A stretch of 44,396 bases of DNA. Origin: Candidatus Vogelbacteria bacterium. GTDB taxonomy: Bacteria > Patescibacteriota > Minisyncoccia > Phycocordibacterales > XYD1-FULL-46-19. Under the pieces are notes generated by a model, which did not search any database, was not told the DNA's origin, and was given only the letters and a program-made list of their open reading frames with translations. The stretch covers positions 1 to 44,396 of the forward strand of contig JBJHBV010000002.1 in the NCBI GenBank assembly GCA_050485705.1, in the 5' to 3' direction. The translations under genes and the position numbers were made by a program. Of the stretch, positions 1 to 44,396 are shown one piece after another. Position 1 is the first letter of the stretch. Every line of letters starts with the position of its first letter.

Positions 1-2
1 AT

Positions 3-578
3 ATAGATTCTTGGAAGCAGACAGCGGCAGAGGGTAATCTTATTGAAGGTAATTACACCCCCGAGGGTTCAAATTCTTTCTTGGGCCCTGTCAAAATAGA
101 CGGCAATCTTCATATTCCGGGTGGGCATAATTTAATAATAGAGGGTAATATTTGGGTTACCGGCCGTATTACCACAGGAAATAATGTTAATGTCAGTTTA
201 AGCCCTGATTATGGTTCAGCCGGCGGAATTATGATAGCCGATGGATATGTAAGTTTGGGAAATAACACTCAGTTTATGGGTTCGGGACAGCCTAGAAGTT
301 TTGTTTTGCTTTTAACCACCAGTGCTTGTCCTAATGATACTAATTGTAATGGTAATAATGCTATGGAGATAAGAAATAATGTTGATACGGTAATATTGAA
401 TGCTCAGTGGGGTACTATACATTTTAACAATAATGCTGGTGCTAAAGAGGCAACCGCTTACCGTATTTCAATGGCTCCCAATGTGGAAATTGTCTATGAG
501 TCGGGTCTTAGTAATTTAAATTTTACCAGCGGTCCTTCCGGTGGTTTCAGTATTTCCAGTTGGAAGGAAGTACAATAG
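3..578 (+). CDS. C-terminal part of a larger Gly/Asn-rich protein whose 5' end lies outside the window
   Basis: The frame is open from base 3 (IDSWKQTAAEGN...), upstream of the listed TTG at 81. No family motif recognised. Confidence 0.5.
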   Translation: MDSWKQTAAEGNLIEGNYTPEGSNSFLGPVKIDGNLHIPGGHNLIIEGNIWVTGRITTGNNVNVSLSPDYGSAGGIMIADGYVSLGNNTQFMGSGQPRSFVLLLTTSACPNDTNCNGNNAMEIRNNVDTVILNAQWGTIHFNNNAGAKEATAYRISMAPNVEIVYESGLSNLNFTSGPSGGFSISSWKEVQ

Positions 579-614
579 TTTTTTCAAATAATAGAAAATT
601 GTTATAATCAAACA

Positions 615-1379
615 ATGAAAACTAAATATATTGTTGCCAACTGGAAGCTTAATCCACCAACTCCCAGAGAAGCCAAGTCTCTTTTTATTAAACTTAAAAA
701 ATATTCTACCGGATTAAAAAGATCTAAGATTGTTATTTGCCCGCCAAATCCTTTTTTGGGTTTGTTTGACACAAAAACAGGCAAAACCTTAAGTTTGGGC
801 GGGCAAGATTGTCAGGTTGTAGATTTCGGTGCTTTTACGGGAGCTGTTAATCCGGCTTTGCTTAAGTATAGTGGTTGTAGTTATGTTATTTTAGGGCATT
901 CGGAAGTCAGAGAAAGAGGAGATAGCAATGAAATGATAAATGAGAAGGTCAAAGCTTCTCTTAAGGCGGGTTTGAAAGTAATTTTGTGTGTGGGAGAAAA
1001 GAAAAGAGATAGTCAAGGACTTTATTTGGAAGAGTTAAGACTGCAATTGACAGAAGGATTATCCAGGATTAATAAAAAAGATTTTTCTAAGATTATTATT
1101 GCTTATGAGCCGGTTTGGGCGATTGGGGTTGCGGCCAAAAGTGTAGATACACCAGAAAACTTTTTACACAATGCTTTGTTTATTAAAAAAATAATTGCCA
1201 AACTGGCCGGCAAAGAGACGGCTCTTAAAATCCCGATTTTGTATGGCGGGTCCGTCAATGAAAAAAATGCTTTGGGTTTTTTGAGTTTAGGTGAAGCTAA
1301 TGGTCTTTTGATCGGACGAACTTCTTTGGATGGGGAAAAATTCGGTCAAATTGTTAAGATAGCTGAGTCGGTAAAATGA
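615..1379 (+). CDS. tpiA: triosephosphate isomerase
   Basis: ANWKLN, GHSEVR and AYEPVWAIG motifs. ATGA overlap with pgk. Confidence 0.9.
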   Translation: MKTKYIVANWKLNPPTPREAKSLFIKLKKYSTGLKRSKIVICPPNPFLGLFDTKTGKTLSLGGQDCQVVDFGAFTGAVNPALLKYSGCSYVILGHSEVRERGDSNEMINEKVKASLKAGLKVILCVGEKKRDSQGLYLEELRLQLTEGLSRINKKDFSKIIIAYEPVWAIGVAAKSVDTPENFLHNALFIKKIIAKLAGKETALKIPILYGGSVNEKNALGFLSLGEANGLLIGRTSLDGEKFGQIVKIAESVK

Positions 1380-2488
1380 TTAGATTGTTGAAAGATTTAC
1401 CCGAGTCTGAATTGGTTGGTAAAAGGGTTTTACTGCGAGCAGATTTCAATGTTCCGATTAAGAGCGACCAAGTGTCCGGTGATTATCGTCTGAGGCGTAG
1501 TTTACCGACTATTGAATTTCTGAGAGAAAGAGGTGCCAAAATTATAATCATGAGTCATTTGGGTGACAAGACAGCCAGTTTGTCGCCAGTAGTATCTTTT
1601 TTGTCTGAAATCCTGCCTGTCTCTTTGGTGACCTTTGATGAGATGATGAAGGGGAAAGATTTTGATAATGAAATTTTAGTTTTGGAAAATTTGCGTCAAC
1701 TGCCGGGAGAAGAAGCAAATGATGATAAGCTGGCTGGCCAAATTGCTTCTTGGGGTGATATCTATGTCAATGATGCTTTTTCTGCTTCTCATCGAAGTCA
1801 TGCCTCAATTGTCTCTCTGCCTAAATATTTGCCATCTTATGCCGGTTTATTGCTGGCTGACGAATATGAACATCTTAATAAGATATTAGAGCCAGAAAAA
1901 CCTTTAATCCTTATTTTAGGAGGGGCTAAATTTTCCACTAAATTACCTTTGGTTGAAAAGTATTTATCGGTGGCCGAACAGATATTTGTTGTCGGGGCTT
2001 TGGCTCATCCTCTTTTTTCGTTACAAGGATATGAAATAGGTAAGTCTTTGATGGATGATGAAGATATGAGACTCTCTACTTTAATTAATAATTCTAAAAT
2101 CGTGGTGCCGGAAGATGTGGTGGTGCAAGGGGAAGATGGTCAGGTTATAAAAACTTTGGCTGAAATAAAACCAGATGATATTATCTATGATGCCGGACCA
2201 CAGACAGTAGAGAAGATCTCATCTGTTTTACCGGGAGCTAAGACTATATTATGGAATGGACCCTTGGGTCACTTTGAAAATGGTTATGATCAGGCTACTA
2301 GGCAGATAGCCTTGGCGGTCGCTTCTTCCGAGGCCTATTCTGTGGTCGGAGGGGGGGATACCGTGAGTGCTATAGAGTCTTTAAATTTGGCTGATGATTT
2401 TGGTTTCGTGTCTACGGCTGGCGGAGCTATGCTTGAATATTTGGCTACCGGCACCTTGCCGGGACTTGAGGTTTTGATGACTGATTAA
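1376..2488 (+). CDS. pgk: phosphoglycerate kinase
   Basis: RADFNVP, MSHLG and GGGDT...STAGGAMLE motifs. Confidence 0.9.
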   Translation: MIRLLKDLPESELVGKRVLLRADFNVPIKSDQVSGDYRLRRSLPTIEFLRERGAKIIIMSHLGDKTASLSPVVSFLSEILPVSLVTFDEMMKGKDFDNEILVLENLRQLPGEEANDDKLAGQIASWGDIYVNDAFSASHRSHASIVSLPKYLPSYAGLLLADEYEHLNKILEPEKPLILILGGAKFSTKLPLVEKYLSVAEQIFVVGALAHPLFSLQGYEIGKSLMDDEDMRLSTLINNSKIVVPEDVVVQGEDGQVIKTLAEIKPDDIIYDAGPQTVEKISSVLPGAKTILWNGPLGHFENGYDQATRQIALAVASSEAYSVVGGGDTVSAIESLNLADDFGFVSTAGGAMLEYLATGTLPGLEVLMTD

Positions 2489-2492
2489 AGTA

Positions 2493-2909
2493 ATGAGAAG
2501 AAATTTAAAAAACTTACCACCTAAATTAAGGGTTGGTCGCAGTGCGGCTGGCCTGGGTCTTTTTGCTGAAGAACCAATTAAAAAAGGCAGTCTGGTAATT
2601 GAATATTTTGGTGAAGTCATTTCCAGTTCTGAGGCCGATCGTCGCGGAGGGCGATATTTGTTTGATATTAATTCCAGAAAAACTATTGATGGTAGTGATA
2701 GAAAAAATATTGCTCGTTATATAAACCATTCTTGTCGGCCAAATTGTGAGACGGATATTATAAAAGGAAAAGTATTTGTTTTTGCTCGTAGAAATATAAA
2801 AACAGGGGAAGAGCTAGGTTATGATTACGGTAAAGAATATTATGATGAGTTTATAAAACCTCACGGTTGTCGCTGTGCCAAATGTTTAGAAAAAAAGAGT
2901 CTTAGTTAA
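2493..2909 (+). CDS. SET-domain protein (putative lysine methyltransferase)
   Basis: YINHSCRPNC, GEELGYDYG and a post-SET CRCAKC motif. Starts 4 nt after pgk. Confidence 0.8.
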   Translation: MRRNLKNLPPKLRVGRSAAGLGLFAEEPIKKGSLVIEYFGEVISSSEADRRGGRYLFDINSRKTIDGSDRKNIARYINHSCRPNCETDIIKGKVFVFARRNIKTGEELGYDYGKEYYDEFIKPHGCRCAKCLEKKSLS

Positions 2910-3211
2910 CAATATTTTTTAGATAAAGCCTATTTTTTTGTCACCGCTTTATAAACAGCTAATTTGGACTTTTCCACTTTTAATCCACTCTTTGTCCTCT
3001 CTTTTTGATTGTTTGCCATATTGACAATAATAATTATCAGGTGGATGATTATATCAGGTGGTCTCGTTGAACTAAGTAGTTCCAACTTTCAAAATATATA
3101 TAGGAGTCTTTCGTACTTGAGTGTTATGAGCCTCAATCAAAGACACCACTTTAAAACAAGCGTGGAACTCTTATTCTAATTCAATGGCAACATTGACGAG
3201 ACCCGAAAACT

Positions 3212-3240
3212 AAAACCCCCGAAGGGGGATTTAGTTTTTT
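3212..3240. terminator. bidirectional intrinsic terminator
   Basis: CCCCC-GAAG-GGGG hairpin with A/T tracts on both sides, abutting the HIT gene stop codon. Confidence 0.6.
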
Positions 3241-3644
3241 AGGGCTTCAATGATCGTATTTTTTATAGCAGAGAGTTCTTCATTATTTGTTTTTATGGCT
3301 GGCCAGTGTTTGAGATTGTCATTTGGAAAGCGAGGAATGATATGAAGATGGGCATGGTCTATTATTTGTCCAGCCACTCTCCCGTTATTCATAGCCAGAT
3401 TTATGCCCTCTGCCCTGACTCCTTGTTTTATACCCTTGGCTAATTTTTTAGCTGTTGATAGCCACAAGGATAAGTTTTCGTCGGGTGTTTCAAATAGGTC
3501 TTGATAATGTTCTTTGGGTATCAGAAGAGCGTGCCCCGGAGTGTTGGGATTGATATCCAAAAAAGCCAGAGATTTATCATCTTCATAAATAATATGAGCC
3601 GGTAATTTTTTGGCTACAATTTGGCAAAATATACAATCAGACAT
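3231..3644 (-). CDS. HIT-family nucleotide hydrolase
   Basis: Histidine triad HAHLHIIP and CIFC N-terminal motif. Confidence 0.9.
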   Translation of the reverse strand: MSDCIFCQIVAKKLPAHIIYEDDKSLAFLDINPNTPGHALLIPKEHYQDLFETPDENLSLWLSTAKKLAKGIKQGVRAEGINLAMNNGRVAGQIIDHAHLHIIPRFPNDNLKHWPAIKTNNEELSAIKNTIIEALKN

Positions 3645-3679
3645 CTCTGTGATTATACCAGTTGGGTTGATAATGTATA

Positions 3680-5434
3680 ATGGTTTCTATGAATCAGAAT
3701 TGGACTCCCTATAGGTTGGTTAATTTTTCAAGTAAAACCGACCAACTACACACCGATCCTTTGATTGGTAAACTACTTTTAGCTAGAGGTGTAGATAATC
3801 AAATCAAAGTTGATAAATTTCTTAAGCCTGACTATGAGAGAGATTTGTACGACCCTTATTTGCTCAAGGGGATAAGTGTGGCGGTTCCCAGAATTGTTCA
3901 GGCTGTTAGAAAAAATCAAAAAATAGTTATTTTTGGAGATTATGACGCTGATGGGGTGCCGGCCAGCGTTATTTTGGCTGAGTTTTTCAGAATGATTGGT
4001 TTTGATAATTTTTCGGTTTATATACCCGATCGGCATAAAGAAGCTTATGGTTTAAGTATTAAGGCTGTTGAACGTTTTGTAAAAGAAGAGGTTGAGCTTA
4101 TTATAACGGTTGATTGCGGCATAACAGCTGTTGATGAGGTTGATTATGCCAATAAGTACAATATTGATGTGATTATTACTGATCATCATTTAGTTCCGAG
4201 TGAATTACCCAAAGCTTTGGCCATTGTTAATCCTAAACAGAGAGATTGTCTTTATCCGGATAAAATGTTGGCTGGAGCGGGGGTGGCTTTCAAATTGGCG
4301 TCAGCTCTATGTCGTTGTCCGGACTTTAATATTTCTGCCGGTCAGGAAAAATGGCTTTTGGATTTGGTGGCTATTGCTACAGTCAGTGATATGGTGCCGT
4401 TGGTGGATGAAAATCGGGCTTTGGTTTATTTTGGTTTAAAAGTTTTACGTAAGACTAGGCGTTTGGGGTTATTGCGCTTGTTTGACTTGTTAAAGTTGAA
4501 ATCTAGTTTTTTAACAGAAGATGATATTGGTTTTATGATCGGGCCAAGAATTAATTCCGCCGGCAGGATGACCCATGCTTCTGAGGCCTATCTTCTTTTG
4601 ATGGCTGATAATGAATCAGAGGCTGATAAGCTGGCTAAAAACCTTGAAAAACAAAACAAAGACAGAAAAAGATTTGTTGAGGAAATCCTGTCAGAGGTTA
4701 CCGCTCGGTTTGAGGGGAAAGATTTACCATCGGTGGTGGTCTGTGGTGAAGAAAATTGGTCTATTGGGGTCTTAGGTTTGGCTGCCTCTCGTTTGTCTGA
4801 GAAGTTTAAGCGAGTCTTTTTTGTGTGGGCAAAAAACGGTCATGGTGAGATAAAAGGTTCTTGTCGGTCTGATGGATCGGTTAATTTGGTAGAGTTAATG
4901 AAAGAGGCTCATGGGGGAGATTTATTTTTAGACTTTGGTGGACATGTTGAAGCGGGAGGATTTTCGATATTACCCGGAAAATTAGACCTAATGATTGAAA
5001 GATTAAATCAGGTTTATGACTTTATCTCTAATGGAGTTGAGTCTGAGATAATTACTTTTGATGAGGAGTTATCTTTGGATGATTTATCCAGTGACCTTTT
5101 CCGGCGGGTGGGTAAATTAGCTCCTTTTGGTGTCGGTAATCCTAAGCCGGTCTTTTTGTTTAGGCAACTTGTAATTGAAGGGGTTAAGAGTTTTGGTTCA
5201 GAGGGGACCCATTTGGAGCTTATTTTTAAATCTTCTAACGGTTCTTTGGTCAAGGCCATTGCTTTTTTTTCTTGCCAAAAGGCGGTTCAAGGAGAGGTTG
5301 AAATTCATCGTTTTGGAAAATCAATTTTGAGACCGGGGATTAAGATAAATCTTTTGGCTCATTTAGAAGAGTCATATTTTGGTTTTAAAAAAGAGGAGAG
5401 GCTGAGAATAGTTGATTTGGAGATTGTCTCTTAA
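3680..5434 (+). CDS. recJ: single-stranded-DNA-specific exonuclease RecJ (DHH/DHHA1)
   Basis: DYDADGV, TVDCG, ITDHH and GGHxxAGG motifs. Confidence 0.85.
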   Translation: MVSMNQNWTPYRLVNFSSKTDQLHTDPLIGKLLLARGVDNQIKVDKFLKPDYERDLYDPYLLKGISVAVPRIVQAVRKNQKIVIFGDYDADGVPASVILAEFFRMIGFDNFSVYIPDRHKEAYGLSIKAVERFVKEEVELIITVDCGITAVDEVDYANKYNIDVIITDHHLVPSELPKALAIVNPKQRDCLYPDKMLAGAGVAFKLASALCRCPDFNISAGQEKWLLDLVAIATVSDMVPLVDENRALVYFGLKVLRKTRRLGLLRLFDLLKLKSSFLTEDDIGFMIGPRINSAGRMTHASEAYLLLMADNESEADKLAKNLEKQNKDRKRFVEEILSEVTARFEGKDLPSVVVCGEENWSIGVLGLAASRLSEKFKRVFFVWAKNGHGEIKGSCRSDGSVNLVELMKEAHGGDLFLDFGGHVEAGGFSILPGKLDLMIERLNQVYDFISNGVESEIITFDEELSLDDLSSDLFRRVGKLAPFGVGNPKPVFLFRQLVIEGVKSFGSEGTHLELIFKSSNGSLVKAIAFFSCQKAVQGEVEIHRFGKSILRPGIKINLLAHLEESYFGFKKEERLRIVDLEIVS

Positions 5435-5441
5435 ATAAGGT

Positions 5442-5900
5442 ATGATGACAAAGATGACTAAAATCTTTTTATATACCGATGGCGGTTCCAGGGGAAATCC
5501 CGGTGTCGCCGGAGCCGGAGCGGTTGTGTTGAGTGAAACGGGAGAGGTTATGATGAGGGGTCATAAATCTTTGGGTGTCGTGACCAACAATGAGGCTGAG
5601 TATTTGGCGGTAATTTTTGGCTTGGAATTGATTAAGAAAAATTTTCCAAAAGACAAACTAAAAGACTTGCTTGTGGAGTTGCGTTTGGATAGCGAGCTGG
5701 TGACCAAACAGTTGTTGGGACAATATCAATTGAAAGAAGAAAAGCTTATACCTCTTTTTATTAAAATTTGGAATTTGCGAGTCAAAGATTTTCCCCGCCT
5801 GAACATAGAGCATATACCGAGAGAAAAAAACAAGTTAGCTGATGATTTAGCCAACAAAGCCATGGATGAATCTGGTTTCGTCAATGGTAGTTTGTTATAA
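5442..5900 (+). CDS. rnhA: ribonuclease HI
   Basis: YTDGGSRGNPG, NNEAEY and ADDLAN motifs. Confidence 0.85.
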   Translation: MMTKMTKIFLYTDGGSRGNPGVAGAGAVVLSETGEVMMRGHKSLGVVTNNEAEYLAVIFGLELIKKNFPKDKLKDLLVELRLDSELVTKQLLGQYQLKEEKLIPLFIKIWNLRVKDFPRLNIEHIPREKNKLADDLANKAMDESGFVNGSLL

Positions 5901-5907
5901 TTCACCT

Positions 5908-6219
5908 ATGGAAAATTTTGATAAATTTGGTGGTCGTTCGGCGGAAAGAGAGCTTGATGAATCTTTGTCCGAATCAAAACACGGAGAGATTGAGAGAAGA
6001 GAGAAGCTCTGGAAGTTTTTAAGTGGTAATCCTAATAATATTTTAGATGCTCCGATTGAAGATTTAGAAGAGTTGATAAAAGCAGCTGAAGAGCATATGG
6101 CTAGAAGAGAGGCCATGAAAAGAGGTGAGATACCCAACGATGGCATTCCTCAAACCGCTTGGGCCAGGCAGATTTTGGATCAGCTAATAAAAGAAGGAGA
6201 AAGAAAAAAAGCGGCCTAA
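5908..6219 (+). CDS. hypothetical charged/helical protein
   Basis: ORF only. The ATG at 5908 avoids overlap with rnhA. No motif recognised. Confidence 0.4.
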   Translation: MENFDKFGGRSAERELDESLSESKHGEIERREKLWKFLSGNPNNILDAPIEDLEELIKAAEEHMARREAMKRGEIPNDGIPQTAWARQILDQLIKEGERKKAA

Positions 6220-6229
6220 CTTTAAAAAG

Positions 6230-7699
6230 ATGAAATATATATATTGTTTAATATCCGGCTTAATAGCCGGTATTTTTTGGGCTTCATTTATCACTTTTGG
6301 TTCAGCTTTTGTTGTTTTGGCTTTTTTATTGTTTGGAATAATTTTTATTGTTGGCTGGATGTTTAATAACAGGCTTATTTGGGGGATAGCCTTGATGTGT
6401 TTGGGTTTAGCTTTGGGAGTTTGGCGTTTTGAGACTTCTATAACTCCAATTTCACCGGAGTTGGAATCTGCAATTGGTGAAAGAGTTGTTTTGGCGGGGA
6501 AGATTATAACCTCACCTGATTATGGAGATAGTACCTTGCGTGTTGTTATACTCTTAGAAGATGGAGAGACAAGGGTTATGGTCACTCTACCTGTTTATAC
6601 CGATGTGTCATACGGAGATATTGTTTCTGTAGCCGGAATTTTGCAAAGACCGAGTGATTTTTTGACTGATCTGGGTAAGGAGTTTTCTTATGAGAAATAT
6701 TTACTGGCCAGACATATTCGCTATCAGCTTGTTTGGGCTTCGGTTGAAGAGCATAAAAGAGCAGAAATTTTTTCTGTGATCGGTTTTCTTTTTGGAGTAA
6801 AAGACAATTTTATTTCTGCTTTGAGTAAAATGTTGCCAGAGCCTCATTCGGCTTTGGCGGGCGGGATTCTTTTAGGGGTCAAGGATGCTTTAGGAAGAGA
6901 TTTTGAAGTTGATTTACGGCGAACCGGAATTATTCATATTGTTGTTTTGTCGGGTTATAACGTTACAGTGGTGGCCGTTTTTATTATGTTTATAATGTCT
7001 TTTTTACCCAGAAAATGGGCTTTATTTTTTTCCGGTTTTGGTATTGTTTTATTTGCCCTTTTGGTTGGTGACGGGCCAACAGTGGTTCGCTCCAGTATTA
7101 TGGCCTTATTGGCTCTTGTGGCTTTGGCTTTTGGGAGGATTTATAACGTTAGTTTAGCTTTATTGTGGGCCGGGGTCATAATGATTATTCATAGTCCAAT
7201 GATCTTGGTTTATGATATTGGCTTTCAACTTTCTTTTATTGCCACTCTCGGTTTGATTTATTTGGTTCCATTAATGGATAGATTTTTGTTTTTTCTACCA
7301 AGTATTTTCCAGGTCCGAGAATTAACAGCTACGACTTTAGCTGCTCAGGTTTCAGTTCTCCCTTGGCTTTTGTATAAAGTGGGAGAATTGTCTTTGGTTT
7401 CGGTAATGGTTAATTTTTTAATTTTACCGATTGTGCCTTTGGCGATGCTCTTGTCTTTTTTAGCTGGGGTGTTTTTCTTTATTTTTTATCCCCTAGCTTT
7501 CTTATTGTCTCTATTGGCATATGGGACGCTTCATTATATGGTGCTGGTGGTTTTATTTTTTGCTTCTGTCCCCTTTGCCACTTTGACTTTTATTAACACT
7601 CCTTTATGGTTGGTGTTTTTATTCTACGGAGGGCTGGTTTATTGGGTGACTATTAAGTCTAAAGATATCAAGCCTTATAATATGTTTGGGGACAGGTGA
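6230..7699 (+). CDS. ComEC/Rec2 DNA-uptake channel, membrane part only (lacks the MBL domain)
   Basis: Polytopic membrane protein with an OB-like insert after the first TM helices and GIIHIVVLSGYN competence-domain signature. Confidence 0.75.
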   Translation: MKYIYCLISGLIAGIFWASFITFGSAFVVLAFLLFGIIFIVGWMFNNRLIWGIALMCLGLALGVWRFETSITPISPELESAIGERVVLAGKIITSPDYGDSTLRVVILLEDGETRVMVTLPVYTDVSYGDIVSVAGILQRPSDFLTDLGKEFSYEKYLLARHIRYQLVWASVEEHKRAEIFSVIGFLFGVKDNFISALSKMLPEPHSALAGGILLGVKDALGRDFEVDLRRTGIIHIVVLSGYNVTVVAVFIMFIMSFLPRKWALFFSGFGIVLFALLVGDGPTVVRSSIMALLALVALAFGRIYNVSLALLWAGVIMIIHSPMILVYDIGFQLSFIATLGLIYLVPLMDRFLFFLPSIFQVRELTATTLAAQVSVLPWLLYKVGELSLVSVMVNFLILPIVPLAMLLSFLAGVFFFIFYPLAFLLSLLAYGTLHYMVLVVLFFASVPFATLTFINTPLWLVFLFYGGLVYWVTIKSKDIKPYNMFGDR

Positions 7700-7763
7700 C
7701 CTTGGTTTGATGTTTATTTTTTGTTACACTGAGTACTAATTAGTAATTAATATTAATTTGAAT

Positions 7764-7976
7764 ATGTTGTTTAAGCATAGTAATAAGAGTGTGGTTATCG
7801 CTTTTGTTTTAGGAATTATTTTTGCTGTCTTTGTGGGGCATGCTTATACTGTTTACCAATTGAGGGCGGTTGTTTTTCAAACTCAAGCCGATTTGGCGGG
7901 AGTAATTCAATTTCTTAATGCTCAAATAGAAGCAGCTCAAGGGGGTCAAGGTTTTGACGCCGGAGGAGAACTGTAA
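7764..7976 (+). CDS. small membrane protein, hypothetical
   Basis: One predicted TM helix. ATG at 7764 lies in frame within the listed ORF. Confidence 0.4.
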   Translation: MLFKHSNKSVVIAFVLGIIFAVFVGHAYTVYQLRAVVFQTQADLAGVIQFLNAQIEAAQGGQGFDAGGEL

Positions 7977-7987
7977 GCCTTTTAAAC

Positions 7988-8014
7988 AAAAACCCCTCTT
8001 TATGAGGGGTTTTT
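7988..8014. terminator. bidirectional intrinsic terminator
   Basis: CCCCTC-TTTAT-GAGGGG hairpin flanked by an A-run and a T-run. Confidence 0.6.
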
Positions 8015-8034
8015 GTTTTGAAAAAAGGCCCCCA

Positions 8035-8373
8035 TCAGGATGGGGGCTCAATGGAGATTATCTCCAGGTTGATCACGCCCTGCTCGACGAAGTCAAGCTG
8101 GACAGCTACCCCTTTTGACACATCAAGGTGTCGTCCGGGGATAAAGGGGCCTCGGTCGGTAATTTCAACTCGGGCGACACGGCCGTTGTTGGAATTACGC
8201 AACCACAGAATCGTCCCGAAGGGGAGTTCTTTGTGAGCTGCTGTGTGGGCGTTCATGTCGAAAATTTCACCATTGGCCATTGTCCGGCCATGGAACTTTT
8301 CGCCGTAGAAGCTGGTGTTCATTACTGCTTCGGGTTCTACGAGAGCCAGAAGCAGAAAAACCGCGGTATTCAC
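8035..8373 (-). CDS. RlpA-like double-psi beta-barrel (DPBB) protein
   Basis: YGEKFHGRTMANGEIF...AHKELPFGT...ITDRGPF motifs. GTG start preceded by AAGGAG. Visibly GC-richer than its flanks. Confidence 0.75.
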   Translation of the reverse strand: MNTAVFLLLALVEPEAVMNTSFYGEKFHGRTMANGEIFDMNAHTAAHKELPFGTILWLRNSNNGRVARVEITDRGPFIPGRHLDVSKGVAVQLDFVEQGVINLEIISIEPPS

Positions 8374-8531
8374 TACTTGTCTTCTCCTTGTCTAGGACTT
8401 GGTTGTGGACCTGTTTTTGGCCCAAGTAAAAATGCGATGAAGTCTCACTGCACTTTTATTTGAGTCACTTTTCCTCTTATAGAGTACTCAACTAAAAAAT
8501 ATTTGTCAAATTTTGATATAATTTAAAGCAA

Positions 8532-9386
8532 ATGTTTATTAGGTTTAAATGGTTTCTATTGGGTGGATTGATGTTAATTACTATTTTTGTTTGGTTTGTA
8601 GTTTGGGATTTATCTACGGACGGAACCTTAAAGGTTTATTTTTTAGATGTCGGGCAAGGTGATGCTATTTTTATTGAGGCTCCAAACCGGAATCAGATTT
8701 TGATTGATGGCGGCCGTAATAAAGCTTTGATCCGTCAGTTATCTGAAGTGATGCCTTTTTATGATCGGTCTATTGATTTGGTGATTGCCACTCATCCGGA
8801 TCTTGACCATATTGGAGGACTACCTTTTGTTTTGGACAGATTTTCTGTTGGGGGATTTATGGAGTCTGGAGTCCAAGTTGAGACTGTGGTTTATAAGAGT
8901 ATAGAAAATATTTTAGAAGATAAGGCCATCACTAGAATCGTTGCCAGAAGAGGGATGAGAGTGGTTTTGGATCAAGAGGTATTTTTGGATATTTTGTTTC
9001 CTGATAGAGATGTAAGCGGTTTAGATCCCAACGATGCTTCTATTATTGCTAAACTTATTTATGGTCAAACTGCTTTTATGCTTACGGGCGACGCCCCGAA
9101 AAAAATGGAATTATACCTGGTATCTTTGGATGGAAATTATCTTCAGTCCGATGTATTGAAAGCCGGTCATCATGGGTCTCGTACTTCCAGTGATTTGATT
9201 TTTGTTGGTTTTGTAAATCCGGAGTATGGCATTATTTCAGCTGGGCATAATAATAGTTATGGCCATCCCCATCAAGAAGTATTGGATGTTTTTGATAAAT
9301 TAGGAGTTAATATTTTATCCACTGCTGAGTTGGGCACAATCGGTTTTCGCAGTAATGGTAGAGAGATAAAATTGCTTTCCAAATAA
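8532..9386 (+). CDS. ComEC-type metallo-beta-lactamase domain protein encoded as a separate gene
   Basis: N-terminal TM helix, DVGQGDA, HPDLDHIGG and GHHGS motifs. TGATATAAT extended -10 element upstream. Confidence 0.8.
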   Translation: MFIRFKWFLLGGLMLITIFVWFVVWDLSTDGTLKVYFLDVGQGDAIFIEAPNRNQILIDGGRNKALIRQLSEVMPFYDRSIDLVIATHPDLDHIGGLPFVLDRFSVGGFMESGVQVETVVYKSIENILEDKAITRIVARRGMRVVLDQEVFLDILFPDRDVSGLDPNDASIIAKLIYGQTAFMLTGDAPKKMELYLVSLDGNYLQSDVLKAGHHGSRTSSDLIFVGFVNPEYGIISAGHNNSYGHPHQEVLDVFDKLGVNILSTAELGTIGFRSNGREIKLLSK

Positions 9387-9388
9387 AA

Positions 9389-9406
9389 TGACCCCGAAGG
9401 GTCATT
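9389..9406. terminator. bidirectional terminator
   Basis: ATGACCC-CGAA-GGGTCAT hairpin between convergent genes. Confidence 0.6.
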
Positions 9407-9410
9407 TTAA

Positions 9411-9620
9411 TTAGTCTATTATTTTTATTGCTGTGAGGTGGAGATTTTTCTTTAGGCATTTGGTGCAGATGTCTATCTTCTCTCCGGTCACCAAAGAAGC
9501 CTTTTGGAGATTAGGCTTTTTTCTCTTTTTCCCTATGGGATTATATTTGGTAGCTCTAACACGGTTGGAATAACCTCCCACCATACGACTACCTTTTTGA
9601 CAGATGGTACAGATTTTCAT
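9411..9620 (-). CDS. rpmB: 50S ribosomal protein L28 (CxxC...CxxC form)
   Basis: C..GK...G...S.....T.R...PNLQ pattern, small basic protein. Confidence 0.75.
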   Translation of the reverse strand: MKICTICQKGSRMVGGYSNRVRATKYNPIGKKRKKPNLQKASLVTGEKIDICTKCLKKNLHLTAIKIID

Positions 9621-9697
9621 AATTATTCAGTTTCGGAATAACAATTCGTATGCTATCATAATCAGGTTCTTTCGCAAGTCTTTTATTTTGTTTTTAT

Positions 9698-10309
9698 ATG
9701 GAGGTGATATTTTTTATTCTTATTTTAATCATATCAATTGTAGTTCATGAGGTTTCTCATGGTTGGTCAGCTTATTTTTTGGGTGATCCGACCGCTAAAC
9801 ATGCTGGCAGGTTGACCTTGAATCCAATTCCTCATACTGATCCGATCGGCTCTTTATTGTTGCCGTTTTTATTGATAATTAGCGGTTCGCCAATTCTTTT
9901 TGGTTGGGCGAAGCCGGTGCCCTACAATCCTTATAACTTAAGAGGTGGTAAATGGGGACCGGCTTTGGTTGCTTTGGCCGGTCCGGCTTCTAATATTATC
10001 ATTGCCCTTATTTTTTCTGCTTTGATTAACTTTGTGCCGTCTTTTGATTTGAGCTCAGGTTTGGGGGTTTTTGCACTTCAGATAGTGATAATTAATGTTA
10101 TTTTGGCTATTTTTAATCTTTTTCCTATTCCGCCTCTTGATGGCTCTAAGGTTTTATTTGCCCTTTTGCCCTACCGATTTAAATATGTTGAAAACTTAAT
10201 GGTTCAGTATCAATTGGTATTGATTATTGTCTTGTTGCTTCTTGCTGGGACATTGATTTTGCCAATTTTAAATCTGGTGCTGTCTATTTTGGTGGGAGTT
10301 GGTCTGTAA
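9698..10309 (+). CDS. M50-family site-2 membrane metalloprotease
   Basis: HEVSHG and NLFPIPPLDGSK motifs, multiple TM helices. Confidence 0.8.
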   Translation: MEVIFFILILIISIVVHEVSHGWSAYFLGDPTAKHAGRLTLNPIPHTDPIGSLLLPFLLIISGSPILFGWAKPVPYNPYNLRGGKWGPALVALAGPASNIIIALIFSALINFVPSFDLSSGLGVFALQIVIINVILAIFNLFPIPPLDGSKVLFALLPYRFKYVENLMVQYQLVLIIVLLLLAGTLILPILNLVLSILVGVGL

Positions 10310-10372
10310 ACTGGTAAAAAATCGTTGTAAATATTTGCATTTTTGAATAACTTGTATTAAAGTATCCCTGTT

Positions 10373-10789
10373 ATGCCGACAATCAATCAATTGGTTAGAA
10401 AAAATAGAAAAAAGATAGTTAAGAAGTCAAAGGCTGTTGCTTTGGCTCGTGGTTTTAATACTTTGAAAAATAAGCCCATTTTTTATTCCTCACCCTTTAA
10501 AAGGGGTGTTTGTCTGCAGGTAAAAACCACTACCCCTAAAAAGCCAAACTCGGCTTTGCGTAAGATTGCCAGAGTAAAACTAACCAATGGTATGGAAGTT
10601 ACCGCCTATATTCCGGGTATGGGGCATAATCTGCAAGAACACTCTGTTGTTTTATTAAGAGGGGGTAGAGTTAAAGACTTACCGGGTGTTCGTTATACTA
10701 TTGTCAGGGGTGTTTTGGATACTGCCGGAGTACAGAACCGTAAAAAGGGTCGTAGTTTGTATGGAGCCAAGAAACCTAAAGCTAGTTAG
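10373..10789 (+). CDS. rpsL: 30S ribosomal protein S12
   Basis: MPTINQL...[10 protein letters not shown] sequence and synteny. Confidence 0.95.
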
Positions 10790-10800
10790 TATTTTTATAT

Positions 10801-11280
10801 ATGCGTAGAAAAATAAAAACCAAACATCAGATTTCGCCTGATTTGATTCATGATTCGGTCAAGGTAGAAAAATTGATTAATTACATAATGGAAAGGGGTA
10901 AGAAAAATACCGCTCGAAAGATAGTTTATGGTGCTTTTGGTGAAATTGAAAATAAGACCAAAAAACCGGCTTTAGAGGTTTTTGAGACGGCTATTAAGAA
11001 TGTATCACCTCAAATAGAAGTAAGGTCACGTCGGATTGGAGGGGCCAATTATCAGGTGCCTCATGAAGTTAGACCGGAAAGGCAATTGTCTTTAGCTTTT
11101 CGTTGGTTGATTGCCACAGCTAAGGGTAAAAAAGGCAAAGCCATGGAATCTCGATTGGCTGATGAATTGGTGTTGGCCAGTAAAAACGAAGGTGAAGCGG
11201 TAAAGAAAAGAGAAAATGTTCATAAAATGGCTGAAGCCAACAGAGCTTTTGCTCATTTTGCTTGGTCCGGCAGGAAATAA
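10801..11280 (+). CDS. rpsG: 30S ribosomal protein S7
   Basis: Sequence (RRIGGANYQVP) and synteny. Confidence 0.95.
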   Translation: MRRKIKTKHQISPDLIHDSVKVEKLINYIMERGKKNTARKIVYGAFGEIENKTKKPALEVFETAIKNVSPQIEVRSRRIGGANYQVPHEVRPERQLSLAFRWLIATAKGKKGKAMESRLADELVLASKNEGEAVKKRENVHKMAEANRAFAHFAWSGRK

Positions 11281-11293
11281 TTAATTTAAATTT

Positions 11294-13444
11294 ATGGCTA
11301 GAGATTACCCCTTAGAAAAAGTAAGAAACATTGGTATTATCGCTCATATTGATGCCGGTAAGACGACTACTACCGAGCGTATTCTTTATTACACCGGTGT
11401 TTCTCATAAGATAGGAGAAGTTCACGAAGGTGAAGCTACTATGGACTGGATGGAACAAGAAAGAGAAAGAGGTATTACCATCACTTCTGCTGCTACTACT
11501 GCTTTTTGGACCCCGACCGAGGATAGAAACAACGGAGACAAAAAACATAGAATTAATATTATTGATACTCCTGGCCACGTTGATTTTACTGCTGAGGTAG
11601 AGCGTTCTTTGAAAGTTTTGGACGGTGGAGTGGTGGTTTTTGATGGAGTGGCCGGGGTAGAACCTCAGTCTGAAACCGTTTGGCGACAAGCCGATAAATA
11701 TGCCGTTCCCAGAATTTGTTTCATCAACAAGTTGGATAGAATGGGAGCCAGCTTTGACCGTTCGTTTCAGACTATTCTTGATCGTTTGACTAAAAAGGCG
11801 GTCAGAGTTCAGATACCAATTGGAGAAGATGATGCTCATGAAGGAGTAATTGATTTGCTTAAAATGAAAGGTTATCACTTTGAAGGTAATATGGGTAACG
11901 AGATAAAAGAGATAGATATCCCTGAAGACCTTAAAGCCGATGCTTTGAAATATAGGCAAATGCTAATAGAAAAAATTGTAGAACATGATGAAAATTTGAT
12001 GAATGATTATCTGGAGGGTAAAGAACCGGAAATAGATGTTTTGAAAAAAGTTTTAAGGAAAACAACCATTGCTAATGAAATAGTGCCTGTTTTTTGTGGT
12101 TCTGCTCTTAAAAACAAGGGGGTGCAGTTGGTTTTGGACGGAGTGTTGGATTATTTGCCATCACCGGTTGATGTTCCACCTATTTTGGGTCTTGATCCTA
12201 AAACCGGAGAAGAAATAAGTCGTGAGGCTTCTGATGATGCCCCTTTGGCCGCTCTGGCTTTTAAATTGCAGTCTGATCCTTTTGTCGGTCAATTAACTTA
12301 TGTCAGAGTTTATTCCGGAGTATTGGAGTCCGGTTCTTATGTTTATAACTCCACTAACGGTGACAAAGAAAGAATTGGCCGAATTGTAAGAATGCACGCC
12401 AATCATAGGGAAGAAGTAAAAACTGTTTATGCCGGTGAAATAGCAGCTATTGTTGGCTTAAAAAACACCAAGACTTCCGATACTCTGTGTTCTGATGGTG
12501 ACCCGATAATTCTTGGAAAAATAGATTTCCCAGAGCCGGTGGTATCTCTCCGAATTGAACCAAAAACCAAGGCTGATCAAGAGAAAATGGGTATTGCTTT
12601 GCGTAAATTATCAGATGAAGACCCTACTTTTAGAGTGGAATCTGATCCGGAAACTTTTGAGACTATTATTTCCGGTATGGGGGAGCTTCACTTGGATATT
12701 ATTGTTGATCGTATGAAGAGAGAGTTTTCTGTGGAAGCTAGTGTCGGTAATCCTCAAGTGGCTTATAAAGAAACAGTGACCACTGAAGCAGAAGCTGAGC
12801 ACAAGTACATTAAACAGTCTGGAGGACGAGGTCAGTACGGTCATGTGAAGTTGAAAGTTAAACCTTTAGATAAAAATATTGATCCTGAAGCAAAGGTGGC
12901 CAAGAATATTAATCGGGATGAGCATTTTGAATTTATCAACTCCATTAAGGGTGGTATTATTCCTCAAGAATTTATTCCAGCTGTAGAAAAGGGAGTTAAG
13001 GAGGGTATGTCCAGAGGAGTTGTGGCCGGTTTTACAATGGTGGATGTTTCTTGTGAGTTGTTCTTCGGTTCTTATCATGATGTTGACTCTTCTGAAATGG
13101 CTTTCAAATTGGCTGGCTCTATGGCTTTTCAAGAAGCAGCGAAAAGAGCCAAGCCGGTGATTTTAGAGCCGATAATGAAAGTTGAGGTTATAGTCCCGGA
13201 ACAGTTTATGGGTGATGTTACCGGTTATCTTAGTTCTCGCCGTGGGCAGGTTGAAAGTATGGAAGATAGAGGTGGTAATTTAAAAACTGTGAAATTAAAA
13301 GTTCCTTTATCGGAGATGTTTGGTTTTGTAACCACTTTACGTTCTATGACTGAAGGAAGAGGAACCTTTACTATGGAATTCTGGCAGTATGCTATTGTTC
13401 CGCCTAATGTCGCTCAAAACATAATTGAAAGCAGAAAAGCTTAA
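11294..13444 (+). CDS. fusA: elongation factor G
   Basis: [17 protein letters not shown] and NKLD GTPase motifs, 716 aa. Confidence 0.95.
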
Positions 13445-13496
13445 ATTCGGTTTTAGAGGACTGACTTCCAAGATTACATAGTGTATAATACAAAGT

Positions 13497-14486
13497 ATGT
13501 ATAAATACTGGATTTTGTTTTTAATCCCTTTGTTTTTCTTCAGTTTTTTCTCTATCTCTTTTGCTTCGGCAGAAGAGGTTCTTTCTTTAATTGAAGAGAC
13601 AGAACAAAATTTGGAAAGAATAAATGTTCGTCTTCAGTTACTTGAAAATTTGCAATTAGGCAATGGTCAGAATGATGATTTGGTGGTATCAGTGCCTGAA
13701 ATAAAGATAAAAGTAGAAGAATCTTATATTTTACTTGATCAGGCTGTTTTGCTTTATAACGAACAACTTTTTGATGATGCTTTGGGTTTTGCTTTAGAAG
13801 CCAAGGAAAACAGTGATCTGGCGGTCTTTTATCTGGATGCTTTGTTGAGAGATGCCAGGAGATTTAATTTGTCAGAGCTCTTATTGCAAGGAGATTTGTC
13901 TGATTTGCTTGATCTGAGAAATTTATTAAGAATAAATGAGTTGATTGTCTTTCCGGAAGAGGAAATTGTACCACCTCCAACACAAGAAACTCAGCCGGTA
14001 TTGCCTCAGCCAGAAGAAAATTTATTACCTGAGGAAAATGAGTCTGGTGTTATAGATCAAGATGAAAATGGGAATTTAGGGGGCGAAGAAGAGTCTATTA
14101 ACAATGGATCTCCTGATGTTGATGACGCAGAGAATGACCCCCGCTTGGTTTGTCTTGAAAACCAGCTGGCTGATTGTACTGAAGGGTTTAATTCTTGTGT
14201 GGCCGGCAGAGATGAGCCGGTTTCAAGTTGTGACCAAGTTTACACGGCAACTTTTTCCCGTTGTCAAAATATTGTTTCTAATAGTCAAAACAGGGCCCCT
14301 GTTGTCAGGTTGATAGGAAATATTCTGGGCGGGGCTTGTTCTAATTTTGTTGAAGTTAGGTATGGAGCTTGCCAAAGACAGTATGATAATAGGGTGCGAT
14401 CTTATGAAAGATATTTGGTAAATTGTGAGGATCGGGCAGGTCGGTGTGTAAATCAGGCTCAAAACTCCTGTTCTCGGGTTAGATAA
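13497..14486 (+). CDS. secreted protein: signal peptide, helical region, acidic Pro/Glu linker, Cys-rich C-terminal domain
   Basis: N-terminal hydrophobic segment ending ASA-EE. Ten Cys in the last ~120 aa. No known family recognised. Confidence 0.6.
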   Translation: MYKYWILFLIPLFFFSFFSISFASAEEVLSLIEETEQNLERINVRLQLLENLQLGNGQNDDLVVSVPEIKIKVEESYILLDQAVLLYNEQLFDDALGFALEAKENSDLAVFYLDALLRDARRFNLSELLLQGDLSDLLDLRNLLRINELIVFPEEEIVPPPTQETQPVLPQPEENLLPEENESGVIDQDENGNLGGEEESINNGSPDVDDAENDPRLVCLENQLADCTEGFNSCVAGRDEPVSSCDQVYTATFSRCQNIVSNSQNRAPVVRLIGNILGGACSNFVEVRYGACQRQYDNRVRSYERYLVNCEDRAGRCVNQAQNSCSRVR

Positions 14487-14498
14487 GGGTTATTTTAC

Positions 14499-14526
14499 TT
14501 GACGGCCTTTTTTATTCTGTTATCAT
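14499..14526 (+). promoter_or_regulatory. sigma70-like promoter upstream of tuf
   Basis: TTGACG, 16-nt spacer, TATCAT. Confidence 0.4.
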
Positions 14527-14592
14527 ACGCTTACGCTTTTCGCGTGTTTTTTAGTGTTTAAAATAATATTAGTAGTTAATTTATAAGATAAT

Positions 14593-15789
14593 ATGGCAGA
14601 ATCAAAATTTGATCGATCCAAGCCTCATGTCAATGTCGGTACTATCGGCCACGTTGACCACGGCAAAACCACATTAACAGCAGGTATCCTAAACTCTCTT
14701 CATTTGGCCGGTAAGACGGTAAAAATGAAGAAGGTGGATGATATTGACAATGCTCCGGAGGAAAAGCAGCGTGGTATTACCATTGCTCTTTCTCATCAAG
14801 AGTATGAAACCGATAAAAGGCATTATGCTCATATTGATGCTCCGGGACACGCCGATTATATCAAAAATATGATCACCGGTGCCGCTCAAATGGACGGTGC
14901 TATTTTGGTAGTAGCTGCTACTGATGGTCTAATGCCTCAAACACGCGAACACGTTCTCTTGGCCCGCCAGGTGGGTGTGCCAAAAATCGTTGTCTTCTTA
15001 AATAAGGTGGATATGGTTGATGATCCCGAATTGATTGATTTGGTAGAAGAGGAAGTTAGAGATTTGCTTGATAAGTATGAGTATGACGGTAAAAATGCTC
15101 CTATTATTAGAGGATCAGGCCTAAAAGCTTTGGAGGCCACCAGTGCTGATGATGAATATGTTAAGAAAGTTTTGGAATTGATGGATGCTTTGGATGAATA
15201 TATTCCAGAACCGATTCGTGAGACTGATAAGCCTTTCTTGATGCCGGTAGAAGATATTTTCTCTATTGAAGGTAGAGGAACTGTGGTTACCGGTAGAATT
15301 GAAAGGGGTGTAGTAAAAGTGGGTGAAGAAATTGAGATTGTGGGAATCAAGGATACCGCTAAAACTACCGTTACAGGAGTAGAAATGTTTAACAAATCTT
15401 TGGACGAAGGTATGGCTGGTGATAATGCCGGTATTTTGCTTAGAGGTATGAAGAAAGATGATATTACCAGAGGTCAAGTTTTGGCTAAGCCTGGTAGTGT
15501 TACTCCTCACACTGATTTTGAAGCTGAGGTATATATTCTATCCAAAGAAGAAGGTGGAAGACACACTCCTTTCTTTACCGGTTATAAGCCTCAATTTTAC
15601 ATCAGAACAACAGATGTAACCGGTGAGGTAACTTTGGCTGAAGATGTAAAAATGGTTATGCCTGGTGATACCGTTACCTTTAAAGTAAAGTTGGTTTCTC
15701 CGGTTGCTTTGGAAGAAAAACAAAGATTTGCTATTCGTGAAGGAGGTAGGACCGTTGGTGCTGGTGTGGTAACGAAAATTACAGCTTAA
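14593..15789 (+). CDS. tuf: elongation factor Tu
   Basis: [14 protein letters not shown] and NKVD motifs. Confidence 0.97.
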
Positions 15790-15800
15790 ATTTAAGTTAA

Positions 15801-16154
15801 ATGGCCACCAAAACACAATCAGCTAAAGCCGGTAAAGACTCTGGATCATTTGAAAAATTACGTATCAGGGTTTCAGCCTATGAAAATAAGGTCCTTGATG
15901 TTAGCGTCAAACAAATCATTGATACCGCTTATCGTTATGAGGCTGTAGTGGCCGGCCCGATTCCTTTACCGACAGAAATAAAGAAATATACCGTTAATCG
16001 CAGTTCTTTTATTGATAAGAATTCGCGAGAACAGTTTGAGATGAGGGTCCATAAAAGATTAATTGATATCTTGAATCCTAATCCTAAAATCGTTGAAAGT
16101 TTAACCAATTTGAATTTGCCTTCTGGTGTCAATATTGATGTCAAAATGATGTAA
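15801..16154 (+). CDS. rpsJ: 30S ribosomal protein S10 (short N-terminal extension)
   Basis: Sequence and synteny. Confidence 0.9.
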   Translation: MATKTQSAKAGKDSGSFEKLRIRVSAYENKVLDVSVKQIIDTAYRYEAVVAGPIPLPTEIKKYTVNRSSFIDKNSREQFEMRVHKRLIDILNPNPKIVESLTNLNLPSGVNIDVKMM

Positions 16155-16175
16155 GTTCGGTTGTTGTAAAGTAAT

Positions 16176-16817
16176 ATGAAATTCGCTATTGGCATAAAAA
16201 AAGGAATGGCCCAAATTTTTACCGAAGAAGGTAGGGCAATACCCGGAACTGTTATTCAGGCAGGTGATTTAGTGGTCACTCAAATAAAAAATGAGAAGAC
16301 GGATGGTTACGATGCTATTCAGGTTGGTTTCGGTGCTAAAAATCCTAAAAATGTCTCTAAGTCATTAGTTGGTCATATGAAACAAGCCCTGGCTGAAAAA
16401 GAAGGATCAACTCCTTTTAGGTATCTAAGAGAGTTTAGATTGCCGGCAGAAGAAATCGCTAAATTCAAAGTTGGTCAAACTATTGATTTGTCGGCTTTTG
16501 CTTTAGGTGACAAGATCAGAGTTTCCGGTTTATCAAAAGGTAAAGGTTTCCAGGGGGTGGTAAAAAGGCATGGTTTCTCTGGTGGTCCAAGATCTCATGG
16601 TCAAAAACACTCAGAAAGAGAACCCGGTTCTATTGGTTCTACCGGCCCTCAAAGAGTCTTTCCTGGTAAAAAAATGGCCGGTCGTATGGGGCATGATTTG
16701 GTTACGGTTAAGAATCTTAAAGTGACTGATATTAATCCTCAAACTGGAGAAATTTTTGTTTCCGGGGCTGTCCCCGGTAGTCCGGGAACATTGATTACCA
16801 TAACCGGCATTAAGTAA
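16176..16817 (+). CDS. rplC: 50S ribosomal protein L3
   Basis: Sequence and synteny. Confidence 0.95.
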   Translation: MKFAIGIKKGMAQIFTEEGRAIPGTVIQAGDLVVTQIKNEKTDGYDAIQVGFGAKNPKNVSKSLVGHMKQALAEKEGSTPFRYLREFRLPAEEIAKFKVGQTIDLSAFALGDKIRVSGLSKGKGFQGVVKRHGFSGGPRSHGQKHSEREPGSIGSTGPQRVFPGKKMAGRMGHDLVTVKNLKVTDINPQTGEIFVSGAVPGSPGTLITITGIK

Positions 16818-16859
16818 TTTGCCCTTTTAATCGGAAGATGTTAGTAATAAAGGAGTTTT

Positions 16860-17573
16860 ATGAAAGAAGCAGAAGTTTACAATCAAGATGGTCAGGCTAC
16901 CGCTAAGATAAAATTACCGGAGAGTTTTTTTGCTTTACCTTGGAATGCTGATCTGGTTCATCAAGTAGTAACTGCTGTTTCGGCTAATAATCGTCAGAAC
17001 AGTGCTTATGCCAAAGATCGTTCGGTTGTCTCAGGTGGAGGCAAGAAACCTTGGCGTCAAAAAGGTACCGGGCGAGCCAGGCATGGATCATCTCGTTCAC
17101 CTATTTGGGTTGGTGGGGGTGTGACACATGGACCAACTCTGTTGCGTGATTATAGTCAGAAGATTAATAAAAAAGTTAAGTCTAAGGCTTTCTTTACGTT
17201 GTTATCTAACAAATATCTAGCTGGAAAAGTCTTTTTTATTGATAGTCTTCTTTTTTCAAATCCCAAAACCAAATTGGCCCAACAGTGTGTAGAGGCGCTG
17301 GCTAAAGCTACTGATTCGGTCAAGATGTCATATAAAACCGGTAATAGGATTTTGTTGATTACACCTGAGAAAAATGAAATGGTTATTAAAAGTTTTCGCA
17401 ATTTACCGCAAGTGGCTGTTTTTGAGGCTCGAGATGTCAGTATTTTGGCTTTAGCTAATTATGAGTATGTAGTTATATCTGACCCTAAGGCTTGTTTTGA
17501 GATTTTTCAACTTCGACAAAAGGCAGGTCGGGTAAAAAGTGAAGTTAAAGAAAAGATTGCTGAAAAAATTTAA
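16860..17573 (+). CDS. rplD: 50S ribosomal protein L4
   Basis: KPWRQKGTGRAR motif and synteny. Confidence 0.9.
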   Translation: MKEAEVYNQDGQATAKIKLPESFFALPWNADLVHQVVTAVSANNRQNSAYAKDRSVVSGGGKKPWRQKGTGRARHGSSRSPIWVGGGVTHGPTLLRDYSQKINKKVKSKAFFTLLSNKYLAGKVFFIDSLLFSNPKTKLAQQCVEALAKATDSVKMSYKTGNRILLITPEKNEMVIKSFRNLPQVAVFEARDVSILALANYEYVVISDPKACFEIFQLRQKAGRVKSEVKEKIAEKI

Positions 17574-17581
17574 ACTATATC

Positions 17582-17887
17582 ATGTCTACCACCGGAAATA
17601 TTTTTAATCAAGAAAAGTTGGTTCTAAAAAAACCTCGTATTACCGAGAAGGCTACTTACTTGTCTGGTAACAAGTATCCTGTTTATACTTTTGAGGTTCC
17701 TGCCTGGGCCGGAAAAATAGAAATTAAAAAGGCGTTTGAAAAGGATTTTAAAGTTAAGCCTCTTAAGGTTAGGATAATAAACCTTCCTTCCAAGGTGGTA
17801 ACTTTTAGACGGCAGAAGGGTGTCAGGTCGGGGGTCAAGAAGGCCATGATTTATTTACCGGTCGGTCAGACTATTGATGTCGTGTAA
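17582..17887 (+). CDS. rplW: 50S ribosomal protein L23
   Basis: Synteny and sequence. Confidence 0.9.
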   Translation: MSTTGNIFNQEKLVLKKPRITEKATYLSGNKYPVYTFEVPAWAGKIEIKKAFEKDFKVKPLKVRIINLPSKVVTFRRQKGVRSGVKKAMIYLPVGQTIDVV

Positions 17888-17899
17888 ATTTAGTTAATT

Positions 17900-18745
17900 A
17901 TGAAAAATTACAAACCAACAACTCCAGGTCGTCGCGGTATGTCGGTAGTTTCCTATCGGGGTGTTTTGACTGAATCTGAACCACACAAATCTTTAACTAA
18001 AGGCAGAAAAAGGTCTGTTGGCCGTAATAATAGGGGTAGAATCACTACTCGTCATAAAGGAGGGGGTCATAAAAGACTCTATCGTGATATTGATTTTAAA
18101 TATGACAAAAAAGATATTCCGGCTAAGGTGGAAAGTGTGGAATATGATCCTAACCGCTCCGGCTTCATCGGTTTAGTATGTTATGCCGATGGGGTTAGGA
18201 GGTATGTTTTACTACCTGAATCTTTAAAGGTGGGAGATAAATTTACTGTTTCGGAAGAAGCTGAACTAAAGCCGGGTAACAGATTGCCTTTGAAAAAAAT
18301 GACTCCTGGTACTTTTATTTTCAATATTGAGACCAAACCTTTGGCTGGCTCTAAATTGGTTCGTTCAGCCGGTAGTCATGCCGAGGTTTTGTCTAATGAT
18401 GCTTCCTATACCACTATAAAAATGCCTTCAGGTGAAGTTAGAAAAATTCATGAAAACTCTTGGGCAACGGTTGGTGAGGTATCTAATCCTGAATTTAAGC
18501 TCGTAAATAAAGGAAAAGCTGGCCGTTCTCGTTGGTTGGGTATTAGGCCAACAGTTAGGGGTAGTGCCATGAACCCCGTGGATCACCCTCATGGTGGTGG
18601 AGAAGGTAGGCAGGGAATTGGGTTGCGTCGAGGGCCGAAAACAGCTCAAGGTAAGCAGGCTTATGGTGTTAAAACCAGGCGCTCAAAGAAGTATTCTGAT
18701 CAGCTTATTGTTGCTTCCCGTAAAAAGTCGCGTCGCAGGAAATAA
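17900..18745 (+). CDS. rplB: 50S ribosomal protein L2
   Basis: MNPVDHPHGGGEG motif. Confidence 0.97.
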   Translation: MKNYKPTTPGRRGMSVVSYRGVLTESEPHKSLTKGRKRSVGRNNRGRITTRHKGGGHKRLYRDIDFKYDKKDIPAKVESVEYDPNRSGFIGLVCYADGVRRYVLLPESLKVGDKFTVSEEAELKPGNRLPLKKMTPGTFIFNIETKPLAGSKLVRSAGSHAEVLSNDASYTTIKMPSGEVRKIHENSWATVGEVSNPEFKLVNKGKAGRSRWLGIRPTVRGSAMNPVDHPHGGGEGRQGIGLRRGPKTAQGKQAYGVKTRRSKKYSDQLIVASRKKSRRRK

Positions 18746-18774
18746 TTTCAGGGTTTTATTTTAACCCTGAAATT
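18744..18774 (+). promoter_or_regulatory. 12-bp perfect hairpin overlapping the rplB stop codon
   Basis: AATTTCAGGGTT-ttatttt-AACCCTGAAATT. Confidence 0.5.
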
Positions 18775-18783
18775 AAGGCTTTG

Positions 18784-18811
18784 TTGACTTTTCGTTGTCA
18801 TTTGATAGTAT
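18784..18811 (+). promoter_or_regulatory. internal promoter-like element before rpsS
   Basis: TTGACT, 16-nt spacer, TGaTAGTAT. Followed by GCTC-TCAA-GAGC and a T-tract at 18821-18843. Confidence 0.4.
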
Positions 18812-18874
18812 TATTGCCAGGCTCTCAAGAGCTTTTGTTTTTTGCCGAGGTAAGAGACAATTTTAAATTAAAAT

Positions 18875-19219
18875 ATGCCAAGATCACTTAAAAAAGGTCC
18901 CTATGTGGATGAAAAATTACTAAAGAAAATCACCGACAAAAAACCGGCTGAGACGGGTGTTGTTCGTACTTGGGCTCGTGGTAGTCAGATTAGTCCAGAA
19001 ATGGTTGGATTTACTTTTGGGGTTCATAACGGTCGTGAGCATATAGAAGTTTTGGTGACGGAAGAGATGGTTGGACATCGTTTAGGAGAGTTTTCTCCGA
19101 CTCGTAAATTTGTCCGACATGGTGGTAAGATGCAGAAAGAACTTGAACAGAAGAAGCGTCAGGCTGAAATTGCAGCTGCTAAGGCCGCTAAAGAATCATC
19201 TACCGCTAAGAAGAAATAA
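18875..19219 (+). CDS. rpsS: 30S ribosomal protein S19 (Lys/Ala-rich C-terminal tail)
   Basis: MPRSLKKGP...HNGR sequence. Confidence 0.95.
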
Positions 19220-19224
19220 TTATT

Positions 19225-19590
19225 ATGAAAGCTACTTTATCAAATTATAGACAACCCCCTAGAAAAGTCAGATTATTGGCTGATTATTTGCGTGGAAAAA
19301 AAGTAGCTGATGCTTTGGTGGAGCTTAAGTTTATTGGTAAAAAAGCCAGTTCACCGATTGCTAAATTGATTAATTCAGCTGTCGCTAATGCCAGAAGCAA
19401 CAATCAGGAAGAGTCTGATTTGTTTATTAAAACCATCAAGGTGGATAAGGGAGTGGTGATGCGTCGTTTTATGCCAAGAGCTCGTGGTAGGGCTACTCCT
19501 TTGCGTCATCGCACCAGCCACATTAATATAGAGTTGGCCAAAGTTGAAGTTGAAAATCAGATGGTCAAAGATAAGAAAGAAAAGAAATAA
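19225..19590 (+). CDS. rplV: 50S ribosomal protein L22
   Basis: Sequence and synteny. Confidence 0.9.
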   Translation: MKATLSNYRQPPRKVRLLADYLRGKKVADALVELKFIGKKASSPIAKLINSAVANARSNNQEESDLFIKTIKVDKGVVMRRFMPRARGRATPLRHRTSHINIELAKVEVENQMVKDKKEKK

Positions 19591-19591
19591 T

Positions 19592-20260
19592 ATGACTCAT
19601 ACTGTTCATCCATATGCTCATCGTTTAGGAATTATTAGAGATTGGAAATCTCGCTGGTTTGGTGCTCCTGGAAAATATCAGGAATACTTGAAGACTGATG
19701 TTTTGGTGAGAGAATATTTGGAGAAAAAATTGAGAGGCATGTATGTTGATACTGTAGAAATGGAACGAGGAGAGAATTCATACCGTTTGATTATAAAGAC
19801 CTCCAGACCCGGTATGATCATTGGCCGTAGTGGTGAGGGGGCCGTCAAACTGAAGAATGATATTATCGCCAAGATTAAGAAGGTGGGTGGAGAAATACCG
19901 AAAGATTTGAAAATTGATATCGAAGAAATCAAAGAGCCTGAAACCAACGCCGCTGTGATTGCTTATATGGTAGCCGAAGGTTTGGAAAAGAGAATGCCTT
20001 TTAGGAGAGTTTTAAAACAAACCGTAGAAAAGGTTATGGCTCATAAAGAGGTGGAAGGTATAAAGATCAGTTTATCTGGTCGCTTAGGGGGAGCTGAAAT
20101 GGGTAGGAAGGAAATTATCAAAGATGGTCAAATACCGCTTCAAACTCTAAGAGCTGATATAGATTTTGCTCGTGAAAAGGCCTTTTTGCCTTATGGAGTA
20201 GTGGGAGTTAAGGTTTGGATTTATCGGGGCGAGATTTTTGATAAAGATAAGAATGAATAA
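19592..20260 (+). CDS. rpsC: 30S ribosomal protein S3
   Basis: MTHTVHPYAHRLG start at the in-frame ATG 19592, KH-domain sequence. Confidence 0.9.
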   Translation: MTHTVHPYAHRLGIIRDWKSRWFGAPGKYQEYLKTDVLVREYLEKKLRGMYVDTVEMERGENSYRLIIKTSRPGMIIGRSGEGAVKLKNDIIAKIKKVGGEIPKDLKIDIEEIKEPETNAAVIAYMVAEGLEKRMPFRRVLKQTVEKVMAHKEVEGIKISLSGRLGGAEMGRKEIIKDGQIPLQTLRADIDFAREKAFLPYGVVGVKVWIYRGEIFDKDKNE

Positions 20261-20266
20261 TGGCTT

Positions 20267-20689
20267 ATGGCACTATTTCCTAAAAAAGTTAAACATCGCA
20301 AATGGCAAACCGGAAGGGTTCATTCTGAAAAGAAGAACATTGCCACTAGAGGAGTCAATGTTAGTTTTGGCAGTTTTGGTCTGAAAGCTGAGACTAAAGG
20401 CCGAATCAGATCCAATCAGATAGAAGCTGCCCGTAAGACCATTTCTCGCAAAATGCAGAAAAAGGGTAAAATTTGGATTAGAATTTTCCCTGATAGGCCT
20501 TTTACCGCTAAGCCGGCTGAGGTTGGTATGGGTAAGGGAAAGGGAGACCCTCAAGGTTATGAGGTGGAAGTTAAGCCCGGAAGAGTATTGTTTGAAGTTG
20601 ATGGTTTATCAGAAGATATTGCTCGTGACGCTCTTAGAAAAGCGGGAGCTAAACTACCGGTCAAGACTAAGTTTGTTGCTAGAAAATAA
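20267..20689 (+). CDS. rplP: 50S ribosomal protein L16
   Basis: Sequence and synteny. Confidence 0.95.
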   Translation: MALFPKKVKHRKWQTGRVHSEKKNIATRGVNVSFGSFGLKAETKGRIRSNQIEAARKTISRKMQKKGKIWIRIFPDRPFTAKPAEVGMGKGKGDPQGYEVEVKPGRVLFEVDGLSEDIARDALRKAGAKLPVKTKFVARK

Positions 20690-20694
20690 TTATC

Positions 20695-20895
20695 ATGGCT
20701 AAAGTAAAATACAGCGAAAAATCAATAAAAGACCTTCAGAAACTTTTAACCGATAAAAGAAAGGCTTTGCGTGATTTTTATTTTGGGGTGGCTGGTGGTA
20801 AGATGACCGATGTTAAAAGTGCCAAAAACACTAGAAAAGATATTGCCAGAATTTTAACTAATTTGCATAAAAAGCAAGAAGAAGGTAAGGTGTAG
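20695..20895 (+). CDS. rpmC: 50S ribosomal protein L29
   Basis: Size and synteny. Confidence 0.85.
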   Translation: MAKVKYSEKSIKDLQKLLTDKRKALRDFYFGVAGGKMTDVKSAKNTRKDIARILTNLHKKQEEGKV

Positions 20896-20903
20896 AATCC
20901 AAT

Positions 20904-21149
20904 ATGAATACACAAACAGACAAAAAACCAAAAATCCTTGAAGGATCAGTCGTTTCAACCAAGATGGATAAAACCGTGGTGGTTGAGGTGGTTAGAATGT
21001 TTAAGGATAAGAAATATGGCAAATATATCAGGCGTTCTAAGCGTTATAAAGCTCATGACGCCAATAATGATTGTGTTGTTGGACAGAAAGTGACCATTAG
21101 AGAAGTTAAGCCAATTTCCAAAGATAAAACTTTTATTGTTGTAAAATAA
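20904..21149 (+). CDS. rpsQ: 30S ribosomal protein S17
   Basis: [14 protein letters not shown] sequence. Confidence 0.9.
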
Positions 21150-21150
21150 T

Positions 21151-21522
21151 ATGATTCAGCCACAGACTATTGTTAAAATCGCTGATAATACCGGAGCTAA
21201 GATCGGGAGGGTTTTTAAGGTTTTGGGTGGTTCAAAGAGACGCTATGCTCAGATTGGTGATATTGTTGTTTTGTCTGTCCAATCGGCTGAACCTCGCAAG
21301 CAAGTAAAAAAGAAAGATGTTTTACGAGCAGTAGTGGTTCGACAGAAGAAGGCTTTTCGTCGTAAGGATGGGTCGTATATTCGTTTTGATGAAAATGCGG
21401 TCGTTATTATTGATAAAGACAAAAAAGAGCCAAGAGGTGGTCGTATTTTCGGCCCTATTCCCAGGGAAATACCGGAACTTGGTTATCAGAAAATTGCTTC
21501 ATTGGCACCGGAAGTTGTTTAA
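21151..21522 (+). CDS. rplN: 50S ribosomal protein L14
   Basis: MIQPQT..ADNTGAK sequence. Confidence 0.97.
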
Positions 21523-21531
21523 AACAGGCTT

Positions 21532-21837
21532 ATGTATATCAAGAAAGGAAAAACAGTTACCATTATTGCCGGTAAAGATAAGGGCAAGAAGGGAAAAGTA
21601 GCCAGAGTGTTGCGTGATAGCAACAGGGTTGTGATAGAAGGTCTTAATTTAATGAAGAGAAGAATCAGACCAAGAAAGTCCGGGGAAAAAGGTCAGGTGG
21701 TTGAGGTGGCTAACCCTCTTAATTTGTCCAATGTTATGATATTTTGCGATAAATGCAACAAAGGGGTTAGGACCAAAGCGACTTTCAAAAAAGATAAGAA
21801 AATTAATGTTTGTGTAAAGTGTGAAAAGGAATTATAG
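21532..21837 (+). CDS. rplX: 50S ribosomal protein L24 with CxxC...CxxC C-terminus
   Basis: KKGKTVTIIAGKDKGKKGKV KOW motif. C-terminal CDKC...CVKC. Confidence 0.9.
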   Translation: MYIKKGKTVTIIAGKDKGKKGKVARVLRDSNRVVIEGLNLMKRRIRPRKSGEKGQVVEVANPLNLSNVMIFCDKCNKGVRTKATFKKDKKINVCVKCEKEL

Positions 21838-21841
21838 AGAT

Positions 21842-22381
21842 ATGTTAGAGACAGTAAAACAAAAATATATAGATGGTGTTGCCGGTATTAAGGCTAAATT
21901 AGGTTTATCTAATAACAATCAAGTCCCTAAAATAGTAAAGGTGGTTGTTAGTTCCGGTACCGGTAAGGCCAAGGATAAAGCCAAGAATGATTTTGTAGCT
22001 GGTCGTTTGGCAAAAATTACCGGACAAAAACCTTCTTTAAGGGGAGCTAAAAAATCAATCGCTTCTTTTAAACTTCGTCAGGGTGATATTATTGGAGTTT
22101 CTGTCACTTTGCGCGGGGCTAGAATGTATGGTTTTTTGAACAAACTTATCAATATTGCTTTGCCTAGAACCAGAGATTTTAAAGGTTTTGATATCAAATC
22201 TATTGATGAGATAGGCAACTTAACTATCGGCATCCGAGAGCATACTATTTTCCCGGAAACTGCCGATGAGGAGTTGCGAGATGTCTTCAGTTTGTCTGTT
22301 ACGATTGTCACTACCGCCCGAAACAGAGAGGAGGCTAAATTATTGTTGGAAACAATAGGCTTTCCTTTCAAGAAGGATTAA
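21842..22381 (+). CDS. rplE: 50S ribosomal protein L5
   Basis: Sequence and synteny. Start taken at the in-frame ATG 21842. Confidence 0.9.
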   Translation: MLETVKQKYIDGVAGIKAKLGLSNNNQVPKIVKVVVSSGTGKAKDKAKNDFVAGRLAKITGQKPSLRGAKKSIASFKLRQGDIIGVSVTLRGARMYGFLNKLINIALPRTRDFKGFDIKSIDEIGNLTIGIREHTIFPETADEELRDVFSLSVTIVTTARNREEAKLLLETIGFPFKKD

Positions 22382-22462
22382 TTTTTGGTTTGACATTAGG
22401 CGGTCTCCTTGTTAGGATAGGACTGGCTCATTTGGGCCACTTTTTAACTTTAATAGTGTTTT

Positions 22463-22648
22463 ATGGCTAAAAAATCAGTAATCGCAAGAGCAGAAAAGAC
22501 ACCCAAGTTTCAATCACGGGTTGTTCGTCGATGTTTCCGTTGTGGCCGTAAACACGGTTTTATGAGAGATTTTGGCTTGTGTCGAATTTGTTTTAGAGAA
22601 TTAGCCAACGAGGGTAAAATCCCGGGTGTAAGAAAGTCATCATGGTAA
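22463..22648 (+). CDS. rpsN: 30S ribosomal protein S14 type Z (zinc form)
   Basis: 61 aa with CFRCGR...CRICFRE. Confidence 0.95.
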
Positions 22649-23037
22649 CCGATCCAATATCAGATATGTTGATTCAGATAAAGAATTCTGCCATGGTGGG
22701 CAAGAAATCTTTAGTTGTTCCTCATTCCAAGATTAAATTTGAAATCGCCAAGATTTTGAAACGAGAAGGCTATTTGTCCGACTTATCACGTCGGGGCAAG
22801 AAAATAAAAAGGAGTATCTATATGGAAATAGCCTATGATGAGAGTGGGTCACCTAAATTTAAAGAAGTAAAGAGGGTCTCTAAACCTTCCAAGAGAATTT
22901 ATCAAGGTTTTAAAGAAATTAAATCTGTACGTCAGGGTTACGGTTTGTCTGTTGTTTCTACCCCTAGGGGTTTGTTAGTAGATAAGGAAGCCAGAAAAGA
23001 GCGTTTAGGAGGAGAGATTTTATTTACTTTGTGGTAA
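22642..23037 (+). CDS. rpsH: 30S ribosomal protein S8
   Basis: [12 protein letters not shown] sequence. Confidence 0.95.
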
Positions 23038-23046
23038 TTAAGAATT

Positions 23047-23583
23047 ATGTCAAGAATTGGCCGTCAAATTATAAATATTCCCGATAAGGTTAAAGTCTCA
23101 ATGACAGACGGTACTTTTTCTGTGGTTGGTCCCCTTGGCACTTTGACCAAGCAGTTTCGTGATGATGTGGCTATAAATATTACCGATAAGGAAATCACCT
23201 TTTCACCTCAAAACGATACTGCCTTGGCTCAAGCTTTGTGGGGTACTTATGCTTCTCATGTTAAAAATATGATTTTGGGAGTGACCGAAGGTTTCACTAA
23301 AAAGTTGATTATTGAAGGTGTTGGGTTTAAGGCTAATTTGAAAGGGAATGACCTGGAGCTTGATTTGGGTTTTTCTCATCCGGTGATAGTTAAAATCCCT
23401 AACGATCTTCAGGTGACAGTAGAGAAAAACCTAGTCACTATTAGCGGTTTTGATAAAGAATTGGTCGGTGAGTTTTCAGCCAAGATAAGAGCTTATAAAA
23501 AAACCGAACCCTACAAAGGTAAAGGTATTCGTTATGATAATGAGATTGTAAGACGTAAGCAGGGTAAGAAAACAGTAGGATAA
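23047..23583 (+). CDS. rplF: 50S ribosomal protein L6
   Basis: MSRIGRQIINIP sequence. Confidence 0.95.
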   Translation: MSRIGRQIINIPDKVKVSMTDGTFSVVGPLGTLTKQFRDDVAINITDKEITFSPQNDTALAQALWGTYASHVKNMILGVTEGFTKKLIIEGVGFKANLKGNDLELDLGFSHPVIVKIPNDLQVTVEKNLVTISGFDKELVGEFSAKIRAYKKTEPYKGKGIRYDNEIVRRKQGKKTVG

Positions 23584-23584
23584 T

Positions 23585-23953
23585 ATGCTTAATAAAACCA
23601 AAAAATTCATCCCCAAAAAAATTCGCCAAAGCCGAGTACGGTCTAAGATTTTTGGTACTGCCGAGAGACCTCGCTTATCTGTTTTTCGGTCTAATCGTTT
23701 TATTTATGCATCTTTGATTGATGACACTAAAGCCGTTACTTTGCTCTCAGTCAGCGACATGAAAAACCCAAAGATCAAAGCTAAGACCACTTTCGGTAAG
23801 GTGGAAAAAGCTGAAGCTGTGGGTAAAAAGATAGCTGAGCTTGCCTTAGCTAAAGGTATCAAAACAGCGGTCTTTGATCGAGCCGGATATCGTTATGCCG
23901 GGAGAGTGGCCGGTGTAGCTAAAGGAGCGCGTGATGGCGGTTTGGAATTTTAA
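23585..23953 (+). CDS. rplR: 50S ribosomal protein L18
   Basis: Sequence and synteny. Confidence 0.9.
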
Positions 23954-23962
23954 TTTTTTATT

Positions 23963-24457
23963 ATGGAAACACCAAGAAAAAATAACAATAGAAAAGCCAG
24001 AGCCCCCAGAGAAGAGAGGCCGGCCCCGGAATTTGAGCACAAGATAGTTGATGTGCGCCGTGTAACCAGAGTGGTAGCCGGAGGAAGGCGATTTAGTTTT
24101 TCGGTGGTTGTAGTGATTGGTGACCGCAAAGGCCGAGTGGGTGTGGGTATAGGTAAGGCCAGTGACACTTCTTTGGCTATTGATAAGGCTATCAATCAGG
24201 CTAAGAAAAATATGTTTAAGATTAAAATGACAGAAAACAAATCTATTCCTCACGAGGTTGATGCTAAATTTAACGCTTCTGTTTTATATTTGAGACCAGC
24301 TCCCGGAAGAGGTTTGGTAGCCGGTAGTTCGGTCAGAACAGTTTTGGATTTGGCCGGATTGACTGATGTAAATGCCAAGCTTAATTCTCGTAGTAAAAAT
24401 AAACTTAACAATGCCCGTAGTGCCGCTTTGGCTCTCAAGCAATTAGCTTTGAAATAA
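23963..24457 (+). CDS. rpsE: 30S ribosomal protein S5
   Basis: [25 protein letters not shown] sequence. Confidence 0.95.
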
Positions 24458-24462
24458 TATTT

Positions 24463-24900
24463 ATGCAGATACATGAGATAAAAAGAAATACTACCCAGAA
24501 AGCCAAACGCCAAGTTGGTAGAGGGGGTAATACCGGAAAAACCTCCGGTCGTGGGACTAAGGGTCAGAAAGCAAGGGCCGGTAGTAAAATCAGACCTGAG
24601 ATTAGAGACCGGATCAAAAAATTACCCAAGAAAAGAGGTTATCGCTTTTCTTCTATTACAGTAAAACCGGCAGCCATAAACTTGGCGGTTATTAATAAGT
24701 CTTTTTCTGATGGAGCGATAATTACTCCTGAGACCCTTCTTTCTTTGGGGTTGGTAAAAAGAGTGGGGGGTAAGACTCCGGCTGTAAAAATTTTAGGTCA
24801 TGGTGAGCTAACTGCTAAAAACCTTGTTTTTAAAGGTTGTGATCTGTCAGCTAAGGCTTTAGAGATCGTGTCTAAGGCTGGTGGGAAGGTAGAGAAATAA
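24463..24900 (+). CDS. rplO: 50S ribosomal protein L15 (follows S5 directly, no L30 gene between)
   Basis: GRGG..GKTSGRG.KGQK motif. Confidence 0.9.
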   Translation: MQIHEIKRNTTQKAKRQVGRGGNTGKTSGRGTKGQKARAGSKIRPEIRDRIKKLPKKRGYRFSSITVKPAAINLAVINKSFSDGAIITPETLLSLGLVKRVGGKTPAVKILGHGELTAKNLVFKGCDLSAKALEIVSKAGGKVEK

Positions 24901-24948
24901 TTAATTCCGATACTAGAATAAAATTCAGAGCTCGGATACAATTAAAAA

Positions 24949-26220
24949 ATGGATACTTTTTTTCAAAAAATAAGATTAATTCTCAGTGATAAGCACTTAA
25001 GCAAAAAGATATTTTTTATTGGGGCCATTTTGGTCTTGTTTCGTTTTGGGGCTTCTATCCCTATTCCTAGTGTTGATGTTCTGGCTTTACAGCAATTCTT
25101 TGCCGGTAATCAATTTTTAGGTCTTTTGAATGTTTTTTCGGGAGGTGGCTTGGCTAATCTGTCTATTATGATGCTTGGGGTCGGGCCCTTCATTACTGCG
25201 GCTATTATTATGCAGTTAATGACTTTGATATTCCCCGCTTTGAAACAACTCTATCATGAAGAAGGAGAAGCCGGGCGCCGTAAGGTGGCTCAGTATTCAA
25301 GACTATTAACCGTTCCTCTGGCTTTGATGCAGGGTTTTGGTCTTTTGGCTTTACTTGAGAGTCAAGGTATTTTACTTAATTTGACTTTTGCTGATCGTTT
25401 AACTAATGCTATTATTGTCGCAACCGGTTCTCTTCTTTTGATGTGGCTGGGAGAGTTGATCAATGAATATGGTATTGGTAATGGTGTTTCTATTTTGATT
25501 TTTGCCGGTATTTTGGCTCAGTTGCCAACCACAGTGACTCAGCTTTTGGTAACTTTTGATCCATCTCAAATCCCAACCTTTGTTGGTTTTGCCGTTTTGG
25601 CTGTCGTGATTATCGGCGGGGTAGTAATTGTAACTGAAGGTGAAAGACCTATTCCAGTCACTTATGCTAAAAGGGTAAGAGGGATGAAAGTCTATGGTGG
25701 GGTTTCTACCTATTTGCCTATCAGGGTCAACAATGCCGGGGTTATGCCTATCATTTTTGCTCTGTCTATTTTGCTTTTTCCGGAGATGGTTTTGAATTTC
25801 TTAAGCGGAATTGGTAATCCGGCGGTGGAATCAATAGCTAATATGTTGCTCGGATTCATTGGTAATCTGTGGCTTTATTCCATTTTTTACTTCTTCTTGG
25901 TGTTTGCTTTCACTTATTTCTATTCAGCTATCACTTTTGATCCTCATGCTATTTCACAAAATCTACAGAAGAGCGGGGCTTTTGTTCCTGGGGTAAGGCC
26001 AGGTAAATCAACTGAAGAGTATTTGGCTAAGATTTTGACTCGTCTGACTTTTGTGGGAGCTGTTTTTTTGGGGGTAGTGGCTATGTTACCGCTTATTATG
26101 CAGGCTATCACTAATATCCCAGCTCTGGCTATTGGCGGAACCGGACTTTTGATTGTGGTTTCAGTAGCCCTTGATTTGGTTAAGAAAATTGATGCTCAGG
26201 TCACGATGAGGGAGTACTAG
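24949..26220 (+). CDS. secY: preprotein translocase subunit SecY
   Basis: 10-TM protein with SecY sequence, and synteny. Confidence 0.95.
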   Translation: MDTFFQKIRLILSDKHLSKKIFFIGAILVLFRFGASIPIPSVDVLALQQFFAGNQFLGLLNVFSGGGLANLSIMMLGVGPFITAAIIMQLMTLIFPALKQLYHEEGEAGRRKVAQYSRLLTVPLALMQGFGLLALLESQGILLNLTFADRLTNAIIVATGSLLLMWLGELINEYGIGNGVSILIFAGILAQLPTTVTQLLVTFDPSQIPTFVGFAVLAVVIIGGVVIVTEGERPIPVTYAKRVRGMKVYGGVSTYLPIRVNNAGVMPIIFALSILLFPEMVLNFLSGIGNPAVESIANMLLGFIGNLWLYSIFYFFLVFAFTYFYSAITFDPHAISQNLQKSGAFVPGVRPGKSTEEYLAKILTRLTFVGAVFLGVVAMLPLIMQAITNIPALAIGGTGLLIVVSVALDLVKKIDAQVTMREY

Positions 26221-26274
26221 ATCTTTGTGGGTAAAAAGTTTGCTCACAGTCATTATTGTTTCTATAATCAATCT

Positions 26275-26481
26275 ATGAGTAATGTAGTATTTGATTCTGA
26301 CGAAAATATTTCTCGGGATAATATCAGGCCATCTAAGGTTCCCGGTCTAACTGGTTGGTTGATGCAACATTCTTTCGGTATTCTAAATACTGAGAGGAAA
26401 GCCAATGTCTTTATGGTTTTGGTGGCCGTAGTGTTTTTCTTGCTGTCTTTCGTTATCTTGTTTCAGACTTTTTTTAATTAA
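26275..26481 (+). CDS. small membrane protein, hypothetical (alternative GTG start at 26227)
   Basis: Single C-terminal TM helix. ORF only. Confidence 0.4.
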   Translation: MSNVVFDSDENISRDNIRPSKVPGLTGWLMQHSFGILNTERKANVFMVLVAVVFFLLSFVILFQTFFN

Positions 26482-26483
26482 TT

Positions 26484-26894
26484 ATGTCTTTTCTTTCACG
26501 ACAAAGGGGCTTCTCTTTGATAGAGCTTTTAGTGATTGCTTCTATTATTATGCTTCTATCTACCATTGTCTTGTCTTCTCTTGACTTACAGCGCAAGAGA
26601 GCTCGTGATGCGGTCAGAAAGACTGATATTCAATTCTTACGCTCAGCTTTGGAGCTATATTCGGTCACCAATGGACAGTATCCTTCAGATTTACAATCTC
26701 TTATTGGTTTGGAAGATATAAATTTCTTACCGACAGATCCTTCTTCTGGACAGAATTATGAATATTCCCGTGAAAGTGCTTTTAGTTTCCAGCTTTATGC
26801 TATTTTGGAAGGCTCGGGTGATGATCGGTGTTGGGTTGATGATATTGCTAATGGTAAGGGGGAAATAGATTGTGACTCCATCACCCAGCCTTAA
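26484..26894 (+). CDS. type IV pilin / pseudopilin-like protein with prepilin signal
   Basis: RG-FSLIELLVIASII class III signal peptide (G/F cleavage site, Glu at +5). Confidence 0.8.
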   Translation: MSFLSRQRGFSLIELLVIASIIMLLSTIVLSSLDLQRKRARDAVRKTDIQFLRSALELYSVTNGQYPSDLQSLIGLEDINFLPTDPSSGQNYEYSRESAFSFQLYAILEGSGDDRCWVDDIANGKGEIDCDSITQP

Positions 26895-26962
26895 TTGCAA
26901 AGATCCCTATTTATGTTTAAATGTCTTAGGTTTTTTATTAATTACTAGCTAAGACTTTTTTA

Positions 26963-27574
26963 ATGTCATCACTTCCTAAAGAGGTATATATATTCATTGG
27001 CCGTTCTGGTTGTGGTAAGGGTACCCAATCTAAGCTTTTGATAGATCATCTTAATCGCAGAGAAAACAGTGGTTCAGGTAGACCGGTATTGTATATGGAA
27101 ACCGGTCAGAGATTTCGTGACTTTATTGCCGGATCTTCTTATTCTAGTGCTTTGTCTAAGGCTTTGATGGATAGATCAGAAAGACAACCTTCTTTTTTGG
27201 CTATTTGGACTTGGGCTGATATTTTGGTGGATGCTCTAAAGGGTGAAGAAATTTTGTTGTTTGACGGTACTCCCAGGTCTTTGATTGAGGCTGAAGCACT
27301 AGATACCGCCCTGACTTTTTATGGCTTTACTAAAAAGTATGTCATTTATCTTGATGTTTCTCGGGTCTGGTCTGAGAAACATCTTTTAGAGAGAGGTCGT
27401 AAAGATGATACTAAAGAAGATATTATCAAAAGACTTGATTGGTTTGATCGTGATGTCCTGCCGGCTGTTGATTACTATCGTACTCATTCTGATTATACTT
27501 TCTTAAATATTAACGGCGAACAGGGTATTCCAGCCGTTTCTGGTGAGATTTTATCTTTTTTGAAAAATGATTAG
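26963..27574 (+). CDS. adk: adenylate kinase-like nucleotide kinase
   Basis: GRSGCGKGTQ P-loop and conserved position after secY. Divergent sequence. Confidence 0.7.
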   Translation: MSSLPKEVYIFIGRSGCGKGTQSKLLIDHLNRRENSGSGRPVLYMETGQRFRDFIAGSSYSSALSKALMDRSERQPSFLAIWTWADILVDALKGEEILLFDGTPRSLIEAEALDTALTFYGFTKKYVIYLDVSRVWSEKHLLERGRKDDTKEDIIKRLDWFDRDVLPAVDYYRTHSDYTFLNINGEQGIPAVSGEILSFLKND

Positions 27575-28331
27575 ATTAAAAACAGACAAAGATATCCCTC
27601 ACTTGGTAGAATCAGGCCGCAGATTGGCTGAGATCATAAAAGCTTTAAAGGAGGAGATAAGACCGGGGGTTTCTACGGCTCATTTGGATGACTTAGCCAG
27701 AGAGAAAATTGAGGCTTATGGCGATAAGCCGGCTTTTCTTAATTTTAGACCTAAGGGGTCTCGTTTGGCCTATCCGGCTTCTTTATGCGTTTCCATTAAT
27801 GAAGAAATCGTTCATGGCATACCTTCCAGAAGAGAAATAGAAGAGGGTGATGTGGTGACCATAGATTTGGGAGTCAATCATCAGGGTTATTTTACTGATC
27901 ATGCTGTGACTGTGGCAGTGGGAGAAGTTTCTTCGGAGATTAAGCGTTTATTGACTGTTACTGAGGAATCGCTTTATGTTGGCATAAAAGAGGCTTTGCC
28001 CGGTAAGACCATAGGGGATATCGGATTTGCTATCGGGTCTCATATTAAAAAACACAACCTCGGTTTGATTAGAGAGTTGGCTGGCCATGGGGTTGGCTTT
28101 TCGCCCCATGAAGAACCATTAGTGCCTAATGATGGTCGTTCGGGACAAGGGATTAGGTTGCAACCGGGATTGGTTCTGGCTCTTGAACCAATGGTGTCTT
28201 TAGGTGGCCCGGAGATTGATTTACTGGACGATGGTTTTACTTTCGTTACTAAAGATGATAGTATCAGTGCACATTTTGAGCATACGATTCTGATAACCGA
28301 ATCAGAACCGATAATTTTAACTAAAAATTAA
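27567..28331 (+). CDS. map: methionine aminopeptidase type I
   Basis: VHGIP, DLG, GHGVG and EP...HFEHT metal-ligand pattern. Confidence 0.9.
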   Translation: MIRLKTDKDIPHLVESGRRLAEIIKALKEEIRPGVSTAHLDDLAREKIEAYGDKPAFLNFRPKGSRLAYPASLCVSINEEIVHGIPSRREIEEGDVVTIDLGVNHQGYFTDHAVTVAVGEVSSEIKRLLTVTEESLYVGIKEALPGKTIGDIGFAIGSHIKKHNLGLIRELAGHGVGFSPHEEPLVPNDGRSGQGIRLQPGLVLALEPMVSLGGPEIDLLDDGFTFVTKDDSISAHFEHTILITESEPIILTKN

Positions 28332-28332
28332 T

Positions 28333-28809
28333 ATGGACAATAAACACGAACAAACTTTGGTGATTATCAAACCTGATGCCGTGCACCGCAGTTTATTGGG
28401 TGAAATAATCCATCGTTTTGAGAGAAAGGGTCTTCGTATTGTCGGTTTGAAAATGGTGAAATTGGAAGATGTTGTTTTGGAAGAACATTACAGCCACTTG
28501 AAAGACAAACCCTTCTTTCCGGGAATTAAAGATTTTATGAAATCAGCCCCGGTTGTTTTGTTGGTTCTTGAGGGTTATAACGCCATCAATGCTACCAGAT
28601 TAATCGTTGGCCCCACTAAGGGTTACGAGGCTGATGCCGGATCTATTAGGGGAGATTTTTCTTTAAGTACACAGTCTAATATTGTTCATGCTTCTGATAG
28701 TGTGGAAAATGGCAAGATTGAAGTCGGGCGTTTCTTTACCAAAGAAGAATTACACGAATATACCAAAGCAGAGTATCCTCATTTATACGCTCCAGACGAA
28801 CAAAAATAA
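28333..28809 (+). CDS. ndk: nucleoside diphosphate kinase
   Basis: TLVIIKPDAV...NIVHASDS motifs. Confidence 0.9.
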   Translation: MDNKHEQTLVIIKPDAVHRSLLGEIIHRFERKGLRIVGLKMVKLEDVVLEEHYSHLKDKPFFPGIKDFMKSAPVVLLVLEGYNAINATRLIVGPTKGYEADAGSIRGDFSLSTQSNIVHASDSVENGKIEVGRFFTKEELHEYTKAEYPHLYAPDEQK

Positions 28810-28850
28810 GCTTTAAATAGCAAGGTAAAATTTAATACCTTTCTATACTC

Positions 28851-28879
28851 TTAACTTAAATTGTAAATAGGAGTATAAT
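28851..28879 (+). promoter_or_regulatory. sigma70-type promoter of the candidate small RNA
   Basis: TTAACT, 17-nt spacer, TATAAT. Confidence 0.55.
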
Positions 28880-28885
28880 CTAGAC

Positions 28886-29042
28886 AGGTTGCTTAGGGTA
28901 TTATCTAGAACATTTTGTCTTTCGGGAGTTCTATATTATCTTGCATCTTGGTGTAAGATTGCGGACACCCACCTAGTTTAGGCTAGGTAAGGCACCCTAA
29001 GTAACCCAAAACAAAACCCATCCCAGTGATGGGTTTTGTTTT
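28886..29042 (+). ncRNA. candidate structured small RNA of unknown class
   Basis: A 13-bp closing helix (28887-28899 with 28994-29006) encloses three hairpins. A 15-bp intrinsic terminator follows at 29008-29042. Confidence 0.5.
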
Positions 29043-29069
29043 GCTCCTTTGGCACAACTAAGCTAAAAT
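29041..29069 (+). promoter_or_regulatory. promoter placing the transcription start at or next to the GTG start codon (leaderless mRNA candidate)
   Basis: TTGCTC, 17-nt spacer, TAAAAT, then 7 nt to the GTG at 29077. No Shine-Dalgarno sequence. Confidence 0.4.
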
Positions 29070-29076
29070 AAACACA

Positions 29077-29535
29077 GTGAATATTATTTGGCGACAACCG
29101 GTTCTTTATTTTTTGGTAGTTTTAATTACCGTTATAGCTGTACTCAACTATTACGCCTTTCAAAACTTTTGGTATTGGCGTATTGTGTGGTTTGATTTAG
29201 TGATGCATTTCTTGGGTGGTTTATTTGTTTCAGTTTCTATTATTTGGCTATATTTAGCTTGGAATAGATTGTCTCTTCAAGAGGCTGGTTTTAGGAGAAT
29301 CTTGTTTATCGGATTGGCGGGAGCTTTGGTTGTTGGTGGAGCTTGGGAGTTGTTTGAATTTGGGGTTGATTATTACTGGCAAGTACCTATTCATTTGAAA
29401 ACATTTACTGATTTACAAGAAAGTCATTTGGACACTCTTTCTGATTTGGCTTTTGATGTGATTGGAGCAATTTTTGGCAGTTTGCTTTTATGGTTTACGC
29501 CTTTGATTAATAATATAAGAAAAAATAATGAATAA
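29077..29535 (+). CDS. four-TM membrane protein, hypothetical
   Basis: Hydrophobicity pattern with conserved-looking H..GG, WELFEF and D...D..GA motifs. Family not recognised. Confidence 0.6.
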   Translation: MNIIWRQPVLYFLVVLITVIAVLNYYAFQNFWYWRIVWFDLVMHFLGGLFVSVSIIWLYLAWNRLSLQEAGFRRILFIGLAGALVVGGAWELFEFGVDYYWQVPIHLKTFTDLQESHLDTLSDLAFDVIGAIFGSLLLWFTPLINNIRKNNE

Positions 29536-30910
29536 TAAAAAAGAATTAACCGTTTCCTTTTTTGGAGGGACAGAAAATGTTACCGGTTCTAATTTTTTGT
29601 TAGCTGGTGGTGATACTGAATCAAAAAAGATTTTAATTGATTGCGGTTTGTTTCAAGGTTCTAAGGTTTGTGATGATGCAAACCGTGAAAAGTTTCCTTA
29701 TAATCCAGCAGAGATAGATGTTTTGATTGTCACTCACGCTCATCTTGATCATATTGGTAGAATCCCAAAATTGGTAAAAGAGGGCTTTAGGGGAGAGATC
29801 TATTCTACTGCTCCAACCAAAGATATATCAGCCTTGTCTTTGATAGATAGTATGGGGGTAATGAGTAAGGAAGCTAAACAAGACAAAGCCCCTCTTTTAT
29901 ATGAAGAAGCCGATGTAAAGCAGGCTATGAGTTTGTGGCAAACTTTTGACTATCACGAGCCATTTGTGATTGGCGACTTTTCTGTTGTTTTTCGAGACGC
30001 TGGACATATTCTTGGTTCGGCTATGGTGGAGATAACCTATAACAAAAAAAAGATTGTTTTCACAGGAGACTTGGGCAATAGCCCTGCTCCACTTTTAAAA
30101 GATACAGAAAATATCACTGATGCTAATTTTTTGATAATGGAGAGTGTCTATGGTGACAGGAATCATGAAGCGGTAGAAGATCGTAATACTAAGTTTAAAG
30201 AGATCATTAAAGATACTATGAAACGAGGAGGAACTCTAATGATCCCGGCTTTTTCTATTGAAAGAACCCAAGTTATTTTATTTGAAATAGAGAATATGAT
30301 GGAGGCTGGTGAGATACCAGAAGTGCCGGTTTTTTTGGATTCTCCTCTGGCTATTGGAGTAACTGCTATTTACAAAAAATATCGTCGCTTTTTGAACAAA
30401 AATGTTAATTTTATTCATAATGCCGGTGATGGTATTTTTAAATTCAAACACTTGCGTTTGACTAAAGAGACAGAACAGTCCAAAGCTATTGTTCATGCTC
30501 CAGCTCGGAAAATCATTATTGCCGGTTCCGGTATGTCCAATGGCGGTAGGATTATTCATCATGAAAAACATTTTTTGTCTGATCCTAAAAGCACTCTCTT
30601 GCTACCCGGATATCAGGTGCCGGGAAGTTTAGGGAGAATGTTGCAAGACGGAGCTAAGACGGTCAATATTTTGGGTGAGACCATCCATGTAGCAGCCAAG
30701 ATAGAAAATGTTACTGGTTATTCAGCCCATAAGGATTCAGATCATTTATTGGAATTTGTAGCTCATTCAGCCGAAACTTTAGAAAAAGTTTTTGTAGTAA
30801 TGGGCGAACCAAAATCAGCTATGTTTTTAACTCAGCGTATTCGTGATTATATTGGTCTTGATGCCGTGGCTCCTAAAGCCGGAGAGACCGCAGTTTTGGA
30901 CTTCTCTTAA
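29528..30910 (+). CDS. MBL-fold beta-CASP family hydrolase (RNA-metabolising type)
   Basis: THAHLDHIG, DAGH, FTGDLG and a C-terminal HKD motif. About 460 aa. Confidence 0.8.
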   Translation: MNNKKELTVSFFGGTENVTGSNFLLAGGDTESKKILIDCGLFQGSKVCDDANREKFPYNPAEIDVLIVTHAHLDHIGRIPKLVKEGFRGEIYSTAPTKDISALSLIDSMGVMSKEAKQDKAPLLYEEADVKQAMSLWQTFDYHEPFVIGDFSVVFRDAGHILGSAMVEITYNKKKIVFTGDLGNSPAPLLKDTENITDANFLIMESVYGDRNHEAVEDRNTKFKEIIKDTMKRGGTLMIPAFSIERTQVILFEIENMMEAGEIPEVPVFLDSPLAIGVTAIYKKYRRFLNKNVNFIHNAGDGIFKFKHLRLTKETEQSKAIVHAPARKIIIAGSGMSNGGRIIHHEKHFLSDPKSTLLLPGYQVPGSLGRMLQDGAKTVNILGETIHVAAKIENVTGYSAHKDSDHLLEFVAHSAETLEKVFVVMGEPKSAMFLTQRIRDYIGLDAVAPKAGETAVLDFS

Positions 30911-30912
30911 AA

Positions 30913-30941
30913 CAAAAACATCTCTCTCGAGATGTTTTTGT
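30913..30941. terminator. bidirectional terminator
   Basis: ACATCTC-TCTC-GAGATGT hairpin with A and T tracts, between convergent genes. Confidence 0.6.
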
Positions 30942-31286
30942 TTATTTGACGTTTTCTACTATTCTACTGAAAGTTTCGGGATTGTCTTTGGCTAGAGTAG
31001 AAAGAGTCTTTCTGTCTAGGCCGATATTTTTCTTTTTAAGTTTGTCTATGAATTGACTGTAAGAAATTTCAAAAGGAGAGAGGGCTGCTCCAATTCTGGT
31101 ATTCCATAGTTGGCGAAAATCTCTTTTCTTTGTTCGACGGTGGGCATAGGCGTGTTGACCGGCTCTGATAACAGCTTGTTTAGCGGCTCTTTCTTTAGTG
31201 CTTCTACCAAAAATATAACCCTTTGCTCTTTGGAGAATGTTGCGCCTTCTTTTTAATGATATAACTCCTCTTTTTACTCTAGGCAT
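30942..31286 (-). CDS. rplT: 50S ribosomal protein L20
   Basis: MPRVKRGV sequence. Confidence 0.95.
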   Translation of the reverse strand: MPRVKRGVISLKRRRNILQRAKGYIFGRSTKERAAKQAVIRAGQHAYAHRRTKKRDFRQLWNTRIGAALSPFEISYSQFIDKLKKKNIGLDRKTLSTLAKDNPETFSRIVENVK

Positions 31287-31291
31287 GATAA

Positions 31292-31489
31292 TTATTGATT
31301 AACTTTCTGACCGGGCAAAAAACGACTGGCTTTTTTGTTGCTAATATCAAATTCAGCTAACTTTTTTCCGGTCAATTGCTCCAAGCGGGATTTTTTAGCT
31401 CTAAAATGATTTTTGTTTGGTTTACGAGCTAAAATCTTACCGTTTTTGGTTACTTTTAGTCTTTTGGTATATGATTTATTGGTTTTCAT
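31292..31489 (-). CDS. rpmI: 50S ribosomal protein L35
   Basis: Size, basic composition and synteny. Confidence 0.9.
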   Translation of the reverse strand: MKTNKSYTKRLKVTKNGKILARKPNKNHFRAKKSRLEQLTGKKLAEFDISNKKASRFLPGQKVNQ

Positions 31490-32012
31490 TTTTCTTCTTT
31501 TTGGTTTCTTTTTCTATGATAACGTAGAGGCCTTTAGGATTTTTCTTCGGTTCTTCGGCAATACGATACTCTTCCGGTATCAGGTTTAGTAATCTCTCTA
31601 AACGGTCTTGAAGAAAATTTTTGTCAAAATATTTTGACCGTCCCGGTAAAAACAATTCTATTTTTACTCTATGACCCTCCTTCAAGAATTTTCCAGCTCG
31701 GCCAGCCTTCATGGCTAAGTCATGATCTCCGGTCCCGATCTTGACCTGAATTGATTTAGTTTCGGTCGCGGTACTTCCCAGCTTGGCTTTTTTCTTTTTT
31801 TGTTGTTCTAAGTACTGATACTTGCCGTAATCCATTATCTTGGCTACCGGTGGGGTAGCAGTGGGAGATATTTCTATCAGATCAAGCCCTGCATCTTCCG
31901 CCAAACTTCTAGCTTTGTCGCTGTTAATAACACCAAGATTATTGCCTTCGTGGTCTATGACCCGAAGCTCTTTTGATGTTATTTGTTCGTTGATTCTTAC
32001 TTGATCGCTCAA
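31476..32012 (-). CDS. infC: translation initiation factor IF-3 (TTG start)
   Basis: INEQITSKELRVID sequence. GGAG lies 7 nt upstream of the TTG. Confidence 0.9.
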   Translation of the reverse strand: MSDQVRINEQITSKELRVIDHEGNNLGVINSDKARSLAEDAGLDLIEISPTATPPVAKIMDYGKYQYLEQQKKKKAKLGSTATETKSIQVKIGTGDHDLAMKAGRAGKFLKEGHRVKIELFLPGRSKYFDKNFLQDRLERLLNLIPEEYRIAEEPKKNPKGLYVIIEKETKKKKNENQ

Positions 32013-32071
32013 AATTTACTCCTAAAAAATAATGGCCTTCCGATAATTAGATCAGAAACGGCACGGCAGTC

Positions 32072-32100
32072 ATAATAATCCAAATAAGGCAAAAAGTCAA
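32072..32100 (-). promoter_or_regulatory. proximal promoter for infC
   Basis: Minus strand: TTGACT, 17-nt spacer, TATTAT. Confidence 0.45.
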
Positions 32101-32121
32101 CGATTTCTGGCTTTAAAGCAT

Positions 32122-32239
32122 TAAAAAAGCTTCCCGCTGCTACGCTAGGAAGCTCTAACTCAGACTCTACGAGAGTGCTGAGCGGTTTGCCCCACCTTGC
32201 AGGGGCTGGTCATTAATCTGCCCTCCTTCCTAAAGACTG
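32122..32239 (-). ncRNA. terminated ~115-nt leader or small RNA upstream of infC (L20-leader-like attenuator candidate)
   Basis: Three hairpins on the minus strand, the last being AGCTTCC...GGAAGCT followed by TTTTTT. The 5' UAGGAAG can pair with the terminator 5' arm instead. Confidence 0.5.
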
Positions 32240-32245
32240 TTTTTT

Positions 32246-32274
32246 ATTATATGTTACAGAAATGATTTAGTCAA
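32246..32274 (-). promoter_or_regulatory. distal promoter driving the leader or small RNA
   Basis: Minus strand: TTGACT, 17-nt spacer, TATAAT. Confidence 0.55.
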
Positions 32275-32327
32275 TATTTACCTCTTGGTCTCGGGCGGAG
32301 AATACTTAAATTTGCTAGAATTAAAAT

Positions 32328-32780
32328 ATGTCTACTTTGGTTCAAAACAAAAAAGCAAGCTTTAACTACGAACTCCTGGATTCTTATGAGGCCGGCTTGG
32401 ATTTGCTTGGTTTTGAAGTTAAGGCCTTAAAGCTTGGACGGGGGTCTTTGGAGGGAGCTTATGTCGTTATCAGGGGTGGTGAGGCTTTTCTGGTGGGAGC
32501 CAATATCCCACCTTATCAAGCCGGAAATACCCCTGCGGGCTATGACCCTTTGCGTCCTCGTCGGTTACTTCTGACCGGAAAAGAAATTAAGCTTTTGCTA
32601 GGTAAAGAGGCTGAAAAAGGGTTGACATTGGTGCCAATTTCGGTGTATAGTAAGGGAAAGTTGTTGAAGTTGAAGCTGGCTATTGCTCGAGGTAAGAAGA
32701 AATACGATAAAAGAGAAACTATCAAGAAGCGAGAAGCCAAGCGTGAGATGGATAGGACTTTGAAAAATAGAGTTAAATAG
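32328..32780 (+). CDS. smpB: SsrA-binding protein SmpB
   Basis: NKKASFNYELL...L.G.E.K sequence, adjacent to tmRNA. Confidence 0.95.
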   Translation: MSTLVQNKKASFNYELLDSYEAGLDLLGFEVKALKLGRGSLEGAYVVIRGGEAFLVGANIPPYQAGNTPAGYDPLRPRRLLLTGKEIKLLLGKEAEKGLTLVPISVYSKGKLLKLKLAIARGKKKYDKRETIKKREAKREMDRTLKNRVK

Positions 32781-32808
32781 TTAATAGTGACTAGTTAAGA
32801 GTTAATAG

Positions 32809-32838
32809 CAACAGATGGTTAAAAGCCATCTGTTGCTA
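32809..32838 (+). terminator. 12-bp hairpin after smpB
   Basis: AGCAACAGATGG-ttaaaa-CCATCTGTTGCT. Confidence 0.5.
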
Positions 32839-32885
32839 ACTAATAACTTTTAACTAATTTCTGATAACTATTAATAACTAACCAA

Positions 32886-33273
32886 GGGGATGATCGGCCT
32901 AGACAGTTGATCATACTTTTTATGTGCATACCGAGGGTCCGAAAAACCTCGCTAATCTCTTTCGGAGCACCATAAGTGCAAACGAAAATCAGGGGGCCGT
33001 TGTGTCTCCGTTTTCTCCAGCTTTCGCTTTAGCGTAAGGGCTGGCGTCTTACTTTTTGATTCTTGAGCGAAAAGATCAAGATGTCATACACTCAAGATAG
33101 GCAATAAGATAGTTTGGCCTTACTGCCGAAACAAACAAACTCGGTGACCGTGGATTTTTCTTGCTTATCACCACGGAAACTTAAATCATTCTTAGGGATG
33201 AAATAAACAAGATATGTATGTAGAGTCATAGGAAGTACTCATCTGCACGCGGGTTCGATTCCCGCCATCTCCA
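32886..33273 (+). ncRNA. ssrA: tmRNA
   Basis: 5' GGGGATG pairs with 3' CATCTCC, including a G3-U pair. T-arm is GCGGG-TTCGATT-CCCGC. Tag reading frame 32978-33037 encodes ANENQGAVVSPFSPAFALA then stop. CCA is not encoded. Confidence 0.9.
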
Positions 33274-33275
33274 CT
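33256..33275 (+). repeat. direct repeat copy 1 (tmRNA 3' end)
   Basis: CGATTCCCGCCATCTCCACT, identical to 33467-33486. Confidence 0.9.
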
Positions 33276-33466
33276 TGTTAAAACATTAGCGCCCTTTTTT
33301 GGGCGCTTTTGTTTTTTAAGTGGAGATGGAGCAAAACAACTACTTGTTTTGCGTCGGTAATCGAAGCCACGCAGTATATCCTGAGCCTAGCGAAGGATAC
33401 GAGTGGCCGTCCAGGAACCTTAGTATTTTGTGAATACTTGAAACAAAATACTTAGAATTCCGGGGA
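33276..33466 (+). mobile_element. 191-bp structured insert between duplicated ssrA 3' ends (integration scar or miniature element)
   Basis: Bounded by 20-nt perfect direct repeats. Contains an inverted copy of the repeat end (33318-33329) and hairpins at 33331-33352 and 33422-33452. Confidence 0.5.
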
Positions 33467-33486
33467 CGATTCCCGCCATCTCCACT
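33467..33486 (+). repeat. direct repeat copy 2
   Basis: Identical 20-mer, followed by a strong terminator. Confidence 0.9.
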
Positions 33487-33493
33487 CGACTAC

Positions 33494-33535
33494 ACAACAA
33501 AATACCACCTGTTTAGACAGGTGGTATTTTGTTGT
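33494..33535 (+). terminator. 18-bp perfect hairpin terminator
   Basis: ACAACAAAATACCACCTG-tttaga-CAGGTGGTATTTTGTTGT. Confidence 0.7.
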
Positions 33536-33604
33536 TTCGCTCGTGGCAAGCCACTCAAATGTCCATAAATTGCCAATAAAATTTTTAGCTATAGAATAAA
33601 ATAT

Positions 33605-33811
33605 ATGCCTGATATTTTAGTTCAAATAATTATTTCTCTTGCTGTTGGGATATCAATAAGCACTTCTGTTTCCCTTAGCTTCACCACAAAAGATAATCCT
33701 GCTAACATTAAAAGAGTTGTATTTTTTATTTTTTTATTTTTAACCATCGGCACCTATATTTTCTTGGATTTTTTTGGATTTCATTCTGTGATAATTAATT
33801 TCATTAGATAG
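33605..33811 (+). CDS. small two-TM membrane protein, hypothetical
   Basis: ORF only. Confidence 0.35.
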   Translation: MPDILVQIIISLAVGISISTSVSLSFTTKDNPANIKRVVFFIFLFLTIGTYIFLDFFGFHSVIINFIR

Positions 33812-33892
33812 ATTTTTAATTGAATATAGACAGGTTAGTATTTAATTTCTATAACTATTATTTTTGTAAAAATTTAAAACCAGTAGTCCTTA

Positions 33893-34636
33893 GTGTTCTC
33901 AAATGCTATCATTTCTTTAATGAATCTTCGTTTCATAGACAGTGGGCTGATTGAGCAAACAGCCCAAAAAGTTGGGGAGCTGGTTGGGCAATATGGTTTA
34001 GATGAGCAGATTTCATTGTTTGTTTCTGGTGGTTCGGCTTTGGTGGTGCTTGAGAAAATGGATGAAGGTGTCTTGGGAGATAATTTATCAATAATGATGA
34101 TTGATGAAAGATATGATCAGGATTCTCAGGTCAATAATTTCTCTCAATTAAAGGAAACAAACTTTTTTAAACAAGCAATAAAGGGGGGAGTTAAGTTTGT
34201 TGACACTAGTGTATTGTTGGGAGAAGATTTTGGTCAATATGGATTAAGATTTGCCGAAGAGGTTAATCGCCTGGCGAAAAATAAGGTGGTGGTTCTTTTA
34301 GGGTTGGGAGAAGACGGTCACACTGCCGGTATTATGCCTTTTGCTGATGAGCCGAATAAGTTTGCTGAGCTATTTGAAGGAGATGATTTGGCGGTTGGTT
34401 ATGATGCTTCAGGTAAAAATCCCTATCCTTTGCGGGTGACAGTAACTAATACTTTCTTGCGCAATCAAGTGGAAGCCGGGGTGGTCTTTATCTCAGGTCA
34501 AAAAAAGAAAGAGGCTTTAATCTCTGTTTTGCAATCCAGTGAAGATATGTCTATGATCCCGGGGAGAATCTTTCACTATATACCTCAATTGTCTATTTTT
34601 ACCGATATTGCCTCGTTGGAAGATTTAAATATTTAG
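33893..34636 (+). CDS. 6-phosphogluconolactonase / glucosamine-6-phosphate deaminase family protein
   Basis: GLGEDGHTAGIMP motif. GTG start, with an alternative ATG at 33920. Confidence 0.7.
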   Translation: MFSNAIISLMNLRFIDSGLIEQTAQKVGELVGQYGLDEQISLFVSGGSALVVLEKMDEGVLGDNLSIMMIDERYDQDSQVNNFSQLKETNFFKQAIKGGVKFVDTSVLLGEDFGQYGLRFAEEVNRLAKNKVVVLLGLGEDGHTAGIMPFADEPNKFAELFEGDDLAVGYDASGKNPYPLRVTVTNTFLRNQVEAGVVFISGQKKKEALISVLQSSEDMSMIPGRIFHYIPQLSIFTDIASLEDLNI

Positions 34637-34651
34637 TTAAATTAATTAAAC

Positions 34652-34680
34652 AAAAAAAGCGCTGGTCAGGCGCTTATTGT
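34652..34680. terminator. terminator between convergent genes
   Basis: AAGCGC-tggtcag-GCGCTT with a flanking A-run. Confidence 0.5.
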
Positions 34681-34681
34681 T

Positions 34682-35626
34682 TTACGACCAAATCTGCTTG
34701 AGAGCCATTGCTACAGCTGTGGGGTCGTGGTACAGCTCTCCCTTGCTGGTGGTCTCCAGTAGCTCAGCCGAGAAAACCCTCGGCTCTTCCACTGGAGGAA
34801 GGAGTTGAGTTTTCCCTTCTAGGGTGTACTCAATCATCCGCTCTTCCGGTATCGGGGAAGTGTTGCACAAGATTGCGTCACACTCCTTCCCGAGTCTCTT
34901 TTCTATCTGGTGTATGAAGTCACTGGTGGTGTAGTTGTCTGTCTCTCCTTGCTTAGTCATGATATTCATGACAATGATGATTTTGGCACGAGAATTGATG
35001 ATTGCTTCCTTCATGCCGGTTGGAAGTAATACGGGGAGAATACTGGAATACAGATCACCCGGGCAGATGATTATCCAGTCGGCTTTACTGATTGCTCGTA
35101 CGGCCGTATCGTCAGCACAGATTTCCGGCTTCAGATAGATATCCTCTATGGCGTGAACATCAGGATGCCACAGGGGATTTTGCGCAATCAGGTCGATGTT
35201 GGTCTCACCCTCCATGCTGCCAATTTTGAGTTTGGCACACAACTTGGAAGGAACACGAGAGATTGGTATGACCCGGTGAGGTTTGATTCGGCACAGCTCG
35301 AAGAAGATATCGAGCGCCATGTCGGGCTCAGTTACTTGCTCCAGCGCCAAAAGAAGAATGTTTTTGACCGAGTGGCCATGCAGACATCCCTCCTTGTAGC
35401 GATAAAGTAAGGCTTCAGCCAGTGTGGGGTTAGGGGACAGAGCGACAACACATTTGGTTAAGTCGCCCAAATACCCTAAACCATTGTATTCGTTGGCCAG
35501 TTTGCCTGTTGACCCTCCTGAGTCGGTAATGGGGCAGATCCCCGTGATTGTTATGTCTTGTAGGGTTTTCAGTCCTTTAAGGACTTGAGCGTGGCCCCCT
35601 CCGCCACCGATAGTGACAATGTTCAT
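34682..35626 (-). CDS. YvcK/CofD-like (UPF0052) family protein
   Basis: MNIVTIGGGGGHAQVLKGLK N-terminus, with GAGAGGAG upstream of the ATG at 35626. Visibly GC-richer than neighbouring genes. Confidence 0.7.
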   Translation of the reverse strand: MNIVTIGGGGGHAQVLKGLKTLQDITITGICPITDSGGSTGKLANEYNGLGYLGDLTKCVVALSPNPTLAEALLYRYKEGCLHGHSVKNILLLALEQVTEPDMALDIFFELCRIKPHRVIPISRVPSKLCAKLKIGSMEGETNIDLIAQNPLWHPDVHAIEDIYLKPEICADDTAVRAISKADWIIICPGDLYSSILPVLLPTGMKEAIINSRAKIIIVMNIMTKQGETDNYTTSDFIHQIEKRLGKECDAILCNTSPIPEERMIEYTLEGKTQLLPPVEEPRVFSAELLETTSKGELYHDPTAVAMALKQIWS

Positions 35627-35723
35627 TACAAAACTCCTCTCTATTTTTATTATTACCACCTTGGGATGATTAAATCAATCTCAGCTGGATTTTTCCCTAT
35701 TTTTACGCTACAATCACCTGGTA

Positions 35724-38700
35724 ATGAAAAATCCTATTAAGAAAAAACCTGTTTTTGGAGGCGGAGGAGGAATGCTGGGACAGTTTGGAGGTCAGGTTGT
35801 TATGACCCTTTTGATTTTTATTGTTATTGTTGCTCTCTACGCTTCTATTATTGAACAAAGACAAGAAACAGAAGAAATCTCAATTTCTGCTCTGGCTTTT
35901 GATGTTTCTGAGGGGCTAGTTTCTAGTATCGTGGTTCGGGGTGATGAACTTACTGTGACTTATGTTGATGGAACAGAGAGGACTTCTAAAAAAGAGGCTG
36001 ATATTTCTTTGTCCGAAACTCTGAACTTATATGGAGTAGAGAGAGAAGCTCTGCAAGCTTTAGAGATAGAGATAAAAAGTCAAACCGGATTTGCTTTTTG
36101 GGCTTTAAATATTCTACCCTTTCTGATTCCTATTTTGTTTATCCTTATTTTCTTTTGGTTTATTTCTCGTCAGGTTAGAGGAGCTTCTATGCAAGCATTT
36201 TCTTTTGGTCAATCTAGAGCAAGGATTATTGATCCTAATGACAAAAATCAGAAAGTTACTTTTAAGGATGTAGCGGGAGTTAAAGAAGCTAAAGAGGAGC
36301 TTTTGGAAATTGTGGACTTTTTGCGTAACCCAAAGAAATTCTTGGAAATTGGAGCTCGTATTCCCAAGGGTGTTTTAATGATTGGTGGCCCCGGAACTGG
36401 AAAATGTATTGTTGGTGATTCTTTAGTTTTGACAAACAAGGGGGTGATGGAGATTAAAGACATTCCTACTTATTATGCCGTTGATGAAAAAGACAGAGTG
36501 TCTGGTGCGGTTTTGCCAGCTATAGACGTGGAACAATCAATTAATGTTTCAGTACCCGCTTCTCATTGGTATGATTTAGGTGAGCAAAAAACTCATCGTC
36601 TAACTTTGAAAAATGGTTTAGAGCTTGAAGGGACTCCGGAGCATCCGGTTTTGGTTATGGGTGATGATGGTCAGTTAAGGTTTAAACATCTATCTGAATT
36701 GACAATTGGTGATTCAGTGGCTGTTTCTTTTAATAATCAAGCTTTTGGTCGTCATAAAGGGGTTGATGTAAAAACAGCCTATATGATGGGTCTTTTAACT
36801 GGTGATGGTAATTTAAGTCATGCCAGTCGGGTTGGTTTTACCACTACTGATCGTGAATTAGAAACAGTCTTTACTTCTTTTGTTCAAACTTATGATGAGT
36901 CTTGTAAGGTTAGTCGTGCTTCTGATGGTATTACTCAAGTAGCTACTTCTTGGAAGATAAAGAAGCATTTATACGATAACGGAATGTCATACTTGTTATC
37001 TTATGACAAAGTTATTCCACCGGCTATTTTACAAGCACCAAAAGAGATTGTGGCCGGTTTTTTGAGAGGACTTTTTGATAGTGATGGTTCTTTTGAGCGT
37101 TATGTGGTTAGTTATTCCACTGTTAGTAAAAAACTGTCTGATCAGATGATGGTTTTGTTGTTGAATTTCGGCATTAAGCCCAAGAGAAGGATTAAAATGC
37201 CGGTTGGATATAGTCATCCTCGACCGGTTTACGAAATTATTATCAGCGGAGAATCTTTAGAAGTTTTCCGAAAAGAAATTGGTTTTGGCTTAGGAAGAAA
37301 GAAGGAAAGATTGGATAATTATCTGACTACTCACAAAATAGGTAACACTAATGTTGATGTTTTTCCTTATATCAGTAATTTGGTCTACGCTTGTTGGCAG
37401 GTGATGAGTCAATCTGGTAAGAGCCAAGAGACAATATCTAAGCTTGTCTACAAAGTAAAGACCAGACAAAGAATTTCCAGATCTTCTCTTGGTTTGTTTG
37501 TTAAGGCTTTTGAAGAGAGTGGTTGTCATCACCCTGATTTTGATTATTTGAAAAGATTATTAAATCTAAATCTTCTCTTTTCTCCGGTCGTTAAGAATGA
37601 AACCGGACAAGCCAGAGTCTATGATTTAACTTAACCCAAGATTCATTCTTTCATCTCTAACGGTATAGTTTCTCACAACACTCTTTTGGCTCGCGCGGTA
37701 GCCGGGGAAGCCCATGTTCCTTTCTTTTATTTATCCGGCTCAGAGTTTGTGGAAATGTTTGTGGGGGTGGGTGCTTCACGAGTGAGAGATTTATTTAAGA
37801 TGGCGAAAAAGGCTGCTCCAGCCATTATCTTCATTGATGAAATAGATGCTATTGGCCGTCATCGCGGATCCGGTATGGGTGGAGGAAATGATGAACGTGA
37901 ACAGACTCTTAATCAGATATTGGTGGAGATGGATGGTTTTGAACCTAATGAAAAATTAATTGTAATGGCTGCCACCAACAGACCAGATGTCTTGGATCCG
38001 GCTCTTTTGCGTCCCGGGCGTTTTGATCGTCGGGTCGTGTTGGATCAACCTGATATTAAAGACCGAGAAGAAATTTTAAATATTCATGCTCGCAAGAAAC
38101 CTTTGACTGAAGAAGTAGATTTGCGAGTAATTGCAGAACGAACCCCCGGTTTTTCCGGAGCAGATTTGGCTAATGTGATGAACGAAGCTGCTATTTTGGC
38201 TGCCAGAGAAAACAGGAAAAAAGTTAGTCAATATGATTTTATTCGTTCTGTAGAAAAAGTAATGTTAGGTCCGGAAAGAAAGAGCCATATCTTATCAGCC
38301 CATGAGAAAAAAATTACCGCTTATCATGAAATAGGTCATGCCTTGGTTGCTTCTGTCTTGCCGGATTGTGATCCAATTCACAAGGTGTCCATTATTTCTC
38401 GTGGTCATGCTGCCGGTTATACTTTGAAATTGCCATTTGAAGACAGAAAACTTAACTCTCGTAAAGAATTTTTAGATGATATTGCTATGTCTTTAGGAGG
38501 GTATGCTACCGAGAAAATGATTTTTGGTGATATTACTACCGGTGCTTCCAATGATATTTCTGTTTCTACTCGTTTGGCCAGATCAATGGTCACTCGTTAT
38601 GGCATGAGCGATAAGGTGGGGCCGGTAGCCTATGATGTGTCTGAAGGCAAGTTTATGCCTGTTCCTGAAAATAGACCCAGTGCGTCAGAAGCTATGCAAT

Positions 38701-38933
38701 CTTTGATTGATCAAGAAGTAGCCAATATTATGAGCGAGGCTCTTAGGCGAGCTAATGAAGTTTTGGTTAAACACCGCAAAGCTTTAGAGGAGATGTCGGC
38801 TGAATTGATGAAAGTGGAAACATTAGAAAGAGAAGATTTTGAAAAGTTACTCATTCTTCATGGTATTAAACCAAAACAAAGACAAGAAAATTCATCTCAA
38901 CCAACCTTAGGGATTGATGAAGAAGAAAAATAA
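35724..38933 (+). CDS. ftsH: ATP-dependent zinc metalloprotease FtsH, interrupted by an intein (exteins 35724-36404 and 37680-38933)
   Basis: GGPGTGK at 36384-36404 joins [11 protein letters not shown] at 37680 to rebuild the Walker A loop. Downstream are DEIDA, the second region of homology, and HEIGHA zinc site. Confidence 0.9.
36405..37679 (+). mobile_element. intein with two-motif LAGLIDADG homing endonuclease domain and an in-frame TAA at 37632-37634
   Basis: Begins CIVGDSLV and ends NGIVSHN, followed by Thr+1. LAGLIDADG motifs are MGLLTGDGN and [10 protein letters not shown]. Confidence 0.85.
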
Positions 38934-39687
38934 TTTTGTTTTAGTGGTTGATAAGCCTATTGGTTTAACCCCCTTGCAAACCTTAGATAGATTAAGGGTG
39001 ATAAGACCGGAATACAAGCAGGCTACTTTAAGCTATGCTGGTCGTTTAGACCCTTTGGCCTCAGGTTTACTTTTAGTTTTGGTGGATGAAGCCAATAAAG
39101 AAAGAGAAAAATATTTATCTTTGGATAAAGTTTATGAATTTGAAATATTGTTCGGTTTTACCACTGATACCGGAGATATTTTAGGTAAAGTTACTAATTT
39201 TTCAAGCCAAGAAGTTCAGATGGAGATTGAGGCAGATTTAAGTATCTCTTTAAAGCAAAAAGTTGGTACATGGATACAAGAGTATCCACAATATTCGTCA
39301 CCTTTGATTGATGGTAAGGAGAAGTTTTCTAAAGAAGTGACCGTTTATCAGGCTCGGATTTTAGACAGGACATCTTATCAAAAATCAGAATTAGAAACTT
39401 TAATTTTTTCTCGTTTGGAAAGTTTTACTGAGTTTAATCCGGGCAATAATTTTCGTCAGCTTGATATTGTGGCTGATTGGAAAAATATTTTTACTACGGC
39501 TGATTTACCCAATAAATACGTCAGTTTCAAAATTAGATTAGAATGCTCTTCTGGGACTTATATTAGAGCTTTATGTAATAATTTAGGTAGGGAGCTTGGC
39601 CAGCCCGCTCTGGCTTTATCTATCAGACGGACGAAAGTAGGCGATTATAACTTGTCTTCTGCTATTGTTATAAATACGAACCTTTGA
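38914..39687 (+). CDS. truB: tRNA pseudouridine(55) synthase TruB-like
   Basis: AGRLDPLASGLLLVLV catalytic Asp motif. Confidence 0.75.
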   Translation: MMKKKNNFVLVVDKPIGLTPLQTLDRLRVIRPEYKQATLSYAGRLDPLASGLLLVLVDEANKEREKYLSLDKVYEFEILFGFTTDTGDILGKVTNFSSQEVQMEIEADLSISLKQKVGTWIQEYPQYSSPLIDGKEKFSKEVTVYQARILDRTSYQKSELETLIFSRLESFTEFNPGNNFRQLDIVADWKNIFTTADLPNKYVSFKIRLECSSGTYIRALCNNLGRELGQPALALSIRRTKVGDYNLSSAIVINTNL

Positions 39688-39723
39688 TATTATTACAATA
39701 TATTATATTTCAAAAGTTCATAA

Positions 39724-40392
39724 ATGGCCAGAAAAGAGGACAAACAAAAAGCCTTAGAGCTTCGTAAAAAAGGATATAGTTATTCTCAAATTAAAGAAAA
39801 GCTTGGTTTGAGTAAAAGTACGCTGTCTGGCTGGCTTTCTGATTATCCTTTATCTGCTAAAAGAATACAGATGTTGCGTGATAAAAACCCTAGAAGGATA
39901 GAAAAATTTCGCAATACTATGAAAAAAAAGAAAGATGAGCGCTTAGAAAAAGTTTATGATAAAGTAGGAAAAGATATCGGGGTTTTCAGTAAAAAAGATA
40001 TTTTTGTAGCTGGCTGGTTTCTTTATTGGGGAGAGGGTTTAAAGACTTCTTCACCCACTTTTGGTTTGTCTAATACTGATCCAAATATGATTAGATTTTT
40101 CTTGAGATGGGTTGAGATTCTTGGAGTGCCGAAAGAAAAAGTGACAATAACTCTGCATTTATATTCAGATATGGATATAAATAAAGAAATTTATTTTTGG
40201 TCAAAAGAATTGTCTTTGCCTAAAAGTTGTTTCCGTAAGCCAGTTATAAAGAAGACCAAACTATCAGGTCTGACTTATAAGAATGGTTTTGGACATGGTA
40301 CTTGTCATGTGCGTATTTACAACCGTGATTGGGCGGAGTATATTCTAAAGGGTTTACAATATATCAGAGAAGTCGAAAGCAAGCGCCTATAG
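39724..40392 (+). CDS. HTH-domain protein with LAGLIDADG-like C-terminal region
   Basis: N-terminal KKGYSYSQIKEKLGLSKSTLSGWL helix-turn-helix. AGWFLYWGEG resembles a single LAGLIDADG motif. Confidence 0.55.
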   Translation: MARKEDKQKALELRKKGYSYSQIKEKLGLSKSTLSGWLSDYPLSAKRIQMLRDKNPRRIEKFRNTMKKKKDERLEKVYDKVGKDIGVFSKKDIFVAGWFLYWGEGLKTSSPTFGLSNTDPNMIRFFLRWVEILGVPKEKVTITLHLYSDMDINKEIYFWSKELSLPKSCFRKPVIKKTKLSGLTYKNGFGHGTCHVRIYNRDWAEYILKGLQYIREVESKRL

Positions 40393-40457
40393 CTCAATTG
40401 GTAGAGCACCCAGCTTATACCTGGGAGGTTTTCCTGGTTCGAGTCCAGGTGGGCGCA
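40383..40457 (+). tRNA. tRNA with anticodon UAU (Ile, reads AUA)
   Basis: Acceptor GCGCCTA/TGGGCGC. D-arm GCTC-AATTGGTA-GAGC. Anticodon arm CCCAG-CTTATAC-CTGGG. T-arm CCTGG-TTCGAGT-CCAGG. Seven-nt variable loop. CCA not encoded. Confidence 0.8.
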
Positions 40458-40462
40458 CTAGA

Positions 40463-42589
40463 TTACTCAAAGTGGATTATTTTCTCTTTTTTATTTAAAG
40501 TTGTTTTTATATCTGGATGCTCGGTTAAATCTGGATCAGTGCTAATGATCTTTTGAGCTTCGTTTCTAGCTACTTCTACCATCTTTATGTTTTTTATAGC
40601 TTCCATTCCTAGGTCAGATATACCCCATTGTTTGGTGCCGGCTAGTACTCCCGGCCCCCTTAAAGACAGATCAAGCTCAGCTAATTCAAAGCCGTTTTTG
40701 GCTCTGGTAAGAGCCTTTAGTCTGTCTACGGTTTTGGTGCTGGTGCTGTCTGTTAGAAGGTAGCAATAGGCTTGATGTTCACTCCTAATGACCCGTCCTC
40801 GTAATTGATGTAACTGAGCCAACCCAAAACGATCCGCCCCCTCAATGACAATGGTGGTAGCATTAGCCACATTTACACCTACTTCTACTACGGAAGTGGC
40901 TACTAAAATATTGATCTTTCCTTGACTAAAGTCTTCCATGACAGATTCTTTTTCTTGAGTTTTTAGTTTGCTGTGGAGAAGACCAATTTCGAATTCAGGA
41001 AAGATTTTTTCTTTTAACCTTTTAGCTTCCGCCTTGGCTGAGCGGACATTAAGAGCGAGGGCTTTATTGGGGTCTGGCTCATCAATGCGAGGGCAAATAA
41101 TATAGACTTGCCGGCCGTTTTTTATTTCTTGTCTTATTTTTTCATACATTTCTTCTCTTTGGTCTTTGGTGATTATTTTGGTCATAATCGGTTTTCGGCC
41201 GGCCGGCATTTCATCTATAAGTGACAGGTCTAAGTCACCATAAATAGTTAGGGCTAGGGTTCTGGGGATAGGGGTAGCCGTCATGGACAGAAGATGGGGG
41301 GCAAAGTTTTCGTTTTGTTTTATAAGTTTTGATCTTTGGTTAATGCCAAAGCGATGTTGTTCGTCAATGATAGCCAATGATAGATTTTTGAATTTTACTG
41401 ATTTTTGGATTAAGGCGTGTGTACCAACCAAGATAGGGATAATGCCTTCGGACACCCACTTGAGGAGTTGGGTTCTAGATATTTTGGTAGCTTCTTCGTT
41501 TTTAATTTTAGAAGGGTATTTAAAACAGCCTGATCCTGTCAGTAGGCCGATGGGGGTGTTTAAATTATCAAAATATTTTATGAAAGACTGGAAGTGTTGT
41601 TTGGCCAGTATTTCCGTGGGAGCCATATAGGCGACAGACCCACCGGCTTTGACGGTGGTATAGACTACAGTAGCGGCTACGGCTGTTTTACCCGATCCGA
41701 CATCACCTTCTAAGAGACGCATCATCGGTTCTTTGTTTTCTATATCTTTAGTTATATCTTTAATGGCTTTTTGTTGAGCTTTGGTTAAGGGAAAACCAAA
41801 TCTTTTAGTAAATTCAGTAATATCTTTTGTTTTGGCTTGAATTGAATGAGCTTTGTTTTGATGATAGAGAGAGCGATTTTGTAGTCTATGTAGTTGGATG
41901 AGAAAAATTTCATTAAAAGAAAATCTTTTACGAGCTGATTCTGTGTCTTTTATTTTTTTTGGTGAATGTATCCAAACAAGAGCAGTTTTTAGTTGGGGCA
42001 GGTTATAGGTTTTTGTTATCTTCTCTGGTAGAGAGTCGGGTATTTGCTCGTGAATTCTTTCCGCTAAAAGTTGAAGAATATGGTAGTAAAACCAGCCGGA
42101 GGATAGGCCTTTGGTTTCGCTATAAACAGGGATAAGAGTTATTTCCTCATCTTTATTAAACAAAGAATTAGCTGACTTGGTAAAATCACCAGAGCCAATG
42201 TCAGGGTTAGCCATATATAATTTGTCGTTTCTGGCGGTAACTTTACCTGACAGTTGTACTGTTTGACCGACTATCAGTTTTTTAGCTAAATAAGGTTGAT
42301 GAAACCAGACCACCTGAAGACGCCCGGTGTTATCTTTTATTATCGCTTCACCGAGTGGTATTTTTTTTCGATAGGCTTTACTGGTTTTACTACTTATCAC
42401 TTGCCCAACTACTGAGGCGTATTGGTTCGGGGTTAAACTGGCTATTTCGGTGCTGACCCCTCTGGCTTCATAGCGATTAGGTAGATAGAGTATTAGATCC
42501 TCCAGGGTTTCTAATTTTAACCTTTCTAGTCCCTTTTTTTGATCTTCGGTTAGACGAAAGCGCTGATTAATCGGAGTGTTTTTATTCAT
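40463..42589 (-). CDS. recG: ATP-dependent DNA helicase RecG
   Basis: GDVGSGKT and DEQHRFG motifs, wedge domain N-terminus, 708 aa. Confidence 0.9.
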   Translation of the reverse strand: MNKNTPINQRFRLTEDQKKGLERLKLETLEDLILYLPNRYEARGVSTEIASLTPNQYASVVGQVISSKTSKAYRKKIPLGEAIIKDNTGRLQVVWFHQPYLAKKLIVGQTVQLSGKVTARNDKLYMANPDIGSGDFTKSANSLFNKDEEITLIPVYSETKGLSSGWFYYHILQLLAERIHEQIPDSLPEKITKTYNLPQLKTALVWIHSPKKIKDTESARKRFSFNEIFLIQLHRLQNRSLYHQNKAHSIQAKTKDITEFTKRFGFPLTKAQQKAIKDITKDIENKEPMMRLLEGDVGSGKTAVAATVVYTTVKAGGSVAYMAPTEILAKQHFQSFIKYFDNLNTPIGLLTGSGCFKYPSKIKNEEATKISRTQLLKWVSEGIIPILVGTHALIQKSVKFKNLSLAIIDEQHRFGINQRSKLIKQNENFAPHLLSMTATPIPRTLALTIYGDLDLSLIDEMPAGRKPIMTKIITKDQREEMYEKIRQEIKNGRQVYIICPRIDEPDPNKALALNVRSAKAEAKRLKEKIFPEFEIGLLHSKLKTQEKESVMEDFSQGKINILVATSVVEVGVNVANATTIVIEGADRFGLAQLHQLRGRVIRSEHQAYCYLLTDSTSTKTVDRLKALTRAKNGFELAELDLSLRGPGVLAGTKQWGISDLGMEAIKNIKMVEVARNEAQKIISTDPDLTEHPDIKTTLNKKEKIIHFE

Positions 42590-42616
42590 TGTCTTATTGT
42601 AACAAAGACAAAGAGT

Positions 42617-42805
42617 TTAAGGATTTTTTCGTCGGAAATTACCTTTGTTGAAGTTTTTAGAATTTAAAGATTGTTTGTACTTAAAGTCTGCCTGGGTCCT
42701 AAAGGAAGCATTACCCGGTCTTTTGCTTTGATTCATTTTGTTACGATTGTTACCTTTCATGAGGTTGATTATAGCAAACCAGAGTAAAAATATGTAGTTT
42801 ATCAT
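42617..42805 (-). CDS. small very basic protein, hypothetical
   Basis: ORF ends 27 nt upstream of recG. N-terminal hydrophobic segment and Lys/Arg/Asn-rich tail. No family recognised. Confidence 0.3.
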   Translation of the reverse strand: MINYIFLLWFAIINLMKGNNRNKMNQSKRPGNASFRTQADFKYKQSLNSKNFNKGNFRRKNP

Positions 42806-42851
42806 TTGGTTTTTGTGCTTCTGTATCCAGCTTTATGGGGTACATATTAAG

Positions 42852-42938
42852 TGCGGAGAGGGAGGGATTCAAACTTTGTACCTCAAGCCTTGTAAGGGTA
42901 TTCTAGCAGATTTTCAGATTGGTTTTCGATGTCTCCGC
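42852..42938 (-). other. tRNA-like element: 7-bp acceptor-like closing stem and tRNA 3'-end-like tail, but no cloverleaf
   Basis: Minus strand: GCGGAGA...GTTTGAATCCCTCCCTCTCCGC-A. D, anticodon and T stems cannot be drawn. Confidence 0.4.
42853..42869. repeat. direct repeat R1 (tRNA 3'-end-like)
   Basis: GCGGAGAGGGAGGGATT matches 43870-43886 at 16 of 17 positions. Confidence 0.8.
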
Positions 42939-43097
42939 ATAGGTCTTACTTTTTCGTCAAATACCAACAAATACCAATTTTTTGGGTATCAAATGCGACA
43001 ATACTACAAATGAGACACAAAACAGGGATATTTGGGAGTGTCTCATTTACGTCTCATAATATCAATATTAGTTGCTTTTTAGTTCTAATATCCAACC

Positions 43098-43703
43098 TTA
43101 AGCTACCACTAGATTGATAAATTGTTCTCGTGTCTCAGGTGTTTTCTCGTAGTGCATTGGTATTACCTTCGCAATCTTTTTGAATTTTTTAGTAAATTCA
43201 AATGCTTCTTGCGGACCAAATGTATAAAATGTTCCAACTGGCAATAGCGCAACATCTACTTCGAGGTTTGAAACATCAATACCAGATTCGTAGAACATAT
43301 CGCCTGCAAAATAGATTGTTTGATCCTCTGCTGTGATCAGGAAGCCAAAATTTTCCTGAAGGGGTGCAGATACATTTGGACCGTGGTCCACATTGAAAAA
43401 TTGCACCGTAATATCTTCGATAGCTACTGTATCGCCAACTTTTACTCGAGTGATATCAGTGGCAAGATTTTCTTCACCAAGGGTTTCAATGCACTCCTGA
43501 TTCAAATAGAGTTTTTTAGGTGAGAGCGCCTTGATCTGTTCAAGGGAGAAGTGGTCGCCGTGGATGTGTGATACGAGCATTGCATCTACAGTAACCCCTC
43601 GAAGCTTTTCAACTGGAGTTTTATTGCCAATATCAAAAGCCAAAAGAAAACCCTTGCTAGTTTCCAAAACAAAGCCTGATTGCTCAAATTTAGTGAGTCT
43701 CAT
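43098..43703 (-). CDS. small MBL-fold metal-dependent hydrolase
   Basis: SHIHGDHF motif, about 200 aa. Confidence 0.8.
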   Translation of the reverse strand: MRLTKFEQSGFVLETSKGFLLAFDIGNKTPVEKLRGVTVDAMLVSHIHGDHFSLEQIKALSPKKLYLNQECIETLGEENLATDITRVKVGDTVAIEDITVQFFNVDHGPNVSAPLQENFGFLITAEDQTIYFAGDMFYESGIDVSNLEVDVALLPVGTFYTFGPQEAFEFTKKFKKIAKVIPMHYEKTPETREQFINLVVA

Positions 43704-43867
43704 AAACTTATTTTAACAAAAAATCAAGCTTAAATAAAGGATTTTCAGAGCGATAGTTACCAACACTTCAGGCTCCCGAGACTTTCTAGACTCCTTGGAC
43801 GATCTGCGTCATTCCTTGTGTATATCAGCTAATAAAAAAGGAATACATATGCAACTACTTAGTTCTC

Positions 43868-43948
43868 TTGGCGGAGAGGGAGAGATTAGGGTCAGCTCAC
43901 CTCAATATTTTAGTTCGCTTCTCTCTTAAAATATTGGGTGGCTCCCTC
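43868..43948 (-). other. tRNA-like element ending in an encoded CCA, with a long central hairpin in place of a cloverleaf
   Basis: Minus strand: GGAGGGA...CAATATTTTA-loop-TAAAATATTG...TAATCTCTCCCTCTCC-G-CCA. Confidence 0.4.
43870..43886. repeat. direct repeat R2
   Basis: GCGGAGAGGGAGAGATT. Confidence 0.8.
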
Positions 43949-44396
43949 CTTACAGGAGCTGTACACCTTTTGGATATTTTCATTACATAAAAATATCTCA
44001 AAAGGTCTTGCAAAGCTCCAAGTATTCGCTTCTCACCCGGGCTCGTCAGTAACAAATTTTTTACAAAAATTTATCTGACTCCGCCTTTCGAATCCCACCC
44101 TCACCATCTTAGCTGTCAATTTTAATACAGCTCCAAGTATTCGCTATATTAAAATAGCCAGTGCGGTGAAATTATATCCTTTGCGCGAACCCATTTTGAA
44201 TAAAACACCTGACGCGCCTCGGGCGCGGAGCGTTAGCGGAGCGCGCCCGAGGCGCGGTCATCCAATTTCCTTTCGGAAGCGGAAGTTACATTTGGCGGAG
44301 AAGTTATGACCGTTGCTCGAACTTTCTTTGACCAATCGCGAAGCGATTGAATCAACCAACAACGCGCGGAGCGCGTGGTGACTTTGTACTTTTGCG
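43949..44396. other. ORF-free, hairpin-dense segment with GC-rich stems (candidate large structured RNA or mobile-element end), truncated by the window edge
   Basis: No ORF of 60 aa or more in any frame from 43717 onward. The 14-bp perfect stem 44213-44226/44241-44254, the GAA and GGA triloop hairpins at 44332-44348 and 44361-44375, the 17-nt direct repeats at 44013 and 44128, and the tRNA 3'-like end at 44086-44105 all lie inside this span. Confidence 0.45.

Follow-up and report, generated by a model that had tools for sequence, protein, structure and literature searches.

The insert behind the tmRNA gene of the window, a stretch of 44,396 nucleotides from Candidatus Vogelbacteria bacterium (Patescibacteriota; assembly GCA_050485705.1, contig JBJHBV010000002.1), is one copy of a family of gene-less, dispensable, strongly folded elements on the 3' ends of tRNA and tmRNA genes (t(m)RNA genes). 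Members of this family are 85-200 nt long, non-coding, and located just 3' of the gene. Their layout comprises an optional hairpin spacer, arms antisense to the gene's 3' end, a three-way-junction core, and a direct copy of the gene 3' end. Taking the evidence as a whole, we consider it likely that they are structured elements resembling the tRNA-linked repeats (TLRs) of Escherichia coli, without genes of their own, dispensable, and spread by ordinary recombination.

Results

A 211-bp insertion behind an intact tmRNA gene

The 20-mer CGATTCCCGCCATCTCCACT is present exactly twice (Table 1), and its two copies are identical at 20/20 positions. Its chance expectation was 0 in 100 shuffles, and no further match was found at up to three mismatches, in agreement with the perfect direct repeat at the tmRNA end that a sequence-only reading of this DNA had noticed. 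The first copy is the working 3' end of the tmRNA, whose tag was predicted by ARAGORN as ANENQGAVVSPFSPAFALA, and the insertion left this tmRNA intact. The element begins 1 nt past the tmRNA end and spans 211 bp (33276-33486 or, equivalently, 33256-33466). There is no ORF inside it, consistent with the earlier remark that the insert holds no integrase.

Table 1. Features of the tmRNA locus and of the element, in window coordinates.
Feature	Position	Strand	Basis
smpB, close upstream of ssrA	32328-32780		Pfam SmpB
ssrA, intact one-piece tmRNA; host gene of the element	32886..33276 (3' end 33274 or 33276)	+	ARAGORN; Rfam RF00023, 132 bits
Direct repeat copy 1: from T-loop C56 through T-stem 3' strand, acceptor 3' strand, discriminator, and +1	33256..33275	+	exact 20-mer
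Spacer module S: first terminator-like hairpin (33288-33307) and T-run	33276..33317	+	terminator scan
Anti-acceptor arm AAGTGGAGATGG, reverse complement of CCATCTCCACTT	33318..33329	+	sequence
Hairpin hpA: 9-bp stem GCAAAACAA/TTGTTTTGC, 4-nt loop CTAC	33331..33352	+	family geometry
Anti-T arm CGGTAATCG, 5' strand of helix P1, then conserved junction GAAG	33355..33363	+	alignment to covariance model R1
Three-way-junction core: arm P2 (~33366-33407) and arm P3 (~33408-33467)	33364..33466	+	R1 match, folds, family covariation
Direct repeat copy 2: P1 3' strand and acceptor 3' strand copy	33467..33486	+	exact 20-mer
Original ssrA terminator hairpin, 18 bp; second of two terminators bracketing the element	33494..33535	+	G030 comparison

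The terminator scan recovered the first terminator that had been proposed within module S, and the sequence of S is kept in copies behind tmRNA, tRNA-Ile, and tRNA-Val of other genera (compared: G003, G022, and G030). The anti-acceptor arm, whose complement CCATCTCCACTT covers the acceptor 3' strand and the two nucleotides that open S, had been described as an inverted repeat copy at the beginning of the insert; it is present, but starts 43 nt into it. Hairpin hpA follows at the point of the acceptor/T-stem stack from which the body of a tRNA would emerge. The anti-T arm is antisense to the repeat segment CGATTCCCG, with eight of the nine pairs formed in P1, and the two strong internal hairpins recognized earlier are the core arms P2 and P3. 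Copy 2 is the displaced original tmRNA end or, equally, the right-hand homology arm.

Comparing filled and empty ssrA loci, as the sequence-only reading had proposed, revealed both states. In a relative, G030, the tmRNA end runs directly into an 18-bp hairpin terminator that is orthologous and approximately 90% identical to the hairpin of the window, and the alignment with this empty site identifies copy 2 and its downstream flank as ancestral sequence. Because G030 shows the empty site, the window carries a clean 211-bp insertion, with the reservation that empty sites can also arise through precise deletion and are no proof of recent insertion. Since the same hairpin directly follows the G030 tmRNA end, the hairpin downstream of copy 2 is the original ssrA terminator, as had been supposed. 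Across about 20 ssrA loci, at least 9 were filled and about 10 empty, element types differed inside one genus, and relatives carried tandem arrays of elements. The two downstream genes (33893-35626), one of which had been singled out as odd in composition, proved to be ordinary housekeeping genes (6-phosphogluconolactonase-like and CofD/YvcK-like) outside the insertion boundaries. As a separate observation, the ssrA gene of G030 is followed by a different cassette, which includes a GIY-YIG ORF and a partial tmRNA end.

The assembly is a draft of 61 contigs, several of which end within such elements, as might be expected if the insert were a false join or duplication through the 20-nt repeat. 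Nevertheless, at least 9 other genomes have the same ordered architecture after their tmRNA gene, more than 100 assemblies, closed chromosomes included, have it behind tRNAs, and the interior of the window copy is unique in its genome. We regard the chance of an assembly artefact as negligible.

One core behind many t(m)RNA genes

A whole-genome search for the insert, which had also been proposed, found no other copy of the 191 bp by BLAST and 16 matches to R1 in the 589-kb host genome; the family emerged only after profile and model building. In this genome, 13 of the 37 t(m)RNA genes are followed, 143-200 nt downstream, by a repetition of their 3' end. For 57 of 70 matches, a t(m)RNA gene on the same strand lies no more than 700 nt upstream, mostly at 19-91 nt; compared with the final 16 nt of that gene, 39 of these 57 copies are identical at 16/16 positions, against a mean of 8.9 for other tRNAs. 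On its left, the repeat has a fixed edge within the T-loop, and the direct copy is perfect whereas the antisense arms often have one or two mismatches. Copy number ranges from 0 to 18 per genome (copies in 29 of 40 relatives), and some complete genomes have none. The core was detected in at least 120 species genomes, most of them from Patescibacteria and four of them from Elusimicrobia, the latter with near-identical core motifs. Truncated copies are common, and an orphan copy, C6, lies away from any tRNA.

The family has no counterpart in Rfam: curated thresholds gave tRNA and tmRNA only, and relaxed thresholds applied to the element yielded no RtT, ribozyme, group I, or other credible match. 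Inspection of the junctions by eye for hammerhead or kink-turn motifs gave no convincing match, and a full-text literature search found no relevant description from Patescibacteria. Two specific identities were rejected. A group I intron in the T-loop is contradicted by the already intact upstream tmRNA, by the lack of an RF00028 match at E-values up to 10, and by the lack of a U/G boundary register in the repeat. A two-piece (permuted) tmRNA is contradicted by the full one-piece tmRNA and by an RF04321 score of 28 bits against a threshold of 47, a score that is explained by the T-arm plus the inverted arm.

The fold covaries on the tRNA-sense strand

Folding of positions 33276-33545 gave a z-score of -11.9 relative to shuffles. 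In the minimum-energy fold, AAGTGGAGATGG pairs with copy 2 in an 11-bp helix, as the sequence-only reading had largely anticipated for its inverted copy; alternatively, AAGTGGAGATGG pairs with copy 1 across S (-43 to -58.7 kcal/mol). The family-type fold, in which CGATTCCCG pairs with the arm at 33355-33363, reached -67.7 kcal/mol compared to the minimum of -70.1 kcal/mol. The residual T-loop hairpin CGGG-GACGATT-CCCG noted earlier can form in the window copy and is specific to it, but it is not the family fold, in which CGATTCCCG pairs with the upstream antisense arm. R1 matched the window copy at 33353-33476 (68.9 bits, E = 1.6e-14), a score to be read with the window copy being among the 16 seed sequences of R1 and its P2 and P3 helices shifted relative to the consensus. 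In the resulting structural model, the arms and the direct copy pair into a tRNA-like acceptor/T-stem stack, with the core in place of the T-loop. The earlier idea of an expressed tRNA-like RNA thus comes close, for the RNA-like fold and reuse of the acceptor end.

The covariance folding that had been recommended showed strong covariation in the family. Compensatory changes were found at 20 of 24 pairs in 16 sequences. Among 72 sequences, 93.9% of cells were paired, compared to 63% in shuffled and 30-46% in slid alignments, although this pairing is somewhat inflated by the fitting of alignment A2 to the model. None of 500 shuffles reached the observed number of paired cells, the number of double-change cells, or the covariation score. 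Within P2 and P3, G-U pairs outnumbered A-C by 36 to 8, and this excess assigns the fold to the tRNA-sense strand; the fold is under selection on that strand. At the hpA position, approximately 30 of 69 copies have a 9-bp stem with a 4-nt loop; the stem sequences all differ, with only G-U wobbles, and the stems covary. The purine-rich internal loops of the core are invariant. Together with conservation of the core across phyla, these loops suggest a specific RNA function or a partner protein, which would go beyond passive hitchhiking.

Cores are shared between loci, and arms are not

Behind different tRNAs, we found cores that were 100% identical over 90-125 nt while the spacer, hpA, and arms differed, and the P2 and P3 modules had recombined between copies. 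In a tree of 116 columns, with weak resolution and no shuffle control, the cores clustered mostly by genome; the tmRNA-linked core of the window grouped with tmRNA-linked copies from other genera and not with the other 15 of its own genome.

This grouping would suit a host-serving RNA, long resident and vertically inherited as the partner of an individual t(m)RNA gene and acting as a decoy of the tRNA top half, a sensor, or a processing or termination module. Its arms would be kept by selection, its cores homogenized by conversion, and its patchiness produced only by loss through the direct repeat. The phylum-wide conservation of structure, the invariant internal-loop residues, and the strand-specific G-U excess are in keeping with such a role, as are the likeness of the arms to the cognate acceptor/T-stem stack with hpA at the tRNA-body position and the restriction of inter-copy identity to the core, as expected of gene conversion. 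In E. coli, the RrA, RrB, and RrF TLRs undergo RNA processing and are bound by Hfq and CsrA (PMC8144298). However, TLR deletions in E. coli have only modest phenotypes (PMC8144298), and near-complete genomes of sister genera range from 0 to 18 copies. Different types sit on the same gene within a genus, tandem arrays and truncated copies are common, the orphan C6 occurs, and Elusimicrobia carry near-identical core motifs. The patchiness, arrays, orphan, and Elusimicrobia cores look like those of a dispensable, horizontally moving element, and we consider a host-serving RNA unlikely.

Among known mobile systems, class-II tRNA and tmRNA att sites have a direct repeat that runs from the T-loop to the gene end. 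The repeat in the window has the same span, the insert supplies a replacement 3' end and terminator, relatives contain tandem arrays, and a GIY-YIG cassette stands behind the G030 ssrA, all of which would fit a classical integrative element, either the scar or a CIME-like, att-only miniature of an integrase-borne island or prophage at the ssrA T-loop, served in trans by a tyrosine integrase. The host genome has a single tyrosine recombinase gene (PF00589), on another contig, and most carrier genomes have one PF00589 gene, which is Xer-like; a reverse transcriptase (RVT_1) was found in 5 of 11 carrier genomes. Neither the PF00589 gene nor RVT_1 adjoins the elements, and with one Xer-like gene and a patchy RVT_1, we rejected an integrase or reverse transcriptase as the mover. 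Because one core stands behind 13 target genes in 589 kb that encode one tyrosine recombinase, the classic integrase-att reading does not fit. None of about 70 copies is a full-length version with cargo, each gene has its own version of the arms, att arms would not be expected to show RNA-type covariation and G-U asymmetry, and the strict core pattern had 0 matches in 2.9 million viral contigs. We judge a classical integrative element highly improbable. The sequence-only reading had listed an island deletion scar first among its options, and this must be abandoned, since the same core with gene-specific arms recurs, essentially cargo-free, behind 13 t(m)RNA genes here and hundreds elsewhere. 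Its second option, a miniature non-autonomous element, came close, as a real insertion with an empty site in a relative.

Identical cores with entirely different arms, a left edge fixed in the T-loop, split antisense arms that look guide-like, and the failure to find a dedicated protein could also point to a self-directed mobile RNA. Here the core would be a ribozyme, or the guide or scaffold of an unrecognized enzyme, that targets the T-loop of tRNA and tmRNA genes or transcripts and has its arms re-templated at each move. Mismatches at one or two arm positions beside a perfect direct copy fit selection better than templating, however, and the spacer and hpA do not accompany the identical cores. 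No known ribozyme family matched, relaxed thresholds included, and gene conversion is the simpler account of identical cores. We know of no biochemical precedent, and we give this reading only a slim chance.

Discussion

In the reading that we favor, a TLR-like element borne by recombination, no dedicated integrase would take part in gain or loss. With a conserved gene on its left and a copy of that gene's 3' end on its right, the element can be carried from genome to genome by ordinary recombination at that gene, for instance following DNA uptake. Exchange between the repeats would remove it precisely, and gene conversion may shuffle and homogenize cores between loci within one genome. By analogy, read-through transcription would extend into the element, and the tmRNA 3'-end maturation machinery may trim the transcript at both repeat copies; the antisense arms could protect the tmRNA body against mispairing with the spare 3' end. 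This explanation covers neither the first colonization of a new kind of tRNA nor how both arms come to match the new gene, and a core that transposes by itself would account equally well for identical cores behind different tRNAs. In the boldest reading, the family would be a protein-less mobile element of a new kind: its core, as RNA or single-stranded DNA, would itself find the T-loop and 3' end of a t(m)RNA gene through the split arms, direct or catalyze insertion, and rewrite the arms from the target, with E. coli TLRs as decayed relatives. We hold this to be a long shot; if true, it would represent RNA-addressed DNA mobility independent of known recombinases.

Knowledge of TLRs in E. coli dates from 1978, but no account of their origin or function has gained acceptance. 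A TLR-like design is abundant in a very different part of the bacterial tree, the ultra-small Patescibacteria, and present in Elusimicrobia as well. A covarying core, gene-matched arms, presence/absence polymorphism, and up to 18 copies per 0.6-Mb genome provide a comparative handle on the nature of TLR-like elements, which may be processing modules, tRNA mimics, or selfish elements that ride on the most conserved genes. Many Saccharibacteria MAGs contain the core, and some Saccharibacteria can be cultivated and transformed, so these carriers offer a testable system. On the practical side, the elements break assemblies, mimic att scars and pseudo-tRNAs in annotation, and are missing from Rfam.

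Genomic islands, prophages, and CIMEs at T-loops and 3' ends resemble the element in their direct repeat from the T-loop, a gene 3' end regenerated by the incoming DNA, a displaced original end and terminator downstream, and tandem accretion. The element differs in having no integrase and no cargo, in placing one core on many genes, in its antisense arms and RNA-type covariation, and in residing in a genome with one tyrosine recombinase. With tRNA-like structures and tRNA top-half mimics (viral 3' TLS, the tRNA-like domain of tmRNA, and the bacterial Y-RNA-like YrlA) it shares an acceptor/T-stem-like stack; that of the element carries cognate gene sequence and has a hairpin where the tRNA body would emerge. 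Unlike these mimics, it has the core instead of a T-loop. Its helix continues through the discriminator and positions +1/+2 and so leaves no encoded NCCA end free. Where tmRNA has the G3-U70 alanine identity pair, the element has A-U, as read from its sequence.

The literature on TLRs reportedly goes back to Egan and Landy in 1978 and includes work by Rudd in 1999. TLRs comprise the RtT/RttR units of tyrT-tyrV (Rfam RF00391) and RrA, RrB, and RrF behind 5S rRNA, and a unit closes with 18-19 bp identical to the 3' end of the stable RNA located upstream (Stenum et al. 2021, PMC8144298). Like them, members of the window family are non-coding, often tandem, and directly follow a stable-RNA gene in the same orientation. 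Identity to the gene 3' end extends over 18-19 nt in TLRs and 20 nt in the window element, and dual terminators are common to both (two predicted hairpins in the window). The tyrT/tyrV units contain an inverted T-arm 3' half, GGGGAAGGAT, then GAGAAG, and end in the last 19 nt of the tRNA. A likeness that we found here, and that is absent from the published TLR definition, is the anti-T arm followed by a GAGAA/UCGAA junction: GGGGAAGGAT-GAGAAG in E. coli, CGGTAATCG-AAG in the window, and GGGAYGAGAAAG in many copies. The interiors cannot be aligned, in that R1 scored 11 bits on E. coli, on the closing helix and junction only; RF00391, which scores 133-138 bits on E. coli, matched neither the window copy (E up to 10) nor seven other copies (E up to 0.5). 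A search of the 5S-linked E. coli TLR revealed no inverted copy. In contrast to TLRs, the window family is built around a conserved three-way-junction core of its own, to which a split anti-acceptor arm and hpA are often added. Its targets include tmRNA, it sits on a third of all tRNA genes of a 0.6-Mb genome, and its hosts belong to other phyla. On the basis of layout, terminators, and junction, and with no detectable homology between the cores, E. coli TLRs are the closest published relatives of the window family.

The tmRNA gene is followed by a copy of its own 3' end

The window encodes an intact, one-piece tmRNA with the predicted tag ANENQGAVVSPFSPAFALA (ARAGORN), and smpB lies immediately 5' of the gene. 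The sequence-only reading had described a highly structured insert between direct repeats at the tmRNA 3' end, with an inverted copy of the repeat end and a terminator behind the first copy. Each of these features was recovered: the repeats are exact, the inverted copy is in place, a terminator scan detected the first hairpin with its T-run, and the predicted fold of the region is -121 kcal/mol (z = -11.9 versus shuffles). There was no third occurrence of the 20-mer in the window, even when 3 mismatches were allowed; the chance expectation is none.

Coordinates of features in the window and of related loci in this genome (G000) and a compared genome (G446). R1 is a covariance model of the three-way-junction core of the element family.
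Feature	Location	Strand	Basis or remark
tmRNA (ssrA), intact, one-piece	32886-33274/33276	+	ARAGORN; Rfam RF00023, 132 bits
Direct repeat, 20-mer CGATTCCCGCCATCTCCACT	33256-33275 and 33467-33486		Exact copies
Terminator-like hairpin with T-run, after copy 1	33288-33307		Terminator scan
Inverted copy AAGTGGAGATGG	33318-33329
18-bp hairpin, after copy 2	33494-33535		Sequence
ftsH	35724-38933	+	Split by LAGLIDADG intein; read as two ORFs
tRNA-Ile, encoded UAU anticodon	40383-40458	+	No trailing element
Further family copies or remnants, contig end	43880-44099 (-), with 42852-43948		R1 48.6-52.5 bits and 33.6 bits
Orphan element copy	G000:C6:16984-17089	+	Full core and hpA hairpin
Reverse transcriptase gene	G000:C4:8828-9454	-	RVT_1 82.7 bits; 370-aa ORF
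Probable group I intron (locus L035)	G446:C6, 1745-1962	-	RF00028, 44.9 bits, just below 50-bit threshold

Filled and empty sites at ssrA

In G030, a genome of the same family as that of the window, the tmRNA end joins the orthologue of 33487-33560 directly, and this stretch retains, at ~90% identity, the 18-bp hairpin as well as CGCTCGTGGCAAGCCAC. Relative to this allele, the window carries a clean insertion of 211 bp, with the 20-nt repeat at its boundaries. The distal hairpin, earlier suspected to be the original ssrA terminator, is by this allele comparison just that, as it stands directly 3' of the tmRNA in the empty site. Among ~20 ssrA loci read in relatives, both kinds of site were found: a related insert was present in at least nine (G003, G053, G037 with two units, G014, G008, G022, G058 with three units, G036, and the window) and absent from ~10. 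Both the presence and the type of element vary within one genus.

The 'empty' G030 site (L005, on G030:C11) has a different cassette beyond the terminator, 230-530 nt downstream of the tmRNA. It contains a short GIY-YIG-like reading frame (MIKNQSGKLYIGITENPNQRLSAHNTKRGASFTKY...) in which two in-frame stops occur, one at the position of a Trp in relatives, and a partial tmRNA 3'-end copy, TCCGCCCATCTCCAC, lies 514 nt downstream.

The insert belongs to a genome-wide family

In the 589-kb, 99%-complete genome of the window, 13 of 37 t(m)RNA genes are followed 143-200 nt downstream by a copy of their own 3' end. The insert is thus one member of a genome-wide family, and the suggestion that it is an island scar did not hold. 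The inserts share one order from 5' to 3'. A spacer, which often forms a hairpin, is followed by a variable arm that is antisense to the 3' strand of the acceptor and, in some copies, by a hairpin with a 9-bp stem and a 4-nt loop (hpA). Next come a second arm, antisense to the T-loop and the 3' strand of the T-stem, the junction (U/G)(C/A)GAA(A)G, and a pair of conserved hairpin arms. The direct copy closes the unit; it extends from T-loop position 56 as far as the discriminator, plus CCA where this is gene-encoded. An R1 search of this genome returned 16 copies, with the tmRNA-linked copy scoring 68.9 bits. All but one orphan lie just 3' of a gene and on its strand; the orphan has no upstream tRNA gene and its 3' repeat has decayed.

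The copies at the contig end sit among tRNA-Ser 3'-end copies, with an MBL-fold hydrolase gene between two repeats, possibly a rare cargo-bearing arrangement. Contigs C22 (at about 200-215), C23, C32, and C58 of this genome terminate within elements or tandem units, or contain N runs there, and the fragmented state of the assembly is probably due in part to the family. The tRNA-Ile(UAU) gene of G022 (L010) is trailed by an element of the type found behind the window's tmRNA.

A full-sensitivity search found copies in 29 of 40 relatives (range 0-18 per genome), with some complete genomes carrying none. In a thinner phylum-wide sample with stricter filters, 34 of 401 genomes were positive, with matches nearly always directly 3' of a tRNA gene. 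Searches with a strict 24-base pattern of the core were positive in at least 120 species genomes, which among the matches listed were mostly Patescibacteria, including many Saccharibacteria, and four Elusimicrobia; the pattern had no match in viral contigs. The copies in the four Elusimicrobia MAGs (L082, L135, L142, L158) are genuine; they follow tRNA-Arg genes and share the core, hpA, and arrangement of arms, indicating that the family crosses phylum borders. At L035, two tandem copies follow a tRNA-like gene that ARAGORN missed and that contains the probable intron.

The fold covaries and lies on the tRNA-sense strand

Covariance folding of the family revealed compensatory changes in 20 of 24 predicted pairs (16 sequences). 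Across 72 copies, in an alignment fitted to R1 and therefore somewhat biased toward structure, 93.9% of cells were paired, compared to 63% when shuffled and 30-46% when partners were slid, and double-change cells numbered 466 versus 137. None of 500 shuffles attained the observed cells paired, double-change cells, or covariation score. Core helices contained 36 G-U against 8 A-C, while hpA stems differed in every copy and were always paired, with G-U the sole departure from Watson-Crick. These patterns indicate that the predicted fold is real and on the tRNA-sense strand. Together, the covariation, the G-U excess over A-C, and hpA pairing point to an RNA, or to single-stranded nucleic acid of the same polarity, rather than to duplex att arms.

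In this fold, the arms and direct copy together re-form the cognate gene's coaxial stack of acceptor and T-stem, with hpA at the tRNA-body exit and the core replacing the T-loop. For the window copy, the family fold lies within 2.4 kcal/mol of the minimum. The 'residual T-loop' hairpin proposed earlier is a local alternative.

Exchange between resident copies

The direct copy matched the last 16 nt of its own gene at 16/16 positions in 39 of 57 copies, versus a mean of 8.9 against other tRNAs; antisense arms often had 1-2 mismatches where the direct copy was perfect. The spacer and hpA type of the window's tmRNA recur in other genera behind tRNA-Ile(UAU), tRNA-Val, and tRNA-Leu, with both antisense arms rewritten to match those genes. 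BLAST detected no second copy of the tmRNA-linked element in its own genome.

Within that genome, the tRNA-Gly and tRNA-Pro cores, like those of tRNA-Lys and tRNA-Ser, are 100% identical over 90-125 nt, while spacer, hpA, and arms differ within each pair. The two core arms, P2 and P3, have recombined between copies as modules. Cores cluster mostly by genome, except for the window's tmRNA copy, which falls with those linked to tmRNA in other genera. Due to the identical cores with differing arms, module recombination, clustering by genome, and mismatched arms, we read the resident copies as subject to frequent gene conversion and recombination, with selection for pairing of the arms. Alternatively, the core alone may have transposed.

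No dedicated enzyme is evident

As noted from the sequence, the insert encodes no integrase; it has no ORF. In the genome that carries the window, the only tyrosine recombinase gene lies on a different contig from the element, and most element-rich genomes likewise have a single such gene. With one recombinase gene for 13 targeted genes, integrases of 13 separate specificities are ruled out. Reverse transcriptase was found in only 5 of 11 carrier genomes, and no element copy was seen adjoining the single such gene of the window genome. No dedicated enzyme is evident. The boldest reading, an RNA-addressed or RNA-catalysed mobile element, seems to us very improbable.

Since the insert is flanked on the left by a conserved gene and on the right by a copy of that gene's end, ordinary homologous recombination could mobilise it. 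This is the likeliest mechanism, and may account for transfer between genomes at the same gene, precise deletion, and tandem-array formation. By analogy, the machinery for tmRNA 3'-end processing would cleave element-bearing RNA at each copy of the repeat. The antisense arms would sequester the spare 3' end, preventing it from mispairing with the tmRNA body. Of the first interpretation, a miniature element at the ssrA 3' end with an RNA-type fold was retained, but not the island scar.

Similarity to E. coli tRNA-linked repeats

The tRNA-linked repeats (TLRs) of E. coli comprise 22 units at ten loci, identical in their last 18-19 bp to the 3' terminus of the tRNA or 5S rRNA that precedes them; their function is not known, and the repeat was proposed as a processing signal (Stenum et al. 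2021, PMC8144298). The window has exactly the dual-terminator layout described for TLRs (PMC8144298). In each tyrT/tyrV unit, the 3' half of the T-arm recurs in inverted orientation (GGGGAAGGAT) with GAGAAG behind it, and the unit terminates in the last 19 nt of the tRNA; many Patescibacteria copies share the same junction (GGGAYGAGAAAG). The interiors cannot be aligned. In further comparisons, R1 recovered only the closing helix and junction in E. coli (11 bits), the Rfam model of tyrT/tyrV units (RtT, RF00391) did not match the Patescibacteria copies, and the E. coli 5S-linked unit lacks the inverted copy. The window element is TLR-like in layout and, by analogy, presumably in working. It is an uncatalogued element attached to a tmRNA gene, a variant of a known, unexplained kind.

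What the first reader, a model, noticed from the sequence alone, without database searches (positions are those of the whole stretch)
36405..37679. LAGLIDADG intein in the FtsH P-loop has an in-frame TAA 15 codons before its C-terminal splice junction
Seen directly: FtsH is broken exactly inside the Walker A motif. GGPGTGK ends at 36404. The insert starts with Cys (CIVGDSLV...), contains two LAGLIDADG motifs and ends ...[12 protein letters not shown]. The host frame resumes at 37680 with [11 protein letters not shown], which rebuilds GPGTGKTLLA. The 5' ORF, the insert and the 3' ORF share one reading frame, but codon 37632-37634 is TAA (...ARVYDLT[20 protein letters not shown]...). That places the stop in the block F/G region needed for splicing. 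Read literally, the cell makes a membrane-anchored N-extein plus a dead intein. The AAA+/protease part could then only start at the TTG at 37686, and it would lack the P-loop lysine. TAA is the normal stop for most genes here, so recoding is not expected. Possible explanations: an assembly or sequencing error, recent inactivation of ftsH (normally indispensable), stop-codon readthrough, or a naturally split intein with a very short C-fragment. I see no ATG or Shine-Dalgarno sequence for such a fragment.
Basis: partly seen in the sequence, partly recalled or inferred. Interest (0 to 1): 0.75.

Follow-up and report, generated by a model that had tools for sequence, protein, structure and literature searches.

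The report
Stop codon inside FtsH P-loop intein
The essential membrane protease gene ftsH carries an ordinary self-splicing intein of a type common in Patescibacteria, and this copy has one premature stop codon that looks like a one-off defect or sequence error, not a new mechanism.

Summary
ftsH (35724-38933, +) is split inside Walker A (GPGTGK|T) by a 425-codon LAGLIDADG intein (36405-37679). Codon 37632-37634 is an in-frame TAA, 15 codons before the HN|T junction.

The intein is a normal member of a large allelic family. More than 100 uninterrupted FtsH+intein proteins and about 90 DNA loci, mostly Patescibacteria, carry it at the same site. At the aligned codon they have Val (84), Ile (4) or Leu (1). 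Only the window has a stop.

Every other splicing and endonuclease motif in the window's copy is intact, as are the 15 codons after the stop and the whole C-extein. No other broken gene was noticed in the 44-kb contig.

TAA ends 39 of the 50 other ORFs, so recoding is excluded. No ATG, GTG or TTG lies between the stop and the junction, so a split intein has no support.

The lesion is therefore a single, very young, unprogrammed defect. It is either a consensus error or minor variant, or a real nonsense allele reached from a Leu TTA codon. The public data reachable here could not separate these two.

The intein is a new member of a known kind. Interest is low.

The parts
35724..36404 (+). ftsH N-extein (227 codons): TM segments, FtsH_ext domain and the start of the AAA+ module up to the Walker A Lys (GGPGTGK, 36384-36404)
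   Evidence: It is 82% identical to the intein-less P0069.
36405..37679 (+). Full-length LAGLIDADG intein, 425 codons including the TAA
   Evidence: Pfam Intein_splicing and LAGLIDADG_3; NCBIfam intein_Nterm and intein_Cterm. It is a precise insertion relative to L096. It aligns end to end with about 90 allelic inteins.
36405..36443 (+). Block A, with the Cys1 nucleophile ([13 protein letters not shown])
36618..36656 (+). Block B ([13 protein letters not shown]), with the TxxH motif (T77, H80) invariant in the family alignment
36780..36815 (+). LAGLIDADG motif 1 ([12 protein letters not shown])
   Evidence: Aligned to PI-PfuI 1dq3.
37059..37094 (+). LAGLIDADG motif 2 ([12 protein letters not shown])
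37617..37664 (+). Block F ([15 protein letters not shown]), interrupted by the stop
37632..37634 (+). In-frame TAA (intein codon 410), replacing the conserved Val/Ile/Leu of block F. It is followed by C, a +4 base seen after only 2 of 39 genuine TAA terminators.
37665..37682 (+). Block G (IVSHN) plus the Thr+1 nucleophile of the C-extein
37680..38933 (+). ftsH C-extein: the rest of Walker A (TLLA), Walker [10 protein letters not shown] (37824-37850), the AAA lid, and the M41 protease with HEIGH (38325-38339). It is intact.
   Evidence: It is 91% identical to P0069.
37686..37688 (+). First canonical start codon (TTG) after the stop. It lies 2 codons past the splice junction. The public gene call P0173 (415 aa) starts here.

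Best explanation
This is an ordinary, mobile, full-length LAGLIDADG intein. It sits at the Walker A site (GPGTGK|T) of the primary, syntenic ftsH gene and is one allele of a family widespread in Patescibacteria.

Normally the 1,069-residue precursor would fold and the intein would excise itself: Cys1 N-S acyl shift, transesterification to Thr+1, cyclisation of Asn425. That restores the P-loop and yields a 644-aa FtsH.

The TAA at 37632 is not part of that mechanism. It is a one-off, very young lesion at the conserved block-F Val/Leu codon. The likeliest path is a single T-to-A change in a Leu TTA codon. I think it most likely does not represent the working gene of the living population. It would then be a consensus or base-call error, or a minor deleterious variant captured by the assembler, and the functional allele carries a sense codon.

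Shown: the intein's identity, its insertion site, the uniqueness of the stop and the intactness of everything else. Inferred: that the stop is unrepresentative, and the TTA intermediate.
For: 1. Canonical intein. Profile hits exceed curated cut-offs, and blocks A, B, F and G and both LAGLIDADG motifs are intact.
2. A large family at the same site. 76 genome loci and 16 metagenome loci carry it, and more than 100 uninterrupted 1,030-1,130-aa FtsH+intein proteins exist.
3. The stop is a singleton. In 90 aligned instances the codon is GTN 84 times, ATH 4, CTA 1 and TAA 1, the window. No relative has an in-frame stop.
4. Leu is tolerated at that position in a related intein, L088 (FTLPETHSF). TTA to TAA is one step.
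5. The lesion is isolated. The 15 codons after the stop still encode a consensus block F/G. The C-extein is 91% identical to an intein-less orthologue and keeps Walker B and HEIGH. No other broken gene was noticed in 44 kb.
6. The locus is the orthologous ftsH: infC-smpB-tmRNA-pgl-ftsH-truB synteny with L096.
7. About 5% of public copies of this gene carry assembly-type defects. These are frameshifts in L001, L041, L054 and L056 and an N gap in L002. Such lesions are therefore common in MAG data.
8. Only 2 of 9 window proteins found in the collection also list Logan as a source (the one contig retrieved, L095 from run SRR31311414, is 100% identical to the window). This suggests low coverage or microdiversity, conditions in which consensus errors survive.
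Against: No reads or independent assembly of position 37632 could be reached, so the claim that the stop is unrepresentative is untested.

From any Val codon the change needs two substitutions, which is unusual for a simple base-call error unless the true codon is TTA.

A neighbouring 3.3-kb stretch is 100% identical to an independent Logan contig. That argues for a generally accurate short-read assembly, in which a k-mer carrying TAA must exist in at least some reads.
Confidence: 0.5

Rival explanations
1. The TAA is real and is the dominant allele. The primary ftsH has just been knocked out. The cell makes a membrane-anchored 636-aa N-extein plus truncated, non-splicing intein, and possibly a useless P-loop-less C fragment. 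It survives because FtsH is dispensable in this episymbiont, because a second ftsH exists elsewhere in the genome, or because the lineage is a dead end.
For: The contig otherwise looks accurate, with 100% identity to an independent Logan contig over 3,266 nt and no other lesions noticed. A de Bruijn assembly only emits k-mers present in reads. The stop is two substitutions away from every Val codon seen in relatives, which fits evolution through Leu better than a single sequencing error from Val.
Against: FtsH is near-universal, and this is the syntenic primary copy. There is no second lesion anywhere in 3.2 kb, so any inactivation would be extremely recent.
Confidence: 0.33
2. The TAA is real but leaky. 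Near-cognate readthrough of UAA-C inserts Gln, Lys or Tyr at block-F position 410. A small fraction of ribosomes completes the precursor, which splices and supplies a low level of FtsH.
For: The stop is followed by C, a +4 base seen after only 2 of 39 genuine TAA terminators in the contig. Everything downstream remains perfectly in frame and conserved.
Against: UAA is the least leaky stop in bacteria (established knowledge). No stimulatory structure is present (z = -1.65). No relative shares the stop, so it is not a conserved regulatory device. A polar residue in a conserved hydrophobic beta-strand position may impair splicing.
Confidence: 0.1
3. It is a naturally split intein with a 15-residue C fragment. 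The N piece ends at the TAA. A separately initiated [16 protein letters not shown]-extein trans-splices with it.
For: Only the geometry supports this. The frame is preserved and block G plus Thr+1 are intact downstream. This organism does not rely on SD sequences, so the lack of an SD is not an objection.
Against: There is no ATG, GTG or TTG between 37635 and 37679. The first start (TTG 37686) lies beyond the junction and drops the intein C fragment and Thr+1. Among the ORFs of at least 90 aa in the contig the first possible start codon is ATG for most. The promoter-like match ending at 37625 is not above chance, and a leaderless transcript there would not begin with a start codon. The split point lies inside block F, and none of about 90 relatives is split there.
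Confidence: 0.03
4. TAA is reassigned or suppressed in this organism, through a variant genetic code or a suppressor tRNA.
For: None beyond the in-frame stop itself.
Against: TAA ends 39 of the 50 other ORFs, which abut the next gene normally. The only tRNA in the window is Ile(UAU).
Confidence: 0.01

Closest known systems
Allelic FtsH Walker-A inteins of Patescibacteria and some Acidobacteriota. Examples: P0043, P0044 and P0046 (Paceibacterota / Patescibacteria MAGs); L008 (Campbellbacteria CG22); L012 (Nomurabacteria GW2011_GWA2_40_9).
   Same: They share the insertion point GxGK|T, a length of about 425-435 aa, Cys1, TPEH, two LAGLIDADG motifs, the VYDFTVP..HSFISNG..SHN|T ending and Thr+1. 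Intein identity is 55-70%.
   Different: All have Val, Ile or Leu at the position of the window's TAA and are uninterrupted. Their exteins are only 68-72% identical to the window's. The window's nearest exteins (80-91%) lack the intein.
PI-PfuI (PDB 1dq3) and the Pyrococcus horikoshii CDC21-1 intein (PDB 6rpq)
   Same: HINT splicing domain plus LAGLIDADG endonuclease (PI-PfuI, E = 9e-9). The block F/G motif VYDLQVPEHHNFIANGIFVHN of 6rpq matches [20 protein letters not shown].
   Different: They are archaeal, sit in other host proteins, and have low overall identity. Neither has an internal stop.
Split inteins: natural DnaE-type (C fragment of about 36 aa covering all of block F) and engineered S11-type (C fragment of about 6 aa). 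This comparison is from my own knowledge and was not tested here.
   Same: A short C-terminal intein piece attached to the C-extein could in principle complement a long N piece.
   Different: Known split inteins have independently initiated genes, and none is known to me to split inside block F. Here no start codon precedes the C piece.
Ordinary pseudogene or assembly lesions in MAG copies of the same gene (L001, L041, L054, L056, L002)
   Same: Each is a single disruptive lesion in an otherwise conserved ftsH-intein ORF.
   Different: Those are frameshifts or an N gap. For example, L001 appears to lack one base (inferred: one A) in the TCAAAATTG run. The window has a substitution-type nonsense codon.

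Membership tests
Intein (HINT protein-splicing element) | N-terminal nucleophile (Cys/Ser1) and a block A match | tested here: met
   Cys1 at 36405. TIGR01445 intein_Nterm scores 34.4 bits, above the 24.5 cut-off.
Intein (HINT protein-splicing element) | Block B TxxH | tested here: met
   T77-P-E-H80, invariant in the family alignment.
Intein (HINT protein-splicing element) | Block F/G with a terminal His-Asn, followed by a Cys/Ser/Thr +1 residue | tested here: met
   ...[12 protein letters not shown]|T. TIGR01443 scores 25.6, above 15.6. Pfam Intein_splicing scores 54.3, above 35.8.
Intein (HINT protein-splicing element) | In-frame insertion in a conserved host site, whose removal restores the host protein | tested here: met
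   The spliced sequence scores 793 bits on TIGR01241 (cut-off 600). The empty site is seen in L096.
Intein (HINT protein-splicing element) | Uninterrupted translation through both splice junctions, needed for cis-splicing | tested here: not met
   TAA at 37632-37634, intein codon 410 of 425. As written, the copy cannot cis-splice.
Intein (HINT protein-splicing element) | Demonstrated protein splicing | not testable with these tools
   Needs expression and a western blot or mass spectrometry.
LAGLIDADG homing endonuclease (double-motif) | Two LAGLIDADG motifs with the conserved acidic residues | tested here: met
   GLLTGDGNL and [11 protein letters not shown]14528 scores 79.3, above 22.5. Aligned to PI-PfuI.
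LAGLIDADG homing endonuclease (double-motif) | Sporadic distribution consistent with homing | tested here: met
   The five nearest exteins (80-91% identity) lack the intein. Intein-bearing FtsHs are at most 72% identical in the C-extein.
Split intein | Separately translated N and C pieces, each with its own start codon | tested here: not met
   There is no ATG, GTG or TTG in 37635-37679. The first start lies beyond the junction.
Stop-codon reassignment or programmed recoding | The codon is not used as a terminator genome-wide, or a conserved recoding signal is shared by homologues | tested here: not met
   TAA ends 39 of 50 other ORFs. No homologue has the stop. No significant structure is present.
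FtsH (TIGR01241 ATP-dependent zinc metalloprotease) | TM-FtsH_ext-AAA-M41 architecture with Walker A, Walker B and HExxH | tested here: met
   This holds for the in-silico spliced protein only.

The most novel reading that the evidence does not exclude
The TAA is genuine and fixed, and the cell still obtains active FtsH. One route is stop-codon readthrough that throttles the amount of splice-competent precursor. The other is trans-splicing between the 636-aa N piece and a non-canonically initiated 15-residue intein C fragment fused to the C-extein. The second route would be, to my knowledge, the first natural split intein broken inside block F.
Probability: 0.05. Interest if true: 0.8.

Novelty: new member of a known kind. 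Interest (0 to 1): 0.25.

Why it matters
As it stands this is mainly an annotation and quality-control point. The locus should be annotated as one ftsH gene with an intein and an internal stop (pseudo, or needing read verification), not as two genes.

There is a modest wider point. FtsH Walker-A inteins are very common in Patescibacteria, and I found no paper in the searchable library that describes them.

An intein in an essential P-loop ties host viability to intein integrity. If the stop proved real and dominant, it would be a natural case of an intein lesion killing its host gene. It would also raise the question of whether FtsH is dispensable in these reduced episymbionts.

Tried and rejected
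- **Independent copies of the site.** I made exact-protein look-ups of the 636-aa and 415-aa fragments, alternative starts of the C fragment, truB with two starts, and P0173. None was on record outside the hidden source contig. RecG led only to a Logan contig covering 40068-43333, which does not reach ftsH.
- **Degenerate DNA pattern across the stop in metagenome contigs.** It returned 16 relatives, none from the window's population.
- **Genome-collection scan.** It returned 76 relatives with a best intein identity of 68% (73% for the partial N-terminal match L037). The source genome is not among the species representatives, so a second ftsH could not be sought.
- **First impression that relatives are also broken near the C terminus.** This was rejected. 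P0001/L001 carries a frameshift in an A-rich run (TCAAAATTG), consistent with one missing A. P0005/P0010 are split by an N gap. The stop in L084 is the natural terminator.
- **Ribosome hopping or frameshifting on the TTAAC-TTAAC repeat.** Rejected by inspection. Matching take-off and landing codons are 5 nt apart and would leave the frame.
- **Internal promoter or leaderless restart.** The -10-like TATGAT at 37620-37625 is not above chance and no start codon follows it.
- **Readthrough-stimulating RNA structure.** None was found (z = -1.65).
- **Compositional evidence of recent import.** None was found. Intein GC is 36.9%, against 37.7% and 41.3% for the exteins.
- **Literature.** No paper in the library describes an FtsH intein. 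The top hits concern other inteins.

Full report
**1. Observation**

The window is one whole 44,396-bp contig from an NCBI MAG. Its GC content is 39% and its gene content is typical of Patescibacteria: rpsL-fusA-tuf-S10/spc operon, secY, infC, smpB, tmRNA, ftsH, truB, recG.

ftsH starts at 35724. GGPGTGK ends at 36404. A 425-codon insert runs from Cys at 36405 to Asn at 37679. Thr at 37680 resumes [11 protein letters not shown]. All three parts share one frame. The only interruption is TAA at 37632-37634, 15 codons before the C-terminal junction.

**2. What the insert is**

With the stop masked as X, the insert passes the curated thresholds for Pfam Intein_splicing and LAGLIDADG_3 and for NCBIfam intein_Nterm and intein_Cterm. 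The in-silico spliced protein scores 793 bits on TIGR01241 FtsH, cut-off 600.

The nearest solved structures are PI-PfuI and the P. horikoshii CDC21-1 intein. The block F/G of the latter (VYDLQVPEHHNFIANGIFVHN) mirrors [20 protein letters not shown].

An intein-free orthologue lies in the same gene order (infC, smpB, a tmRNA-sized gap, pgl-like gene, ftsH, next gene overlapping its end). It shows the exact empty site ...GGAAAA|ACACTT.... This is therefore the primary, syntenic ftsH carrying a precise intein insertion in Walker A.

**3. The family**

- A scan of species-representative genomes found 76 loci with a homologous intein. Most sit at the same FtsH site, a few in other host genes. They are mostly Patescibacteria, with some Acidobacteriota and others.
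- A degenerate pattern across block F found 16 metagenome contigs.
- A protein search found more than 100 uninterrupted FtsH+intein proteins of 1,030-1,130 aa, plus versions of about 1,500 aa with a second intein.
- The window's intein is at most 70% identical to any of them.
- The five FtsH proteins closest in extein sequence (80-91% in the C-extein) have no intein. Intein-bearing FtsHs are at most 72% identical in the C-extein.
- This sporadic distribution is what a mobile homing intein produces. Intein GC content matches the host's.

**4. The stop codon in context**

Across 90 aligned instances, some duplicated between collections, the codon at the TAA position is GTN 84 times, ATH 4, CTA once and TAA once, the window. 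tblastn of the whole precursor against all loci shows no in-frame stop in any relative. The single flagged case, L084, is the gene's natural terminator.

Four relatives have frameshifts and one has an N gap. About 5% of public copies therefore carry assembly-type lesions.

In the window everything else is intact:
- Cys1, TPEH and both LAGLIDADG motifs;
- the Asp and His of block F, and His-Asn-Thr+1;
- Walker B and HEIGH.

No other broken gene was noticed in the contig. The lesion is thus single and evolutionarily very young, or not real. A related intein in a different host gene has Leu (CTA) at this position. A Val to Leu (TTA) to stop (TAA) path, with one final T-to-A step, is plausible.

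**5. Programmed explanations tested**

- **Recoding.** TAA ends 39 of 50 other ORFs. This excludes it.
- **Split intein or re-initiation.** No ATG, GTG or TTG lies between 37635 and 37679. The first start, TTG at 37686, lies past the junction, and the public gene call P0173 starts there. That fragment lacks GPGTGKTL and cannot bind ATP normally.
- **The Shine-Dalgarno argument.** It is uninformative, because only 2 of 41 genes here have an SD-like motif.
- **Internal promoter.** The promoter-like hit just upstream of the stop is at chance level.
- **Readthrough.** There is no notable RNA structure. The +4 base C is rare after genuine TAA stops (2 of 39). That is weakly compatible with leakiness, but UAA readthrough in bacteria is normally very low (established knowledge).
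- **Hopping or frameshifting on the TTAAC-TTAAC repeat.** It would not restore the frame (inspection).

**6. Real or artefact?**

I could not reach reads or an independent assembly of the site.

For a real variant: a Logan contig from SRR31311414 is 100% identical to the window over 3,266 nt next door. The contig is therefore generally accurate, and k-mer assemblers only emit sequence that is present in reads.

For an artefact or minor variant:
- only 2 of 9 window proteins found in the collection also list Logan as a source, which suggests low coverage or microdiversity;
- the gene is the primary copy of a near-universal protease;
- lesions are common in MAG copies of this gene.

I put about 0.5 on the stop being unrepresentative (error or minor allele). 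I put about 0.33 on a real, dominant and very recent knockout. I put about 0.1 on a real stop rescued by readthrough, and a few percent on anything more exotic.

**7. Consequence if read literally**

The product would be a 636-aa protein made of the FtsH N-extein (227 aa) and 409 intein residues. It lacks the second half of block F, block G and the C-extein. It cannot perform transesterification or Asn cyclisation, and the gene is a null. Unlike decay of the endonuclease domain, a lesion in the splicing domain costs the host the whole protein. This is why such lesions are normally purged (established intein biology).

**8. Verdict**

The intein is a new member of an abundant but little-described allelic family. 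The stop is a singleton defect, not a mechanism. Interest is about 0.25.

Noticed in passing
window 40383-40458 (+): A tRNA-Ile with a genuine UAU anticodon (ARAGORN; Rfam tRNA 64.8 bits). It is unusual in bacteria, which normally read AUA with a lysidine-modified CAU tRNA.
   Followed up: no
window, upstream of most start codons (e.g. 615, 3644, 8532, 13497, 32328, 35724, 42589, 43703): Only 2 of 41 genes have a Shine-Dalgarno-like motif. Many have a TAnAAT-type -10-like box ending about 6-12 nt before the ATG, which suggests leaderless or very short-leader mRNAs.
   Followed up: partly
L017, L018, L039 and L066 (translated); L020 and L022 show the same ~1.3-kb gap in tblastn only; also ~1,500-aa proteins such as P0047 and P0048: Some relatives carry a second intein in ftsH, about 33 residues downstream of the P-loop site...VGVGA|SVTGDTP...LLHN|SRVRDLF. 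It has Ser1 and Ser+1.
   Followed up: partly
L088 812-858: A closely related intein C terminus (VYDFTLPETHSFISNGFISHN) sits in a different host gene (HN|TGRFSSSDPNLQNIP, which looks like a family-A DNA polymerase motif). It has Leu at the position of the window's stop.
   Followed up: no
L001 2010-2040: P0001 was the best hit of the first, intein-only protein search. It is truncated by a frameshift in an A-rich run (TCAAAATTG), consistent with one missing A, 17 codons upstream of the TAA-equivalent site. The ORF continues in another frame.
   Followed up: yes
window 34682-35659 (-): A CofD-family gene lies on the opposite strand between the pgl-like gene and ftsH. It is absent from the otherwise syntenic intein-less relative L096.
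   Followed up: no
window 7700-8531: An 832-nt stretch between two +-strand ORFs holds a minus-strand ORF (8035-8373) with a DPBB_1 lytic-transglycosylase domain. An overlapping +-strand ORF has no family match.
   Followed up: partly
window 39724-40392 (+): A 222-aa protein with an N-terminal HTH domain (HTH_40/HTH_23) and an unassigned C-terminal part lies between truB and tRNA-Ile.
   Followed up: no
L010 16144-17415; L044 3778-5130; L047 5142-6449: Distant intein homologues (20-24% identity to the window's intein) lie in another gene within 10 kb of ftsH in three relatives.
   Followed up: no

Follow-up and report, generated by a model that had tools for sequence, protein, structure and literature searches.

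When the genome of the Candidatus Vogelbacteria bacterium was inspected, one contig raised the question of why pieces resembling tRNA 3' ends should bracket a segment with a single gene. A 17-nt sequence, GCGGAGAGGGAG(G/A)GATT, occurs exactly twice in the window (the whole stretch of 44,396 nt that was analyzed), at 42853–42869 and 43871–43887, and the 1-kb segment in between encodes only an MBL-fold hydrolase. Chance matches to this sequence are expected 0.02 times, and none of 100 shuffled sequences contained two copies. An initial annotation, which placed the first copy correctly and the second one base too early (43870), regarded both as Ser/Leu-like tRNA remnants closing pseudo-tRNAs and offered three explanations: att-site scars left behind when an element brought in the MBL gene, degenerate tRNA genes, or a family of tRNA-mimicking RNAs. 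Here we compared the two copies, designated as el1 (lower coordinate) and el2, with tRNA genes and mobile elements of this and related genomes. With a probability of roughly 0.65, we consider that both repeats stem from one tRNA-Ser(GCT) gene, whose 3' end was displaced repeatedly by serial site-specific insertions into the T-loop. Table 1 lists the features of the locus.

Table 1. Features of the repeat region and of a related element elsewhere in the window.
Feature	Position	Strand	Description and basis
tRNA-Ser native trailer	42820–42851	−	CTTAATATGTACCCCATAAAGCTGGATAC...; adjoins el1
el1	42852–42873	−	TTTGAATCCCTCCCTCTCCGCA; assigned as native, displaced tRNA-Ser(GCT) 3' part, T-loop to discriminator plus A; matches own tRNA-Ser 3' ends, and relatives have intact tRNA-Ser(GCT) at the same place upstream of recG
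Island right end	42874–42938	−	Contains ATGCGGAGACATCG and an outward promoter-like site; 83% identical to G361 island end
Island end region	42940–43060		Tandem iteron-like decamers (TTGGTATTTG twice, TGTCGCATT); hairpin AAATGAGACAC...GTGTCTCATTT
MBL-fold hydrolase gene	43098–43703	−	201 aa; Pfam Lactamase_B_3, E = 7.5e-20; island cargo
MBL upstream region	43704–43855	−	Common to G361 island, where the recombinase gene comes next; that gene is missing here
Island left-end remnant	43856–43868	−	AGAGAACTAAGTA, directly after the el2 tRNA copy
el2	43869–43887	−	AATCTCTCCCTCTCCG plus CCA; assigned as island-borne tRNA-Ser 3' part, doubling as 3' arm (P1) of the small element
Gene-less structured element	43871–44105	−	About 235 nt; full-length R1 match, 68.5 bits, E = 4e-18
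Same element, layout		−	Antisense arm 44105–44090; GAAAGG 44089–44084; P2 about 44083–44035
Same element, layout (continued)		−	Extra module of about 90 nt, about 44034–43946; P3 about 43950–43890; junction ...GCTGACCCT|AATC
Decayed older tRNA-Ser 3' copy	44107–44172	−	TTTCACCGCA at 44172–44163, with trailer/antisense-trailer hairpin CTGGCTATTTTAATATAGC...GCTGTATTAAAATTGACAG
Family member 3' of tmRNA gene	33276–33486	+	3' 20 nt of ssrA recur at 33467–33486

Identity of the repeat copies

Read on the minus strand, el1 and el2 each comprise the T-loop, the 3' strand of the T-stem and the 3' strand of the acceptor stem of tRNA-Ser genes of the same genome, with Ser(CGA) (...GGTTCGAATCCCTCCCTTTCCGCA) as the comparison sequence, which bears out the Ser/Leu-type assignment. 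A CCA is encoded in el2 and absent from el1, as had been noted. No tRNA was detected in 42600–44396 by ARAGORN, and the Rfam tRNA model RF00005 had no match in the repeat region even at E ≤ 10, in agreement with the earlier view that the interiors do not fold as cloverleaves. Neither canonical nor relaxed calling yielded a tRNA or tmRNA in the region. The likeness of both copies to tRNA-Ser(GCT) of three relatives (G001, G009, and G010) ends in the T-loop, upstream of which they run into island or element sequence. Neither repeat copy is a tRNA or a conserved pseudo-tRNA.

The genomic surroundings point to the origin of el1. It lies directly upstream of a 62-aa ORF and recG, as annotated, and the suggested comparison of this locus with relatives proved informative: in G009, tRNA-Ser(GCT) directly precedes recG and represents the empty site, and in G001, tRNA-Ser(GCT) carries a member of the small-element family described below. 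At this position upstream of recG, the native tRNA-Ser 3' ends of relatives correspond to el1, and their trailers to the trailer of el1; the trailer sequence TGTACCCCATAAAG(T/C)GGA is found behind tRNA-Ser genes of G010 and G014 as well. An intact tRNA-Ser(GCT) gene was absent from the window contig, the upstream DNA being past the contig end; another contig (C19) terminates in a tRNA-Ser 5' part with the matching acceptor strand GGAGAGG. We infer that the intact gene sits in the assembly gap just beyond the end of the window contig.

The same comparisons bear on the degenerate-tRNA option, according to which el1 and el2 are decayed full tRNA-Ser genes and the MBL gene merely lies between two old tRNAs. 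Both copies have tRNA-Ser-like 3' ends, and el1 has CTGCTAG at about the distance of a GCU anticodon loop as well as a 7-nt complement of its 3' end, which speaks for this option. Nevertheless, it is very improbable and already largely refuted: tRNA signal is lacking at E ≤ 10, similarity to genuine tRNA-Ser(GCT) ends at the T-loop, and the el2 interior is the core of a family that occurs behind at least 19 other tRNA specificities. Moreover, CTGCTAGAAT is a conserved extended −10-like box of the island end, which in G361 and G012 adjoins fragments of other tRNAs, and el1 as a tRNA-Ser(GCT) with CTGCTAG in its anticodon loop was rejected on this ground. GCGGAGA at 42938–42932, proposed as the 5' acceptor strand of el1, turned out to be element-borne: the same ATGCGGAGACATC is present at the G361 island end, where its neighbor is a 3' fragment from another tRNA and the two cannot pair.

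Origin of the MBL segment

In the CPR, we found 60 homologs of the MBL protein (49–92% identity), none of which adjoins recG, and in the relatives inspected (loci L081 and L083/L084) the homologs adjoin a large serine recombinase (LSR) gene. The island of other Patescibacteria combines the MBL gene with the LSR gene and more cargo, whereas only the MBL gene and the island ends are present here; no integrase gene lies between 42870 and 43870, unlike in the related islands L081 and G361. Similarity between the window and L083/L084 extends from 43855 to 43102 (blastn). On the el1 side, similarity to the G361 island stops at ...GTTTGAATC|, the GCTAGAATACCCTYACAASGCTTG core of this right end is also found in G012, and the adjoining repeat set is shared with island ends in L081 (5380–5560), G361, and G012. 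A promoter scan of the right end detected the outward-facing site, which is of the extended −10 type (TCGAAA at 42929–42924, an 18-nt spacer, and TGcTAGAAT to 42900). On the other side, AGAGAACTAAGTA is the conserved left end of the same island family, and an island left end in G012 reads CCGCCA|AGAAAACTAAGTA....

A direct repeat made up of a tRNA-Ser 3' part thus bounds the insert, and the left- and right-end sequences of the island abut the repeat copies. The native end and trailer at el1, AGAGAACTAAGTA after el2, and the presence of the MBL gene and the el1-side end in recombinase-bearing islands all argue for the att-scar explanation of how the MBL gene was delivered. We also considered the MBL protein as a tRNase Z-like partner of the repeats and rejected this idea, as it is a small Lactamase_B_3 protein encoded as cargo in variable contexts.

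A family of elements trailing tRNA genes

To describe the sequence around el2, a covariance model (R1) of a structured, tRNA-trailing family with helices P1, P2, and P3 was built in this analysis. In a filters-off search of 42600–44396, the element at 43871–44105 scored 56.7 bits and el1 had no match; the island right end did not match R1 either. Family members follow 12 of the 36 tRNA genes of this genome and the tmRNA gene ssrA, and in all of these the 3' part of the gene, from the T-loop on, recurs 142–211 nt downstream. R1 copies number 16 in this genome, 43871–44105 among them, and occur in 25 of 40 related genomes (1–16 per genome) and in 9 of 301 genomes sampled phylum-wide. When tRNA genes were located by running ARAGORN locus by locus (multi-record FASTA input missed genes), 70 of the 78 distinct copies were preceded, at no more than 900 nt, by a tRNA or tmRNA gene on the same strand, and the sense arm was the 3' end of that gene in 59 of these 70 (59/78 overall). 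The host tRNA gene of the copy at el2 would be past the contig end. A protein gene is missing from 77 of the 78 copies.

Each copy consists of an antisense and a sense copy of the host tRNA 3' part flanking a three-way-junction core. A tRNA 3' copy comes first; a hairpin, the antisense copy of that tRNA part, the core, the junction (...GCTGACRCC|), and the displaced 3' end then follow in this order. In the core, P2 and P3 have invariant internal loops, and the motif AGGAG(G)CC is invariant across all members regardless of the tRNA. The fold is paired in 92% of cells versus 34–39% in slid controls, compensatory changes occur at 31 of 34 pairs, and G-U pairs exceed A-C pairs on the tRNA-sense strand. 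The Gly and Pro tRNA cores are 100% identical, one instance of nearly identical cores behind different tRNAs; parts of the window element likewise recur 3' of other tRNA genes of the genome, and 44107–44172 is 90% identical to the DNA 3' of tRNA-Ser(CGA) (contig C14, 5506–5591).

These features redefine the structure initially drawn for el2. GAGGGAG at 43948–43942, taken for its 5' acceptor strand, belongs to the invariant AGGAG(G)CC motif, and the true pairing partner of el2 is the antisense arm at 44105–44090, about 215 nt upstream. The AT-rich hairpin of about 10 bp described for el2 was found. The reported similarity in design to the element next to ssrA holds for el2, both being members of one family (R1 match of the tmRNA-trailing member, 33347–33485, E = 1.6e-6). 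The idea of a tRNA-mimicking RNA family was apt in that el2 is part of a large family whose non-tRNA core is enclosed by an acceptor/T-like helix; el1, however, is no member, the helices originally drawn differ from those of the family, and any action as RNA would be conjectural.

Rfam had no match on the cores at E ≤ 1 (nine loci) or at E ≤ 10 in the window region, and no account of such gene-less tRNA-trailing elements was found in the literature searched. The family is apparently undescribed and very common in these small-genome bacteria. Hammerhead, HDV-like, and group I/II guide-pairing devices were rejected for want of core motifs and Rfam matches.

The distribution of the copies speaks to whether they move. 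Two genomes of one genus differ at tRNA-Arg(CCT): the site is empty in G022, whereas G003 has an element there, and the displaced tRNA-Arg copy of G003 retains the G022-type T-stem and trailer. A host-encoded, immobile module in the tRNA 3' flank, such as a terminator or a signal for processing, evolving together with its tRNA gene, would account for the constant position 3' of tRNA or tmRNA genes, the single orientation, and the frequent terminator-like hairpins. We regard it as highly unlikely in view of the patchy spread over the 25 of 40 genomes, the tandem and nested copies, the presence or absence within one genus accompanied by a decaying displaced 3' end, the many contigs that end at family loci, and the LSR gene within one copy. 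Variable-length target-site duplication and a TPRT-type retroelement were further candidates and were rejected, because older, truncated elements whose left ends remain explain the duplicated "trailers" better, and an inverted att arm is the better explanation of the antisense arm.

Probable link to serine recombinases

The one copy with a protein gene is a full R1 element 3' of tRNA-Ser in G017, and its inverted arms enclose an LSR gene. The present genome has one LSR gene (contig C30), convergent with tRNA-Ala(GGC), and its inverted repeats are cut by the contig end. The Resolvase, Recombinase, and Zn_ribbon_recom domains are present in the LSRs of G017, G361, and C30, and no protein with Resolvase, Recombinase, and Zn-ribbon domains is encoded in the window. 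Six further LSR genes abut tRNA or tmRNA genes and are flanked by inverted repeats of 69–143 bp; the overlap of these elements with the tRNA is the last 4–6 nt only, and they have no R1 core. Given the LSR gene inside one relative's element and the one at tRNA-Ala here, the small elements are probably recombinase-less derivatives, although the gene was found inside only 1 of 78 of them. Across the 40 genomes, co-occurrence is weak (both in 14, elements only in 11, LSR only in 5, neither in 10), and an LSR homolog at E ≤ 1e-20 is absent from 11 of the 25 element-bearing genomes. The catalyst most likely belongs to an LSR clade whose members integrate at tRNA/tmRNA 3' regions and retain one att arm in a second, inverted copy; the literature searched describes no LSR clade specialized on tRNA or tmRNA ends.

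Two observations on mechanism speak against this assignment. The double-strand reaction of a serine recombinase gives no reason for a folded, covarying core with more G-U than A-C pairs on one strand. Near-identical cores behind different tRNAs call for gene conversion or a retargeting mechanism, which the LSR model does not supply.

Proposed order of events

The insertion, the displaced ends, the family membership, and the fold are established by the comparisons above, unlike the catalyst and the order of events, which we infer. Insertion into tRNA-Ser(GCT) would occur in the T-loop, at about position 56/57. An incoming element would bring a tRNA copy that starts in the T-loop and runs to the 3' end, and would shift the old 3' end downstream; because each element supplies this copy, the tRNA gene remains intact. 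The island with the MBL gene may have been inserted first, displacing the native end (el1), which lies with its native trailer upstream of recG. Loss of the recombinase module and of most other cargo from the island would have come next, with the MBL gene, the iteron-rich end, and the outward promoter-like site staying behind. Subsequently, the gene-less element of about 235 nt may have entered the same T-loop and displaced the island-borne end (el2, with CCA), and more insertions would have followed upstream, at the contig break. Gene-less elements of this kind may be deletion derivatives that are moved in trans, akin to MITEs and cis-mobilizable elements.

Comparison with known systems and other mechanisms

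Genomic islands and prophages in tRNA and tmRNA genes (sublocation classes of Williams 2002; Islander, PMC4383910) behave similarly: the gene is split and then restored by the element's copy, the displaced native fragment marks the far end, elements accrete in tandem at one tRNA gene, and the T-loop is a known crossover sublocation. However, the known cases involve tyrosine integrases, whereas the enzyme linked here is an LSR, and most copies here are gene-less, 150–240 nt long, and equipped with an extra inverted tRNA arm and a conserved folded core.

With large serine integrases (phiC31, Bxb1, A118/LI, SPbeta SprA, and the TnpX/TndX transposons), the present LSRs share the Resolvase, Recombinase, and Zn_ribbon_recom domains, precise insertion, and a short common core. 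Known members mostly hit protein genes or intergenic sites with att sequences of about 40–50 bp, whereas here the T-loop or 3' end of tRNA/tmRNA genes is targeted, inverted repeats of 69–190 bp bracket the recombinase gene, and gene-less derivatives are abundant. In this last respect, the elements resemble MITEs and CIMEs (att-flanked remnants without recombination genes), being short, gene-less, and multi-copy, with the ends of an autonomous element retained and the enzyme presumably supplied in trans, although trans-mobilization is putative here. MITEs, in contrast, derive from DDE transposons and have short target duplications, while the present elements are specific for tRNA T-loops, each needing the right tRNA 3' end.

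CTX-type integration leaves a first site copy, the body, an inverted site, a loop, and a second site copy. The integrated layout of the small elements appears to be the same, which raises the possibility, unlikely in our judgment, that they insert as a folded single strand and that a tyrosine/Xer-type recombinase exchanges one strand pair, as at CTX attP(+) and integron attC. The antisense and sense arms would then pair into a duplex mimicking the tRNA site, the core would be a forked loop, and the G017 serine recombinase would be a nested insertion or a mere passenger. Common to those systems and the present elements are two inverted site halves, separated by about 100 nt, that can form a duplex resembling the target, and a structure conserved on one strand. 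The strand-specific fold, with its compensatory changes and its excess of G-U over A-C pairs, and the persistence of elements in genomes without an LSR homolog favor such a mechanism. On the other hand, the recombinases acting there are tyrosine recombinases (XerCD, IntI), no candidate of which is tied to any copy here, the loop here is a conserved three-way junction, the sole autonomous-looking copy has its LSR gene exactly between the inverted arms, and the inverted-arm design is common to LSR elements at tRNA ends.

Alternatively, the core could function as RNA, in the form of a tRNA-like minihelix that has the host-tRNA 3' end or of a device resembling a guide or a ribozyme. Its transcription would accompany or follow that of the tRNA, and it would either spread by itself or serve the cell. 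The three-way-junction fold, the strong covariation with G-U tolerance on the tRNA-sense strand, the closing helix formed by the host tRNA acceptor and T-stem 3' strand, and the dearth of protein genes (77/78 copies) accord with this proposal. We nevertheless find it quite unlikely: read-through into the cores is doubtful, because the first tRNA copy of several elements (e.g., at ssrA and Gly) is followed by a hairpin with a U-run, no Rfam family or ribozyme core was recognized, and the antisense arm is accounted for by the inverted att arm of LSR elements.

LSR integration remains the preferred reading for the small elements. A bolder version of it, which we put forward speculatively and hold to be improbable, is that the core and the sense/antisense arms are an active device and no passive remnant: an attachment site of folded DNA or RNA, resembling the acceptor/T minihelix, with the arms as an exchangeable address, working together with tRNA-reading serine recombinases. 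If true, a protein-free element of about 150–200 nt could enter any tRNA or tmRNA gene at its T-loop, and miniature mobile elements of a new type, site-specific and guided by structure, would have been recognized. Such recombinases would be of interest as programmable integrases if the universal T-arm is what they recognize and the address is determined by the sequences of the arms.

The puzzle of the window itself comes down to ordinary biology, namely tRNA ends displaced by integrating elements; the element family is less ordinary. Gene-less structured inserts are present at one third of the tRNA genes in a 0.6-Mb genome, and their core is conserved across an order, strongly covarying, and not in Rfam. 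Minimal CPR genomes evidently tolerate heavy mobile-element traffic at essential genes. The elements also confuse att-site and tRNA annotation and break assemblies at tRNA loci, as in the present case, where tRNA-Ser(GCT) was lost in a gap.

tRNA-Ser origin of the repeat

The contig, which belongs to a 589-kb genome of 61 contigs (~39% G+C), is the entire window (C2), and close homologs of its genes are found in Patescibacteria/CPR, in MAGs that carry the labels Nomurabacteria, Paceibacterota and Parcubacteria. The repeat described in the initial annotation, GCGGAGAGGGAG(G/A)GATT, is real: it is present at just two positions, designated as el1 and el2, while 0.02 matches are expected by chance. 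On the minus strand, both contain the T-loop, T-stem 3' strand, acceptor 3' strand and discriminator of tRNA-Ser, as judged by comparison with the genome's own Ser(CGA) gene (GGTTCGAATCCCTCCCTTTCCGCA). The proposal that each copy closes a pseudo-tRNA was wrong in its details, since neither ARAGORN nor Rfam detected a tRNA in 42600-44396, even at E<=10, and the two supposed 5' acceptor strands are parts of other features, as described below. The genome possesses tRNA-Ser genes for TGA, CGA and GGA, and the GCT gene is absent from the assembly according to ARAGORN.

Sequence comparison identifies el1 as the tRNA-Ser(GCT) 3' end native to this locus. In the related genome G009, an intact tRNA-Ser(GCT) gene lies directly 5' of recG on the same strand, and in the window el1 lies 5' of a 62-aa ORF and recG. 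Behind el1 comes TGTACCCCATAAAGCTGGA, a trailer that tRNA-Ser genes also have in two other genomes (G010 and G014), and contig C19 carries, 166 nt from its end, a tRNA-Ser 5' part with a matching acceptor strand, GGAGAGGTGGCTGAGTGG, followed by an insert of another kind. Taken together, these features make the assembly gap from C19 to the 44396 end of C2 the most likely location of the working tRNA-Ser(GCT) gene. Small inserts of a second type, found at Ser(GCT) and Leu(TAG), duplicate the tRNA 5' part, beginning in the flank upstream of the gene and reaching as far as the D-loop or D-stem; common to these inserts is a hairpin followed by CATCCGGTT.

A putative decayed island around the MBL gene

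The MBL protein (Lactamase_B_3) has 60 CPR homologs with 49–92% identity in varied contexts, none of which adjoins recG. In the relatives inspected (L081, 92% identical; L083 and L084, two copies in genome G361, 87%), the MBL gene adjoins a divergent large serine recombinase (LSR) gene with Resolvase, Recombinase and Zn_ribbon_recom domains, 2–5 kb of cargo follows the MBL gene, and the far end of the island is the counterpart of the island end region of the window. This end abuts TCGAGTAGCCCGCA, a piece of a different tRNA, in G361 and CCTCCCTCTCCGCA in the window, which places the junction in the T-loop and shows that GCGGAGA, previously read as a tRNA 5' acceptor strand, is element sequence borne by the island end; it may have originated as an inverted att arm. 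TGCTAGAAT, which TCGAAA precedes by 18 nt, resembles an extended -10 promoter and points outward from the island toward recG. The tandem decamers of the end region are conserved at MBL-type island ends in L081, G361 and G012 and look like iterons or putative protein-binding arm sites.

At the opposite end of the segment, the sequence behind el2 is AGAGAACTAAGTA, which matches the left end of a same-family island in G012 (CCGCCA, then at the junction AGAAAACTAAGTA...), and similarity to G361 resumes at 43855, the position of the recombinase gene in G361. Given a left end beside el2 and a right end beside el1, the two copies are the ends of one island, and the 1-kb segment between them is a decayed island, probably after loss of the recombinase module and the bulk of the cargo. 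Both the CCA encoded in el2 and its G/A difference are consistent with a 3' end that arrived with the island. Since island-family end sequences abut both copies, the att-scar option of the initial annotation was right. The entire MBL island occurs twice in the G361 MAG (L083, contig 3; L084, contig 4), and MAGs whose labels name different CPR classes carry MBL homologs of 77–92% identity, suggesting recent horizontal spread.

Positions of features in the window (C2) and at other loci
Feature	Location	Sequence or content
el1	42853-42869	TTTGAATCCCTCCCTCTCCGCA (minus strand)
el2	43871-43887	CTAATCTCTCCCTCTCCGCCA (minus strand)
Island end region	42874-43060	tandem decamers TTGGYATTTG x2, TGTCGCATT x2; GAGACAC hairpin; ATGCGGAGACATC...TGCTAGAATACCCTTACAAG.CTTGAGGTACAAAGTTTGAATC
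Decamer pairs	42958-43008	TTGGTATTTG x2 + TGTCGCATT
Small element ending in el2	43871-44105	R1, 68.5 bits
Partner of el2 arm	44105-44090	GGTGAGGGTGGGATTC
GAGGGAG	43948-43942	within P3
Extra ~90-nt module	43946-44045	GAGAAGCGAATACTTGGAGC, hairpin, GCTCCTGTAAGG
Homologous module	C1:26278-26362	95% identical
Element behind tmRNA gene	33276-33486	anti-acceptor AAGTGGAGATGG, hairpin, anti-T GTCGGTAATCGAA, two helices, 20-nt ssrA 3' end again
Relic mosaic	44170-44396	up to contig end
tRNA-Ser 3'-like pieces	44172-44163; ~44294-44304	TTTCACCGCA; TGGCGGAGAAG
5'-duplicating inserts	C19:8962-9128; C22:404-673; L007 ~1800-1990	
Group I intron	L009 1071-1349 (G021:C3)	Rfam, 55 bits
Element behind tRNA-Phe	L179 ~1330-1470 (G022:C18)	antisense arm GTGTTGGGGTGGACGGGTTCGAAC, another core, CCCACCCCAAGCAC
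LSR gene	C30:5829-7586	
Its inverted repeats	C30:5987-6025 + 7541-7577	contig ends in distal repeat

A family of small structured elements behind tRNA genes

The finding of el1 and el2 leads to a family of T-loop-inserting elements in Patescibacteria. el2 doubles as the 3' arm of a small structured element. Of the 36 tRNA genes of this genome, 12 are followed by a second copy of their own 3' part 142–211 nt downstream, and so is ssrA; the second copy begins in the T-loop, precisely behind TTC. The DNA that separates the two copies comprises, from the tRNA gene onward, a hairpin, the tRNA part again in antisense (e.g., CCGGAATC in the Pro element, GGAGAATC in the Gly element and CAGGACTT in the Trp element), GAAAG, the core helices P2 and P3, whose internal loops are invariant (CGGAG/CGAG and AGGAG/UGAC), and a junction directly after GCTGACRCC. 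GAGGGAG, the other supposed 5' acceptor strand, is part of the invariant P3 motif AGGAG(G)CC, and the true partner of the el2 arm is found at the far end of the element.

A covariance model, R1, built from 11 copies detected 16 copies in this genome, including the window element and the ssrA copy, 1–16 copies per genome in 25 of 40 relatives, and, in a phylum-wide sample of 301 genomes, copies in 9. Among 78 distinct copies, 92% of the cells were paired (a somewhat inflated figure, as the alignment was fitted to the model) versus 34–39% in slid controls, and 31 of 34 pairs exhibited compensatory changes. The excess of G-U over A-C pairs, 9:1 in P2 and 33:10 in P3, assigns the fold to the tRNA-sense strand. 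A same-strand tRNA or tmRNA gene lies upstream of 70 of the 78 copies, and the sense arm matches that gene in 59; among the host genes are tmRNA and tRNAs of at least 19 specificities. No Rfam family matched the core in searches of nine loci (E<=1) and the window region (E<=10), and the searched literature contained no description of these T-loop elements, which apparently form an abundant, undescribed family.

The window copy has an extra module between P2 and P3, which was the most frequent among the matches listed in relatives, with 4–5 listed copies in several genomes. In L009, a tRNA 3' part (...GGTTCGAACCCGCCCCCAAGCA) that has a family element downstream is immediately preceded by a group I intron; the intron probably interrupts the tRNA gene, which would account for the lack of an ARAGORN call for this gene.

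Insertion and a putative link to recombinases

Comparison within one genus shows that the small elements are insertions. The tRNA-Arg(CCT) gene of G022 is followed by its own trailer, whereas G003 has an element at the same locus; after the GACGCC junction, G003 retains a decaying copy with the G022-type T-stem strand (CCTAC) and trailer, and its working tRNA has a different, element-borne 3' part. Tandem and nested copies, patchy distribution and contig breaks at the loci also point to insertions. A regenerated target with a displaced fragment is a standard principle (PMC4383910). The site behind tRNA-Phe holds an R1-type element in G003 and a different small element in G022, indicating that different family variants can occupy one site within one genus.

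In G017, the tRNA-Ser(GGA) gene is followed by a ~190-nt arm that begins at position 57 in the T-loop, an LSR gene in the opposite orientation, the arm again as its reverse complement (ending in GGCGGAGAGGGCGGGATTC), an R1 core (128.6 bits) and a sense copy. This layout suggests that the antisense arm of the small elements would be the inner end of an inverted repeat bracketing a recombinase gene, and the hairpin after the tRNA would be the remnant of the two arms once that gene was deleted. The sole LSR of the present genome, 48% identical, is convergent with tRNA-Ala(GGC) and has inverted repeats cut by the contig end. In relatives, six more LSR genes adjoin a tRNA or tmRNA gene and lie between perfect inverted repeats of 69–143 bp, which take in just the last 4–6 nt of the tRNA; no R1 core was found at these six loci. 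The putative link between LSRs and small elements rests on one nested example and shared architecture, and their co-occurrence across genomes is weak.

A strand-specific folded core is not explained by the double-strand reaction of serine recombinases. The att sites of CTX phage and integrons are folded single strands, and the small elements possibly use such a site; an RNA role is also possible. Near-identical cores behind different tRNAs (Gly/Pro and Lys/Ser, both 100%) need gene conversion or a retargeting mechanism.

The last part of the window is a mosaic of relics, in which GC-rich hairpins resemble the inverted arms of the G017 recombinase element and tRNA-Ser 3'-like pieces recur. The mosaic also contains the motif TTGCTCGAACTTT, which is found just outside the inverted repeats of two LSR elements (L170 and L171).

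Follow-up and report, generated by a model that had tools for sequence, protein, structure and literature searches.

Duplicated tRNA-Ser-like ends and a conserved hairpin module at the end of a Candidatus Vogelbacteria contig: a candidate island edge

The last 680 bp of a 44,396-nt contig of Candidatus Vogelbacteria (the window, which here denotes the whole stretch of DNA analysed) contain no long ORF and are rich in hairpins and repeats. Is this region one structured RNA gene, or a composite of other origin? An earlier reading (the original prediction) had offered a large ornate RNA of unknown class, a guide or retron-like RNA, and stacked integration scars as candidates. The contig tail is interpreted here, with a little over even confidence, as the edge of a variable genomic island, of which a hairpin module would be a cis-acting or transcribed part, rather than as a single RNA gene. 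The question is of interest because the CPR (Patescibacteria) have tiny genomes and their gene exchange is little understood.

Extent and hairpins of the contig end

The window is the entire contig and its right edge at 44396 is an assembly break; the truncation suspected at this edge is thus the end of the assembly, which cuts the hairpin module. The hairpins, the repeats and the lack of long ORFs were all recovered on direct reading of the sequence, most of the original coordinates being about 1 nt too low. The longest ORF found comprises 52 aa, in keeping with the claim that none reaches 60 aa. On the minus strand two frames (46 and 53 aa) are open up to the contig end; both are broken by a 5-nt indel in the homologue L001, a contig of a Candidatus Paceibacterota MAG that was found with a 28-mer from the last 100 nt of the window. 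Within the last 102 nt (44295-44396, the conserved block) there is no conserved coding frame, every frame being disrupted between the window and L001 by the 5-nt indel and a stop codon. In a hunt for a mis-called ORF, a six-frame chimera of the block yielded nothing at E up to 1 against 5.8 billion proteins. Single-nt indels are scattered across the hairpin module.

The folding z-scores of the region against shuffled sequence are -6.7 (plus strand) and -6.1 (minus strand); as these are equal on both strands, assignment of a strand by folding failed. The last 500 nt hold 5 of the 26 perfect hairpins of at least 8 bp in the window. The observation as such is confirmed as real and non-random. Searches with Rfam 15 agreed with the statement that no known family is present, yielding nothing for the region either at the gathering score or at E up to 10, apart from chance hairpins of the miRNA and snoRNA type in 42600-44396 and in L001 650-1500 (best match E 0.0067, 27 bits versus a gathering score of 70). 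On the whole window Rfam recognized only tmRNA (32886-33276) and tRNA-Ile (40383-40457), and on the entire L001 it found no match.

Part of the region is ordinary upstream sequence. Relatives were collected with homologues of the MBL-fold protein encoded in the window (closer relatives, among them L009-L012) and with homologues of the nucleotidyltransferase (NTase) of L001 (L015-L022). Window positions 43102-43855 match L009 6602-5849 and L010 at 82% (blastn), the match ending at 43855. The matching stretch takes in the MBL gene together with the 150 nt preceding it, so that the first 140 nt or so of the region are the ordinary leader of that gene (43704-43855, minus strand, promoter or leader), outside the hairpin element. 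If the remainder were likewise ordinary intergenic DNA, that is, terminators and chance palindromes with neither a shared origin nor a function, the plain MBL upstream sequence would fit, as would the bidirectional terminator-like hairpins that are common in the contig. This explanation is nevertheless considered very improbable, given that the conserved block matches three contigs at E 1e-26 to 1e-32 in differing gene contexts, that the pair of tRNA-like repeats described below has an expected count of 0.01, and that both the density of hairpins and the folding z-scores lie well outside chance.

A GC-rich palindrome is located at 44210-44259. Its arms (44213-44227 and 44242-44256) form a stem of 15 bp with 100% complementarity around a 14-nt loop, GAGCGTTAGCGGAG, and by eye the stem lengthens to 18 bp via GAC/GTC; a 14-bp stem extendable to about 17 bp, with a 14-nt loop, had been predicted. 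The 15-bp stem has a GC content of 93% and is the sole one of its kind in the contig, whereas the other long perfect hairpins have 30-46% GC; several of these consist of an A-run, a short GC core and a T-run and are terminator-like. On the minus strand TGTTTTATT follows directly after the palindrome, and this T-run gives it the look of a terminator for that strand. Palindrome and T-run together probably act as a minus-strand terminator, to judge from their sequence; a terminator scan did not call the site, where stem and T-run are present and the loop is of 14 nt. The loop contains GTTAGCG, and its TAGCG motif may be of the kind found in CS-6-like plasmid single-strand origins; integron attC cores are a further candidate likeness for the region. 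Neither likeness was relied on. The palindrome also resembles, by eye and unscored, a GC-rich stretch of L001, CGCGCGCCTCG...CTCGCTAACCGCTCGC, in its arms and loop, but is itself inverted relative to the block.

The heptamers CGGTCAT (44255-44261) and ATGACCG (44306-44312), read directly in the window, had been regarded as a closing stem; they are present as described but have no counterpart in L001. An AT hairpin of 10 bp with a 14-nt loop (43903-43936) is common to the window, L001 and L015. Its matches are L001 1364-1433 (E 0.004) and, in L015, 1954-1982 and 1993-2021 (E 0.001); the pair at its foot is A-T in the window and G-C in L001. Two further AT-rich hairpins are window-specific insertions, namely one at 43964-44004 (hairpin proper at 43968-44002), which is missing from L001 and L015, and TCAGTAACAAATTTTT-TAC-AAAAATTTATCTGA at 44047-44079. 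The predicted 17-nt direct repeat, AGCTCCAAGTATTCGCT, is borne out as an exact local duplication at 44014-44030 and 44129-44145; a related motif of AGCGAA type is tandemly duplicated in L015 (39 nt). A weak, degenerate second copy of the block start occupies 44162-44205 on the minus strand (nhmmer E 0.0015 and 0.017; blastn 79% over 28 nt) and carries a promoter-like TTCAAA-18-TATAAT, scored by a promoter scan at 10 of 12 matches from 44200 to 44171. The hexamer GCGGAG, said to occur about seven times from 42853 onwards, does recur, but with six copies on the plus strand (42853-44366), next to two of CTCCGC in the same stretch and among 12 copies of GCGGAG in the whole 44.4 kb. By its sequence the recurring hexamer is largely the reverse complement of the tRNA-Ser 3' end.

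Conserved block and hairpin module

The conserved block (44295-44396, minus strand) is cut by the contig end and contains two triloop hairpins that were read directly, CAATCGC-GAA-GCGATTG at 44333-44349 and ACGCGC-GGA-GCGCGT at 44362-44376. It matches L001 1144-1240 at 87% (E 2e-30 to 2e-32), L015 1789-1880 at 86% and L017 1-97, a contig start, at 84%, so that the comparison by BLASTN with relatives, which had been proposed as a check, found it in three other Paceibacterota contigs. These three loci are the only carriers beyond the window. The flanks of the block barely align between the window and L001, and in homologous loci the block always adjoins a direct repeat derived from tRNA-Ser. The two triloop hairpins vary in their loops only (GAA/GGA and GGA/CGA), with one stem position in L015 left uncompensated, and alignments of the homologues showed no covariation in the block itself. 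GCGAAGC and GCGGAGC may form stable DNA mini-hairpins with GNA triloops; this was not relied on either. Among the other searches, a scan of a genome collection with the 28-mer from the block matched L001 only; a metagenome scan with a gapped 23-base pattern, probably too strict, gave two chance matches (L002 and L003); five scans of viral contigs with block and module patterns found nothing; and neither the module, compared with phages by BLAST, nor the window tail, compared with plasmids, had a match. The window MBL protein was likewise looked up by its exact sequence with the aim of extending the contig, and no entry was returned.

The idea that the 680 bp form one large ornate RNA is not supported. 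Good conservation is confined to the last 102 nt, another part is the upstream sequence of the MBL gene, and the central 400 nt or so (43892-44294) differ between genomes by large insertions and duplications and are fast-evolving filler. The sense in which GC-rich stems mark functional RNA is likewise weakened: the stems are there, but the GC-rich part matches contigs that are GC-richer by eye (GC content being uncomputed), which fits imported DNA. GC-rich hairpins at the contig end of an AT-rich genome can thus be imported island DNA or remnants of attachment sites instead of an RNA gene.

In the homologues the block ends a hairpin-rich noncoding module of about 500 nt, of which the window holds the last fifth. 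The full module corresponds to L001 759-1290; from L001 1143 down to 759 it continues with GTACGCATTCGGG and then with a long hairpin, CCCAAA[A/C]CAAAGAAAT. Since the homologues run for some 400 nt further through the module and into cargo genes, the suggestion that the genes of an element lie beyond 44396 is likely to be right. An alignment of L001 741-1246 with L015 1385-1886 and with a sequence combined from both L017 ends gave an identity of about 86-87% for the module, versus about 82% for the alignment that includes the NTase gene. The two L017 ends overlap exactly over 103 nt in inverted orientation, either because two inverted copies exist or because the assembly went wrong at the long hairpin. 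Nearly all of the 155 pairs that RNAalifold predicted in the module belong to local hairpins. At ten of them both bases have changed in a compensatory manner among the three sequences; six of the ten fall in a single 17-bp stem with 40 invariant nucleotides at its apex. As these ten pairs have changed on both sides and were yet kept, the hairpins are maintained.

One explanation of these data is that the module (L001 759-1290, represented in the window by its last 102 nt and the terminator) is a new structured noncoding RNA on the window minus strand, which might serve to regulate the island, or function in transfer or defence, the island being no more than the place where it resides. The compensatory pairs, the higher conservation than in adjacent coding DNA, the terminator-like hairpin after the block on that strand in both L001 and the window, and the lack of an Rfam match, by which the RNA would be new, argue for it. 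So does the consensus fold, which is better on the strand equivalent to the window minus strand (-189 versus -166 kcal/mol), with more wobble pairs (51 versus 23) and fewer broken pairs (11 versus 17). The folding z-score of about -9.4 is a further point in favour; after shuffling controls, however, both strands are alike in this respect (-9.39 versus -9.27). Moreover, the fold is a series of near-perfect local palindromes with little supported long-range pairing, equally typical of DNA palindromes, and near-perfect palindromes can keep the symmetry of their arms mutationally, by template switching at the DNA level. Other points against this explanation are the lack of covariation and the uncompensated L015 mismatch in the block, the absence of a promoter-like site upstream of the module, the rearranged state of the window copy (GC element inverted, part of the block duplicated) and the small sample of three to four sequences. 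A noncoding RNA of this kind is given roughly one chance in several and regarded as possible but doubtful.

The island model alone does not explain the conservation of the module and the ten compensatory pairs, which point to a function. Probably the module serves its island either in cis or as a transcript, and its stems would be under selection. The conserved, compensated hairpin module is the one new item at this locus and is absent from RNA databases. That it represents a new class of large structured RNA in small Paceibacterota cargo islands, expressed from the minus strand beside a tRNA-Ser-like end, is unlikely; if true, the module RNA might act as a decoy or regulator tied to the NTase or MBL-fold cargo, or in island transfer.

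Several other candidates were tried and dropped. Neither the module as a decayed recombinase gene nor the region as pseudogenes of the neighbour genes in L001 received any support from tblastn, which returned nothing in both cases. A boxA-like motif, TTTCTTTGACCAA, had raised the reading of an rRNA operon leader, which was rejected as no rRNA lies downstream in the homologues; L001, L015 and L017 run into hairpins and protein genes. A motif upstream of recombinase genes (GAGTATGTGACG...CTGCATAG...GTCTGTCATTAATTA) is unrelated to the block. The retron or guide-RNA interpretation is not supported either: neither a reverse transcriptase (RT) nor IscB or TnpB is encoded beside the complete module in L001, L015 and L017, the contigs being short, and L016, the only relative with an RT (RT and bAvd genes), is without the module.

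tRNA-Ser-like ends and variable neighbourhoods

A 23-mer resembling a tRNA-Ser 3' end and ending in CCA, CCCTAATCTCTCCCTCTCCGCCA, is located at 43869-43891 on the minus strand (copy 1, 17-mer core at 43871-43887), and a near-identical one, TTTGAATCCCTCCCTCTCCGCAC, at 42851-42873 on the same strand (copy 2), past the MBL gene and outside the noted 680 bp; together they form direct repeats that bracket the MBL gene and are similar to attachment sites. The 17-mer GCGGAGAGGGAG[G/A]GATT occurs only at 42853 and 43871 (expected count of such a pair 0.01). Reverse-complemented, each copy corresponds to tRNA-Ser 3' ends from the T-loop to CCA, such as that of L016, TTCGAATCCCCCTCTCTCCGCCA. When the 3' end of a true tRNA-Ser was used in a fuzzy search, only these two and the real or derived tRNA-Ser ends in the other loci were found. 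Copy 1 aligns to L015 2052-2071 at 90%. An isolated end resembling a tRNA 3' half had been predicted and is present once in the window, at 44087-44106 on the plus strand, as an inverted copy of the stretch from T-loop to acceptor 3' end, TTCGAATCCCACCCTCACCA; it has no matching 5' strand of the T-stem and is thus a fragment. Its counterparts are TTCGAATCTCAC in L001 (minus strand, 1299-1306) and TTCGAATCCCTAC in L015 (minus strand, 181-188 and 1934-1941). ARAGORN and Rfam RF00005 detected no tRNA gene at 42851-42945, at 43869-44106, in L001 or in the L015 repeats. The likeness to tRNA-Ser is significant only over the 3' 19-23 nt, the z-scores of whole units (window unit 1 and L001) being 1.4-2.4, and 5' strands of the T-stem are missing from the tRNA-like units.

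The copies are located where homology with relatives breaks, which supports the stacked integration scars of the original prediction. The L009 homology of the MBL gene begins 14 nt outside copy 1, at 43855. On the other side, window 42866-42987 matches L009 12263-12141 at 83% and the match ends exactly after GTTTGAATC, beyond which the sequences diverge; the break at 42866 lies inside the T-loop motif of copy 2. Direct repeats of a tRNA 3' segment thus flank a segment that is variable among relatives, as in islands integrated at tRNA genes. At 85-92% protein identity the MBL genes of relatives have different neighbours (peptidase S66, a large serine recombinase and others).

The arrangement is seen most clearly in L015, where positions 124-243 and 1877-1996 are 100% identical direct repeats (120 nt) that run on to ...TTCGAATCCCTCTCTCTCCGCCA. 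Between them lies a segment of 1.6 kb in which a pyrophosphatase (PPase) gene and the NTase gene are accompanied by roughly 480 nt of hairpin sequence and by the block. Beyond the second repeat, the sequence is similar to that which follows the true tRNA-Ser(gga) gene in L016. L001 and L015 are homologous over 1116 nt (82%) up to the block boundary, which is also exactly where L017 starts. Window 43868-43934 is co-linear with L001 1364-1433 and L015 1954-2071 (E 0.001-0.004), with large indels, so that the order in the window is that of L015: block, repeat segment derived from tRNA-Ser and ending in CCA, then unrelated DNA. The repeat segment measures about 425 nt in the window, but only about 180-195 nt in L001 and in L015; the surplus is made up of the two AT hairpins, the 17-nt duplication, the inverted tRNA end, the second copy of the block start and the GC palindrome.

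Large serine recombinase genes recur beside the same neighbour genes in other relatives. In L009-L012 one of 424-440 aa is immediately upstream of the MBL gene, on the side where the window carries its hairpin region; in L016, L021 and L022 such a gene comes directly after the NTase gene and takes the position of the module; and in L018 it lies two genes upstream of the NTase gene. The recombinases beside MBL genes and those beside NTase genes belong to one family (55-68% identity). The window tail, L001, L015 and L017 have no recombinase gene. The contigs L018, L019 and L020 end about 100-250 nt past the NTase gene.

It might be proposed instead that the block is the promoter or control region of a tRNA-Ser or tRNA-Ser-like gene, with 44294-43869 as a decayed or expanded copy, that is, a duplication of a stable RNA. 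Promoter-like hexamers do occupy the same position at the block end in L015 (TTCAAA-18-CATAAT), in the window (GTCAAA-18-CATAAC, minus strand, 44332 to 44303) and in the second copy within the window, and they are followed by a GC-rich stretch, in L015 18 nt on, GGAGAGAGAG...CTCTCTCTCCGCCA. The hexamers are weak, however, and were not called in the blocks of L001 and the window; no block precedes the true tRNA-Ser(gga) gene in L016; the block and the tRNA-like segment of L001 have a terminator-like hairpin between them; and no tRNA-like unit is recognized as a tRNA. This proposal is judged improbable.

The best reading is that of stacked integration junctions at a tRNA-Ser site together with the terminal part of a hairpin module carried by an island. 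From the contig end along the minus strand, 44396-44295 would be the last 102 nt of the module, its remainder and the island cargo lying beyond the assembly break; 44294-43869 would be a segment similar to an attachment site that ends in a copy of the tRNA-Ser 3' end (T-loop to CCA). It would be followed by the MBL gene with its own upstream region, by the second tRNA-Ser end (42873-42851) and by the core chromosome (RecG). Circular island DNA may have recombined with the tRNA-Ser-derived site via shared sequence; each insertion would have duplicated the site, and later insertions and deletions would have left tandem, decaying junctions. The acting enzyme may have been a large serine recombinase of the family described above, which is not directly linked to the module. 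Counting against the island reading, there is neither an intact tRNA-Ser gene nor a recombinase gene on this contig, neither repeat of L015 was called as a tRNA, and large serine recombinases normally act without creating long direct repeats.

Comparison with known systems

The palindrome and T-run at 44210-44259 (minus strand) share their layout with intrinsic terminators, and so does the counterpart that follows the block in L001, a hairpin whose stem is preceded by an A-run and followed by a T-run. The window element differs from the other terminator-like hairpins of the contig in its 15-18-bp stem of 93% GC with a 14-nt loop, and the sequence of its loop recurs in L001, though arranged differently. 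With the large RNAs GOLLD, ROOL and HEARO the module has in common a length of about 500 nt, many hairpins, a noncoding nature and a location in mobile or variable DNA near tRNA-like sequence; unlike in those, the fold consists mostly of serial local hairpins, and Rfam gave no match at E up to 10. REP/BIME, Correia and MITE-like elements are similar in being noncoding, with near-perfect GC-rich palindromes and compensated stems; there are also signs of more than one copy per genome (the inverted L017 ends and the partial copy in the window), and assemblies break nearby. The present element differs from these in that it occupies one locus per contig, combines several different palindromes and has no identified target-site duplications or terminal inverted repeats.

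The closest comparison is with tRNA-integrated islands and tycheposons. Tycheposons comprise tandem insertions at tRNA sites with partial tRNAs and decayed elements, and some of them bear a large serine recombinase (bioRxiv 10.1101/2020.12.28.424599); displaced tRNA fragments mark island ends in Islander (PMC4383910). The present locus differs in that an intact target tRNA and a recombinase gene are absent from both the window and L015, in that the L015 repeat is long (>150 nt, of which 120 are identical) and not a functional tRNA, in the growth of the window junction segment to about 425 nt by hairpins, and in its CPR host. It shares with these islands the tRNA 3'-end direct repeats at the ends of a variable segment, the stacked and decayed junctions and a cargo of small accessory enzymes (MBL-fold, NTase, PPase and peptidases), as well as, with tycheposons, the recombinase type that is found in its relatives. 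The signature of tRNA islands, with duplicated tRNA ends, stacked junctions and swapped cargo, is thus seen in several Paceibacterota genomes, alongside a single family of large serine recombinases. If the hairpin module is a cis-acting site or an RNA of such islands, it would provide a handle on the mobile DNA of this lineage and a marker for its islands.

Noncoding stretch downstream of the MBL-fold gene

The MBL-fold protein of the window (43098-43703, minus strand) comprises 201 aa when counted from the first ATG, versus 211 aa in almost all relatives, and its true start may therefore be an upstream non-ATG codon. The precomputed Pfam hits of this protein included a faint match to Anti-Pycsar_Apyc1. 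The cargo companions of the gene in relatives were HIT, peptidase S51, peptidase S66 and serine hydrolase genes.

A noncoding stretch of 124 nt downstream of the gene (42866-42987, minus strand) showed an identity of 83% to positions 12141-12263 of L009, a relative's contig with a homologue of the MBL-fold gene, and to L010, another such contig. Because the counterpart in L009 and L010 lies 5.5 kb farther from the MBL-fold gene, past two DNA methyltransferase genes, the window looks as if it had arisen by deletion from the larger island of L009. At the start of the stretch is GCGGAGA, a sequence able to pair with TCTCCGC in the att-like copy of the tRNA-Ser end; the stretch also contains the extended -10 promoter-like sequence TGCTAGAAT (minus strand). 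A hairpin of 11 bp with a 19-nt loop (43008-43048) is located 50 nt past the stop codon of the MBL-fold gene, and CAAATACCAA occurs twice in tandem farther down the minus strand (42958-42977). Elsewhere in the window, the tRNA-Ile gene (40383-40458) has the anticodon TAT, an unusual bacterial way of reading AUA, and its first 10 nt are overlapped by an ORF of 222 aa (39724-40392) with a helix-turn-helix-like N-terminus.

Possible rearrangements in contigs carrying the hairpin module

The ends of L017, a contig of 4.45 kb with the hairpin-rich noncoding module, share an exact overlap of 103 nt in inverted orientation (1-254 and 4350-4452), which spans the module's long hairpin and represents either two inverted copies or an assembly folded back at the palindrome. 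If the two copies are real, they flank the intervening HTH, Schlafen-like ATPase, AAA_18, PPase and NTase genes. In L001, a Candidatus Paceibacterota contig with the same module, an ORF of 95 aa (1396-1683), the first codons of which are encoded by a tRNA-Ser-end-like sequence, ends in ...GTSVLDI and directly precedes a complete methyltransferase gene. This ORF resembles the N-terminal part of a SAM methyltransferase, broken off at motif I; it is probably a partial gene produced by rearrangement.

Recombinase genes and the L016 locus

A conserved motif, GAGTATG[T/C]GACG ... CTGCATAG(A)CTATGCA ... GTCTGTCATTAATTAT, was found before four genes of the large serine recombinase family (loci listed: L009, L011, L016, L021 and L022). 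The motif could serve as a promoter or as a site of recombination, and is unrelated to the conserved 102-nt block (44295-44396) in which the module ends. The L016 locus, from which the hairpin module is absent, has genes for a large serine recombinase, a tRNA_anti-like protein, a reverse transcriptase and bAvd adjoining the NTase gene (3658-7245), and a true tRNA-Ser(gga) gene 2.8 kb upstream. The combination of reverse transcriptase and bAvd genes suggests a diversity-generating retroelement.
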